Position numbers and translations under genes: made by a program. A stretch of 64,000 nt of DNA from Moniliella sp. 'wahieum' (taxonomy: Eukaryota), in NCBI GenBank assembly GCA_003971905.1, contig RSEE01000089.1, forward strand, positions 62,001-126,000. Direction: 5' to 3'. Below, piece by piece: positions 1-64,000 of the stretch. Positions within the stretch are counted from its first letter, which is position 1. Each line of letters opens with the position of its first letter. The notes beneath the pieces are model-generated. The model ran no database searches, was not told the origin of the DNA, and saw only the letters and a program-made list of their open reading frames with translations.

Positions 1-1987
1 TGAGGTTTTTACACTATCCATCAAGAGAAAATGACACATAAGGTGTCAATGTGATCCACACGGTGTGTGGACTTTCATCCCACTGGGGGATCTGGCAAGG
101 ATGGATGGTCTAATTCTGCTCAACGTTCGATCGGCGAATATACTTTCAGCCCCGATGGAGGGCTTCACAAGTGCAACAGTACTCTATCCAGGAACAGTAT
201 GACGAGTCCTCCACAAACGGTAGCCAATGTTCGTTCGTGTTGCCGTTACGTATTACATGTTACACTCAATGAAAAAGGTGATGAAAGAGGATCATCCTCC
301 GAGGTTGTGTGGAGACGGTTACATGTTACATGTAACCGGCTATATACGACCGCTGTGTTGATGGCACCATGGGAGAGTGTGACATGTCAGTCTCAGTAAG
401 TATATCCCTCAGGCGAGTCTCACCAGAGTATCGGGGATACTACAGTTACAGCTGTGCGCCCCTGAGGCTCAGGGCGCTCAGGCCTGATGGGCCTGATCGA
501 TGTCTGATGAACCTTGAGCGCGCTCAGGCTGAGCGCTGAGCCTCAGCCACACTCGGCCGTTGCACTGATGCGCGGCACAATACTCCTCAAAGGACTGGAG
601 GATGCAATAATATATGCGGAAAAATCGGAAGAATCCTAGATCAAAGGTTCATGCTCACATTATGCATCATGAAGGGAAGCCTAGCGAAGCTCGAAGCTTG
701 AAACCCCCTGAGCCTGAGGCCTCAGCCTGATGCCTGAGGCTCAGGCCTGAGTTACGAAGCTTGAGACTAGAAGCTTGAAGCTTAAAGTGACTGAATAAAG
801 GCCAGGTGATACATGAGGTCTTGTGGGGCCCGAGGCAGTGGAAAAGATCTGTGGGGCTGAGGCGCTGTATCGCTTATGAGGCTCTGGATGAGCGCTCAGC
901 CTGAGCGCGCGCTCAGCTGAGCCCTGAAGGTGAGGGGCCTGCGCTCAGACCCAGGGATCAAGCACTGTGTACTGATGCGTTGAAGCTCTCTGAGAGATCT
1001 GAGATCTGTGAGATCTGTGAGATCTGAGATCTGGGAGCTACTGTATATAGGCCATCTCAATACTCAGTATTTACCCTCAGGCCGGCCTCAGGCTCAGACC
1101 CTCAGGCCTCAGGTGAGGTCTCAGTACCTCAGTACTCAAGTTCCCAATATCAATACACTGTAAACAGTACGTAGTACTCAGGTACCCACAGCAGCCACTA
1201 AGTACTAATGCCACTAGTTGCTAGTTCCTGGTGCTCCGCGCCATGGCGAAGTCACTTCGATCACTTGTGATCGATGATCAGCTTGTTTTGCTGGATGGTG
1301 CTTTTCATTAACGTTTACTGGTTTTACCGGTTACTTCAAGAAGGGGAAAGATTAATGAGGGGGCTGAGGCCCTGAGGCCCGAGGGCTTGAAGCTTGAGGC
1401 TGATAAGGCACCATATTTCAGACCTCAGAGGGTGTAGTACCCTCTGGGCCTCAGTGGCCTCAGTATCAGCCATTCCATACTCATATAATCCCTTCAAGCT
1501 TCATCTGCTTCAGTTGCCTGAGGAGTGTGTGCGGTGTGGCCTGTGCTCGTCAAATCTGCAGCACTATGACACCTTCGGCCGTTTGAGGGGTCTTGGTCTT
1601 GACGCATGAAAAGCTTGAAGCTTGATTAACTTGATCATGATCAACAGCGATCTGTATATCCACCCGGCCCAGTATTAATAGTTGCCATCACAAACGCTAC
1701 AGATGGCGGCGTTCAACTTGACATGCAAGGCCGTCCAATCCCGATAGTTTCGCTCCAGGGCCTCAGGACCTGGCGTGATAGTTCCGTATCTGTATCTGTC
1801 GGTCAAGTGACATGTGTTCATCGTGCACAGTCGTTGAAGCGGGACGGACGGACCCCATTCGCAGCATATAAGTAATACCCCTCACACTTAAGAAGTGTCC
1901 TCCCTGGCTAGAAGCTGCTTCCTCACAGCAACCACGACCACCCAAAGAGTTGCACCCTCCTTTCCATCCTTCTTGGAAGGTTCCTCT

Positions 1988-2922
1988 ATGGCCGCTACAG
2001 CCTTTACCACCAGTCCCTGCCTTTCCTCTTCCCCAGCGCAAGAGTGGCCAGTGGGAGGGGGCACCGTTTCCTACTCCATCTACTCGTTCCTTTCCCCCGA
2101 TTCCACCTCACCCTCCGAGTTCAACCAACAGGGCAAGGTAGTCGTCTCTAGTGACTCCCGTCCAACCCTTCATTCGTCCACCCTTCCTACTCGCCCAACA
2201 TATCAGAAGAGTATCAAGACCCTCCCTCGCTGCAATTCTACCACCACGGGCACTGCTTGGCGTAGGGGGCAGCGACGATCTGACGGCTCGATTTCGCTCC
2301 GTCGACGGGAGCAGAACCGTCAAGCGCAATCTAGATATCGGGCTAAGCGCAGAGCTAGTCGTGGTCAACACCCTAATGGCGACACCGATAACCGAAAAGT
2401 GGCAGAAACGAGCCCCGAACCCGCCGGCGGTAGAGTCCCCATCAGTTCCTCTCCTTTGGACTCTCTCTTCTTCCGCCCCCTCCCATGCGTACCTCTCATC
2501 GTACTTCTTTGGAGCCCGCGCCTCTAGCTCCGCAAAGCTACCACCCCATTGGTCCCAGTCCTACCCCGATTCTCTCCGTCAACTCTTCTTGGCCGTCTCT
2601 CAGCCCCCCATGGAAACTATTGAGCCTGCGCCTCAGTTCATTCCTTCTCCCTTGTCTTCTATTCCATTGTCCCACCAAGCCAACCCCCTTGTGCTCTATC
2701 GCCCCCCCTGGCCAACCAAAGCCCCTGCAATCAAGAAACCATTCTTTCCCCTGCCGTCTCTATCCTCCCAGCTTTTCCAGCTTCTTCTCCTACATCCAAC
2801 TGTGGGCTCTCTGCGACTCCCACCCCGCTCCCGGTTCTGTCACTGGGACCCACACCGTACTCAAGAACAACTGTGTGGCGGAAATGCTCTACAGCAGTCC
2901 TTGGTTCCCCCCTGAATGTTGA
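1988..2922 (+). CDS. bZIP-basic-region protein, frameshifted; ends approximate
   Basis: RRREQNRQAQSRYRAKRR matches the fungal bZIP basic motif (N-x7-R). No clear leucine zipper. Reading continues across overlapping ORFs 1895-2527 and 2485-2922. Confidence 0.5.
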
Positions 2923-3460
2923 ATGGTCCGCGATCCACTCGCCGTGACTGTCGTCCAGAGTGTTCATTTTTGCGCTAGAGCGTTAATCGAGCAACTAGAT
3001 TCCTAGTAGCTGCTTCATTCTTCCTTCTTCGATTTTTACTCATGTTGCCACAACTACCCTACTACTGATTCTTACCACTCTCTCAATTAAGTTGTCTTTT
3101 TCCGCGTCAGTGCACACTTCCACAGTACACTAGTGACCTTAGTGACCGTCTTGATGTTAGTTTCTATACCCTATTGCTGCCATGATACACATCTGCACGC
3201 GTTGCCTACTACTATACCAGTGACACAGCCCGCCAATGGGGTTTGTAGTTGTATTCAGTACGTGAGGAAGGTGTCCGGTGTGCCAACAAAGCGCGAGAGT
3301 GCAGTGTGTAGTGTAGTGTAAGGGAGTGTGCCAATGCCAATTAAGTGAGTTGCCATGACCCAATGGGAGGTTTTAGAAGTAGGGGAGGGAGGGGAGGAGA
3401 GTGTAACAGTAGAGGGAAACGGAACGAGCAGGCAACCAGGGGGAACGTGCAACGTGCGAC

Positions 3461-6158
3461 TTACTCGCGGCCATGGACAATGGCCCTGAGACGACTGGCG
3501 AGCCATGGACGGAAATGAGGCCCATGGATAAAGTCGAGGTAAAATTGTTCGACGACTTGCTGGTGATTGAAGACCATGTAGGCACGATGCAAGCTGACGG
3601 ACGTGCCATGTCGTTTGAGCGACTCACAAAACATTCGCTCGTCAAACTCGAATCGGTCCGCCGCCTCTTGCCGCCTCCCATGGTCCAGTGTATCGGGCAA
3701 AAGCAAAGAACAGGAAATGTACCGCTCCAAGGGGGCAAGAAAACGTTGGGTCAAGTCGTGGAAGTAGCGTCGGATCGCCTCAGAGGCTTGATCCACTACC
3801 AGCAGTCAGTACAACTCGAATCATGAAAAAAAAAACAGGGACGAGGCGGAGGGCAACGTACGTTCTTCCTGCTTGCCAGACCGGACGGCCATTTCGGCAT
3901 GACGGATGAGCCGATGGTCTCTCTGCACCCTGCGGGTACGGGAGGTGGACAGGCCCAACTGTGGCTTGGGCGATTTGGACGAGGACCGGGTCTTGGTCTT
4001 ATTTAGGGGAAGAGAGGGCAGGACGGCTTCCTGGCGGCTGGGAGAGTGCGATGCGCTAGAATTGGAAAGCAAGGTAGAAGAGGGAAGTAGTCCCTCAGGA
4101 ATCCGTGCCCCTAGCGCTTGTAGTGCTGCAAGTCCCATCGGTTGATCCACAGGGGCATCGCCCAATCGGAAAATGGCAAGATTCGTAGCTTTTCTCTCCT
4201 TGGCGGAAGCAGACGTCCAAGCTCTCACATGGCCCGCTGTCGTCCCTACCACAGCTCCAGGGCCCAACGTGCCGGCCGGGGTGGCCTCGGTGGCAACGCT
4301 AGCATTCGCAGCCAACGCAGTGGCAGGGAGCAGAGGCCAGCACCCCGCACCAAAGCGGGGTGCATTTCTTCCCTTGCTGGACTTGCTGGTGGGATGGGAC
4401 GGATGAGCCCGACGATATGCAGGGCCGCATCAGACGCTTGCCGGGCACATTTGGGTGCAGTGACGAGTAACGGATCACCCATTAGAATGGATTCCCACAA
4501 GAGCCACAGGTCGGATATGAGTGCCAGAGAATTAAGCGACTCGTTCAGCCCCCGAGCTCCTGATCCGCCCAAACCAAAAGCGGTAAGGAGAGGAGTGACG
4601 GGCACGCTGGAGGCCAGGATCGTTTGTCCTATGCTGGATACGCTCGGATGGGGGGCATGTTGAAACTCACTGAGGAGCGGGAAGGAGACATCAAAGCCTA
4701 GTTCCAGAGAAGCGGGGTGTGTAGGGGGGCCAGGTGTGGAGGGTAAGAAGGGCAAGGAGAGTTTCAGTCCCACCCGCCCTCCTGGACGGGGAGCAGGCCA
4801 AGAGGCGACCGAGAGTAAGAAGTGGTCAAGAACGTCTTGTCGCTGTTGGGCCGTTTGGGCACGGTCAAAGTACCACTCCCCCACCACCTCTACCAGCCTG
4901 ATCCAGAGGGAAACCAGGGGAGCGGGAGGGCGGGCTGAGGTGACGATGACCAAGGATTTTTGAAAGTAGCCACGGGGGAGGGTAGGGTCGGCACGTTGCC
5001 GGTAGTAGACGAAGAGGTAGTACCGGTCGTCCACCTCGTCGCTCTTGTCGACTCGGATGGGCGGTGCAGGGGTGCGAGAGCGGGAGCGAGAGCGAGATCG
5101 AGATCTACTACCGAGAGACCTACTAGTCGTGGAGTGGCCCATGCGAGGGGGCTGGGAAGAAGAGCGAGCCGAAAGAGCTGAAGTGAGGTACTCGGACGCA
5201 GCATGATGGAGCGTGGTGGCCGAATGGGGCAGGCCCATAAGAAGAGAGCGGGTGCGCGGGTCGCTTTCTCCGTTATAGGGGCGGGCATCCACCGGTTTCA
5301 TTGCATCCTTACACCCATGTTCGCCATCGAGGTCGTCATAATAGTCTTCTGACAGACGAACAGTTGCTGCTCCAACATCGCCCACACTTGGGCGCTGACG
5401 TGCCCCATCCTCGCTGGAACGTACGGGAGTTTCGGCCCTATCGCGATCCAATGGGCGGTCCACCTTGATGGAGGCTGTGTAAGCCACCGCCCCTTCTCCT
5501 GTCGCCGTGTCCAACCGGTCGGGGAAAGCGGAGAGAGCGAGGGCCTCACACTCACTTGGCGTCAAGGGACCTGGCGGCGTGGGCGGAGGCGGTGGTCGAT
5601 GGGAAGATCGATCACCGAAACGAGAGGATGGACGAGTAGCCTGGCTCCTGTCAGGTGTCGGGGGGACCACAGTCTCTGCGACAGGGCCATGCGTGAGATC
5701 AAACTGACCAATCACGACGGCGACCAGGTAGTGGTCCAGACGAGCGCGCTGCTCGGGTGACAGGGCAAGTGAGGTGCTGGGCACACTTCTCGGTCCGCTT
5801 GGTAGCTTCGCGAGTGCGGTCACGGCAGGTTCTTCAAGATCCAACTCGTCCGAGTTGGTGAGGCGGTCAGCGCTGGGGATAGCAGCGCGGACGGGGGCTT
5901 GACTGGGTCCGCCCCAAGCCCGACCGAGTCGTCCCAAGCCAAGGATTCGGCGCCATGGAGGCCGACGTCGCCCGAGATGGAGAGCTGCTGGCCGGTGTGT
6001 GTGGCATGCTCCATCCGCCATCCCGCGGCGCACGGCACGAAGGTAGGGGTGGGTGGTGGGGGGGTGGGGGGGGGGGGGTGGGGGGGGGTCGGGTGGTGGA
6101 GCGGCCCCGGCAAGAAAGCACGGCCTGGCTGGCTTCGCCCGCCGCTCCCGCTGGACAT
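3461..6158 (-). CDS. DENND6/FAM116-family DENN-domain Rab GEF
   Basis: FDLTHGP, AFPD, YYRQRADPTLPRGYFQKSLVI, LWLLWESILMGDPLLV, AIRRYFHDLTQRFLAPLERY and FYLDFIHGPHFRPWL occur in order across frameshifted ORFs. Likely ATG at 6158 (MSSGSGG). Confidence 0.8.
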
Positions 6159-6239
6159 TACGTCAGGCGCCACGCGGGCGGCTCTGGATGTTGAGTCCAG
6201 CCGAGCACTCCGCCGTCTGGCTCGCCGCCTACCACTGCC

Positions 6240-7665
6240 ATGAACGCCACACCGGCGCTTGCGCCGGCGTGTGACGCACGAGTCGGCACCCCTCCCCACC
6301 GGCAGCCGCACCGCCGCCATTGGCTCCCTTACCGCCTCCTTCCTCGAGCGCCCAACTGCCAAGCAGCGCCTGCTCACCCGCCTCCTCCACAGCACCGACA
6401 ACCGCTTCCAGCCCTTCTCAGCACCTGACCCGCGCCGAATGCGATGCCACCGTCGCGCAGTAGGCGGCGCGAAGATCCTCTGGTCGCCCTGCGCCAACAT
6501 TCACTTTGTGCCCGACCCCATGCCACAGACCGACCCGTCGTTGGGACACTGCTCTTACCTCTCTACCTGCCACCGGAGGAAAACCTGTCGCTACCTCCAC
6601 TTTCGCATTGAGCGGCCCCCAGATCCTTCGGCGTCGGTTGCTCCTGTGTTTCAATGGGAGGCTCCCTACCCACCTGATTCCTTCCGTTCTCAGTACTCGA
6701 GCGTTCCGCCCGCGTGAAGCGCTGACCCAGTCCGGGCTCGATCGGTGGCTGCTCCCCTGCCCCACGCCTGCGCACACAGAAACCGATACCATCTCGATTG
6801 ATGTGCCCGAAGAACTGGAGGCGCTGACACGGGCCACCCCGCCCGCTCAATGGATCAATTGCGATGTGCGGGACTTTGAACTGGGCCGCGTGCTGGGCGA
6901 GGGACTGTGGGACGTTGTGATGCTCGACCCGCCGTGGGACATCCACATGAGTTTGCCGTATGGCGTCCTATCTGATGCCCAGCTGCTCGACCTACAGCTA
7001 GGCCAGTTACAAAAACCCGGGGGGTTGCTCTTCATTTGGGTTACAGGCCGGGCGATGGACATTGCACGGGATTGCCTGGCTGGTTGGGGGTATGCCCGGA
7101 TCGACGAGATTGTCTGGATCAAGACAGGCCACACTCAGCGCCTGGTTCGCACCGGACGCACGGGGCATTGGATCAACCATTCCAAGGAACACTGTTTGGT
7201 CGCCATCAAGCTGGGGGAGGATAGCAAACCCCCAGAAGACCCAGCCGACGAGGCGGACAACAGCCTGAATGCAACACCCAATTCGGGCCGGCCGGAGCTT
7301 GTGCCGGATGTGGTTCAGCTGGGCAGAGCCACGTCCACTCTGCCTGCCGTGCCGGGGGACGGCCACGACCGGCACTGCCGCCGGGCACGCTGCCGGGGGA
7401 AGTGGTGCCGTCGTGGGCGCTGCGTGGACTGAGTGCGGATGCGCTGGTGTCCGAGGTGAGAGATACGTCGCGCAAGCCCGACGAGCTGTACGGGATGATT
7501 GAGCGGCTGGCGCCGGGCGGGCGCAAGCTGGAGCTGTTTGGCCGGCGGCACAATCTGCGCCCGGGGTGGCTGACGCTGGGCAACCAGATCCGCTCGACGC
7601 ACGTGCTCGACCCGGACTTGGCGCGGCGGCTGCGGCGTGCGCAGATGGAGGAGGGGGGGGTGTAG
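6240..7665 (+). CDS. IME4: mRNA m6A methyltransferase catalytic subunit (MT-A70, METTL3/Ime4)
   Basis: CCCH finger [32 protein letters not shown]; catalytic [63 protein letters not shown]. Frameshifts near 6700 and 7400. Confidence 0.93.
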
Positions 7666-7913
7666 TCTGCTGTGAATTGCATTCACTTGTGCCTGTGGGG
7701 GGCGGCCTGTGCGAGCGTGTGGGATGGACAGGTTCAATAGCAATTAAGTTCAACGGTGCATGCAATGTTCAGCGTTTGGTGTTGTAGCTTTTATTGATCC
7801 GTCGATGCGGCGGCCGCAGTCCGGTGTCGTCGTGAATTGCCGCCACGCCCCCCCCGCCACCATCCTCCACCCGCCGGCCGCCGACCGCGCTCTCCCAGGC
7901 GGTGGACTTGCGC

Positions 7914-10900
7914 ATGCTCCCCCGCCGGCCGCGCCCCGACGCCTCGGCGGCCCCCCGCGACGCCGCCATGGCTGCCCTCTCGCCCGAGCAGCTCGATGTC
8001 CGCGTCGGCCTGCTGCCCAACCTCGTCCGCCCGACCACCACCTGGGCCGCCGGCATCCCCCCCGCTCCTGGCGCCTCGGCGCCCCTCAGTGCCGCCCAGC
8101 CCGACGTGCGCGTCGGCTTCCTGCCGAGCTACCCTTCCCCCACCCCCGCCCCCCCCCCCCCTCCTCCGCCCTCCCCGCTCCCACTCCCGCTCCCTCCGCC
8201 CCCCGTCCGCGCCGCAAGAAGAAGACCCAGGCGCGCGGTGAGCCCGCCCCTTCCCCCTCGCTGTCCCCAGCATCGACGTCACTCCTTCGTCGGGACCGCC
8301 GGAACTGCCTCCCTCCGAACAGCACGCACCGCGACCGAACGCGCGATCGACGGTCTCCTCTGCCCTCCAATCCCGGACCCTCTGCCCTCACCCCGCCGGA
8401 CAACCTCCAGGCCCGCTCGCGGCGGGCTAAAAAAGAGGCTCGTGCCAAACAAGATCGTGCTCGCGCTGCCGCTGCCGCAGCCAATGGAGAACCCCCTCCC
8501 CCTTCCTCCCACAGTTCCACGCCACAACCGCCGCTGGGATCGTCGGCTATGGCTCCGTCTCAATCCATGCCGTCGCTCTCGATCCAGGGCGCGGCTGGGC
8601 CCTTGGGCCCCATCTCCGGTTGGGGGGGAGGGTATACCCCTGTCCCTGGACAACACATCCTCCACGCTGTCGGCTCCCCCCTGGCCATGGCTCAAGGACC
8701 CGCACTCTCCATGAGGAGGACCATATCGGACAGCCAAGGGGACACAGACTTGCTCTCGCCTCCTCGTGCCCCTTCTCCATCCAGGGGCAGCGGTTCTGCC
8801 AGCCCCTCACACCAGCGTCGCTCCCCGTCCCCTCTTCCGAGGAGGACCAATTGGCCATCCCCACGCAAGACACTCGGCCTACTTCTCCGGCCCGCACCAG
8901 CCCCGCACCACGCAACACCAATCCATCTGGACTGGGCGGGATCAATGCTCCTGTGGCCCGCCGCCCCCAACTGGCCCAGAGCAGTAGCGCATCGGGGGGA
9001 GAATTCGTATTGGCCCACACGCCACACCTTGCCCACCAGCCCAACGCAGCGTATGTTGTCCAACCTGCCCATACCTTTGGCGCCCCCCGCACCCGCAAGC
9101 GTCGTGATCGTCCTTCGGATCGTGCCGAGGGCCCGTCCCAGCCACGCCCGGCCAGACGGGAAAGAACTGCCGCACCTCGTCCAAGGGCGCAAACCACTTC
9201 TGCTCTTCAGTCCGAACGGGATTTGGATACGCATCGGCCTACCCGGCAGAGGGTGGAGCAGCCTATCTCCGATCCTCCCGCGTCCCAACAAGACACGATC
9301 CCCCCGGGCGCACAGGCAGCTTCCCTGGTCTCCGTACCCACCGCCAATCCGGATAGCCATGATGAATGGTCCATGTTCGAAGAGCAGCTGCATCGCATGG
9401 TCCAAGCAGAAGCTCGAGCGGCTCAAGAGGCCGGAAGGGAAAATCTTTCTTCCTCAACGGCGGCTCCGGTCTATTCTAATGACGCCCCACCACCGTGGAC
9501 AGCACGCAGTCCGCCTCCTCCCTTGTTTCGGATAGTGAAGGGACCGAATCGGACACTTCCTCCGCGTCGAGGGGAAACGTCGGACCGTCCCTCTCTCGCC
9601 TGCCTCCGGATCGAAGGCGATGGGAGCAGACCGCCGTGCTGGGCTTACTATTGAGAACGGATTCGAAATGAGATGGCAGACAAGAAGTGGATTCGGACAT
9701 TGCGGTGGACATTGAGCAGAATAATTCGGCTGAGCAAACCGACTCTCAGCTGAACCATCCCTGCTCCCTGCATTGCTCCCGAGCGGCAGAGGCCCATGCC
9801 GAGTTGCCTCCCACCGCTCTTCGTTTGGAAGGTGAACCCGTCTTGGCCCATCCCTCTCGAAGGTTCCGCTTACGGACGGTCCAGTCGATCTTCACCCCTC
9901 CAACTGGCGAGACAACCCATCGGCCTGCAGACAGCACTCCCATTTCTACTGTACTTCCCCCCGAGTCAGCCGTTACGGTCGCGCGTCAACGACCTGCTTC
10001 GGCCCAAGCACCCCACTCGCCCCGTCAGCACCGGTCCAATGCTCGTCTATCCTACAACCCTGGGGATGCAGCGTCGGCCGCGATGCGGCGGGCCGCCTTG
10101 TGGGGGGCTCACCCCGTCCCATGTCGAGCCAGGACTTCCTTCTCTCGAGCTCGCCCGGGCCCCGCCTGCCCGCTCACCAGAAGAATGCGGGTCGGCCAAG
10201 GACGTAGTGCCCCAGTCTGGCTCGACTGATCTCGAGTCGGGATCAGAAAGCGATGAACTTGTCTCGGCCGAGGAAGGAGTTGGTTCGGAAAGTGATCGCC
10301 TTCCTGCGGGGAGGACTCGGACTCGGATGCTCAATGGGAAGAGGAGATGGCTGCACTTGAACGGATGCGGGCGCGGGAACGTGAGTCACTCCAAAATGCA
10401 GCAGAGAGGTACCTGGCTCGTGCCGAGGCGAGCACAGACGAGTCGAGTGACGACGAACCTGTTCCTTCCCCTGAGCAAGGCAGGGATGCAGAGGTGCGTC
10501 TCCGGCGCCTTCGCATGGCTGCAGCCGCTGAAGCCCGTGCCAATCGGGCACGTAGGCCCCAGGAGCCGCATCCAGATTGGAATGTGGAGGTTCCGCGAGC
10601 GCCTGCACGCCTGTCGGGTCCTCCAGACGCATCTTCGCCTCCCTCATCGACTACTTCCAGTTCCAGTTCGAGCGAAAATGAGAGCAACAGTGATTCCGAC
10701 TCGCCAACTTCCTCCCCTCGCCGCAGAACGATGGGACCAGCGTTGGTTGCGCCGCCGCTTCCCGAGCGGGCTGCTCAGAACGAGGCAGAGCGGTCCTCGG
10801 AGCAATCGAGTACCCGGGTTCCAGCTGTACAAATGGGATTGCTTTCCCGCCCTCCCCCTGAACCTATCAAACGGGACGGACGCACGGTGCCTCTTGGTCC

Positions 10901-13465
10901 GTCGCAATTGGCTCTGGCGCGGGCCAGTGCCGATGCGCGTGCCGGCTACTTTGGGATGAACGAGTTGGGACGCAGACGTACGCTCGGACGACAGTCGATG
11001 CTCGGTGCGGATATGTGCCTCGTCGACGCGGTGCGGGAACGGGACTGCATCGTGCCTCCACGATGGTGGGACGGCCGGCGAGCATGATGCCCCACTCCAG
11101 TGGGCAGGATGAGTTGGGCGCGGCGCGGGAGAGTATGCTGGACTACATTACTCAGTTACGGGATCGGGGGCAGACGGACGGAGGAGATGGCGACGCGATC
11201 AATGCGCTTGAACGGTTGATCGGCGCACGCTCTCACACCACGGGTAATCTTGAGCGTCCCGAACTAAACCCAAACCCAAACCCAACTCCAAACCCAAACC
11301 TAACCTCCAACTCCAACTCCAACCCCAGCCCAAGCGCGAGCCCCGCCACGACGGTCAATACATTTGCTACTGCCGAAGAGGAGGAAGATGCGGTATTCAC
11401 ATCTCCTGTTTCGTTGCGTCGCAGACGCACGTTACCGCCTCCGCCGCCTCCGAGGAAGGTCGTCTGCCTCCCGTTACAGACCAGACACGGCACTTCCCTC
11501 CCACCCCTGCCCCTCCTGCTCTTGCTAGCCTCCCTGAAGACGTTACTTCCCCTGTCCTCCCTCATCGCCCGCACTCCTTGGCCAATGCTTCTCACGGGGA
11601 AGAGGGATCACTGGGATTGACCCTTCACCCCTCAGGGCGCCTCCCAGTCGTGGTGGAAACGGACGCAACGGAAGACACTCACCCTGTGCGCGTGCCACCC
11701 CGTCGGCCACCCCCCCGCCTCCTCCGGCTGGGAGACGAAACACAGCGGTTTCGCGCTTGGTACAACAGTTTGAGGCTACCCAGCCGCGCGCTCCTCCGCT
11801 CCCCGTACAATCTCGCTCGGGGGGTGCAGGGGCGGTGAGGGTACGTCCACCTTTGCCTGTGCCGCCGGAAAGCCCTCGCCACGTTCCTGCTCCCCGCTCC
11901 CTCAGCGGAGGCAGCCGGGGCCAGTGATGAGCCAATTGTCTGGGGAGGGAGGTTCCTTAACCGCCAGTCGCACTGAATCCGAGGGCAGGGAATTATCTCA
12001 GTTGCCACAGGGGGTACCGCTGGTCTTGCTGTCGGGGCGGATGCCAGCCCATCTCCTATGACGGTGCCTCCGATCCCTTCCATTTCCTTTGATGCAGCTA
12101 CGCCCTCCCCAACTGCTATCTCCCTATCCAACAACCGGGAAAGCTGGGGGTCAAACAGACGTAGCCCGCCCTTACGCACTCCAACTCTTCCCAGCCCCCC
12201 CCGGGCCCGCCCTCCGCTTTCCCCCTCCGTTGCAACCCGCTTCTGCCGCACAGCAACTCACAGCTGCGTCTGTGAGGGAGCCAATTGAGAACCCTGGTCT
12301 CAGTCTACCTCCTCCAACTACCAGCCCAGCGCCGGGTAGTCCAGCTGGAAGTGAGGCGGGAAGACAAAGCAGGATGAGCACGGCGTCTTCGGCAGGGTAT
12401 ACGGACATTGCTGGGATTTACGATGGCTACCATGAAGATGACCACCCCCACCGAGCTGCGTCGCTGGTGGGACTGGGAATGGGGACGGGGGCTGCACCCA
12501 TTTTGACCGTCACTTCACCTGTCCCACCCGTCGCCCCTGCTCCCCCTGGTCCAGAGGCAGAGGCAGAGACAGCGGTATCTGGGACCCCGTCTGCGCCGCT
12601 TCCTCCGACCCGACGCCCTCCCCCTCCTCCCCCGGCACCAAGGCCCAGCTCCTCTTCTCAAACCTCGTTGGCCAGAGTACCACCATCGAATGCTGCGTCT
12701 ACCGTGGATGCGAGCCCAGCCACCCAGCCCACTCGACCTGTTGCGCCCGTACGAGAGCCAGGGGAAGAACGTGCGTTATCCGACGCACCCGGTCCACTAC
12801 GTATTGTTGTCCCCGCTGGGGCCGAGGTGACGGAGCTGGATGTGCTGGCGCGGCAGCTGGAGGAACCAGGGGACCACTATGAGTTGCTCACGCTGCTGGG
12901 GGACATTTTGGGTCCCGCATCGGCCGGAGCAGGAGGTGGTACGACAGGTGGAACCGAGGACGTTTCACGTGGTTCACGTGGTCAACAGGGTGGACCTATC
13001 GTCCGGTCTCGCCCGCCCGTTCCTACTGAAGAAGAGATCGAGTCGTTGCCTGTCGCCCCTGTCGACCTCATTTACCGCCGCACCACCGCCGAGGGCCGGA
13101 CGAAGCAGAAACTCGAAGTGGCTGGCGTACGGGTGGAAACGTGTGCGATTTGTGTGGCTCAGTTCCGACCGAGCCAATTGGCTTGTATCTTTCCTTGTTT
13201 GCATGTGTACGTCCCTCCCCCCCCCCCTTCACACACACATACCTCTTCCCGACTTGTCCCCTTCCCTTTCCCGACGGAACCAAACCGTGCCAGAGACAAC
13301 GGACTGACCTTGACCTTGGACTTGGACTTGGACTTGGACTTGGAACTTGGACTGACCTTTGCCAACCGTAGGTTCCATGCCGACTGCGCTCGTCGGTTGC
13401 TTCTCCATTCGCGCATCTGTCCGCTCTGTCGCCACGACGTGGCCGACGCAGTGGTCGATGCGTAG
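7914..13465 (+). CDS. Large Pro/Ser-rich protein with C-terminal RING-H2 finger (probable E3 ligase)
   Basis: After removing intron 13207-13371 the C-terminus reads CAIC...CLHVFHADC...CPLC. Upstream is a chain of frameshifted low-complexity + strand ORFs, assumed to be one gene. Confidence 0.7.
11264..11330 (+). repeat. Coding hexamer repeat (CCAAAC/CCAACT), NP/NS dipeptides
   Basis: Tandem repeat read directly; encodes NPNPNPTPNPNLTSNSNSNP. Confidence 0.8.
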
Positions 13466-14286
13466 CTTGCTCCCGTCTTCCGTTACGCTTACTGTCTTGT
13501 TCGTTTATCCGTGATGTCGATGATTGAGTATTGAGCTATTGAGCATGGAGCATTGATTATCTACTAGCGCCATTCCTATTTTCTCCTGTTGCTCCTATCG
13601 CTCCTACCTCCTGTTCATTCCTCCTCATGGCACGAGGGCACTGGCACTGGCACTCCGATCCACCGTACCAGGTACCCGTTGTGCGTGTGCATCTGCCCCT
13701 GCCTATGATGGCATGCCGTGCACCCAGTATACACATTTTCTTTGTCGTCCTACCCTTGCTGCCATTCCCATTCGTCTCTCTTTCTCCTGTGGTTGTTGCA
13801 TCCTCTTTAGGGGCGGGAAGGAACAAGGTTTCCATAGCAGACGTCTGCGTGTGCTTTGCTTTGCTTTGCTTAAGAGAAAGGAGAGGAATGTGCTCATCCT
13901 GCTGCGGTCCTTGCGCACATAGTAGCCTATGGACATGCTCGGCAAAAAAGGCTGCCAGGCAATCCCCCCTCCCGGTCCCCAACGAGCTGACCGAGGCACG
14001 GCGAACCTTTGTTTACTGTGCCCGCTGGAAAGCACGCAAGGCGAAGCAAGGTGCGGTCGAACGTGCCGGTCGAAGCGAAGCGGGAAGGCAAGGAAGGTGA
14101 GGTGGGGTGTGCGTGGGGAGGGGTAGGCTGGCGTGATAAGCCATCGGCCATCGGCCATGGACCAGCGAAGCTATCGCATCGCATCCGAAAATGGAGAACT
14201 CGACATGAGGCGCCAGTGAACATTTCACCTCCCTCGGCCTTGCGGAGTGCTGCCAGCTGATGGTTGGGTACGCTGGTGGCGGCAGT

Positions 14287-14446
14287 TGTCGGCCTCGCTA
14301 CTACCACAGAATGTGAGCACTGAACGTCGTATTGGACTAAGAAGCTTCTGCGACTGACTCGTCCAGAAGACTGGTGCGAGCTCGGAAGGAATGAAAGCTG
14401 ACTCACGTGACTCAGGGTCCGCGCGGTCCTAGGACGGATGTCAACA
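14287..14446 (-). repeat. 3' LTR (160 bp)
   Basis: Exact copy of 19180-19339. Preceded on the minus strand by a short purine tract AGCGGGGG. Confidence 0.97.
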
Positions 14447-17400
14447 CCCCCGCTGACCGGAGGGCCCAGTCATGTGGACTGGATCCATCTCCTCGACGCG
14501 GAGTTGAGCAAGATGGCTTGTCAGGGCGGGACGGCCGAGAGGCTTGGTGAGGACGTCCGCTGGGTTCCTTTCGCCGGGGATGTGTACAAGTATGGCCTCG
14601 CCCGAGTCCACGTGTTGCCGTACATTGTGGTACCGGATCTTCAGCTCTCGGAGCTTGCCGGTGCTGCCAAATTTGTGGGCGAGATCGACGACAGACTTAT
14701 TGTCGCAATACCAATGAATGGGTGTACCCTCGCCGATGGCCCCAAGCTCGATCATGATGTTCTTGACATAGTTGGCGTCAACCAGTCCATCATATCCTGC
14801 CGTATATTCGGCGGCGGGTACTGGTAACGCTCTTCGGCTGAAGAATGGATCGCCACGACACCGGCACACCGTACACCATCAGTAGGCATCCAGATGTGGA
14901 GCGTGCCTGGATGGGATCCCGCCAAGTCGGAATCTGTATACAGCGCAATGGCCGGTGCATCTGATGTTGGGGTCAACCTCAGGCCCTTTCCTCGAGTATG
15001 GTACAGGTAGCGAAGGAAGTCATCGACTGCTTGATGATGCTGCTGCGATGGGTCGGCAGCGGCTCTGCTGAGGGCGGCGTGATAGCGAAGAGGGAGTCAG
15101 GCCGGCCCATTCGTGCAGCCCACAGTCCCGATCCGATCTTCCCCTGATATGCCTTGCGCAAGGCTGGGAGGGATGGGGGTTCAGGGTCGGCACGGGCGGT
15201 ATCATCCGTACGGGATGTGGGAGAGTCCGGATCCACGGGGCTTTGATGTGGTGCTTTGCCACCACTTCCTCGATGAACTTTGGTTGGCTCAGGTACAGCT
15301 CCCCACCGATCCGATCGTATTGGCATCCCAGGTGGTAGTGAAGGGGACCGTTACCACGAACATCAATGTGTGTGTTTATCTCGGCCATAAACTCCTCGTA
15401 CTTTTGGTGTGACTTGCATGCGAGGAGCAGATCGTCGGTGTGGACCGCCAGGAGGATCTGCTCACCCGGTGGTGCAGCGCGCACGAACAAGCAGGGCTCG
15501 GTCAAGCTTTGCGTGAAGCCGAGCTTGTCACGCAGCAGGTTCCGGATGTATCGTGCCCAGTTTGCTCCGCTCTGATGTAGCCCGTATAGACTCTTCTTGA
15601 GACGCCACACGCGACCACCCGCTTCGGGGAAGTAGGGGGGTGGGCGGATGTAGACTGCTTCTTCGAGGGGGGCGTTCAGGTACGCTGCATTGACGTCCGC
15701 CGAGAAGAGGCCAAACTTATACTTCTCGGCCAGCACGACGAGGGTCAGGATGGCAGGTGTGCGCACCGATGGTGCGAACGTCTGGCCCCAAGTCTCGGCC
15801 GATTGTTGGTGTCCGCCCGCGACAAAGCGCGCGCGGTGGCGCAGGAACCGGCCCTCGGCGTCCGTCTTTGTGGTGATGCGCCATAGTCTATGAGGATTTG
15901 TGCACCCGGTGGTGGGTACGTAGCCTCGTAGGTGCCGTATCGCGCGAGTGTGGCCACCTCGTCGGCCATAGCCTGCTTGACCATGGCAAAGGAGGGGTGA
16001 GTCTCGAGACCCTTGAGCGTCTTGGGAGCGAGGGGTACGCCATCCTTGGTGAGCTGAACCGTGTCCGGGTGGATGGGTGCGCTGAGAGCAGTCATGGCGG
16101 CGTATTCGGGAGGTTGAACTGTGTCGGCAAACGGGGGGGCGGATGTGTCAGGTAGGGGGCGGGCGATGCCGATCTCTGGTGCGGCGCAGTGGGGCGTGGC
16201 GGCTGCAGCACGAGCATGGTAGGTCGTGTCGGTGGGGTCGTCAGCGATTGGGAGTGTGTGCAGGTCGAGGGAGGTGCGGGTGGTGCGTGGCTGGAGGGTG
16301 GTGGTGGTGCGGGCGGAGGGGGGGTGGTGGTGGAGCGGGTGTCTGGGTGTGGCGGCGGTTCGGGCATGGGTGCTGCGCGGCTGCGGAGTAGGGTTAGCGT
16401 TTTTTCACTGTCGATTTTAATTTGAGGTGATTTGGAGATGTCGGGTGGGAAGGGTGGGGTGGAGATGGGGGTAGATGGCGTTGCCCCATTTGTACGGTTT
16501 CGACCAGCGGTAGGTGAAGGTACCCAGGGATGGTTGGTATGTGGCGAAGAGCCATCCCTTTGATCCGCGCTGATGGTGGTATCCTACCAGCATACCTTCC
16601 TCTGCCGCGCGCTGAGCTTGTGCTCGGCGCGGCGTGACTCGGGCAGATGGAGGTATGCAACGCGGCCAAAGGGTTGCATCGGTAACGAGTATGCGTGGCC
16701 TTTGTATCGCTCAAATCGCGATTTGTTGTCTTCCCCGGATGTTTTGAGTGGCATTTGGTTTTGGGTGAAGCACGCAGCGTGGAGGCTGTGTTCCCACCAG
16801 TCCGACGTCGGAAGACCTGTACCCAAGAGCAACTGCCTTGCACGAGTCGTTATGGTTCGGATGGCACGCTCAGCCACACCGTTGCTAGCACTCTGCCCCG
16901 GGATTGTCCGTTCTGACGTGATGCCTTGCTCGTCCAGAAAAGGTTGCAGTGCGCTTGTCAATTCGGGGGCGTTGTCCGTGCGCAAAGTCCGCAGCAGTCT
17001 GTCCGGGCCGTAGCGTTGCTCCCGCAATATGAGGTTCCGCAGTTCCTTCGTTGCAGCGCCCTTTGTCGGGATCGCTGTGGTGAAGACGTACCGCGTGAAG
17101 TCATCAACGGCGACGAGGGCGTATCCGTGCCCCATGCCGGTTACCCGGGGGAGGTCTACTACGTCGACGTGGAGGACCTCGAAAGGTCTTTTGGATCGGA
17201 GGCGGTCCCGGCTCGGATGGGGCGATGCTGTCGCTAGTGCCACCGCGCATGTTGGGCAATCCCACTCTGAACGACAGAGGGAGATATGCTTGGCTGTGAC
17301 GCGGAGGCCTGCGGTTTCCGATCGTGTAAGCCAGGGGAGGAGGTCGATGGCTGCGTGGTTCCAGCGTTTGTGGGCTTTAGAGACGTGGTCCAGGGCCAGG

Positions 17401-17879
17401 GATGCTGCGAGGGAGTTTGGGGTTGAGGGTGGGTCGGCCGGTTTGATCGGTTTGGTCGCCATGGCCCGCAGGGGTGTGGGTGGCGTTCGCGGGTTGTGTA
17501 AGATCGTGAATTGATAGTCACTGCCGGTTACTTTTCGTAGGGTGGATCCTGGGTTACCAAGCCAGATACCCTTCTGGTGTGGGGCGAAGTATGATGCGAT
17601 TCCGGTGTTCGACAGGTGTGATACACTGACGAGATTTCGGCTGAAACGGGGCATGTATAGGCTGTTGGGGAGTTTTATCTCCATTTGGTGTCCTCCTAAG
17701 CATCGGATACGGATTGTGGCCGTGCCTCGTCCTTCCGCCTTTACATGTGTCCCGTTAGCAACCTCTATCTCGTCGTCGCAAGGGGTCATGGATGTGAAGA
17801 CGGATTTGTCTTTCCAAATGGATGGGAATGCCCCACTGTCATATAATGCCCGGATGATTCGCATTTCGCCCCCGAGTTC
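14441..17879 (-). CDS. pol: Copia pol (protease, integrase, RT, RNase H), frameshifted in this assembly
   Basis: PR LYDSGA; IN HKRWNH..CPTC, LHVD, VDDFTRY, RTDNAPE, NGVAER; RT DVNAAYLN, LKKSLYGLHQS, HTDD; RH YTDSD, YCDNKS, NPADVLTKPL. Confidence 0.93.
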
Positions 17880-17916
17880 CTAGTAGTCAGCTGTGCCCGC
17901 ATCAACGTCAATCACT

Positions 17917-19125
17917 TCAGACTCGGGAGAGCTCGCTCTCTGAGCGACGTGAGCGTTGGCTCGGCCTGGGTTGCGGAGGGACAACAGGTTTATTAGACGT
18001 CGCGCTGCGCCAGGGTTGGTTGGTGCGGTCTTGCCCCTTGGTCTTTGTGTCCGCGAGGTTGTCGTCGCCGGCTTTGCCCCCGCTGGAGTTTTTTCCCCCG
18101 CTGGTGGGTCGTCCCCCGCTGTCGGGTCGAGTCCAAGGCGTTCCTCCGTTGACCGGCTTGCCTCCGTTTCTCTTCCTTTCTCCACCGGGATACGTGGCGG
18201 CTGGTATGTCCATCACGGCCTGCCGTAACTTGTCTAGACTCGAGCGCTCTTCACGCTGGCGAATGCTCATGTCGCGTAAGCCGAGTAGGATCCCAGTGCG
18301 TTCCTGCTCTTCCGTAAGTGGGATGCCCGCTCGCGTCAGGCTTGCACTGATCTCTTCCATGTAGTCGAGGTAGTCTCGACCCGATCGGTTTCCTTGGTCG
18401 GCCGAAAAGTAGCGAATGAGTAGAGGCCCTCTGTTTGCGGTAGGCGTATATCCATACCGCTGACGCAGCATGTTCAGCGTGTCCTGGGTGCATGATATTT
18501 CGTGGTGGGTGCGGATCGTCCGGAAGAGGGTTGACGGCATGGCTTCCCTAAGAAGGTTGTGCAAGCGTCTGTCGAGGTCCTCGGTGAAGTAGCGGGAGCT
18601 GCGACCATTCTGGACGACGTCGCTTGCGTGGGGGTGGGCATCTGTTATCGCGAAGAGAAATTCGTCTTCCCAAGCGCTGTAGGCGGACGGGTCTTTGTTC
18701 AGATCAGGCCACTTGATATTCTTGGTGGGAGACTCGCGTAGTGATCTGTAAAGGTCGTACTCGGGTCGCGAGGCTGCGCCTGTAGGTGCCCCCAAAGTTG
18801 CGTTGGGTTGAGTTTCCATTTGGTGGATGTTTTGCACCACAAAATTCGTAGCCCGTCGAACCCAGTTTGTCGTGATAGACGTAGGTTCGTCCTTCCATCC
18901 AAGCCACTCGGCTCTGTCGTGTATAGCTCTGTTGATCTTCTCTTTAACGACATCGATGTCGTTCGTCTTCTTGAACCACAGGTGCGCTTCGGCGCAAAGC
19001 ATCATGAGTTCCTCGTTGTCGGTGCCAATCGGTGGCGGATCGCGACCGGTTGGTGTCCAGTAATCGCGCTTGTTCACCATTGTGGTGTCGCTGACCGAGA
19101 GATCGGTGTTAGCGTTGGCGCCCAT
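17917..19125 (-). CDS. gag: Copia gag
   Basis: Uninterrupted ORF just inside the 5' LTR (ATG 19125, MGANANT). YSAWEDEF, LNMLRQRYG and GILLGLR resemble a Copia capsid. No CCHC knuckle. Confidence 0.8.
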   Translation of the reverse strand: MGANANTDLSVSDTTMVNKRDYWTPTGRDPPPIGTDNEELMMLCAEAHLWFKKTNDIDVVKEKINRAIHDRAEWLGWKDEPTSITTNWVRRATNFVVQNIHQMETQPNATLGAPTGAASRPEYDLYRSLRESPTKNIKWPDLNKDPSAYSAWEDEFLFAITDAHPHASDVVQNGRSSRYFTEDLDRRLHNLLREAMPSTLFRTIRTHHEISCTQDTLNMLRQRYGYTPTANRGPLLIRYFSADQGNRSGRDYLDYMEEISASLTRAGIPLTEEQERTGILLGLRDMSIRQREERSSLDKLRQAVMDIPAATYPGGERKRNGGKPVNGGTPWTRPDSGGRPTSGGKNSSGGKAGDDNLADTKTKGQDRTNQPWRSATSNKPVVPPQPRPSQRSRRSESELSRV

Positions 19126-19179
19126 GGTTGTGGGTGTAGTTTTGGCCAGCTCAGGGATGAGCAGATAAGGATGTAACTC

Positions 19180-19339
19180 TGTCGGCCTCGCTACTACCAC
19201 AGAATGTGAGCACTGAACGTCGTATTGGACTAAGAAGCTTCTGCGACTGACTCGTCCAGAAGACTGGTGCGAGCTCGGAAGGAATGAAAGCTGACTCACG
19301 TGACTCAGGGTCCGCGCGGTCCTAGGACGGATGTCAACA
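19180..19339 (-). repeat. 5' LTR (160 bp)
   Basis: Exact copy of 14287-14446. Confidence 0.97.
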
Positions 19340-20152
19340 GCAGTTACTGGGTACTAGTACTAGTTACGAGTTCCATACGGTTGTGCGTTTAAGCGCGCAG
19401 ACACTGGGGTGCTGCGGCAGGGTTTCATGCATAAACCGCACCCCTCGGATCCCAAGCGGATCATCTCCATCATCCATTACTGATGCGACGCATCGATGAC
19501 CCTGACATGGTCCAACTTGGACGCCGCGCCCCCCAAGGAAGCGAAACTGAGTTGAATCAACGCATAGCTCAAGCTTCAAGCTTCAAGCGCGCCGATACTC
19601 GGTACCCCCCCGCCCCAACAACAAAGCCGCCTCCCTGGATGCGTTTGAGGTTCTCCACACCGTCAGTGTAGTGTACTGGGTACGCCTGTGGCTTTGTTAC
19701 GTCCTGTAGCGGTGGCCGACGAGTGTGAAGCACATGAGCCCATCCTATCACACGGCCTCTGTTGTCCCCGCCGTGGGTCTTGCCGCCCAAATAGGCCGAG
19801 TGTGGCCGAGGTCCCACGGGCGGCTATTAATAATTGCCCAGCACGGCGCCAGTGTGGCCTGCTGCTTCCCAGCTTCACGCGCACGCGTCACCCGTCACGC
19901 TTCACAGATCCTCTCGCCCAACTGGCTTGCCACCCGCCTTGCGCAAACTCGACGATCACGCATCACCCATGGCGCATCCCCATCAGCGCTGGCTTGCACC
20001 GATCGCAGTGGACAACGTGGCTGGCTTCTCATTTCCCGCTTCCTGGCGCCCGCACTGGGACTTAAGTGTGGAAGCATTCCGATAGGCAGGTTTCTGCCGC
20101 TCTCTTCCCACCACCTCAGCGCCAGGCCTCATCGACCTCCTCCCCTCCCACC

Positions 20153-20701
20153 ATGGCTACCAAGATCTCTGCTGCGACGCTCGCTGAGCACAACAAGGCG
20201 TCGGACTGCTGGATGGCCATCAACGGCAAGGTGTACAATGTGACGGACTTTGTCGATGAGCACCCAGGGGGAGACGAGGTCCTCCTTGCTGAGGCTGGCA
20301 AGGACGCTACCGAGGCATTTGACGATGTGGGCCACTCGGACGATGCACGGCAATTGCTCGTTCCGATGCTGGTTGGCGACCTGGACGGGGTGGCGGTACG
20401 TTCAACGGGTCCTTGGTCCTTGGTTCTTGATCCTTTTTCCCTCCCTGAAAACGGGTTTTCTAATTTCTCTTATTTGTTGTGCAGCTGTCCGGTCCCACAC
20501 CCGAGGTCAAGACGGCTTCCAAGCAGGGCGGATCGTACGTTCTCCCTCCCCCTCTACCCAGCTCTTCTCCCAGCGTCATACTAACCTGCTTGGCACTCGC
20601 CCCCTTCCACGCCCAGGAGCTCGGTGCTGATGTTCATTCCTATCGGTATCATGGTTGCGTACTATGGTTACCAATACTACCTTGGTCAGCAGGCCAAGTA
20701 G
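20153..20701 (+). CDS. CYB5: Cytochrome b5, tail-anchored
   Basis: EHPGGDEVLL and FDDVGHSDDA haem motifs. Introns 20396-20484 and 20535-20616 give a clean frame ending in a hydrophobic tail and TAG. Confidence 0.95.
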
Positions 20702-21525
20702 ATGGATGTGCTGTTCACGTTCACGTTCTACTTGGCTGGTTTGCATGCATGTCCGCTTTTTCTCTTCCTCTGGCTTGCGCACATTAGCCGCTTTCTCATA
20801 TCCGGGTAGTTGGCTGATCGATAGCGTCCAGGGATAGTCGATAGGGCGAGCGAGCGGCGACAGAGGGGAGACGAGGAACGTCCTGTGGAGCATGTGCATG
20901 GCGCGTGAGGTCACCGAGATCCTGCTGCCATATCGGTCCGCCCAGGCGTGTTATCTTGGCTCGATAATCTTTCGAGAGCAGACGCTAGCTGTAGCACAGC
21001 CATTGCGCTCTAACGCGCTACCTCTTCGGAAGATTTTAATTTTGGTCACGCGGTCCTCTGGCTTTCCCTTGGCCTATAAGCCCGTCTAGCAATGGCAATG
21101 CCAATTGCTTTCCAATCACTAACTTGAACCAACTTTTGAAGCTTGAAGCACGAAGTGAGCATGCATGAAGCTGTGAGCAGTGCATGTGAGCAAGGTCAGG
21201 CGGTCAGGAGGATACGAAACGCTTCTATCGGCTAGACCCGACCTCGCTCTTCTTCCTCCGGCGTTTGGTTCTCCGTTCACGACGCCCATCATATAATGAT
21301 CCATCAATCGTTCGCCATGCATCAGCAGAAGATGCAAAAGGGTTCTGCGTACACGGGGCGCAGTCACTATAGCAATTGCACGCTTCTCACTAGCTGCAGA
21401 TACGAAGCTTATCGAGCCGGGACCCACGCGACCGGAAATCCAAAGGAGGGGAAGCTGCGTGCCGTGTCAAAAAAAGAACGAGGCCGTAACAATAACAAAA
21501 ACAACTAAAACAAAACAAAAAAGAG

Positions 21526-21609
21526 TAGCTACCGTCGGTCTTGATCCGACGACCTGTGGGTCACACGACAATTATGAGCCCACCGCTCTTCCGCCTGAGC
21601 TAGGTAGCT
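21526..21609 (-). tRNA. Initiator tRNA-Met(CAT) with 11-nt intron (21562-21572)
   Basis: Folds as a cloverleaf: AGCTACC/GGTAGCT acceptor (A1-U72), GTGGG/CCCAC anticodon stem, CAT anticodon, T-loop ATCAAGA (A54/A60 initiator signature), downstream T6 Pol III terminator. Confidence 0.95.
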
Positions 21610-22495
21610 GCTTACTGATCCACTACCACTGAACGTTTGATATACGTTGAACATTGAATCCAGTATCTTAGTACACGTTCTTCTTTAAAGCCCAAACAAC
21701 CATATCATGGCTCCTAACCACTGCGTTCTTCCTTCTCCCTTGTTCAACCACTCTTCATTGTTCTTTCATTCTGGGCTGGTTGGGCTTGGAATCCAACGCT
21801 GCCTGTGGAATAGGTGGTGTTCACGGTACGATGGACTATTAGGCCCTATTAGGTTTTAGGTGAGCCGCCAAGGCCAACGCGCCTGCCATTCTACCCAGGC
21901 CAGGCGCTGCATCGGCATCGACCGATGATCGACGAACGTCTCGATGCACGTCGAACTGGAACGTTGACAGAACATAATGTAGGATCAAAATCAACCCCGT
22001 GTGGAGGTGGAGGTAGAGGTAGAGGTGGAAGTGGAGTGGAGGTGGAGAGAAAAGAGAAAAGACTGGGTCTCTCCATCCTGGACAGGGATCGTCACACTGT
22101 GATAGGCTATAGGAGGCTGTGGGAGCATGTGGCCAAAACGGCCAACGGGAAGGGGAAGCGAGGAAAACAGATGAGAGGAGAGAAGAGAAGAGAGGAAAGA
22201 CAGGAACCGCAACAGGAAGAAAGCAAGCGAAAACTATACATACGTGATGGGGATGATGGGGGATAAAAAGGAATGAGAATGGCCTTGGGAGACAAAGGCA
22301 TAGGATACGATGGGCAGGGCAGGGGAGGGAAAGTGAGCTGTGGGAGGCAGGGGGGGAGGCAGCGGGGCGAAGGGTGGGGGTGGGGGGGGGGGGGGCAAAA
22401 GAACAAAAGGAAAGCGTAAAGAAAGACAAGAATCGACGCTCCGCGAAGGTATATATCAAACGGGGGAACAGGAGAGTCGAGAGGGAGGGGGGATA

Positions 22496-24567
22496 TTACG
22501 ATGCTGGCACTCGCTTGGATACCCGGGTAAAGCGCCGGAGCAGGCGCGAAAGGCCCTTGGGCGAGCTGGGTTCGGGCCGTGCGGAAATCGTGTTGGATGT
22601 CGCAGCGGGCGCCGAGGTGGTACGCTTCCTGTCCTCTTCTGATGGGGCCGGGGCTGGCGCGGACGCACGCTCAGGCTCAGGGCGGGAGCAGGAGCAGAAG
22701 CTGGAGCAGGATCAGCAGCAGGCGCAAGGGGAGGGAGGAAGGCGTCTTGCGCAGCGTGTCCGACTCGGGTTGGACGATAAGGGGTTGAGTGTCTTCCGTA
22801 GGCAGCTTAGGTAGTACATTAGTCTCTGCCGCGGTGGCGGGGGTAGATGGGGACGGGAGGTCCGTAGCAGAGGACTGTTCCTCTTCCGCAGCCGTCTTGG
22901 ATACGGCAGAAGGAAGCACACTGGGAACGGGGTGCGAACGCGGATCCGTACCTCGTTTCGTGGCTGTATGCTGCTCGGTCTCTTGGCGCACAGGTTCGTT
23001 GAGCCCAGCCGACACATCAGTCATGGGTGTCACAGCTCCCTCCAACTCCGACATGGCATGGGACGGCGTCTGAGACGAAACAGAAGACTGTTGCGATGGG
23101 ACAGCGACAACGGGGACGACAGCCGGCGGGGGATCCAGTGCGTTGCCAGGCCCAGCAACCTCGGTGGTGGATGACGGGAGTTCGGGCTGGTCCGATGGGA
23201 GGGACAGCTCAGCTTGGTCAGTGGCCTTGCGCATACCGAAAAAGGAACGTCGCTTGGTCTTGCTCAGCGAAACGGTGGAACGGTTGATGAGCTGGTGCAG
23301 ACCGCCACTGGGGGAAGAAGCAGAGGCCGACATGCTGGCAGGTGACAAGGCCAGCGTATCCTGCAAGTTGCCCTGGCTGGCAGAGGAGAGACGAGGCGGG
23401 ATCCCGGTCGCGAGCCAGCACGCGAGCCAGCTAACGAAGTGGTGCGCGACTTGCTAAATGGGGTGGACCATCCACTTCGTTTAGGCGGTACAGCCACGGC
23501 CGCTTCGGCCTCTGGATCATGCAACGTCATGCTCATCACGGCCCGACGAATTTGCCCCCGCTCGGTGGCGGATACTTGTTCCCGTCCCAACGGCGACGGT
23601 TGGCCCATCGACCTCGTCCGCGGCTTGCCCGGCACCGCACTTTCCCGCACCACGGGCAGACCATAGTCCACGCCTTCGGGCAGGACCGGATCGAGCGGAA
23701 GACGACGTCCCAGTGAAGGGTACGGTCCTTCCCCCCAGACACTCATCAGTTCGGAACTTGCGTACGCCGATCGGGAAGGGGAAGAGCGCGTGGTGCGCGG
23801 GGCAGAGCCAGCGCTGCGGTGCGACGCTCCGTCGAGGCTGAGCGTATCGGCGGCTTCGGGAACGGAAGTACTGTTGGGACGGGAAAAGACAGCTTGCGGA
23901 GGAGGGTAGATCGGTGAGAGCGGAGAGATGGCTCGGGACGAGCCAGGTCGACTGGGCACAGACAAAGGTACGTGCAAGCTGCCCTGGCTCGTGTTGGGCG
24001 AGGGGGCGGTACTGCCTACCCTGCTAGGCGGGGCGGGTGCGTATGCGCCGACCGAAGCAGGAGCGTGCATCCGCTGCGCTTGTGCTGCCTCCCACGTCTG
24101 TTCAGCGGCTAACTCACTGGCCAACAGGTCCAATTGCCGTGTATCTGCGAACCGTCGACGATGGGGAGTCGTCGTGCCGGGGTGGCCTGTTTCGGACGGA
24201 TACTGGTCCGGTGGCAAGGGAAGACCATCATCTTGCACGGGCATTGGCATCTCCTCGACAACAGGCCCGATGACCTGGGAGACTCTCTTGGCTTTCTCCT
24301 TGGTGCGCTCCGTCGACGCAGCGCCCGTCTTGGCCCAAACATGCCAGCGAGGAAACTGTGGCGTCGGCTGGGGGGCGGCGGGGGTCCAGACGAGCCGTCG
24401 GTTGCGCCGGAGAGGGGGGCGGCAAGACTGGTACTGCTGGTGCTGCTGGTGGCTGGTGGCATTGCAGCGAGCTTGTCGGCGTCACGGGGGCGAGGGAGCC
24501 CTGCGTAGGCTGGGACGCCGGTGCGGGGCTGGGGTGTAGGGGAGGGGGCAGAGTTAGGGGCTAGCAT
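22496..24567 (-). CDS. Hypothetical Ser/Pro-rich protein, frameshifted
   Basis: Chain of overlapping minus ORFs (24109-24567, 23264-24250, 22677-23366) ending ...RRFTRVSKRVPAS-TAA. No domain recognised. Confidence 0.5.
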
Positions 24568-24593
24568 GGCGCTGTCAACCCGGGGGGTGGCCG

Positions 24594-24631
24594 CTTGAGC
24601 TTGAGCTTGAGCTTGAGCTTGAGCTTGAGCC
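24594..24631. repeat. (GCTTGA)n microsatellite
   Basis: About six perfect copies read directly. Confidence 0.9.
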
Positions 24632-27600
24632 TGGGCTTGGCTTGGGCGTGGGCTTGGTCCGTACAGGGCGGAGTGAGGGCCAAGGCGTGAAGCTTAGACG
24701 GCACCGCTGCGGTCGATGGGCGATGGCGGGGGAGAAGGTGGGGGGCGGAGGATGTGGGGGCTGGTTTTTGAAGCGGCTAGCCTGGGCGGATGAGACGCTG
24801 GGCAGACAGCTGCGATAGCACCGAGGGCAGGAGGCGCTGCACGGGGCAGGTGGCGAAGGGGCGCAAAGGGACACGGGGGGGAGTGTGCCCGTGTGCCGGG
24901 GCCGTACTGAGTACACTGAGAACTGAGTATAGAGTACTGGGACTCGGGAGCCAGTACTCAGTGAGTACCCAGGCCCCAGGACAGATCTGCGGGCGATCGC
25001 GTGTCTGTGCTGGGCGGTGCTGGTGGTGCGGGCGCCCGCAGCGCAGCGCAGCGCAGACCAAACCAAACGACACATGCGAAACGAAACGAAACGCAACGCA
25101 AAATGCGATGCGGGCGAGCTAGCCACAGAGCGCGAGGGCGGCCCAGCTGCCATGCCGGGCTGTGCGCGCGTGTGCTTTGCTGTGGCGGCGCCGGCGAGGA
25201 GGGGCGAGGTGCAGGAGGAGGCCGCGGGCGATGATCGATGGCGATGACCGATGACCGATGACCCAATCACCACACACTGTGTTCCTGCCGGCGGGGCACC
25301 ACCCGCCATGCCGCATGCCCTCGCAGGCGCCCCCTTGAGGCGCCCTGTGGGCTGCATGCCTGCCCGCCGCACCAGGCCGCAGGAGCGGCTGGGACGGCGC
25401 ACGTTGAGACAGAGCCCAAGGCTGGAACGGCGCGACGCACAATGTGTGCCCCCCCTGCCCCCCTGTGCCCCCGCAGCACAGCAGCCGCTGCAGCGATCTG
25501 GCAGACTGCCTCCGTGCAGCCGCATTGGCCCGAGGCCCATGCCTGATTAAATACAGCAGTTCAATCTTCGTATTCATCAAGCTTTCCAGCTTCGAGCTCC
25601 AAGCGAGTATGCGCGGCTGCTGGCTGTCGCTGGCCATCGGCCACCATGTATCATGCATCATGCGTCATTACATCATGTCTCCGCATCACTGATGGCAGAG
25701 CTATATCGCTACTGCCGACCATGCCTCCTTCCCCCACACGGCCCACCAGTGACGGCCAGGGAGCGACGCTTCGTCCAAACTCGGTATCACCAGTAACTAG
25801 TAACGCCTATAGAACGTGTAAGTACAGTAATATAAACGTTCCTCCGCATCCGCCATATCTCGGCGTAATCGCAATCATCTGCATCCAATCAGGAAAACTA
25901 TCAATCAAGCTTCTATCCGCATGCTTTTCAAGCACCAGAGAGGGAGAAGAGGGGACAGGAGGGGACAGGTGTGCCAAAAGTAACTCTCTGTCGCCGTGGA
26001 TAATGCATGTAACCCCGAGTCCCGATGATGTGTGGACCTGCCAGAGGATGCTGCGGGCGAAAGATGCGTGGATTCGATGCGTGAAATTCACAACTGGGAA
26101 GCACGCGCAGTGGAGTGTTGTCGCTCCACAATGAATGACCTTCTGACACCGTGGGCGTTTTTGCGTTCCGTCCTATCGAGAGCCGGCTCTGATTCAAACA
26201 CCTGTGGGACGAGAAAGAGGGTACAAAAAAGAGAGGCATGCCATCCTCGACAGAGATAGCATCGGGATTCTCATCGATAAGATCGATAAGACGCAGAGAG
26301 AGTATAGTAGCAACAAAAGCTATTAGAACTCTTCTCTCCTGTATCTCCCCCGGGCCCTCCTATTCCAAAAACGACATCTGCAAACTACCCCCCCCCACAT
26401 ACACGCATACAGGCCTCCCACCGCGCAAACTGACAGCGTACTAGATCCGAGATTTGGTATCGGATTATCCAAGAACAGCCCAAGAGGCAAGAGGTCCTGC
26501 TGATGGTGTGGGCAGTGCCATTATGGCTCGAAGCGTTCGTCTTACAAGTGACATGTTACATGTTACCAGAAGTGTGCCAAGGCTTTACCCCTGAAGATCT
26601 TGCCAGTCTCGACGTTCAATGTACATTTTCACGGTCCACAGCACTGGAACTCTGTGGTATTGATTCAGTTGTAGGATACTCTTCAGTACGTGGTAACGTT
26701 TAACTATAGTATAGAGACTAGTGACTAGTGAACGTACGTTACGTTGAACTCAGTAGTTAGGAGTATATACTCAGTTACTAATTACTATAGTTACTACCTA
26801 CTACAAAATTGACTATGGTCCCGGGTTACTCATTGACAGAAGAGAGGGTATCCACAATCGATTCCCCCATGTCGATCTAGGTGTTCAAGCTGAACGTTAT
26901 GAACATTGAGCATGACAATATCCCCACAGGGGATCACTTTGTGATCCGCCTGTGACCATGTGACTGGTGCCCCGGCCTGGGCGCTGTTTCCCCATGTCCC
27001 CCACACGCAACAACTCGGAATATACCATTCTTTTTCTTTTTGAATCGGGTCTTGGCGCGATTGTGCACCCTTCCGGCTTTAGGTGTCGGGCTTCAATGAT
27101 TAATGAACGTTGAACGTTGAAGTTGAACGTTGACCGGCCTGAGCCTGACCTCAGGCCTCACAACGGCCTTGTTCATGTGTCGGCGAACGACGGTGGATGT
27201 GGATCGAGGGCGCAAAGAACGAGGCCCCTCAAGCTCAGGGGGCACCACAGGAGCGCAACTATGGTTTGGTGCTGTGGTGGGACCTGGCCCAGACCCAAGT
27301 CAGCTGCCATGTGTTCCGCCCTGGCTGCGCGCAACCATTCCGCTCGGCACGCCCGCTGCAACCGGCACGGCGCATTGGTTAATGGTTAATGGCTGCGCTA
27401 CGTAAGCGGCGCGGGCTGCAGGGGGCGGGCGCATGCAAGGTTGCACCCGCAAGCGACGGCGATCGCTCTGGCTTGACAGGCGTGGCACCCGCGCGGCGTG
27501 GTGCGTGGTGCGTGGTGCATGACGCGTAACGCGTGACGACGAGCGAGCAGCCAGGCCGGGCGCAGGCTGCCCCCGTACCTGCCTGCACCTGCACCACCTG

Positions 27601-27699
27601 CACTTCCAGCATTAGAGCGCCTCCACCTCCTCCCGCTGCCATCGACCATCGTAGCCCCGCAGGCCCTCTCCCTCTTCCCTCTCATTGGGCCACCCCACC

Positions 27700-29138
27700 A
27701 TGCTCCCCGCTGCCCCAGGCTCCTTCCTGGTCATCGTCGGCGGCTGCTATCCTCGCTGTCGCCACCTGCAGCACCCCCATCATCAAGAAACTCAGCTTCC
27801 TCACCGTCGACTTGTCTGCCGTCCAGATCAGCGGCCACTCGCTCCAGGGCGAGGCCTCGTTTGGATGCCTGGGATACTGCGTCGCCTCCTACTGCTCTCC
27901 TGCCAAGTTGGGCTACACATTTGACCTTAGCCGCATCCTCTCCCAGGTCGGCGCTGGCTCCGATGCTGGCTCCGCTGGCGACAAGCTTTCGTCCGGCATC
28001 CTCAAGGGCTTAACCTACACCATGGTTCTCCACCCTATTGGCGCCGGCATTGCGGCTGCTGCCGGTTTGTTTGGACTGTTTCCATGTGTGATGGCTGTCT
28101 CTCCCCCTGCCTCAGCGGAGTGTTGACTGGCATTGCCTCTACTGTTGCTGGCCTCGCATTTGCCTTTGACTTGGCCACCTTTCTCATCCTCAAGAGCCGC
28201 CTTAAGGATGTGGACAAATCTCTGAATCCCAAGCTAGGATCGGCCCTCTGGGTAACCTTGGCGGGATGGATCGTGATTCTGCTGGGGTCCTGTGGACTGG
28301 GAGCCGGGTTGTGTCGGGCACGGCGGTACTATGCCGATCGGCATCGCCAACGCGCCGACGATATCTCCGGTGGAGCCAACGCGACGCCCTATGGGCAGGG
28401 CATGCCTCTTGGCCGTGTTTCCTCCTCCCGCTCCCGAGGTGGCAAGGGGCTGTGGCACAAGCGCGACGACGCGTCGTCGGACGAGGTGGTGATGGCCACC
28501 CCCAAGTACCCGACTTTTCCACAAGGGAAGACGAAGGTTTGCTCAAGTTGGACACGATGAATTTGCCACGACCGACAGCCTTGCTCATCCGCAAACGGCT
28601 TACCCGACAGGGCCGGTACCCGCTGGTCATGCGGTAGCACCAGCGGGAGGGTATGGTGATCCGTACGCTACCCCCGCCGGACCTTATGCGCAGGCATACA
28701 CCTACCCGGCCACAGGGTATGCGCAGCACGACGCAGGGTACGAACCGCACGACGCGGGGTACGCGACTGCAGGGTACGGGTACGCCCAGCCCACAGCTGG
28801 GTATGGAGATGGGACAGGTTACGCCCAGCCCTAGTCCGACACAAGAACCTGCGTACGAGTTCCAAGCCTACCCGGACCCAAGTGGCGTCGCCACCACGCA
28901 CGGTATGGCTGCGCCTGTGCCTGCTTCCACCGTTGCTATGGAACCAGCCAACGTGTACTCCTCGTCCTACTACGGTGCGCCACCTGCCTCGACGTCGGCG
29001 CCTCCTGTACCCTCCATTCCTACTGACCATACCTGGGGAGAAGCCTATGCCCACCCCAGCCACGACGCCGTTCATTCCGATGCACTCCCCTCCACCCTCC
29101 CACCCGAGTACGATGCAAGGTACTTCCCGTCCCATTAG
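27700..29138 (+). CDS. SUR7/PalI/Rim9-family tetraspan membrane protein with long C-terminal tail
   Basis: STPIIKKLSFL, FGCLGYC...CSPAKLGY, LTYTMVLHPIGAG, AFAFDLATF and LGSALWVTLAG. Several frameshifts. Confidence 0.85.
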
Positions 29139-29470
29139 CTCCCTCCTTGATCAGGGCGCTCGGGTTGGTCTCGAACTTGAGTCCGAATGCGGCTCCCTCG
29201 GGCTTGCTCCCATATATCCAGCTGCTGTCACCCCCCCCCCTCCTACCCTCCTACCCCCTACCCCCCTACCCTCCTGCCCTCCTGCCCTCCCTCCGCGCAT
29301 TGTCCCCGCCGTTCTGTATTCAGGTGTGCACCTGCTTGTATTTCTGGTGCGAGGGAAACTTGTAACGAACTTTTGTTTTACTTGCCATCTTGGGCGTTGA
29401 GTGGACCGGGTAGGTTGGGCTGTAGCTCCTGTGCCCCATGGAGAGAGGCGTTCCGAGAGGCGTTAGCGCG

Positions 29471-30129
29471 TTAGCGGGGCTGATAGAGCAAGTGGAACGC
29501 ACTGCCACCCAATCCCACGCCAAGTGCGATGCCCACCACACATTGGGCCAGCGTATGCCGTTTTTGTCTTACCCTTGCCCCGACCATAGCGAGTGGCAGA
29601 AGCAGGAGCAGCGCTTGGCCTACCCGAATTAGGTACACCATTCCTCCCACACGCATCGCCTCTGCCAATGCACCTTCCTGCACGCGCAGCGCACGGTCGA
29701 ACCAGCACAGCCCATAGCTCGTTGCGAACCCTGTGACGCTAGGTCGGGAACGAGGGGAAGGGGCAAAGGGGCAAAGGGGGGAAATGGTTACCAGGTGCAA
29801 CACAAGACGACGATGAAGATGACCATGAAGTTGAAGATAGAGATGACGAAGGGGGAGGAGGGCGGGGGGGAGGGAGGAGGGAGGAGACGCAGAGACGTAC
29901 CAGCAATGCGTACTGGGCATGCCATGGGGGACTTGGCCTTGGGTTGAGCTCGTTTCCATCCCAATGCGCCGTATTGCGACATGGTCTGCTCGGGGGGACG
30001 AGGCTGTTTGATGATGTGTTTCAGGCCGCGCGCCACGTACGCACTCGCCAGGGATAAGCACAACCCCAGCACAAGAAGTGGTGCTTCCTGTTGCAGTGCA
30101 GTCCACAGCACAGGCCACGGTCCCGCCAT
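29471..30129 (-). CDS. PAP2-family phosphatase (dolichyl-diphosphatase-like)
   Basis: C1 KHIIKQPRP, C2 GMPSTH, C3 ARVRQKRHTLAQ. Intron 29739-29900. One frameshift. Confidence 0.8.
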
Positions 30130-30374
30130 GACACTGGAGTTCAAGCGCAAGCGCAACGTCGGCGTCGTCGGGCGTAGGAATGCGGTGGCGGGAAACAGGA
30201 GACCCGAGTCCAGATCTTTTTGGCTTGAAGATTGGATATTGGAGAGCCGGCGCAAAATCCGACAGAAATTCAATCGCCCCGCTTTGAGCGATCGACGATC
30301 CAAACCAGATCGCAGCTTCCTGTTTCCAGTCGTTAGCTCCACCTTCTGCTCAGGCTCTGTTCCAGCTCCTGCTC

Positions 30375-31690
30375 ATGCCCCCGACCTCTTTTCCTGCGGC
30401 TCAACGCCGGCGGGCAGCTGGGGCTGGGACACAAGGAGGATGTACGCATGCTCCACCCTGTAGTGGCTGAGGGCGGCGCCTTCCCGCCCCGCGACCATGT
30501 CCTGCTTCACCTCGCTGCTGGAGCGAACCATGCGGCATGTCTCCTCCGCAATCCGCAGGGAAAGCACAAGTGTACCTCACTGGTGATCGGGCAGGCCGCT
30601 CTGCCCACCCTTTTGTTCCCCAATCCGACGCTCAATCGTTCCCCCTCTGTCTGCGCACATGGACCAGTTGGCACAAGCAGGTGGGGGGCAGGGTGCTGCG
30701 AGTCGATCCACCTGGCTTGTGCGTGGGATACCACCTTCTTTGCTCTCCGTCAGGAGCACGGGGACGTTTTCTGCTCTGTCCACGCCGGATGAGGTGGGAA
30801 GGGGTCTGGTGGGCCCCCAGTCGGTCCAGGAGGGCGCTTACCTCGTGCCGTTGGAGACAGGACTCGATCCCTCGGACCAAGCCAGGCCACTGCAGATCCA
30901 CACCTCTGCGCCGGACCACGACATGCTTCGCCCATATCTCGTGTTCCAACCGAGGACGGGCGCGGACGCACTCACTATTTGCTAGGATGGGGCGCAGGCC
31001 AAACACGGACAACTGGGCCCGTTCCTTCCCCTTCCCCGGCTGCCCCGCTGGACGGGGACGGATCACCCATGTGGCACCGCGCCTTGGCGCGCTGGGGTGC
31101 CATGCACGACCAACACGTTTCCCTGCGCGCAGGACAGGCACATACGCTCATCTTGCTTCCGGAGGGTGCGGGACAGTCTCGCTTTCTCGCTCTTGGTCAC
31201 GACGGGTAGGTCAACGTAACCTTGCGCTGGTGTGCAGGCGTCTGTGGCGGAAGTGATGCGTGTTGGAAAACGTCCGCGGCGCGCTCGTTCGCAGTGCCGA
31301 GGGGGACACACTGCATCTGTTTGGCAATGGGGCTCATGGGCAATTAGGTTCTCGCGCCGCGGCCAAGCTTACGCCCAAGGCCAAGTGGTGCGCTGTGCTC
31401 AAGCGGATTTGGCCCCTGGGACACAGTGGGACAAGTGCGATGCGCGGAAGCGAGCATGTCCTGCTGCTTGTGTCTTTCGGTGGGAAAGGACCTTAGCCCG
31501 CACATCCTCTGTTGGGGGTGGAACGAGCATGTAACTTGGGATTGGGCGACGAGGATCCGACGGAGGAAGAAGCACCACCTCAGCTCGGCACCAGGCCCGA
31601 TCGGTGGGAACCACCGAGCTTCCGCTACCCCCCCAGGCTTGGTCCCGCTCAACTGGGCCGGGTGCGGGACGACGTACGTGCTTGTTTCGG
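30375..31690 (+). CDS. RCC1-repeat beta-propeller (Ats1/Kti13-like), N-terminal part of an apparent fusion
   Basis: GS[N]AGGQLGLGH, LAAGANHA, LACAWDTTF, FGNGAHGQLG, GSEHVL, CWGWNEH-NLGLGD and WAGCGTTY. Heavily frameshifted. Confidence 0.75.
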
Positions 31691-32780
31691 AAGCTGAGCC
31701 GCCGCCCGCAGCGCGCAGGCAGTTCGCCTTCCTGCCCAAGGTGGAGCTACATGCCCATTTGCACGGCAGCTGCGTCGTCGGACAGTGGCACGCTGGGCTA
31801 CCGCCGAAGGCCAAGATGCTTCCCACGCAAAATCAACATTGGCGATCCACGTTCGCTGAGCGCCATGTTTGGCGTGTGTTTGATGTGCTGCACCATGCGG
31901 TTGGAGGTGCACGGCCGAGGCGATACGGACGGGGCGGGAGGGGAAAGTGATGGAAGATATGGCAAGGGACGGAGTGGTCTATGCCGAGGTGAGGAACGCC
32001 ACGGATCTGCCGGGGTGTAAGGACGAGTGGGATTACCTTGCCTCGGTGGCACGAGGGGTTCAGGACTTTGTCCGTATGCAAGATCGTTGCCGGTGAGGTT
32101 ACCGGCACGGCAGATGACCCTCGTCTTGTTAAGTATCAACCGGACCTGGCCCCGAGGCGGCTGAGCGGGGGGTTGATCTGCTGTTGGAGGCAACCCGACT
32201 GCCTTCCACTCACCCTTGTGCTGGCCTTCTGGTAGGCTTGGACGTCAGTGGCGATCCTACCAAAGGGTCGTTCGAAGCATCCTTCTGCCCTCGAGCGTGC
32301 CCGACGAGCCGGTGTCAAGATCACGCTCCACATGGCCGAGCAGGCAGGCGAATTGGGAAAGAGGGATACGGATGCCATGTGGCCTTTGGTCCGATCGAGT
32401 CGGACACGCCATCTTCCCTCCTCGGAGCAGTGGACCCTGCTCTGTGCCAAGCAGATCTTTACTGAAGTTTGTCTGACCTCCAACGTGGTCACCAGTCCGT
32501 TCGTTCCTACCACACCATCATGTTGCTGCGTTTTCGGGTCTGGAATCGTGGGCTGGGGAGGGGGGGAAGGTATTGCCACCCCCCTTTGCGTTGGCTACCG
32601 ATGATACCACCGTGTTTGGCCAACCTAACGGATGAGTATGTCCATTGGATCAAGCCTTCCCCCCACTCACGTTGGCGAGGGCAAGGCAGATGAACAAAGA
32701 GGCATGCAGGCTTCCTTTTTGCCGGCTGGAGAGCAGAACGACATTGCTCACGTGTTGGAGACGGCTCTGTCAATCTAAGT
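31691..32780 (+). CDS. Adenosine deaminase-like protein (ADAL/MAPDA type), C-terminal part of an apparent fusion; 3' end approximate
   Basis: LPKVELHAHLHGS, DGVVYAEVR, VGLDVSGDP, GVKITLHMAE, RVGHA, EVCLTSNV and ATDDTTVF appear in order across frameshifts. Confidence 0.8.
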
Positions 32781-33068
32781 TATAACACATATGTATGGTT
32801 TGTGCAGATCATTGTCCCCCCTTTTGCGAAAGCAGAGCCTGGTTCGGGCGGAGGTAATAGACGTACACATTCTGATAACAAGTGCGCCATCCTTCGACGG
32901 ATCATCGAGATCCTAGCGGGGGACAAAGTGAGCACGATGGTAGGACCCATGATGCATGATGATGATGCCCATGCTGCCGTCCTGCGTAGGTGTATCCACG
33001 TTTGCAACCTTTTCATTTTCAGCCTGTTTTTTCGTCCACTTGGTTTTTTTTTCGTGGCCATCTATCTA

Positions 33069-35644
33069 ATGGTGGCCACCACCATCACACCGCTCATGAC
33101 CGACACGGGCACCAAGAGCGTAAAGCGAAAGGCGCCCGCTGCCAAGGCCGAGTCAAACAAATTGAATCACAAGGGAAGCGTCCCCGCACGCTTCCTTCCC
33201 AAGCCGCTCTTCCCATCTGGGCTGGCCGAGACGCCATCCTGTCCGCTGTGGCGCACAATGCGACAGTCGTGCTGGGCGAGAACTGGGTCGGGCAAGACAA
33301 ACCCAAGTGCCTCAGTTCCTCTTCCGCGCACGCAAGGAACTCAAACTGACCAGCAAAGCTTCGCCTGTCATCGCTATTACTCAACCAAGGCGTGTCGCGG
33401 CCGTCACACTCGCAAAGCGTGTAGAGCCGAGGAAATGCGCTGCCCGACCCAACCACCTTGAATCGCAAGGGCGCGCCAGCTCCTAAGGACGAGAGGAAAG
33501 GATGGCTCGGAGAAACCAAAGTCTTTACCGATTGTAGGATACGTCCGGTCCGGTTTGACGATCGTTCTTCTTCCGAAACAAGGATCGTTTCATGACCGAT
33601 GGCTTTTGTTGCGGGAGATGCTAGGCTCCTCGCTTACCCGCTCGCGGGCGGCAGCACCGTCCTTCGCCATCTTCTGACAAACCAGAGAGAAAAAGAAAGG
33701 GGAGGAGGGGAGGAGGCGGCGGTGGCTCTGGCTCCATCCGACTTGCGGCGGTATGGAGTGATCATTATTGATGAGGCGCACGAGCGGACGTTAGATACGG
33801 ATCTTTTGCTCGGTCTGGCCAAGATGATCCAGGCAGAGCGGTACCGTCGCGCCCGAGTGTGGGATGAGGATCCTAGTTCCCGCTCGGGCCCGCGACCACA
33901 AGAATTGAGGATCATCGTCATGTCTGCCACGTTGGACGCTGGCAAGTTTGTTGATTTTTTTGCCTCGCCGTTACAGGTTCCGTCACCCCTGCATCCTCTA
34001 GGGGTCCGTTTGACCTCTTCACCTACCCACGTACCTGTTCTTTACGTCCGTGGGCGGCAACACGGTGTGACACGCTTCCATACGCTGGAACCATGTGCAG
34101 ACTGGCGGGATGCGGCGTTGCGTGCGATCTGTCAAATCCACACCTCCTACCCGGCTGGGGACATTCTTGTCTTTATGACGGGACAAGAAGACATTGAGGC
34201 CATGGCATCCCAACTGCGTACCTATGCCCCTGGTCTGGCCAAGCAGGTTCAAGGAACCAACGATGAATCGGGCCAGGACGCAGAGCCCAAACCGCCTCTC
34301 TTGGAGCCTGTTCCGCTTTATGCTGCGCTCGGCCCCAAAGGCGCTGCTATTGCTTTTCGTCCTGCCGCTCCCGGCACCCGAAAGGTAATCCTTGCAACCA
34401 ACATTGCCGAAGCTTCCGTCACCCTGCCTGGCATCCGATATGTTGTCGACAGTGGACTGGCCAAGGTGGCGCGCTGGACCAGTACCGGAAGCGGCGGGGC
34501 GACGGAAATCTTAGCAGTCGAGCCGATCTCGCGCTCAAGTGCTACCCAGCGTGCGGGCCGTGCAGGTCGTGAAGCGGCAGGCACCTGTTTCCACCTCTAC
34601 ACATCCGACTCGGCTGAAACGCTGCCTCCCACCACCGAGCCCGCCTCAGCTCACGCCGACTTGAGCGGCTCCCTTTTGCGCCTTGCGGCTGTTGGCGTCG
34701 CTCCGGACCAGTTCCCTTGGCTCGATCCCCCCAGTACCGAGCGGTTGGCAGAAACTGTGATGCGCTTAGTGCAATTGGGTGCGTTGAAGTTGCCTGCGGC
34801 CGAAACGGCAGGCCAGGGCGCTCCAACACTCACGCCTCTTGGCGCCAGGATGGCACTTCTTCCACTTGAACCAGGACTGGCACGGGTCATCTTGGCTGCC
34901 GAGGCGTACGGGCCCAAGGTCACGCGCGAGGCAAGGGATCTGGTGGCCGTGCTGAGTGGGGAGCGAGGTATCTTTCTTGACCCGCGCCAGCGCCAGCGGG
35001 ACAAGGCCAAACGGGTGGCGCGTGCGCGTGGGTTAGGTGCCGAAGTGGCTTTGCCCGAGTCGGAAGACGAAGAAGAATTGGTCCATCCGTTTGTTCATCC
35101 TAGTGGGGATCACGCCACGGTGCTCGAGGCATTTTATGCGTACTTGCGCATGCGTGCCCAGGGCCTACCGCCAGCGGAGGTCCGTGCCTGGTGCACCAAC
35201 CACGGAGTTGACCATCGTGCTGCGGCTGAGGCAGCGCGTCTGCGTGTGCAGCTCAAGAAGGTGTGCAAGCAACAGCGAATCGAGTGCGACGATGGCCATG
35301 TTGATGAGATTGAACCGCTCGAACCACCCGATTCGGAAGAGGAAAGTGACCTGCCTGCCCTCACCGTCCTCCGTCCCGGCGGAGCAGGACGACAAGAGGC
35401 GTACGTGGATCTGCGACGTGCGCTCGTTGCGGCGCGGATGGGGCAGTATGCTGTTCGTGCCCCCGAAGGCGGCGGGTACCGCCGCGGAGACGAGCTGGTC
35501 AAAATCCACCCATCCTCGGTGCTGCACTCGAAAAAACCTGGGGTGATTGTGTTTGAAGAAGCAGTTCTCACAACCCAACTGTTTGTCCGCACCGTCAGTG
35601 CCATCGAGCCTGCTTGGCTGGCCGAGGCGTTTGCAGCACAATGA
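33069..35644 (+). CDS. DEAH-box RNA helicase, Dhr2/DHX33-like
   Basis: GSGKT, TQPRRVAA, DEAHER, MSAT, ATNIAEASVT and QRAGRAGR motifs plus HA2/OB tail. 5' part frameshifted. Confidence 0.9.
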
Positions 35645-36202
35645 ATTGCCATTCTTGCCCCTTCTGCGGTCTGAGCCACATGAGAGGGTCCGACGCTGCA
35701 GGAGATGCCGGCTGAACAGATCGTCTGAGTTAAAGAGCAGGCCACGCCCGCCATCCAGAGCAACGCCGCTAACTCCGCTTGAGTTGGCGTGGTTGGGAAT
35801 GGCAAGCGGGGGAGGCGGGCGGATAATGGTGGCGCGTCAGTAGTGAACTAGTGATGCCAGTGACTCTAGTGACTCTAGTGGCTAGTGACGCGGACGGGAG
35901 CGGAGACAGCTCGGGGGGTCAGACTGATCTGCCGACGGCCGGGATGCATCAACGGTGTGGCGACCGAAGATCCATCGATGATATCGATGTCGATGATACC
36001 GTCCGTGCACCCCCCCTCTTTGCCGCGTTAGGCCGGCTATAATGTCGGAGACTCGGAGACTGGCAAGTTTGATTGGAGTTGGCGGAGTTAAGATTCACTA
36101 GCAACCACTTCTCCAGCGGTTAAATACCCTCTCTCTTGCCCCGCTAGACTTGAATCCCAAACTCCCAACCCCCCCGCTTGTTCCCCGTTCTCCATTGCCA
36201 GT

Positions 36203-37104
36203 ATGTCAATCAACGCTGTTGCCGTCCAAGGATTCAACAATGTCAGCGCGTCAGGGGTGTATGACCGTGCGCGTCCCACGTACCCCGCAGCGGTATTGGA
36301 TACAATGCTCGATGCCGCGGGTGAAAGCGTCATCTGGCAAGCCGCTGAAGGTGGTGGAGTTTGGCGCCGGCTCGGGCATCTCGACACGCGCCTTGCTCGG
36401 GCGAGCGAAGGAGCGGGCATTGAGGTGGCGTCGTTAACCGCTGTGGAACCCAGTGCTGGAATGCGCACCGCCTGGACTCAATCTACCGCTCCCCTCCAAC
36501 TTGCGCACTCGCTCAAGATCTATGACGGCACGTTTGACACCTTCCCCCCGAAGTGGTACCAGAGGGGGGTGCGGACCTTGTGCTGATTGCCCAGGCTTGG
36601 CACTGGGTCGTCTCTCCCACTGCTGCAATCGTAGCGATCGCCCATACTCTCCACAGCAAGGGTGTGTGGGCGCTGCTGTGGAACCTTGAGGACCGGGACG
36701 GGGGCGACGGTATCCCTGCTACTCCTTGGGTGGGACAGCTGAGGGACCTGTACGAAAAGTACGAGGCGGGCACACCGCAGTACCGGCTCGGAAAGTGGAA
36801 GCAAGGCATGGTCGCTGCTAAAGACACCTTCCTTACTTTCTTCCAGCCGCCTGCAGGGGAGTTGTGGGCCGGAGAGCCCCACGTCGTTCACACTGAGCGC
36901 GAAACGACGGTGAACGGGGTGGTGGAGCGCGTCTTGTCCAAGTCTTACATTGGAATTCTCTCTCCCGAGGAACAGGAGGGCCTTAAGAAACAGATTCAAG
37001 ACCTGTTCGCCCAGTCGGATGCTGCGTTGGGTCGACGTTGGTTGGGAGAGGGCACATTTGCCTATCCTTATCGGACTGACTTGTTCCTCTTTTACCGTCT
37101 CTAA
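36203..37104 (+). CDS. Class I SAM-dependent methyltransferase (small-molecule type)
   Basis: YDRARPTYP, VEFGAGSGISTR, AVEPSAGMR, AQAWHW, LWNLEDR and YPYRTDL. Frameshifted. Confidence 0.85.
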
Positions 37105-37936
37105 TAGGGCCGCTATCTTTGTGGTGCCCTTCCGAAGAGAATAATGCCGTCAGTGCGTTGGGCCGTGTGCATGGGCAGTATATACTAGGTGTGAGAGGCA
37201 GTGAGAGTCGCCCAATCGCAATCGTGAAGAGGAAGAGGAAGAGGAGATGAAGAGGAAGAGTGACTAGTGACTGGTGACTGGCCGGTGACTGGTGATTACC
37301 AGAATCCCCTTGGAGAAGTTGGGCAGCCGACTGTCGTTGCGTTTTGACGCGTTCCAACGCGTCACGACTTGGCCTTCTGCTGCGTTTCAATTTGCTGTTT
37401 GCTTTCTGTCGGGGGCATTTTGCTGACGGACAGTGCAGCCGCGGCACCCCATTAGTAGCATCCGACGTGCCCATCTGGGGCCGGGGCGAGTCGGCACGTG
37501 CCGAGCAGTGCGCCCCTCTGCTGCCCAGGCACGGGGCCAGCCGGGCGGCCCAACCAGCCCATTCGGTCGGCCTGCTTATGTACGCAGCAGCGCCGAAAAG
37601 CTTCGCTGCAATCGCTGATCGCTGCAAACGGGCTTGCCACCACCACCACCTGGGGTATTCCTCCCCACGCGTCGCCCAACCGCACCTCCACTCCACATCC
37701 AAGCCATGCACGCCGACGCCACCCCGCCCGGCTCTACTGCCCCCGCCCCTCCGCCGTGGAAGCAGGCGAGGAACGTGTCGTTCCCCGCCCCCGCCTCGGT
37801 GTGACGCTCTCCACCCTCCTTCCCTCCCCCGCCCCAATCCGACGCGGAGATTTCTCGCTCGACGCGCCGCGCCGAGCAGCGCGTAGCCGCTCGCGCAAAC
37901 GACCCCACCTCCTCCACTGCCGCCGCAGCCTTGGCG

Positions 37937-40565
37937 ATGGCCGCCTCGTCCTTGGGCCCTCCCTCGATCCACGTCCCTCTCCCTGGCGATTCGGACCCCT
38001 TGCCGCCCAACCCCCCCTTTCCGCGCTCCTCGGCTCCCGCTTTGCCTGTCCTCCCCCCCGACCATCGCGAGGGGGAGAAGGACACACCCGCTTTGCCGGC
38101 AGATGTGCTGGGAGCGCTGCAGTCCATTGAGCAGGCCTTCAGCACTGCTCTTCCGACCAGGAGAGGGCAAGGGTACTGCAGCGCACACTGCGTGCCCGTG
38201 CGGTTCTGGGTCACGGCCCGCTCCCCCCTCCCGGCGGACCCACCTTTCTCAAGCACAGGTTGGACACCAGTTCCCCCAGTACGCCCAAACAGCCCATATT
38301 CCGCCGCATGTCCAACTTACCACGGGGGCTCCTTCCTCTACCCCGATTTCCGCCCTGCCGCACACCTCCTCCGGCTCCCCTCAACCCCTCAGTTTGTCCC
38401 GCTCCTGGGCATTCTGGCCCGGCCGCCGGGCCGGCGCCGGCACCGGCACCGGGACATTCGCCTATTCCTGCTAATCCTGGTGCTGCTGTCGGTGCTGATA
38501 CTGATGCGCCTCCCCCTCCTCCCCCCCCGCCCCTCCCCTGGAACCTGCTTCTGCCCCGTCTTATGTTCCTCCCCCTTCTGCTGCTGCTGCCGCCGCTGCC
38601 CAAGCTATTGCTGCTGCCCAAGCTGCCGCCGCCACTGCTGCCACTGCGCCCCCGCGTCTGCATCGGCCCCCCATCCCCTTGCGGGGGTAGCGACAACATC
38701 AATGGCATCGCCAACCGTTACACCGTCAGCATCGGAGCATTCGAGCTCGGCGATTCCGCTTCCTCCGGCAGGTGCGTCGAACAGTGCGACTTCGGCCGGT
38801 TTTTCCGTTGGACCTCAGGCAGGACCATGAATCAGCGCCCCTGTGCCAGAGACGTGGATCAGCAATGTAGTGCCGAGTCAACGGGAAAATGTGCCGGCGT
38901 GCGACCGATGCCGCTCGCAGAAGCTCAAGTGCGACAAGAAGATGCCCTGTGGGCGGTGTGTGAGCTGAAACACCAATGCACACGAAACGACGTGTTGATG
39001 CGACGTGGCCCGCCCACGCGGCTGCAACGCGAAATCTTTAAGCACATTGGCCTGGAGTACCGTACCTTCCGGGACCGTTTGGCGGAAAAACGAGAGGCGC
39101 GTCTGCTGGCCCTTGGAATCGGCCCGGACGGCCTCCCCCTCGCTTCTCAATCTCAAGACGGCACGGGCGACCCAGCCCAACTCTCGGCCGCTGCCGCCGC
39201 GGCACTGGCCAATCGCTCTGCCCCGTCCCTGGAGAAAACCCGTACTGGCGCTCGGTTCCAGCTCCATGTTCCAGCCTATGTCGCGGCCAAGCATAAGGCT
39301 GAAGCTCGCCAGGCGGCGCTGCAAGCTGGCATCCAGCCTCCCGCCGTCAGTCCCAGCACGCCCCCTGTTCAAGCCCGCTCTACCCCTCTACCGCTCGAGG
39401 GGGAAGCTTCGGAGCAAGCGGCCGTCGCTGCGGCTGCGGCTGCGGCAGCAGCTGCTTTCCTCCCTTCCAATGGCCACTCTATCCGTTTGGCGTATTAGAT
39501 TCGGACGAATTGCATGCATTCGTACAAGGCTACGCGGAAGCTGCTGCGGCGCAGGCCCAGGCTTCTCCTCACCCGGACCCACCGAGCGGACCGGAACCGA
39601 CGCCTTCGGAACCGGATGCACCTCCGCCTGTGCCTCCTCCTGCGCCGGCCCCCGCGTTACCCCTACAAGAAGGCACGTTCAATCCGGACTTTTACACCAC
39701 GGTGGCGGACCATGCGGATCGTGAGGCGGGGGAAGAGAAGGAGCCTGATCCACCAGCTCCCACCGACCCAGTCCCAACCACCAGCACCAATGGTGGCAAC
39801 AATGTGCACCGCGTGTACGGTCGTTTCCCGCACCCACACCCTACCCCCTCTCGGCCGCATGCGTGGGCACGTCGACCAGTGCTGGCGCAACAAGAGACGG
39901 GCGCCATGTCGCTGGCCGATGCGGTCGGGGCCAGTTCGCGGGCTACCAGCCCGCTGCCCGATGCACCAGCGACCACGAACGAAGCGGCGATCGAGGCATT
40001 GTTGTTGTTGCGGGACCATGGCCATGCAGGGGACGCCGAGGTACCGGACACGCCGCACGAACGCAGGATTCAGATCCACCCCATCCTTCTGCTGCCCCAC
40101 CGGCCGAGACCGAGGACCCCGCCCCGCTTTTGCCCAGCGCACCGTTGGATGCCCAAGCGACGGAGTCTACGTTGCAGCCGACCGAGCAAGGTGGGCAGGT
40201 GCCGCCTCCACCTGCGCTGGAAGAGGCGCAGACACGCACCAGAGCACCAGCAGCCGTCCCAGGAACAAGAGCCGACGCAAGAGCAGCCGACGCAAGAGCA
40301 TCAACGGGCCTCCTTGCTTCGGCGGCGCAGGGTCTGGTACCGACGGGGGAGCTCCCCCCACGACCGAGGAGCGAGAGGGACGTGGCCCCGACGCGACCGA
40401 GGTGCCGGAGGGCGTGGCTCACATGGTAGCGCTTGGCCGGAGGATGGGCCGGATGTGGCGGCGTCGGGCAGCAGCAAGCGCCGGCGGGACGCGGGGGAGG
40501 CGACCGAGGCAGAGGCAGAGGCCGAGGCAGACGCGTTGCTGTCCAAGCGGCTGCGTGCCGAGTAA
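37937..40565 (+). CDS. Zn(II)2Cys6 (GAL4-type) transcription factor
   Basis: 38900-38979 encodes CDRCRSQKLKCDKKMPCGRCV-x-LKHQC with one indel, followed by RRGPP. Flanks are low complexity. Confidence 0.8.
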
Positions 40566-41327
40566 GAGGGGTCGGACGTTGTTCAGCGTTCACCGTTGTA
40601 CGTGATCGGTGGTCCTGGTTGGGGGAGGACGGAGAGCCCAGCCGGAGAGAGAGAGATGGGACATTTGCGCAATTCTTACTGATTTGACCGTCGAGCTGGA
40701 GCGCTGGAAGAAGCAGCGGCGTGTGTGCCCCCAGACGTAGTGGGTACTTTAGCGTTCTACTTGGCAGTAATTTTGGTAGGGCCATGCTGGAAGGCAGTTC
40801 GGGAGGAAAGTTGAAATGTTGATCCGCAGCGTCGCTCGCGTGCTTGATAGCTGTCCAGATCACGCATCGCGCTTGGATGGCCGGTGACCGATCAAGGATC
40901 GCTGGCTCAGGCGGCGGCTCGCGCGCAGCACCCCGCCGCCGCTGGCTGGCGCCGTGCCTGCACCCCCTGCGGCGGCAGGGGGGGAGTGGCACGTGGTGCA
41001 TGCCCAGCCAACCCTAGGTCTGGGAGCCCGCGTCGTCGCCGGCGCGTGGCGCGGGGGCAGTGTTGGGTGCCGCGGCGTCGCGGGAGGCGGCACGGGGGCA
41101 GCGAGCGAGCGCACACCACTCGCCACTGGGCTGGTGCGGCACACAGGAGCAGGCGGCCGCTGGCTGGCTGGCTGGCTGGGACCTGGCGCCTGGCAGGTGG
41201 CAGGTGAGGTGGCAGGTGGCAGTCGCCTGCCTCCGTTCTGCTCTGCTCGGCTCGCCTCGCCTCGGCTCTTTCGCCCCCCCCCCTTCTCCAGCTCGGCGCC
41301 ACCACCCTCCTCTGGCATCTGTTCGCG

Positions 41328-42114
<787 letters not shown>

Positions 42115-42599
42115 ATGCAAGGGTAGGGATCTGTTACCAGTTCGGATTTGTTGGGATCCGGATTGGGATCGCCGTCTTGGGTTCCTGCTCCTGGCTTTTT
42201 TCTCGAGGGGGCGAGGATCGTAGGGCCGATCCCCATGTACCGATGATAGCCCTCTATAGCCCTCTTCTGCCACCATTGCTATCGATCGTCATTGGCCTAT
42301 TCTGCAGGGATGGTAGATTGCCTGGTGGGGTCAATTGGTTTCGGGCCAGCCATGACACATTAATTGTTAAGCTTGAAGGTCAATTCGAGGCGAGACAACC
42401 CCTGTCTCGCCCGTTGACGTAACAGAACCAGCGGCGCAGAGAGTAGTGTGGGTGGGGGTTAGTACTTAGTACTTAAGTGGTGAACCATGAATGACCGCCG
42501 GAAGTGCGGTGCAGGCGAAGAAAAAAACATAGATTCCCAACTGCTGCTTTTCTTGGGCCTATATATTATCGCCGGTCAACGCAATGCAACCACCTTTTC

Positions 42600-43215
42600 T
42601 CAGAACGGTACTACCCAGCAGCACAGGGCGGGGCTCAAGAAGGGAGGGAGGTGGTGCAAGGGGAACGTTGTTCTCGACGCAGAGGATGAACCGGTTGGAG
42701 CCCCCAAGCATATCTCCCTCTGCTCCTTTTTCTCTGCCTCTTTCCTTGCCTCCTTCTTTGCAAGCGCCACTGCCTTCCCCTCCCCATCCCTGCTACTCTG
42801 CCTTGGTGTATTCGCCCGATGGCTAGCAATTACGTCCTCTTCTCTTCCTGCGCAGCACAACACAGTTCCAGTTCCACCGTTGAACTGCTCATTGATCCGA
42901 GACCGGTTGGGTCAAGTTGACGACCCTATCCTCACACCCCATGCGCAACCTGGGCGTCCTACGCATCCATTCGCCAACTGGCCACTTGTCTTTGTCCTCT
43001 CAGCAACCCCCACCCTCCCTCTGTCGCGTCGAGATCAAGATCACGGTCTTGGCATCGACATCAAGACGCAGAGACGCACAGGACTGCTGTACCCGCCTCG
43101 ATCGTGCAGCGCTGGTCTTGGCTGGACTCCCTTCGCTGTCCACAGGCGCAAGGTGGTGGCGGGTAGGGACGCCCAGGCACACCCAGGGTGCAGGAACGGG
43201 GTCTTGCTTGACATG
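42600..43215 (-). CDS. Hypothetical protein, faint resemblance to the RWDD2/DUF1115 C-terminal domain
   Basis: HHL...LRL...GRPG pattern across frameshifted ORFs. Weak. Confidence 0.25.
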
Positions 43216-44147
43216 TAGGCGGCGGCGCTCCATCTCTCCCCTTTGCTCGTTACGGGACGGGACACTACGGCGTCCGCGCCGCAGGGAGCGCAACGGGTGC
43301 ACACAAGGGGGAGGGAGGATGGGGAGGCAAAAAGAACAGTGGATTGCTTCGATTAGATTAGTATCGTTTACTACGAGCATGTGAATACCACTGGCTCGAG
43401 TAAAGTAGGTCACGCGACGAAGGCGCTAGTTGGTACCCGATACCACGTGGGCGGTAGCCGACAACGACCTGTTGGTCCGTGGGAGCTTTGCCGCCGGAGC
43501 AGGCGGGGCGGAGCGAGTCGGGGAGGGGTGGCAAGCGGGATGACTTGATGACCAGGGATCGATCGATGGCGATGGTCGAATTGATCGCGAATGGCTTTGA
43601 AACTTTGTGTTGTGAGCCCGTGTTTGGTCGGGTCACTCGGTCACTAGCTAGCTCGTCCCTGCTAGTGGTAGATCTTATCCCCAAGTGCTAAGGCTTAAGG
43701 ATAAACACGTTCGAACCCCCACCCCCCTGAACCGAATCAAAGGGATGCGTGAGGCGAGGCATGGCTGGTGGCCCACCGCAGTGGACCCTCGAAGCGGTCC
43801 CCCCAAAGGAGGCGGGCCAGGAGGCAGTGATATATGGATGCTGTGGTGTGGATGATAGATGATGCAATGATGGATCATGCATTGCTGGGATGCCCGTGCG
43901 ATGCGTTTGCCACTGGCCTGACCGAGGGCAGTTGGGCAGTCTTGTGAAGCGGCTGAGCGGAGAGCAGCTGATTGCATCTCCAAGAACACCCGTTTATTAT
44001 CGCGGACCGATTAGGCGATTACGACGGGATGATTCATCCTACAAATAAGCAACGGTTGGTGGGCTTACTGTGGTTTGGTTCGGCCCGCCTCTCTTTTTCT
44101 CCCCCCACCTCCACACTCACCTCCGTTGCTCCTTCCCCTCTCCTCCC

Positions 44148-44477
44148 ATGTCGTCTGGCTTCCGTGCATTCAAGAAGTACTGGTACGCGCCCGAGGCGGT
44201 GCCCATCTACATCTTCACTGGCGGTGCGTTCGCCGGGTCGATGTGGTACCTCTACCGACTCTCACAGGTCCGACCATCGTGTGGAACCACAAGGAGAACC
44301 CCGAGCCTTGGAACAAGATTACCCCCGGTACTAACACCAAGCTGGTCACGATCAACGTACGTGCTCCTCTCCTATGCGCTGAGCCGGAATTTTGGACCGT
44401 GGTGTGAACAGTTTGGACTGACCTTTGATCCCTGCGTGCCACAGCAAGACTTTGACCGCCAGTACAAGCGCGAGTAA
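44148..44477 (+). CDS. NDUFA4/MLRQ (B12D-like) mitochondrial subunit
   Basis: PEAVPIY + TM helix + YLYRL, then PTIVWNHKENPEPWNKI...KLVTIN. Intron 44357-44444. One indel near 44268. Confidence 0.85.
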   Translation: MSSGFRAFKKYWYAPEAVPIYIFTGGAFAGSMWYLYRLSQVRPSCGTTRRTPSLGTRLPPVLTPSWSRSTYVLLSYALSRNFGPWCEQFGLTFDPCVPQQDFDRQYKRE

Positions 44478-44873
44478 GGCACGCAACCTATCATCGGAGG
44501 GCATCTACTACCTAGCTTTTGCACTACGCTGCTTTGGAAAGGGAGAGACGTGTCCATCGAACCTTTGGTGGGCAGAGGTGGTACACTTGGGTACCGTCTA
44601 TGGAAATTCATTATGCTTGTCTTATGCTTGTTTCATGCGTATAATAGTGTCTCATATTTGCGTCATGCCCTGCCTCAACATCACTGGTGGAGCCGCCACC
44701 CCTCTCGATAATAGCACACAGCCCCAGATTGCCCCCCATCCACCATCCTACCGTGCCAGCAAGTGTCAGCCTGCTTGAGTACTGGGATGCTTGTGAAAAG
44801 TAATACCTGTTGGGTCCCAGGTCAGACCGGGCCCGAACAACGACAACGAGACAATAAGAGGCCGACAAAGGCA

Positions 44874-44940
44874 TGGATTGGATTGGATGGATTCTTGGAT
44901 TGGATTGGACTGGATTGGATTGGACTGGATTGTATTGGAT
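44874..44940. repeat. (GGATT/GGACT)n pentamer microsatellite
   Basis: Imperfect tandem pentamers read directly. Confidence 0.85.
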
Positions 44941-45885
44941 CGTCACGTGTCACCGAGGCAACCCGGGAACCCACTGGGGTCTGGGGAACCGGTTCCACCT
45001 ATATATCTGACAAACTGGCAGAGGAACCCAACCCCCAAAAAAGAGAAGCAAGGGCCAAAGGTTGGAGCGCAACCACAGTACCCGTGGCCAAACAGAAAAA
45101 TGAAACAAAAATGGCCCACGTAAAACGCAGCGCATCATAACGAAAAACGCAACGCAACTCAACCACCCAACCCAACTGACCACGGCCACCGCCACCGCCA
45201 CCGACCGTTCCCCGTACCCCGTACCCCGGTACCCGGTACCCTCTCCTCGGGGTCACACGCCCACACGTGGGCGCAGAAGGTAAAGACCGAGTGCATAAGT
45301 AGGGGAAGGTGGTGGGGGGAGCACGTCGCCTGCCCAAATACAGCACAGGTCCAGATGAACGCGCAAAGGAAGGGAGGGGTTGTGGGCCGGTACTGCGGCA
45401 TCAGTGGACCACATGGGTGCGAGATGCAGTACCAACTCCTCCTCCTCCCCCCCCCCCCGCCGGCGCCCCCCGACTCACACACCACGCAACACGCAACACA
45501 CATACCCAGATATGCAGATGCAGATGTACTCGACAGCGATGCGCATGGGAGAGAGCAAGTCCGGTCCACGGAACGGAAGACCTACGGCCAACCGACCGCC
45601 CTGCCCGGCCGTAAGGAAAAGTGAGACAGAAAAAAGAGTTGGAGTAGGTTGATCAGGTCACAAGGCACGACCCTGACCATACCCCAACTGTATCCCGAAC
45701 CACTGGGCTCCCGACTCATGATGACAAGGGCAAGGTCCAGTGCAGGACAGGAACCTGGACCAGAGCCACTTGTAGAGGAGCAAGGAAGCTGTGACTGTAG
45801 ACGGACATGACACGGACAGAGACAGGGAGACTGCAGAGTAACAGTACTCTTACTCCATCCGGCGCCGTTTATGGTCGCCTTCCTC

Positions 45886-48800
45886 GTCAGCCCGACCTTT
45901 GAGCATCAAGCCACCAGGGGTTCGTCCCAACTGGCCTTGTGAGCCTGCGCACGCGTTGCTGGTAATGGTTCAGCCTGCGATTGGACAGGAAAGGTCCCCA
46001 CGGAAATGCGGACCGGAACAGTCGTTGCAGATCGGGTGGGAAGTGTGGCCGTGGCTATTCCTGCGGCTCTGGCTCTGGCTCTGGCTCTGGCCTTGGCTGG
46101 GGGAGCGGCGGGGACGAGCAAGATGGGTCGGGGAAGAAGAGCGGGTATCACGACTGGAAGTTTCCGGTTCCCGTTTTACATCCGCTTCTTCCTTTTCCCC
46201 AAAGCTGGTGGACCCTTTACGTTTGGAAGGGACGGCAGCCGCGCCCGAACGTCTTGCACTTCGGTCCCACCCGGCCGAGCGCGGGGGCGAGGTGGGCGAG
46301 ACCGAGGCCAACGCGTGGCTTTCCGACCGGGACGACGAGCTCGACGTGGCGAAGGCATGGAGGGCAAACTTTCCCGCTCAGACGCGTCGCTCGTGTCCCC
46401 CCGTCCACTGGGCGGTACCGAACTCCGTGCCCGGGCAGCCACGTGGGACGTACTGCCGCCAGGGTCCGTCCGTACGGGCGACGTGCGCCCAAGGCCCGGA
46501 GACCCAGCCAACTGCGGGGGTGCACGACGAGGGTCCGAGGTAGTTGAACCAAGGGCGTTGGGAGGAGGCTTGGATGACCCCGCTGGCGCCGTGGAGTGGC
46601 TGACCTCGATTGGGATGGGGATACTCCCCAACGGGAGGGACGAGGCAAAGCGGTCGCCGAGGAAGCGCATGTCGTTGTCGTGGGCACTGCACTATCTCCC
46701 GATTGGGTTTGCTTCTTCTGCAAAACACGGGGACGAGGGAGGGGTTGAAGATGGTGCCGTGGCCGTCGCGCTGGGCCGGGAAGAAACTTCGGCTGAGCTA
46801 TCTGCGCGAGGGGGCGTGGAACCGTGACCAGGGGCGGGTGCACGAGCCGAGGGAAGTGGCACGTCTGTTGCTTGCAGACTAGTACGACGAGAAGAGGAAG
46901 CCGAATGGGTCGAGGTGACGGCTCTAGCAGTTGAGCCCCCAGTCAACCTCGACGGTTCTGCATTACCATCATTTGGTAAGATCCACTTGATGCCTGTCTC
47001 GCCCGAGAAACGTTCGGTAAAGAGCTGGACAAACTCAGCCCAAGTCATCTCCGAATCGTCCTGGTCAAAGGCTTGCACCAGCTTGGGGTACCATCTTGCA
47101 GGCGGACCCGAAGGCAACACAGCCGAGATGGCTTGTAGCCGCCTCGGTTCCGAAAGAGACGCATGCACGCCCTCCTGCACACGAAGCCAATGACGGGCAT
47201 CTGTCGTACTGTGCCGCTCGAGCGAGCGAAAACGGGGATTCCGTCCGGCGGATCCGGCCTGCGCTTCAACATCCGTGCCTGCCGACGGCAGTACAGACTG
47301 GGTGTTCGAGGCAGAGGGCGACCCTGAAGATAGGAGCGGGGCGGAAAGAGGGGGTGAAGCAAAGGACATGGTCGGACTGACAGGCTTTTGCTGGGAAGCA
47401 AGAACCACGCTTTGATCGTCGTCCAGATCCATCTCACATACCGAGTCTCTGGGAGCATTTACATCGCGACGCTCGACCTGCTTCGAGAACGACTGACGCT
47501 CCTGTGATCGCGTAGCCGTCTTACCCTGCTGGAACGGACGGCCTTCATCTTTGCCCTGTTGTTGTTGCCGAACCGGTTGAGCCTGCGGAGCGGGCTTGGT
47601 CGGTTGCGCCGAAGAGGCTTGCTTCGCATCTTGAGCCACCTTGCTGGCGTCGTGCATCGCATTGGTCTTGTGTGCCGGCTTTGCCTCTTGGGTCCGTTTG
47701 GCCTGGTGCGCCTCTCGGGTCTGTTGATCCCGTTGAGTGGGCTCAGACTTAGGTACCTGCGGCGAGTGGCGCGCCTCAACGGCTTGCTGCCCATGAGCAT
47801 TATCCTGTTGAGGTGACTGTTGTAGGCTTGCCTGCCGGCCCCGCTCGGTCTGTTTCACCACATAGTCGTGATTGTCCTGCCGCGCTTGCTTTGGCTGCTG
47901 GGCTTGCTTGGGTTGCTGGGCGTGCTTTGGCTGCTGGGCTTGCTTTGGCTGCTGGACCTGCTTAGGCTGCTGGGCCTGCTGAGTCTGCTTGGCCTGTTTG
48001 GCCTGCTTTGGTTGTTTAGCCTGCTTTGGTTGCTGGGTCTGCTTTGGCTGCTGAGCCTGCTGTTGAGCCTGCTGCTGAGCCTGCTGCTGGGCCTGAGACC
48101 ACTGGGCCCATTGAGTCCACTGGGCCTGCTGTTGGGCGAGATGAGGCGGAAGAACCAGTTGAGCCTGTTGGGCAGAGTACAACTGTGGGACCTGAGGTGG
48201 CTGCTGTCCTTGGGCCCCGGGCATGGCCTGTTGGTCCCAACGGCCCGGCGGGGCCTGCTGGATCGGTTGGACTCCCGGTGCCAGCGACGGCATCAGATTC
48301 CAAGTCATGGTCAACTGAGCCGTTTCCGTTTGGATCATCGCCCGCACGTCTTCCCGAAGCGACGTCCAAGCCAGCTCGACCGCCGCTTGGCTCGCTGTCT
48401 TGGCCCCCTCATCGATCAGCGGCCGGAGCTGTTGGTCCACTTCGGCGAGCAAGAGGGGCCGCAGCTCCTTGGCCATTTCACTGTGGAGCCAGGGACGTAA
48501 TTCAGCTTCCAACTCGGTACGAATTTGTGGTCGCAGTTTCTTCCACCTCGGTGCGGAGGTGTGGTCGTAGTTCCTCTTCCACCTCGGTGCGGAGGTGTGG
48601 TCGTAGTTCCTGTTCCACCTCGGTGCGGAGTTGTGGTCGCAGTTCCTTGGTCAACTCGGTGCGCAGTTGGTTTGTGAGGGTGTCCAACAGTTCCGCTTGT
48701 AATTGCGTGCGAGCCTTGTCCACCTCTCCGGGCACTCTCTCCTGTACCCATTGCATCGCTTCCGATTGTACTGCCTTGGTCACGTCAGCGGTCACCCCCA

Positions 48801-49473
48801 ACGTTTCCATCGCGTTGGTCAAGGAGCTGCGAGAGAGCAAGGTCGAGTTGACTTGGTCTTTGGTGCGAGCCAACACGTCATTCATCACCTGTTCCCGCAC
48901 TTCCGACAAGGTAGTTTCCTGTGCCTTTTGCATCTCCTCAATGCGCGTACGCCAATCGTTTTCCAACGCTTGGATGCGTTCCTCGGTATTGGCCGACCAG
49001 GCGCGTTGGTTGCGCGCCTCCTCCTTAGTGGACTCGGTCAGGGCGCTACTGACGGCCACCAGGAGTTTATTGAACAACTCTTCCTTCAACCCTCGACTTT
49101 GGTCCTGCGTTCGTTCCACCTCCTGACCCAGGGCTAGCACCACCTCTTCCACCTGCTGGAACGAATGGCCGAGGTGCAAGGACTACTCGGCCCCGACCGT
49201 ATGGAGCTTTTGGGTCATCACGTTGGAGGCCAATCGTTTAGCCTGGACCGTTGCGCGCTGCGACAGGCCCTGGCCGTCAGGCAACGGTTTAGTAGGCGCC
49301 GTTGTCGCTGTATCACGAAAGGGTGGGCGGGTAGGATCGGACCAGCGCTTGACCAGATCGTTGATCACTTTCTTCCATCCGAGCGTCGAGGTACGCGAGT
49401 GGCCTCCACTCGTGGTGGACAGCCCACTGCTTCTCCGAGGTGGCCGCGTGGAAGTAGAGGCACTGCGGCCCAT
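45886..49473 (-). CDS. Orphan protein: coiled coil, 12-aa and Q-rich repeats, retrotransposon Gag capsid-like segment, Cys/His knuckle
   Basis: Frameshifted ORF chain 49183-49482, 48502-49179, 46692-48512, 46176-46670, 45970-46311. ARHWL...ARWY...TWAEFVQLFTERF and CNDCSGPHFRGDLSC. Confidence 0.6.
47880..48095 (-). repeat. 18-bp and 12-bp coding repeats (QQPKQA, QQQA)
   Basis: Tandem units such as TTGCTTTGGCTGCTGGGC on the + strand. Confidence 0.85.
48525..48670 (-). repeat. 36-bp coding tandem repeat (ELRPHLRTEVEE), about 4 copies
   Basis: TGTGGTCGTAGTTCCTCTTCCACCTCGGTGCGGAGG repeated on the + strand. Confidence 0.9.
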
Positions 49474-50663
49474 GATGCGCACCCCCTCTCCTCGTTTGTG
49501 TGCCGCCCGAGCGCGGGGAGGTCGAGAGGCAAGCCGGTGTCACCCATGGTCGCGACAGGATGGACGTGGGGGGTGGGTCAGTGGGGCGTGGACACACGAG
49601 GCGGAGGGAGGGATGGATAGATGGAGGGAGGGAGGGAGGGGCAGGTGGAGGGCGGATGCGGGGCGCAAGAGGGAAGCGATGGTGGGGCGGCTGCTGGGCT
49701 GGGCCAGTCCGGGGGATTGGCGAGGGGGCGTGGAACTGAGATCGTGGGGACGACGGGGCGGGAGGAACAGTGCAATTGAATATTGAACGTTGAACGTTGC
49801 AGGTGCAGGTGCAGTTGAACCGAGCCTAGCGGTGCTGCTGGGCGTGGCCGTGCGCAGCGCTTTCTTTAGCCATGGCGCCTCCCTCTGCACTACGCCACTG
49901 TTGCCCCCACTTGACCTGCATCGGGGCGGGTGTAAGCTGCAGGCACACCCGCACAGCCGTCCAACGCCAGAATGGCCCAACGCCTAACCCACAACGCGCT
50001 ACTGCCGCCGGTCTGAACGTCTGAACCCTACATTCAATGTTCATCATGCATCGTACATCATGCATCACCCCCCCCTGGACGATTCCCGCACGCCACGCGT
50101 CACGTGCATCGCACGTTAGCCACGTTGAGGTCAGAGGTCAGAGGTCAGAGGGTAGAGACGAGGCGAGTCGATCGGTAGTAGGGGCGCCTGACAAGGTGCA
50201 ACCCAACCTACCTCCCGGAGGACATTCACACGCACGCACACGCACGCCCCAACTAAGAAATTGAAATTCGAGTATACCACCAGGGCCCATGCGCCCCTGA
50301 GAATCGATAAAAGTCAAAGCACCAAAGCAGAGTAGCGATCCAATCGTACACAAAGAACAGCCGAGCAAACGGGGCACACCCATGTTCCTCGAGGAACGTG
50401 CGGGAGAAGGGGGGATAATAAGGGAGCGGTAAAAGGGTAGGGTAAGGGTAAAAAAGCAAGGTAAAAAGGGGGAACCGAGCCAGGCGAAAAAAGGAGGCCG
50501 GTGAGAAGGAAGTTCAATTCGACTCGATTGGAGCCAAGTCGAGCCGAGTTGGTCCAACGAGAGACAGGCACGGAGGTATTATGGCAATGCCACCCGAGCT
50601 AGTCAACGGGCATACGCCATGTAGCATGTTGCATGTGGTATGGCAAACTTCAACCTTCAACCT

Positions 50664-53185
50664 TCAAGCAGTCTCGTCCGGAAGGGAGGCGGATGCGGCC
50701 GGGTGGGGCGACTGGGACGCCGGGGAAGGCGTGTCGGAGGAAGGTTTGGCCAAGATAGCCTCAACGTCCGTCGCTTGCGTTTGGTCCTCCTTCAACGCGC
50801 CGACAATCGCATCAATCATCTTGAACCCCAACGATCCCTGTGGGAAACAAATGTACGCCACAATCTCGTGCGACGCACCAAACTTGGTCCGGAACGAACC
50901 CTTGGACGCCAAATGGAACGTCTTGCTCAGTGCATTGTACGCGGCCGTGACCGTGGTGAAACGTAATCCCACATGCAGGTTCCGACCAGGTTTCAGCTCC
51001 CCGCCCGAAATCCCAAACGAAAGCGAAATACAGACCGGACGCTTACTTTCGTCCCACGTCGCAGACGCTTTGTCCAGTCCTTGAAGCGGGAACAGAGCGG
51101 CCGAGGAAGTGTCGACGCTCGAGGCAGTAGATCGGACTTGCATCGGCGTCGACTCTTGGTCCGCCAAGACCGTCGCTTGCGGCGTCGAACCATTCGGGGT
51201 AGGCTGCTCCGACGTGGGCGTCTCCGTACCGGCCGCAGGGGCTTTCGTCGATGGCGCCTGCTGGGCCTCAGCAAGCTTATCAACCGGCGCTTGCACCGCA
51301 ATGATCTTGCCCGGCGCACCATCCACCTCGCGGCAGGAGGGTCTTGCTTCTCCTGCGTCGGTTCCTGAGCCTGACCCTGCGCTTGAGCATGAGCTTGGGC
51401 TTGGGCCTGAGCGGCCTCTTGGCGCGCCTTGCGTGCACGACGCGCCTTTTCCCGGTTGGACAGCGGCTTATCTTCCTCCTGCTTCTTCTTGGACGGGGTA
51501 GGCCAGTCGGGTGAACCAGCATCGCGCAACCGTTCAATCACATGCACAATCAAGCACTCTGACGTGCCCTTGACGTCCTGATCAAACTCCAGCAACCACT
51601 TGACCACGTACTTGCCCTCGGCAATCGGAGCCAGCACACACATTCCCACCACCTTCTCGTCCTCGTGGTAGTCCAGGAGCACGTTGGGCACACTCAAGTT
51701 GGACTGGCTGGTGACACGGCTGTTGGAAGTAGCGGGAAGCGTGACGTTGCTCACGGCCGTTTTGCTCGGGTGCTCCGACTCGTCCTCATCGTCATGAGGT
51801 GGGATACGAGGAGCGACAGCGTAAAAGTACTTACGGTTGGTCAGGTCGCGCCACGGTTCAGTATCGGACGCATGGATCTGGGAGCCCTTGGCCGCCTTGG
51901 ACTCCTTCCACGTCAAAATGCCCTCTTCGACGTGGTCGCGCGTCAGGGCCGAGGAGCCATCGAGGATCGGGTCGGGGAACCGACCGTGGGCCTCAACGAT
52001 CCGCAACCCCTTCCGATGCGCCTTGCGCAACTTGGTCCGCACAAACTTTCCGCTTGCTCCACGTGGAACTGGCGTGGGTCCACCGCGTCCTCATGAATGC
52101 ACGTCAACGACGACCAGTCCAGCTTCGCGCCCGGGGTGAGCGTCGTGGCATTGCCTCCGAGCGGCTCGGATCCGATCCGATCAGGGAACGAACGGGTCAA
52201 CACGTCCATAAAGTCTTCTGAGCAACACGACCACAGCGGCTTTTTGCCCTCCGACTCGATTTGCTGCACCCAGCGCTGGGCAACGTACGCGTAGTTGTCC
52301 GGGTGGCACAACGGGTTGCCCCAAGCGATCGCATACGTACGTCTGCTTGCCGTCGGGCGAATTGAGTAGGTAGCCCACATAGGCAAACTTCTCGATCGGG
52401 TCTATCGTAGGCAAAACAGGAGGTCAGCAACTTGCCTGTCCCAGTGGGTTTGCAGTGCCCCAGAAACAACCAAACCAAAACCCAGAACCCAAAACAGAAA
52501 AACAAAAAATCGAACCCCAACAAAAGGTACGTACCGTGTCGCCGCTCAGCGGGCAGAGGCAGCTCAAAGATGGTGTACATCGGTTCGGTCCAGGCAGTGT
52601 TGGTAGCTGTGCCGTACAAGGGCAACAAGGTGGGCAAGAGAGGGTAGGTAGCAATATTGCCTGAGCCAGGCTCATGTCGACCGTCATTGGAGAACAAGTC
52701 GCGAAACTGCGCCGGAATGGTATCGGAAGACGCGGCGGGGTCACATCGGCATCCCCGGCACCCGTGCTGGACGCGGGAGGATCCGCGTCCGTCGTAGCGG
52801 AAGCAGTTCATGGTCGGCGCCACTGCTCAGGCTGGAATGGCCGTTGGTGGTGGCCCAAGCCACCTGGGTGCAGATGGGACGAGAGCTTGTGCCGGATGGA
52901 GCCCAAGTTGTGCGACAGACGGCCCCCGTTGAACGAGTGCCGCGGCGAGGCTGGCGGGGACCCATCGAGCGAGGGTCGGATGGCGGACATGGAGGCGCGG
53001 GGGGACGAGGTCGAAGCGCGCGACTGCTGCACGCTCTTGCGGGGGGCAGCCGGCGAAGCGTCCCGGCTAGGCCGCGGGCTGGCACTGGGGGAGGGGTTGG
53101 CCGGGTCTGAGCCGTCGGGCGCGTGGGAATGGGAGGGAGAGTGGGTGTGGTGCGAGCGCAGGCGCGTGCGGAGAGCGTCGAGCAT
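50664..53185 (-). CDS. Stand-alone DUF2156 (aminoacyl-tRNA transferase) protein, ErdS/ErgS-related
   Basis: YGTATNTAW, VGY, AIAWGNPLC, KLRKAHRKG, QIH..DTEPWRD..NRKYFYA, VKWLLEF, GTSECLI, SFG, FRTKFGA and YICFP. Intron 52402-52534. Confidence 0.8.
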
Positions 53186-55373
53186 CGTGGGCAAGGGATG
53201 GAGGGGGAGCCTGGTGTCGCAGCAGGTGGTGGGGGGGGAGGGAGGGGGGCGCCAGGCCCGCTTGGCGTTCGGTTGCACTTGCCTGTGGTAGCCCGTGGAT
53301 CGGCGATAATTGGGAGGGCCGTGGGCACACTAGCCTGCTGCGGGGGCAGAAGGACAGGCGTGGGTGGCCCGGGGGCGGTCTGGGGCTGGGATCGATCATG
53401 GATCATGCCAGTGCATCATGCATCCGACACACACGTAGGCACCACCAGCACTGGCCGAATGCGGCCGATGCCACGGGCCACACCTGGGCGCTCCAACGTC
53501 CAACCTCCATGGAGATCGGTTGCGTAGCTCCGATTCTAAACGTACGCGCAAGATGCCACACTCGGTGTGGCAAGCACACACTGCCCCCACGCGCCAGAAC
53601 ACCCATACATGCAGCATGCATGATGCAAGCATGCACAGGCCCTGTCTGCACGTGCAAGGGGCGGTGCTCGGGACAGTCGCATGTCGCATGTCGCATGCAT
53701 GTCGCATGTCGCATGTCCATGTCACATGTCATGCATGTGCAGCTGCAAGCTGCCATGGTGCCTTGCAGCTTGCTTCTTGCCACTTGCGCGCTTCTCCCTG
53801 CAGACAAACAGGGGGTACTGGGTGCCGTCGCACGCCCGCGGAGCAGGGCCGCAAGAGACAGCCAGACCCAGCTAGCTCTGTGGCCTGCGGCAGCATCAGT
53901 GTGGCCTGCTGGGACTAGCATGCATGCGTGACGATGACGCGGTGACAATGACGGAAATTCAGCTGGCAATCCACCGCACTCTGGCACTGGGCGGGGCGTG
54001 CGCTTGTTTACAATTTCATACGCCAAGCCGTGCACCTTGGCAGCTGCAGCTTGCAGAGCGTGCTCCGCGCTCCCCCCCGTGCCGCGGCATAGAAGCCTAG
54101 AATACTAACAACCCCTGCCGCCCCCCTGTCCAGTCTTGCGTCTTGGTCAATGCGCGTAAACGTTAATAACTAGTGGTAGTGATAGTGACCAGTGACTAGC
54201 TAGTGACTAGTGACTAGTGAGCTAGTGAGTCGAAGATTCGAGGACTCGAGGATCGGTCTGAAGATCTGAAGCCTTCCGCCCGCGTTCCTGAGGCCTGGGC
54301 CTGACATTGACATGGACATCGATTCAGAAAGGCTAGCTGGCAGCTTGAAGAAACTTCCGCCGCGCAGCCCCAGTCCTTCCCCGCACAGATCCAGATCCAC
54401 TTTTCCTGAGGCGGCCGGAGGTCTGATCGGTGATCGATTGGATCTTTCCAGCGAACCACACTGGCCAGACTGCAACCCAGACCGTAACTGCGCGGAATCA
54501 TTAATCACGCGCCAACTTGACAACCGTTCGCCGCCCGCCGCGCAACGCAGCGCGCAACGCGTCCATGTCGATGACCGAGGGGTCGTTCGCTGTTGGTCCG
54601 CCTGCTCGGTTTCCCGCGGTATCGATTCTCGGCCGAGTGAACGTGAGCGTGAATCTGATTTCTCGTTGGTGTATCCCGCGGGATACCGATACGCCCCCGC
54701 GTACACGGTACACCCGCGTACGCCCGTGGCCACCGCAAGCCAGGACTGGCCTTTTATCGGCTCGTCGGGTGGATCATCATGCATCATGATGTATGATGCA
54801 TGACCGGTGACCCTAAGGCCGAACACACCTCCAGCAACATTATAATGCTCTTGTGTGGCGCTAGAGTTGGTTGGACGGGTATGCCGCGCTGGTGTATAAG
54901 GTTGTTGGTACTCGTCCCCAGCGCCAGCCGCGAGGCCAATTACCAAGTGTGCACGCGCATCGCATACCAGACGCTAGACACATAGAAAGGGCCCTACTAC
55001 CTCCTCCTCTACCTCGCGACGATCCCCGCCGAGGCCAAACCAGGTCCAACCCCACGCAGTCTACGCCTCCTGCCCAGGGTCGAGCCTTTCCCGACATACG
55101 GCCAGCTATATCTCTCGTCACTATGATCGTCTGCGGTTAGACCAGGATGAATAACAGGCTCGGATCGGGTCGGGTGAAGAAAAACGAATGGGAGTCCCGA
55201 TGTGGAGAGGGGGGCGTGGGTACTATAACGAGAGGGGACCAATACCAGTGCGACGGAATAGGGGTCACGACAAGAAGCGAGTCAAGGGGTAGGATCGGTT
55301 CTGAAGAGAGAGGGGGGGGTCAAGGGACGGTAAAGGTGATCCATACCAACGCGCATCACTATAACGGTAGTAG

Positions 55374-57345
55374 TTATTGCTGTCGGATCGGATCTGCAAA
55401 CACGTAATGGAACACCGTGCCGCGTCCCCGTCGGTTGCGACCGTGCTGGCGCGGTACAGTGTTGGTGTTCGCCTTGTGCTTGTTGAAGGCCAAAGGGTAG
55501 CTTTGTGCCTGTAAGGCCTTGGGCAAGGCGGAGATATAGGGACCAAGGGCGCGCGAAGGCGAACTACTGCTGTGGCTTGCGTTCCGATTGGCCGGCAGGG
55601 CTTTCGCCTGACTTGCGACGTGCGGCAAGGGGATAGATCGGGGCGCAAACCCTTTCTGTTGCAGTTGGAACGGGTGGCCCTCGGTGTTGAACACGACCTG
55701 GTTCAAGTCGGCTGTACTGGCGTCGGAAAACGTAAGGTAGAGGTACTTGTACAGTTCGGCGTAGGCAAAACTTTGTTCTTCGTTCACCTGGCCCGCGGCG
55801 GGAGAGCGAACGTCGTTGATCCCGACCAGACCGTCCTTGAGGCCCTTTAGGCTTGCACGCGCTTTCCAGCGCTTCAAATGCCGCCCAGGCAATCTCTTGC
55901 CATTTAGGATCCAGCGTCGCGCGCCAAGCATAAAACACCGATTCGAGTACCTCCGGACGCAGCACATAGTCCGCCATCGAAATTGAGAACCCCCACTGGT
56001 CAAATTCCGTTTGGTTGAGCGGAGTGGAAGGGACGTGGTAGGAGCCATTGGCAAAGCGGTAAGTGAACACTTCTGGTCCCAGCCCCGTTGGCGTCCGGGC
56101 ATAGGTTTGCGCACACGATTCCGTCACCTCCAATCCGAATGCAAGCAGGGACTGGCTGCCTAGGATCTTGCCGCCCAAAATCAAGTTGCCACCCACGAAG
56201 CATTCGAGGTGCGAGCCTAGCGAGATCAATCCGCCTTGGCTCGGGTCATAGTCAGCGAGGAAAAGGAGGTCGGGGTGGTGCTGCGGTACAGTAGCCAGCA
56301 CGCCCACTGTACTTTTCACCGTATCGATCCAAGTATCTATGTAGGTTCCCGACGAGTTGCCCCAACAGTACGCCGTCTTGAGCAAGTACTCAAAAAACGA
56401 GTCGGACCCCCCGCCCCAGGTCATGTAACTGTCAGTGGCGGTATTACTGGCAGGATCGATGCCTTGGCCAAAGAAGCCTTTGGGTCGGGGGTTCATGGTT
56501 TGCCGACTGGTGATGATGGCCTGCATGGCCTTTTTCGCATACGCTTCGTACGTCCCATTGCGCGTGTGTTGGCTCAACTTGGTCCATTCCAACACGATCG
56601 TACCGGCCTGCGCAATCCCTTGGCCATCCGATTTGTCCACCGTCACAGTCGTGTTCCAGTTCAACAATGAGTTCCACGGAATGTCCTGTCCTTCGACCCT
56701 AGATACCATGCATGCGTGAGTGCCAAAGAAATGCCTTGGTAGTGCTTAGTGCTTTTAGTCGGGTTCGACCGCTACACGCTGACATAAAATGAGAGCATCC
56801 ACCAAGCCAAGAACAAGGGATGTGCCACGTACCAACCACCCCAACTTATCTGCCACGCGGGCCGCCTGCTCAATCAGACCAAATCGCTTGGCCCCGTCCA
56901 ACTCGTAGGCACTCACCAAGCCAGCAACATACCGAATGTTGGTCTCGAACAAGGAGATCTTGGTCTGACGTGTCGTACCAAAGTCAATGTTCAGAGCCAA
57001 GTTGATCAATTTGTTCGCCTGCTCCGTCTGGCCCATAACGAGCGCAGTGGAAATCGCATCGACGGCTGAGGCGCCCCAATCGCCATACAGGTCGGCAGAA
57101 AGGCTACTGCCATTCGACGTTAGTGCGTCCAGCTCGTCCCCTGGCCAGGCGTAGTGGAGGTAGGCATCCAGGTTGGCAGAGAAGGCTTGTTGGATTCGTT
57201 GTGCACGCGAGGCGGCCAGAGGCGTAGATGTGTAGGAGCTGTCAAACGCTCCGTTGGCCACTACCGTCGGCAGGTGGAGCAGGGCAAAGGCACCGCCCCA
57301 AATGAGTGTACGCATGGGGGCCTTCCCAAAGCGGATGAGGACCAT
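55374..57345 (-). CDS. Class I alpha-1,2-mannosidase (GH47), secreted type
   Basis: WGASAVDAISTA, SLFETNIRY, GGGSDSFFEYLLK, HLECF, GLGPE, LRPEVLES, SFAYAELYKYLYL and FNTEGHP. Signal-like N-terminus. Intron 56699-56832. Confidence 0.95.
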
Positions 57346-58939
57346 GTAAGGATCGTGGGTAGGGGGGGGAAGGTGTTGGTGAGAGAAAGAACGTGGAGAG
57401 GAGGGCGGTGAGGACAGTGCGGATGCAGGTGGTGTAGGAGAGGGACTCTGCAAGGGCAAAGGGGAGGAAGTGATGACAAACAACGCGACGCTCTGTTGTG
57501 CACTGTATACGTAGCAGAGCCTTGTTCAGTGGCCGCTCTGTTGGGTGGGATTGGCAAGCAAAGCAACGTGGCCCCAACTCCAGGCCGCGCACTTTGCCGA
57601 GGAGAGCCACAGCCACGCCGGGAAGACGCTGTGGGTCGCTCTCTTCGGCTATGGCTTCTACCACGGCCATTCGGAGGCTCTGACCAAAATGCAGTGGGGG
57701 ATGGATGCTCTAGAAAAGACGATAAGTGTGGCCGCGCCACATCTTTATCGGCCTGATCAACCTGATTGAATATTGATCATCGATCATCTCGATCTCACGT
57801 ACGTCGGTTTCCTACGCAACGCAGCCAGGCCGTCGATCACGTGGGCCCCATGCGGGCACTAGGGTGTGTCGATCAGGTCGATCAGGTCGTTGGGATCGAT
57901 GATTGATTGACCGCCCCACGTCCTCCTCGAGTCGTTAGCGTGCTGATCTTCCCACCTGTTGCCTCCCTGCTTGTCCCTACCCTGATGCTTGCCCCACTGC
58001 ACAGCAGAAGCGCACAAGGGGGAAGGTGGGGTAAAGGCGCAGATAGTGCTTCGTCGTGCGCTCAGCGGCTCAGCGCTCATGCACTCATGCCCTCTCGCGC
58101 ATCATGTTCATACGCCGCGCCGCCTCTTTGGCCTAGCTGCGCGGCGCACAGCCCAGCCCCCCTTGCAACCTATCTTCTCAGCAAGCAAGCTGCGTGCCTC
58201 GCCAGCGGCTAACGGCCAACGTCCAAAACGGACGTCTTCCAACGGCCAGCATGCATACGCACCCCCTCCACCCGTCCACCCCCCCCTGGCAGGTGCTGCT
58301 GGTCGCTTGCTGGCCGGCCACGACACTTTCGCGCTGGCTGTGGTGTGCGCTTCCTCCTTTCCTGGCTCGACTGCATCGCCCTGTCTGGCTCGGCCAGAGG
58401 CGGCAAGCAAATGGTGCCCAGTACTTGCCTTGTCGCAAGCCACGCGTGATGTCTGTGTCACATATGCGTCACGTCACGTGCCACGTCAGATCTCAGATGG
58501 CCTGTCGAATGCGACCCTAGTCACAGTGACTAGTGGCCAGTGCCTAGTGCCTTGCCGATTCGGTAGGTCCAATTATACGAGGAAAGGGTCCAAGAGCGTA
58601 ACAAGGGAAGCGTTGAACTTGAACGTTGAACGTTGATGGACGTTGGGCGTTGGAGGTTGAAGAGCTTGAAGGCTGGGTTATAGAGGATCAAGACGAAGAA
58701 GGAAGTGCGTCAATCAACAGGGAATGGCAAGTGATGGGGAGGGGGATGAGAACGTTCTTCGTATATCTGATGAACCGAGACGTTCGTATATAATGGGAAG
58801 AGAGTGGGGGATTATGAGAATTGGAACAATAATACATCAAACGCGGACGGATGTGGCATGTGCCCCCAGCCTGATTCATCTCTTCTCTCATCATGCATCA
58901 CGAAGACATCTCGTGTGTGGGAGCCAGATGTGGGGGGGG

Positions 58940-60761
58940 TCAGGAAGAATGTACAAGGAGGGATCGGATGAGTTGGACAAGGGGGGGATGCGTGGAGGAG
59001 GATGAGGAACGTTGAACGAGGCTAACGGAAGAAACCAAGGAAAAAAAGGGAACAAAAGAAAAAAAGGAGTGGTGGGTTGTGAGGCTACAATGAGGCGCCC
59101 ACACATGCAAAAGGTCATATATCATACAGAGCTGCACCCGCCCCTGGGGACTGTGGGACACATTGCCCCCAGAGGGGTCTTGAGCAGCAAGCGGCGTGAC
59201 CATTTGAATGGTGGGCTCAAAAGACAAACTGGGCAACGTCTGGGCAATCAAATCCCTCTGTTCGTCCGTTAAACTTTCCCGCGCCAAGTGGCACTTGAGA
59301 TGTCGGTGACAATCGTGTTTGCGACTAAAGCGATCGTGGCACAGAGGACACTTGAACGGTCGTCGACGTTTGTGCACATCCAAGTGTTGACGTAGGTTAG
59401 ATTTCCGCTCAACGCCCTTCCACACGTCGAACATTCCCATGGCCGTTTGCCCTCCTGACCAACACCTGTACCAACCACTGCTGCCGGACTGGACTTGGCC
59501 CGGGAACGTCGGCGTCGGCGCGATGCGCCCACAGACGGAGGCTTGCCTACCTCTTCCGGTTGCTCTTCCCGTAGGCGTGGGAAGATGGTCGCCCAGAGAC
59601 GGGGGGGTCTTGCTGCTGCTCGAACTGGATGCATGGGCCGGGCCGGGTGGGTACTCGTGCGATGGCGGACACGCGGGCCAGGTTCCGTCCTGATCAGTAC
59701 GACGGCTCGCATGGGGCGTCGGCGTAGTCGTTGGGTTGAGCGGCGGGAGAGGGTCGGAAGAGTGCGGCGGTAAGAAAGAGGGTGGATCGGGAGGATTGGC
59801 CATGGCCATGTCCTTGGTCTTGGCTTTGGTCTTGTCCTTTTGGGACAACATGATGCAGTACACGTCGCGCATCGCTTTGGCTGCCTCGTCGAGCATCGGC
59901 GCGGTAGAAGGGTGCTTCCCCGCAGGCAATGTTGGGCCCAGCGCGAGCGGGTCACGCATTTGGACGGGAATGGGAAGCACCTTGGTCACCATCTTATTGG
60001 TTTCGCTCATTTCATCCATCTCCGCCATGCCCGCAGGGATGACGAGCCCACTTGGTACCGCACAATTCCGATCCTCATCCCATCCCCATCATCTTCCGTG
60101 TCCGGATCTGTTTCCGTTTCCGTTTCCCTTTCCCCGTCCGGTCCCCAGTCACGTCCATATCAACATCAACGTGGGTGTTGGCAGTGATCGTATCCTCAAA
60201 CCACTTGGATCCACTGCTGGGCGTGCGAATTAAGCTGGAAAAGCCCAGAGTGGGAGGACCTTCCTGTGCTTCGCCTGGGCCTGGATCCGACTGGGGCGGG
60301 CTGCAATGGGGCAGTCGAAACGGGAAGAGGAAAAGACGGGAAGAGGTTGGATCGGGTAAGGGGAAAGCGCAGAGCAGGTCAGTCCCGTCCCGTTTGGAAG
60401 AGAATAGAGCGAGCTAAGAATCAAATGTGACCCGATAAAGTGGCAGTGGGGCAGGACGCGCATCCATCCGCCTGAGGGCGGTAGAAAGGAAGCTCGGGTC
60501 GAGCGTGGCGTCAAAGGCGAACGGGCCGGGGTGGGTGGAATCGAGGTGGAGCGGGGCAGGGTGGGAGGAGGCGTTCATCTCCTGCGGGGGGGAGAAGGCG
60601 GGGGCAGCAGAGAGGACGTTGGGCCACAGGGAGGGGTAGTCGATTATGCCCTGGTCGCCGAGGAGCGAGGAGGGCTCGGCAGGGGCGGTGGAAAGGGTGG
60701 TGGCGGTTGTGGCCGGAGGCGGGGGCAAGAAGGGCGAAGAAGCGGCGGCGGACGAGGGCAT
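58940..60761 (-). CDS. C2H2 zinc-finger transcription factor (two fingers); ends approximate
   Basis: KRPWECSTCGR-x-ERKSNLRQHLDVH and RPFKCPLCHDRFSRKHDCHRHLKCH at about 59290-59445. Confidence 0.85.
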
Positions 60762-63700
60762 AGCCGGCAAACGGTGCAGAGGAGAGTGGCCGGGAAACAA
60801 CGACGGGACAATAGAGGTGAATGCGGCTGTCGGTGGCAGGTTGGATGTATGCCAGCAGCAGGAGGCGGAGGCGGATGAGCGCGGGATGGAAGGGGAGGTG
60901 GAGGCGGGCAAGCGACAGGGTGCGGCGAGGCCCGCGGTAGAGGAATCAATCTACACGTGTGCGCCGAGCGGGAATACTCGGAGTGTGCCTTGTTTCGCGA
61001 TCCACCGAGAATGCCGCTCGGTGTGGGTGAGAGTGAGGGTGAGAGGGGGGGCGGCTGCAGTGTGGGAAGAGGCGTGGGCTAAAAAAAGACACAGAGAGAC
61101 ACAGGCGTGGGTGGCAATGCGAGCGAGCAGCAAGCGGCGAGTGCACGCAGCGCCAGCGGGTGTGGGACGGCGAGGATACATCCCATGTCGAGTATGTGTG
61201 CGCACTCTTCGAGCACGGCACGGCGCCGGGAATGTTCAGACGCTGTTCCTGCCTGGGCCTGACCCTTCGTTTGCACAGAGAGCGTGGGCGTGGCTACGCA
61301 GCGCCTGGTGCGAGTGCGATGCTGCCTACGACCGACGCCTATGATCAACGCCCTGCCACCGACGCTCTGCAACCTACGCGTCGCTTGAAGCTTGAAGAGC
61401 AGTCTTATCTCCGCGGCGGAGAGGCTGCTGTAGACGCACGCCAACCACCAACGTCCTAAAAGAGCAATAAGCGAACATCGATCGGATCACACTGCTAGCC
61501 GGTGGTGGCAGGCCGCGGCTCTGGGCAGCTCTGGGTAGCGAGGTATAGCCAGCAGCCGGTAGCAGGTAGTGCTGGGTGTAGGTCAAAAGGTTGAGGTTGC
61601 CCACATTGGCGTGTGGCGTAGTATGAACGCGGGACGCAGCCGATCACAGTGGCACCGAGCCTCGCCAACCCCCAAACCCACCTCTCCTTTGGCGCGCACT
61701 CCCGACGACATCCAGGGGCCAACAAGTGGGAGAGGACGGGCGTACGTAGACATGGTGGTGATGGCAGGGTGACACATTGACAGCCCTCGGGCCTCACTCT
61801 TACATATATGTGTTTCTCAGCATCATTGCAAAGCCAGCATGCGTATTAGCCCAGCGCCCACCCGTGGCGTGGCTCACCATCTGGCTTTCGACAGAGGGTC
61901 GGCAGGGACCACAAACGCCTCGTAGCTCGAAGAAAAAAAAAACGGCGCGTGGGGAGAGAGAGAGGAAGCAATACAAGCTTTTCCATCTCTCTCGAGGCTC
62001 GAGAGGGGGCTTGCATCCAAAACTTCTTCTGCCCATCACTACAGTCGCCCTCTTCTCCTTTGGCTCCGCTATGCATAGTTCGGTGGTAGATACATACCAC
62101 CCTCTCCTATTGCTCGCTGTACTCCAACGCAACAAGCTCGGGGGCTGAAGCTCTGAAGCTCTAAAAAGCTTCAAGCTTCAAGGAAAGAAATATGTGTGTT
62201 CTGGTACGTATGTGCACCTGTGACATGTCATGCATCACATATGATACACACCATACATCATGCATCATGTGATGAACTTTGTGGTATGTGGGGCATTCGG
62301 CAGGAGATCTCTTGGTGTGGTATAGATCGAATTTTCAGTGACTAGTACAGATAACACACTGTCGCCGTCTCGTCCTTATAAACTGGTGCACTTTCTCCCC
62401 ACGCTGCAACACCTCCTTTTTCATCTCTCTTGTTGCCACTTTCTCTCGCTTTGCCACATTCTCTGGTTGCCACAGTCTCTTGCCACACGCCCTTACTAGT
62501 ACTCTCCCCGGCAATCCCAAACACACATACGCGGAGTCTCCGCTTTTGGGCCCATCAATTAATGCCTCAAGAAAGGCATAGTATATAGATCCGAGCATGT
62601 GTCTCCTTCTCGGTTCTGCGATAGAGAGAGCAACCGTCCAGAAGGCACAATCAATATTAGACGCTGTCCACAGGCGAGATGTGGGGTTGAGGCGACCGTA
62701 CGCTTGGGGCCTGGGTCTAGAGCACATCTCAGCGCACCAAATTCATCAACCGTTCGGAAGCACGTTCAAAGTACTCAACGCCGACCCAATTGCCTCACAA
62801 CCGAAATTCCCCGCATTCTGAATGATTGATGCGTTGTCGAATGTTGATCTGCTTGATTGTTGCCCTCTCTCTAACAGTGTGATCGATGATCAATACATGA
62901 TTCCGCAAGAAGCTCTCAGCTAATCAATGGCATAGGACTGCCTCCCAACGTAGTGATAGCGAACGTCACTACAAGTAAAACGGAGGAGGAACGTGCGCAA
63001 TGTATCAATGGAGGACGACCTGTTTCAAAGAGGTGGCCCGCACACCCATGACCAACGGGGGGGTACTTGTGCCACATGGTTGGTCAGCCGGTCAGTTCTT
63101 CAGTTAATATTAATAGCGTACCTACTCAGAAGGGGTTCGTTTCCTCGTAGTATAAGCATAGCAACGCCTGCCGTATTTGCCTATCAACACCACCACTTGT
63201 ATCTCGCACCCGCTTCTTCAGTATACTTGAAACTCCTCTCTGCTTTATGTTATCTGCATCGTAAAGCCCGTTGTCTCGCTGCATTCTGGCGTACTTGCGT
63301 CGCTACAGTACAACTGCACGCCCAATAAACCTCTGTTGCAGACAGTCTGTGTATACAGAGGCCTGTAATAAGCCCGAGGGGGGGCACCAGCCATAACGCA
63401 CCTTCATGTACCATGCATCTCATGTAGAGTTTGGAAGCGATGTGGGAGAGACGGAGGTCTTCTCCTCAGCTGACAAAGGGGTCCACACTCTGCAGTTCGG
63501 CCGCCGGAGACGAGGAGCGCCCAAGTGCGAGCGGAGATGGGCGAGTGGGTAGATCTGCAGCAGCGCAAAAAAAGGGGGCAGGAGAGGCGAGAGGCATTGA
63601 ACGGGGACGTGTGAACATGTGAACGTTGGACATTTGGATATGCATAGGGGCACCGCGGCAGTGAGGGGGACTCGGAAGAGGTGGCAATGGGCCCAGCGAC

Positions 63701-64000
63701 AAGGATGCCGAGTTGACGGCCACGCAAGCTTCAAGCGTTAAAAAGGGAGACGTGAGGTGTGACGTATGACGCGAGGGTTCAGCTGAACGCTGAGCGCTGA
63801 GCGCCGGTGAGCCTCAGCGCGCCTCAGGCCTCAGCGCACAGCGCGTCACCCCAATTCCTGAGGTCGGGGCGGGATGTGTTTTAGCAAATGGGTGTGGGCA
63901 ATCATTTTCGTAGGTTTTACCGCAACTAGTTGATTAGGGTCTCATCGTTGGTTCCTGAGTGGTATTTTCCCGAGGGTCAAGCATGCGGGGCGAGCGCCAA

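What the first reader, a model, noticed from the sequence alone, without database searches (positions are those of the whole stretch)
30375..32780. RCC1 (Ats1/Kti13-like) propeller fused in frame to an ADAL/MAPDA-type deaminase
Seen: 31651-31770 reads NWAGCGTTYVLVSEAEPPPAARRQFAFLPKVELHAHLHGS with no in-frame stop, and there is no ATG in any frame between the RCC1 C-terminal motif and the deaminase N-terminal motif. The deaminase therefore has no start or promoter space of its own. Established: Kti13/Ats1 supports Elongator wobble-uridine modification and diphthamide synthesis, and ADAL/MAPDA deaminates N6-methyl-AMP released by m6A RNA turnover. Inference: a fusion linking tRNA modification to modified-nucleotide salvage. 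I do not know this architecture from characterised proteins. Kti13 orthology is judged from motifs only, and the region is indel-rich.
Basis: partly seen in the sequence, partly recalled or inferred. Interest (0 to 1): 0.72.

Follow-up and report, generated by a model that had tools for sequence, protein, structure and literature searches.

The report
Propeller–deaminase fusion gene in a fungus
One fungal gene joins an RCC1-type propeller, of the kind that assists tRNA and elongation-factor modification, to an enzyme that detoxifies methylated AMP; the fusion is real and shared by a few related fungi, but nobody has studied it and this copy is riddled with probable sequencing errors.

Summary
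Window 31651-31770 reads straight from the last propeller strand into the deaminase HxH motif, with no stop and no usable ATG.

The fusion is real. The 10 best-scoring of the 150 listed representative proteins are 710-1059 aa, and all 10 carry both RCC1 repeats and A_deaminase. One is a deposited Tilletiaria anomala protein named only 'Metallo-dependent hydrolase'.

The C-terminal half is ADAL/MAPDA-type rather than ADA-type: PDB E-values are 1e-41 against 4e-14, and TM-score to MAPDA is 0.88. Every catalytic codon is present in the window.

The propeller's nearest stand-alone relatives are basidiomycete proteins labelled ATS1 or SERGEF. Kti13 is its best structural propeller match, but sequence scores favour UVR8. 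Kti13 orthology is therefore likely, not proven.

The window copy has 37-42 single-base frame breaks and no nonsense substitution. The breaks also hit the neighbouring helicase gene and stop abruptly inside it, so they are probably assembly errors.

The functional link between the two halves is untested. I found no paper on this architecture.

The parts
30375..32780 (+). Whole fusion gene: ATG at 30375-30377, TAA at 32778-32780, about 800 codons, no intron needed. It is broken by 37-42 single-base frame changes.
   Evidence: Frameshift-aware alignment to P0001: 487 of 761 aligned codons identical, 37 frame changes. Alignment to P0002: 467 of 771 identical, 42 frame changes, no stop on the path.
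30375..31686 (+). N-terminal RCC1-like propeller half (Ats1/Kti13/SERGEF-like), ending in ...NWAGCGTTYVLV.
   Evidence: Pfam RCC1, RCC1_2 and WD40_RLD on the homologues. The window fragment alone gives only a weak RCC1 hit, E 0.016. 240 of 427 aligned residues are identical to P0001. The model of P0001 has 27 strands in residues 4-469.
31687..31731 (+). 15-codon linker SEAEPPPAARRQFAF, with no Met and no stop.
   Evidence: Linkers of 8 of 10 fused homologues also lack Met.
31732..32777 (+). C-terminal ADAL/MAPDA-type deaminase half (amidohydrolase TIM barrel).
   Evidence: Pfam A_deaminase positions 1-328 of 330 on P0001, E 1e-31. PDB 6ijm E 9.5e-42 and 8qch E 7.6e-38. 242 of 352 aligned residues are identical to P0001.
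31750..31764 (+). HAHLH motif. It holds the two His that align with AtMAPDA His13 and His15, and a His in place of Asn17.
   Evidence: Residue roles are taken from passages of PMC6451127.
32329..32340 (+). HMAE: His and Glu aligned with AtMAPDA His217 and Glu220.
   Evidence: Both columns are invariant in the 10 fused proteins.
32405..32407 (+). His of the RVGHA motif (P0001 His712).
   Evidence: The column is at least 90% conserved in A1.
32600..32617 (+). TDDTTVF: Asp-Asp aligned with AtMAPDA Asp295 and Asp296, and Phe aligned with Phe300.
29900..33600 (.). Indel-rich stretch of the assembly (limits approximate). It covers the fusion gene, the 5' part of the downstream DEAH helicase gene and probably part of the upstream PAP2-like gene.
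   Evidence: The helicase Walker A region is read in three frames at about 33270-33310. The stretch after it matches DEAH helicases from a different frame than the clean 682-codon ORF 33596-35644. The PAP2 gene is in two frames; its motifs are recalled, not tested.

Best explanation
Window 30375-32780 (+) is a single gene for a two-domain protein of about 800 aa.

The N-terminal ~435 residues form a seven-bladed RCC1-like propeller. Its closest stand-alone relatives are the basidiomycete proteins annotated as ATS1/Kti13 or SERGEF. After a 15-residue linker comes a complete ADAL/MAPDA-type zinc deaminase.

Shown: the architecture, its conservation in about ten diverged relatives, and the presence of all catalytic residues and most substrate-binding residues.

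Inferred: the deaminase half hydrolytically deaminates N6-methyl-AMP, and probably related N6-substituted AMPs released by RNA turnover, to IMP.

Inferred with less weight: the propeller acts as a docking module. If it keeps the Kti13 role it binds the electron carrier Kti11/Dph3, and so places the deaminase beside the Elongator and diphthamide machinery.

The 37-42 frame breaks in this copy are most likely consensus errors of a poorly polished stretch of the assembly, not decay of the gene.
For: Junction. It is read in one frame with no stop and no ATG, and there is no frame change between about 31637 and 31768.

Fusion in relatives.
- The junction ORF hits 2 proteins of 1282 candidates, and both carry PF00962 plus PF00415.
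- The 10 best-scoring of the 150 listed representatives (3231 had E <= 0.001) are 710-1059 aa. Pfam finds both domains in 10 of 10.
- 6 of 16 near-length hits carry both families, among them a Tilletiaria anomala protein.
- 8 of 10 linkers lack Met.

Deaminase type.
- AtMAPDA scores E 9.5e-42 and human ADAL 7.6e-38, against 4e-14 for the best ADA.
- Foldseek gives TMt 0.88 to both 6iv5 and 8qch.
- Of 12 AtMAPDA contact residues that I mapped from PMC6451127, 9 are identical and 3 are substituted: N17H, V57M, K100R.

Propeller type.
- The best 120 listed stand-alone hits (413 had E <= 1e-5) are proteins of 378-457 aa. The named ones are nearly all from Basidiomycota. 13 are labelled 'protein ATS1' and 2 SERGEF.
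- An Atlas cluster auto-named SERGEF scores 0.95.
- Kti13 (4d4q_B) is the first non-deaminase Foldseek hit, E 7e-18, TMt 0.76.

Frame breaks as errors.
- 30 deletion-type and 7 insertion-type changes with P0001, and no stop on the P0002-guided path.
- 64% identity to P0001 is retained and every catalytic codon is present.
- The breaks continue into the helicase gene. That gene's first part is spread over three frames, while its last 2049 bases are one clean ORF.
Against: - PDB sequence searches rank UVR8 (2e-10 single sequence, 1e-49 with a profile) far above Ats1 (5e-6, 7e-27). The ATS1 and SERGEF labels are automatic annotations.
- The Foldseek margin of Kti13 over RCC1 and RPGR is small.
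- The propeller is about 470 aa, against 319-336 residues for the Kti13 chains listed.
- Nothing shows that the two halves cooperate.
- Three AtMAPDA contact residues differ in this clade, one of them the phosphate-binding Asn17.
- Without reads I cannot prove that the frame breaks are errors. As deposited, the sequence encodes no intact protein. Pfam sees only two sub-threshold fragments among the 15 ORF pieces I tested.
- P0001 and P0002 come from unnamed assemblies and may be close kin of the window's organism.
Confidence: 0.72

Rival explanations
1. The locus is a true pseudogene. A once-functional fusion gene has decayed by many small indels in this organism.
For: 37-42 frame changes lie in 2.4 kb. 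Pfam recognises only two sub-threshold fragments among 15 ORF pieces.
Against: - No nonsense substitution lies on the homology-guided path.
- 64% identity to P0001 is retained and all catalytic codons are kept.
- The same kind of break affects the 5' part of the neighbouring helicase gene, and the breaks stop abruptly inside it, followed by 2049 clean bases. Decay would not respect such a boundary.
- A frame change without room for an intron is also seen in a GH47 gene 23 kb away.
- By inference, neutral decay with this many indels should also have left many substitutions and some stop codons.
Confidence: 0.12
2. There are two separate adjacent genes. A sequencing error hides a stop and a start between propeller and deaminase, and the fused relatives are gene-model or ORF-calling artefacts.
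For: The region is error-prone. A TGA lies at 31695 in another frame. Close relatives with separate genes exist: stand-alone deaminases that start with Met 27-151 residues before the motif, and propeller-only proteins that end just after WAGCGT.
Against: - No ATG in any frame lies between 31529 and 31751.
- The linker is read in frame in both guided alignments.
- Ten proteins that diverge to 32-59% identity all have the fusion. P0001 and P0002 are listed from a source of unnamed assemblies; I inferred, but did not check, that they are continuous ORF translations.
- 8 of 10 linkers lack Met, so the deaminase could not start on its own.
Confidence: 0.03
3. The fusion is real, but the propeller is a generic RCC1-like docking or regulatory domain with no Kti13 function. 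The protein is then simply an ADAL enzyme with an added interaction module, unrelated to Elongator or diphthamide.
For: UVR8, HERC1 and RPGR score as well as or better than Ats1 in PDB sequence searches. The propeller is about 140 residues longer than the solved Kti13 chains. The ATS1 and SERGEF names are automatic.
Against: - The nearest stand-alone family is labelled ATS1 or SERGEF wherever a specific name is given.
- The profile aligns with Ats1 collinearly from residue 4, whereas the other propellers align out of register.
- Kti13 is the top structural propeller match.
Confidence: 0.3

Closest known systems
N6-methyl-AMP deaminase: Arabidopsis MAPDA (PDB 6IJM, 6IV5) and human ADAL (PDB 8QCH)
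   Same: Full-length match of the C-terminal half: E 1e-41 and 8e-38, 29-32% identity, TMt 0.88. The residues aligned with His13, His15, His217, Glu220, Asp295 and Asp296 are kept, as are Phe58, His65, Thr98 and Phe300.
   Different: The known enzymes are stand-alone proteins of about 350 aa. Here the deaminase has no start of its own and follows a 470-aa propeller. In the window/P0001/P0002 clade, Asn17 is His, Val57 is Met and Lys100 is Arg. Activity is untested.
Yeast Kti13/Ats1 (alias Dph8; PDB 4D4O, 4D4Q, 4X33) and its proposed human orthologue SERGEF
   Same: A seven-bladed RCC1-like propeller. It is the best structural propeller match. The nearest stand-alone relatives carry these names. 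PMC7591051 calls SERGEF the orthologue of Kti13 (passage).
   Different: Sequence similarity to Ats1 itself is weak, E 5e-6 over 42 residues. The propeller is longer, with low-confidence insertions. Binding to Kti11 is untested. The known proteins have no enzyme domain attached.
Tilletiaria anomala UBC 951 'Metallo-dependent hydrolase' (P0003, 829 aa) and the Zopfochytrium polystomum record DFJ73DRAFT_861086 (P0008, 767 aa)
   Same: The same two-domain architecture in deposited proteomes.
   Different: Only 33% (propeller) and 45% (deaminase) identical to the window's protein. They are uncharacterised and named without reference to the propeller.

Membership tests
ADAL/MAPDA (N6-methyl-AMP deaminase) within Pfam A_deaminase | Full-length match to the A_deaminase profile | tested here: met
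   P0001 residues 485-832 match profile positions 1-328 of 330, E 1e-31. All 10 fused proteins match. The window's own fragments reach only E 6.7e-4, because of the frame breaks.
ADAL/MAPDA (N6-methyl-AMP deaminase) within Pfam A_deaminase | Closer to MAPDA/ADAL than to adenosine deaminase | tested here: met
   6ijm E 9.5e-42 and 8qch 7.6e-38, against 4.1e-14 for the best ADA. Foldseek ranks 1-10 are all MAPDA or ADAL, TMt 0.85-0.88, against 0.76-0.80 for ADA.
ADAL/MAPDA (N6-methyl-AMP deaminase) within Pfam A_deaminase | Zinc and catalytic residues (HxH, H...E, H, DD) | tested here: met
   All codons are present in the window at 31750-31758, 32329-32340, 32405-32407 and 32600-32605. The columns are invariant or at least 90% conserved in A1.
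ADAL/MAPDA (N6-methyl-AMP deaminase) within Pfam A_deaminase | Phosphate- and N6-methyl-pocket residues named for AtMAPDA in PMC6451127 | tested here: inconclusive
   9 of the 12 mapped residues are identical. The differences are N17H, V57M and K100R. Asp160 was not mapped.
ADAL/MAPDA (N6-methyl-AMP deaminase) within Pfam A_deaminase | Deaminates N6-methyl-AMP but not AMP or adenosine | not testable with these tools
   This needs an enzyme assay.
Kti13/Ats1/SERGEF propellers | Seven-bladed RCC1-like propeller | tested here: met
   Pfam RCC1, RCC1_2 and WD40_RLD. The model has 27 strands in residues 4-469. Foldseek matches RCC1-type propellers.
Kti13/Ats1/SERGEF propellers | Nearest stand-alone relatives belong to the ATS1/SERGEF group | tested here: met
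   Of the 120 listed hits, 13 are labelled 'protein ATS1' and 2 SERGEF. The other named hits are generic (RCC1/BLIP-II, hypothetical). An Atlas cluster auto-named SERGEF scores 0.95. All these labels are automatic.
Kti13/Ats1/SERGEF propellers | Solved Kti13 is the best match among solved propellers | tested here: inconclusive
   By structure, yes: 4d4q_B is the first propeller hit, E 7e-18, TMt 0.76. By sequence, no: UVR8 scores 1e-49 against 7e-27 for Ats1 with the profile, and 2e-10 against 5e-6 with P0001.
Kti13/Ats1/SERGEF propellers | Forms a dimer with Kti11/Dph3 and supports Elongator and diphthamide modification | not testable with these tools
   No Kti11 sequence of a relevant species was at hand. 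The roles are taken from passages of PMC10468694.

The most novel reading that the evidence does not exclude
The fusion is a 'Rosetta stone' for a general partnership between Kti13/SERGEF and ADAL.

On this reading, the propeller docks the deaminase onto the Kti11-dependent radical-SAM machinery (Elongator Elp3, Dph1-Dph2). There the deaminase removes inhibitory adenine compounds. These could be N6-modified AMPs from tRNA turnover. They could also be the adenosine-type by-products of SAM cleavage; that such by-products exist and inhibit is recalled chemistry, not tested here.

In its favour, a second, independent ADAL fusion to an RlmN-like radical-SAM domain (P0074) points the same way. Against it, the retained phosphate-pocket residues favour nucleotide substrates.
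Probability: 0.1. Interest if true: 0.75.

Novelty: new variant of a known kind. Interest (0 to 1): 0.45.

Why it matters
Both halves belong to families whose biology is still incompletely understood. Kti13 has a dual role upstream of two radical-SAM modifiers, and how it acts is an open question (PMC10468694, passages). ADAL was shown only recently to clear m6A-, m6,6A- and i6A-derived AMPs (bioRxiv 10.1101/2024.05.23.595515, abstract).

A fusion that has stayed stable across about ten diverged lineages is a cheap, testable hint that the two act together. It also supplies natural constructs for testing this.

On the practical side, the case shows that a locus looking like a wrecked gene can be read through with homologues. 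It also shows that this assembly needs polishing around 29.9-33.6 kb.

Tried and rejected
- Pfam on 15 raw ORF pieces of the locus gave only two sub-threshold hits, and plain tblastn ran through the wrong frames. I therefore wrote a frameshift-aware aligner.
- The Atlas search with the whole of P0001 gave no usable hit.
Accessions and names of P0004-P0010 beyond those therefore stayed unseen.
- Complex prediction of the two halves of P0001 returned no verdict: score 0.00, controls not run, and my alignment was not used. It says nothing either way.
- The DNA search for ATG over the whole window was uninformative. A script replaced it.
- Rfam and tRNA scans of the window found nothing.
- A free 'quick' tree put the fused deaminase halves in two places. 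The AU test showed that a tree holding all 11 fused rows plus 5 stand-alone rows together is better by 71 log-likelihood units, p-AU 0.974. I therefore do not claim several origins, and a single origin is not shown either.
- I considered programmed recoding or insertional editing as a cause of the frame breaks and rejected it. The breaks stop in the middle of a neighbouring nuclear gene, and I know of no such system for nuclear fungal genes (recalled).
- Not checked: eukaryotic contig context of the relatives (no such collection was available).
Full report
**Observation.** Window 31651-31770 (+) translates to NWAGCGTTYVLVSEAEPPPAARRQFAFLPKVELHAHLHGS. On the + strand of 31500-31800 the only ATGs are at 31529 and at 31751. 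The first lies inside the last RCC1 repeat. The second lies inside the HAH codons and is out of frame. The coding frame has no stop there, and the only stop between the motifs is a TGA at 31695 in another frame. The gene runs from the ATG at 30375 to the TAA at 32778-32780. An open frame of 200 codons means little in DNA of about 62% G+C. What exceeds chance is homology across the junction: the ORF 31348-31950 matches an 834-aa protein at E 2e-22 over 92% of its length.

**Anatomy in the window.** Raw ORF pieces are barely recognisable. Of the 15 pieces I gave to Pfam, only two gave hits, RCC1 at E 0.016 and A_deaminase at E 6.7e-4, both under the curated cut-offs. A frameshift-aware alignment that I wrote places P0001 on 30375-32766 with 487 of 761 aligned codons identical. 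It needs 37 frame changes: 30 deletion-type and 7 insertion-type. Guided by the more distant P0002 it needs 42 changes and meets no stop on the path. 35 of the 37 P0001-derived changes have a P0002-derived one within 15 bases. The single stop on the P0001 path, at 31207, is avoided by frame changes in the P0002 path. No frame change lies between about 31637 and 31768, so the junction is read without any correction. No intron is needed.

**Are the frame breaks real?** I think not, for four reasons.
- There is no nonsense substitution, 64% identity to P0001 is retained, and every catalytic codon is present. By inference, decay with this many indels should also have produced many substitutions and some stops.
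- The breaks are not confined to this gene. In the downstream DEAH helicase gene the Walker A region is spread over three frames within about 45 bases: VVLGE, then TGSGKT, then TQVPQFL (the motif is recalled). The stretch after it matches DEAH helicases from a different frame than the rest of that gene.
- The breaks stop abruptly inside that helicase gene. From 33596 on, 2049 bases form one clean ORF that aligns with Prp43 from residue 143.
- A GH47 gene at 55.4-57.5 kb also changes frame at a point with no room for an intron.

The upstream PAP2-like gene also seems to change frame between its first two motifs, but that rests on recalled motifs and a sub-threshold Pfam hit. A poorly polished patch of roughly 29.9-33.6 kb explains all of this. 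Only reads can prove it.

**The fusion in relatives.** I searched 1.84 billion representatives with P0001. This gave 3231 proteins at E <= 0.001, and of the 150 listed the 10 best-scoring (P0001-P0010, 710-1059 aa) match both halves. Pfam finds RCC1-type repeats in the N-terminal part and A_deaminase in the C-terminal part in 10 of 10. They share 32-59% identity with P0001. In the 5.8-billion set, 6 of the 16 near-length hits carry both families. Two of these have public names: 'Metallo-dependent hydrolase [Tilletiaria anomala UBC 951]' (829 aa) and a hypothetical protein in a Zopfochytrium polystomum record (lineages). In all ten proteins the last propeller strand (WAGCGTT...) is followed by a linker and then by LPK(V/I)ELHAHL. 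The linker contains no Met in 8 of 10, so the deaminase cannot start by itself. Separate genes also exist among near relatives. There are stand-alone deaminases with ordinary N-termini, and propeller-only proteins that end just after WAGCGT.

**The deaminase half.** Against the PDB, Arabidopsis MAPDA (6ijm, 6iv5) scores E about 1e-41 and human ADAL (8qch) 7.6e-38. The best adenosine deaminase scores 4e-14. The AlphaFold model of P0001 was built with only 10 sequences and has mean pLDDT 76.3 and pTM 0.63. It superposes on MAPDA and on ADAL with TMt 0.88, and Foldseek ranks 1-10 are all MAPDA or ADAL. I mapped the contacts described for AtMAPDA in PMC6451127 (passages read) through the printed alignment. 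His15, Leu16, Phe58, His65, Thr98, Glu220, Asp295, Asp296 and Phe300 are identical. Asn17 is His, Val57 is Met and Lys100 is Arg in the window, P0001 and P0002. Asp160 was not mapped. The corresponding codons are all present in the window. The likely reaction is therefore N6-methyl-AMP to IMP. The ADAL preprint (abstract read) adds m6,6AMP and i6AMP as substrates, after phosphorylation by adenosine kinase.

**The propeller half.** The closest stand-alone proteins (413 at E <= 1e-5, 120 listed) are 378-457 aa. The named ones are almost all from Basidiomycota. Where a specific name is given it is 'protein ATS1' (13 of 120) or 'Secretion-regulating guanine nucleotide exchange factor' (2 of 120). 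The rest are generic or unnamed. The Atlas search of residues 1-470 gives basidiomycete RCC1 clusters at 0.95, one of them auto-named SERGEF. PMC7591051 calls SERGEF the orthologue of yeast Kti13 (passage). In the fold search the first non-deaminase hit is Kti13 (4d4q_B, E 7e-18, TMt 0.76), narrowly ahead of RCC1 and RPGR. Against this, sequence searches of the PDB put UVR8 far ahead of Ats1: 2e-10 against 5e-6 with P0001, and 1e-49 against 7e-27 with a profile of 27 stand-alone relatives. The Ats1 alignment is, however, the one that is collinear from residue 4. Kti11 binding, the defining property (PMC10468694, passages), could not be tested. I rate Kti13/SERGEF orthology at roughly two in three.

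**Trees.**
- Deaminase halves. The set had 67 rows: 11 fused, including the window read with X at each break, and 56 of the 66 deaminase-type representatives among P0011-P0080. Ten were dropped because my N-terminal motif pattern did not match them, and 4 propeller-only rows were excluded. The quick tree puts eight fused rows in one starred group with five stand-alone rows. The window/P0001/P0002 clade sits on a long branch nearby. An AU test does not reject one clade of all 11 fused plus those 5 rows. The held tree is in fact 71 log-likelihood units better, p-AU 0.974.
- Propeller halves. The set had 68 rows: 11 fused and 57 stand-alone, a subset chosen. The 52 rows from Agaricomycotina, Tremellomycetes, Dacrymycetes and Pucciniomycotina fall on one side (SH-aLRT 93). 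The fused rows fall on the other side, with five propeller-only rows among them.

Both trees are unrooted, quick trees. They are compatible with one old fusion in a Ustilaginomycotina-like lineage followed by a few splits, but they do not prove it.

**Mechanism and rivals.** My reading is one polypeptide with a working N6-mAMP deaminase whose N-terminal propeller serves as a docking module. If the propeller is a true Kti13, it would tie the enzyme to Kti11 and the radical-SAM modifiers. The architecture is shown. The enzymology and the docking role are inferred.

The rivals are these:
- A true pseudogene (0.12).
- Two genes joined by an error or by artefactual gene models (0.03).
- A real fusion whose propeller has nothing to do with Kti13 (0.3).

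The boldest reading not excluded is that the fusion reveals a general Kti13/SERGEF-ADAL partnership that clears inhibitory adenine compounds at radical-SAM enzymes. An independent ADAL fusion to an RlmN-like radical-SAM domain (P0074) points the same way, but the retained phosphate-pocket residues argue for nucleotide substrates.

**What is known.** Full-text searches for 'rcc1' + 'adenosine deaminase-like' + 'fusion' and for 'n6-methyl-amp deaminase' + 'rcc1' returned 0 papers. The search 'kti13' + 'adenosine deaminase' returned 5 papers. From the listing these are general tRNA-modification papers, and I did not open them. The architecture is thus present in public protein sets under uninformative names, and I found no description of it. 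I classify it as a new variant (domain architecture) of known kinds, of moderate interest.

**Limits.**
- No eukaryotic contig collection was available, so synteny, paralogue content and the origin of the Zopfochytrium record could not be checked.
- The complex prediction gave no verdict.
- The structure model rests on a shallow alignment.
- The organism of the window was not identified.

Noticed in passing
window 6464-7432 (+): An ORF with an MT-A70 domain (PF05063, E 6e-32), the m6A-methyltransferase family. It lies 23 kb from the N6-methyl-AMP deaminase fusion. The proximity may be coincidence.
   Followed up: no
window 15020-19353 (-): Ty1/copia-type retroelement ORFs: RVT_2 (E 2e-37), integrase core (rve) and Pol_BBD.
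   Followed up: no
window 55374-57525 (-): A GH47 mannosidase gene is spread over three ORFs. Profile position 396 is reached near 55848 in one frame and continues near 55838 in another, which leaves no room for an intron. Indels therefore also occur outside the 29.9-33.6 kb patch.
   Followed up: partly
window 33070-35644 (+): A DEAH-box RNA helicase gene (best PDB matches Prp43, DHX35, DHX8). Its first ~500 bases are frame-broken and its last 2049 bases are one clean ORF.
   Followed up: partly
window 29471-30372 (-): A PAP2-superfamily (dolichyldiphosphatase-like) gene diverging from the fusion gene, read in two frames. It has a likely GTACGT intron donor after ...GMPSTHCW. The motif reading is from recall.
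   Followed up: partly
proteins P0054, P0065, P0074, P0151, P0160 (not in the window): Other fusions of the two families: ADAL + P-loop kinase (PRK/AAA_33; KTI12 only 7e-4, under the cut-off), ADAL + RlmN-like radical SAM, ADAL + CYTH, and an ATS1-like propeller + class IV aminotransferase.
   Followed up: no
protein P0008 (Zopfochytrium polystomum record): Its deaminase half is 73% identical (218 of 298) to that of the basidiomycete Tilletiaria anomala, but the propeller half is only 33% identical. It sits inside the fused clade on short branches. This suggests contamination of that assembly, gene transfer or a poor gene model.
   Followed up: partly
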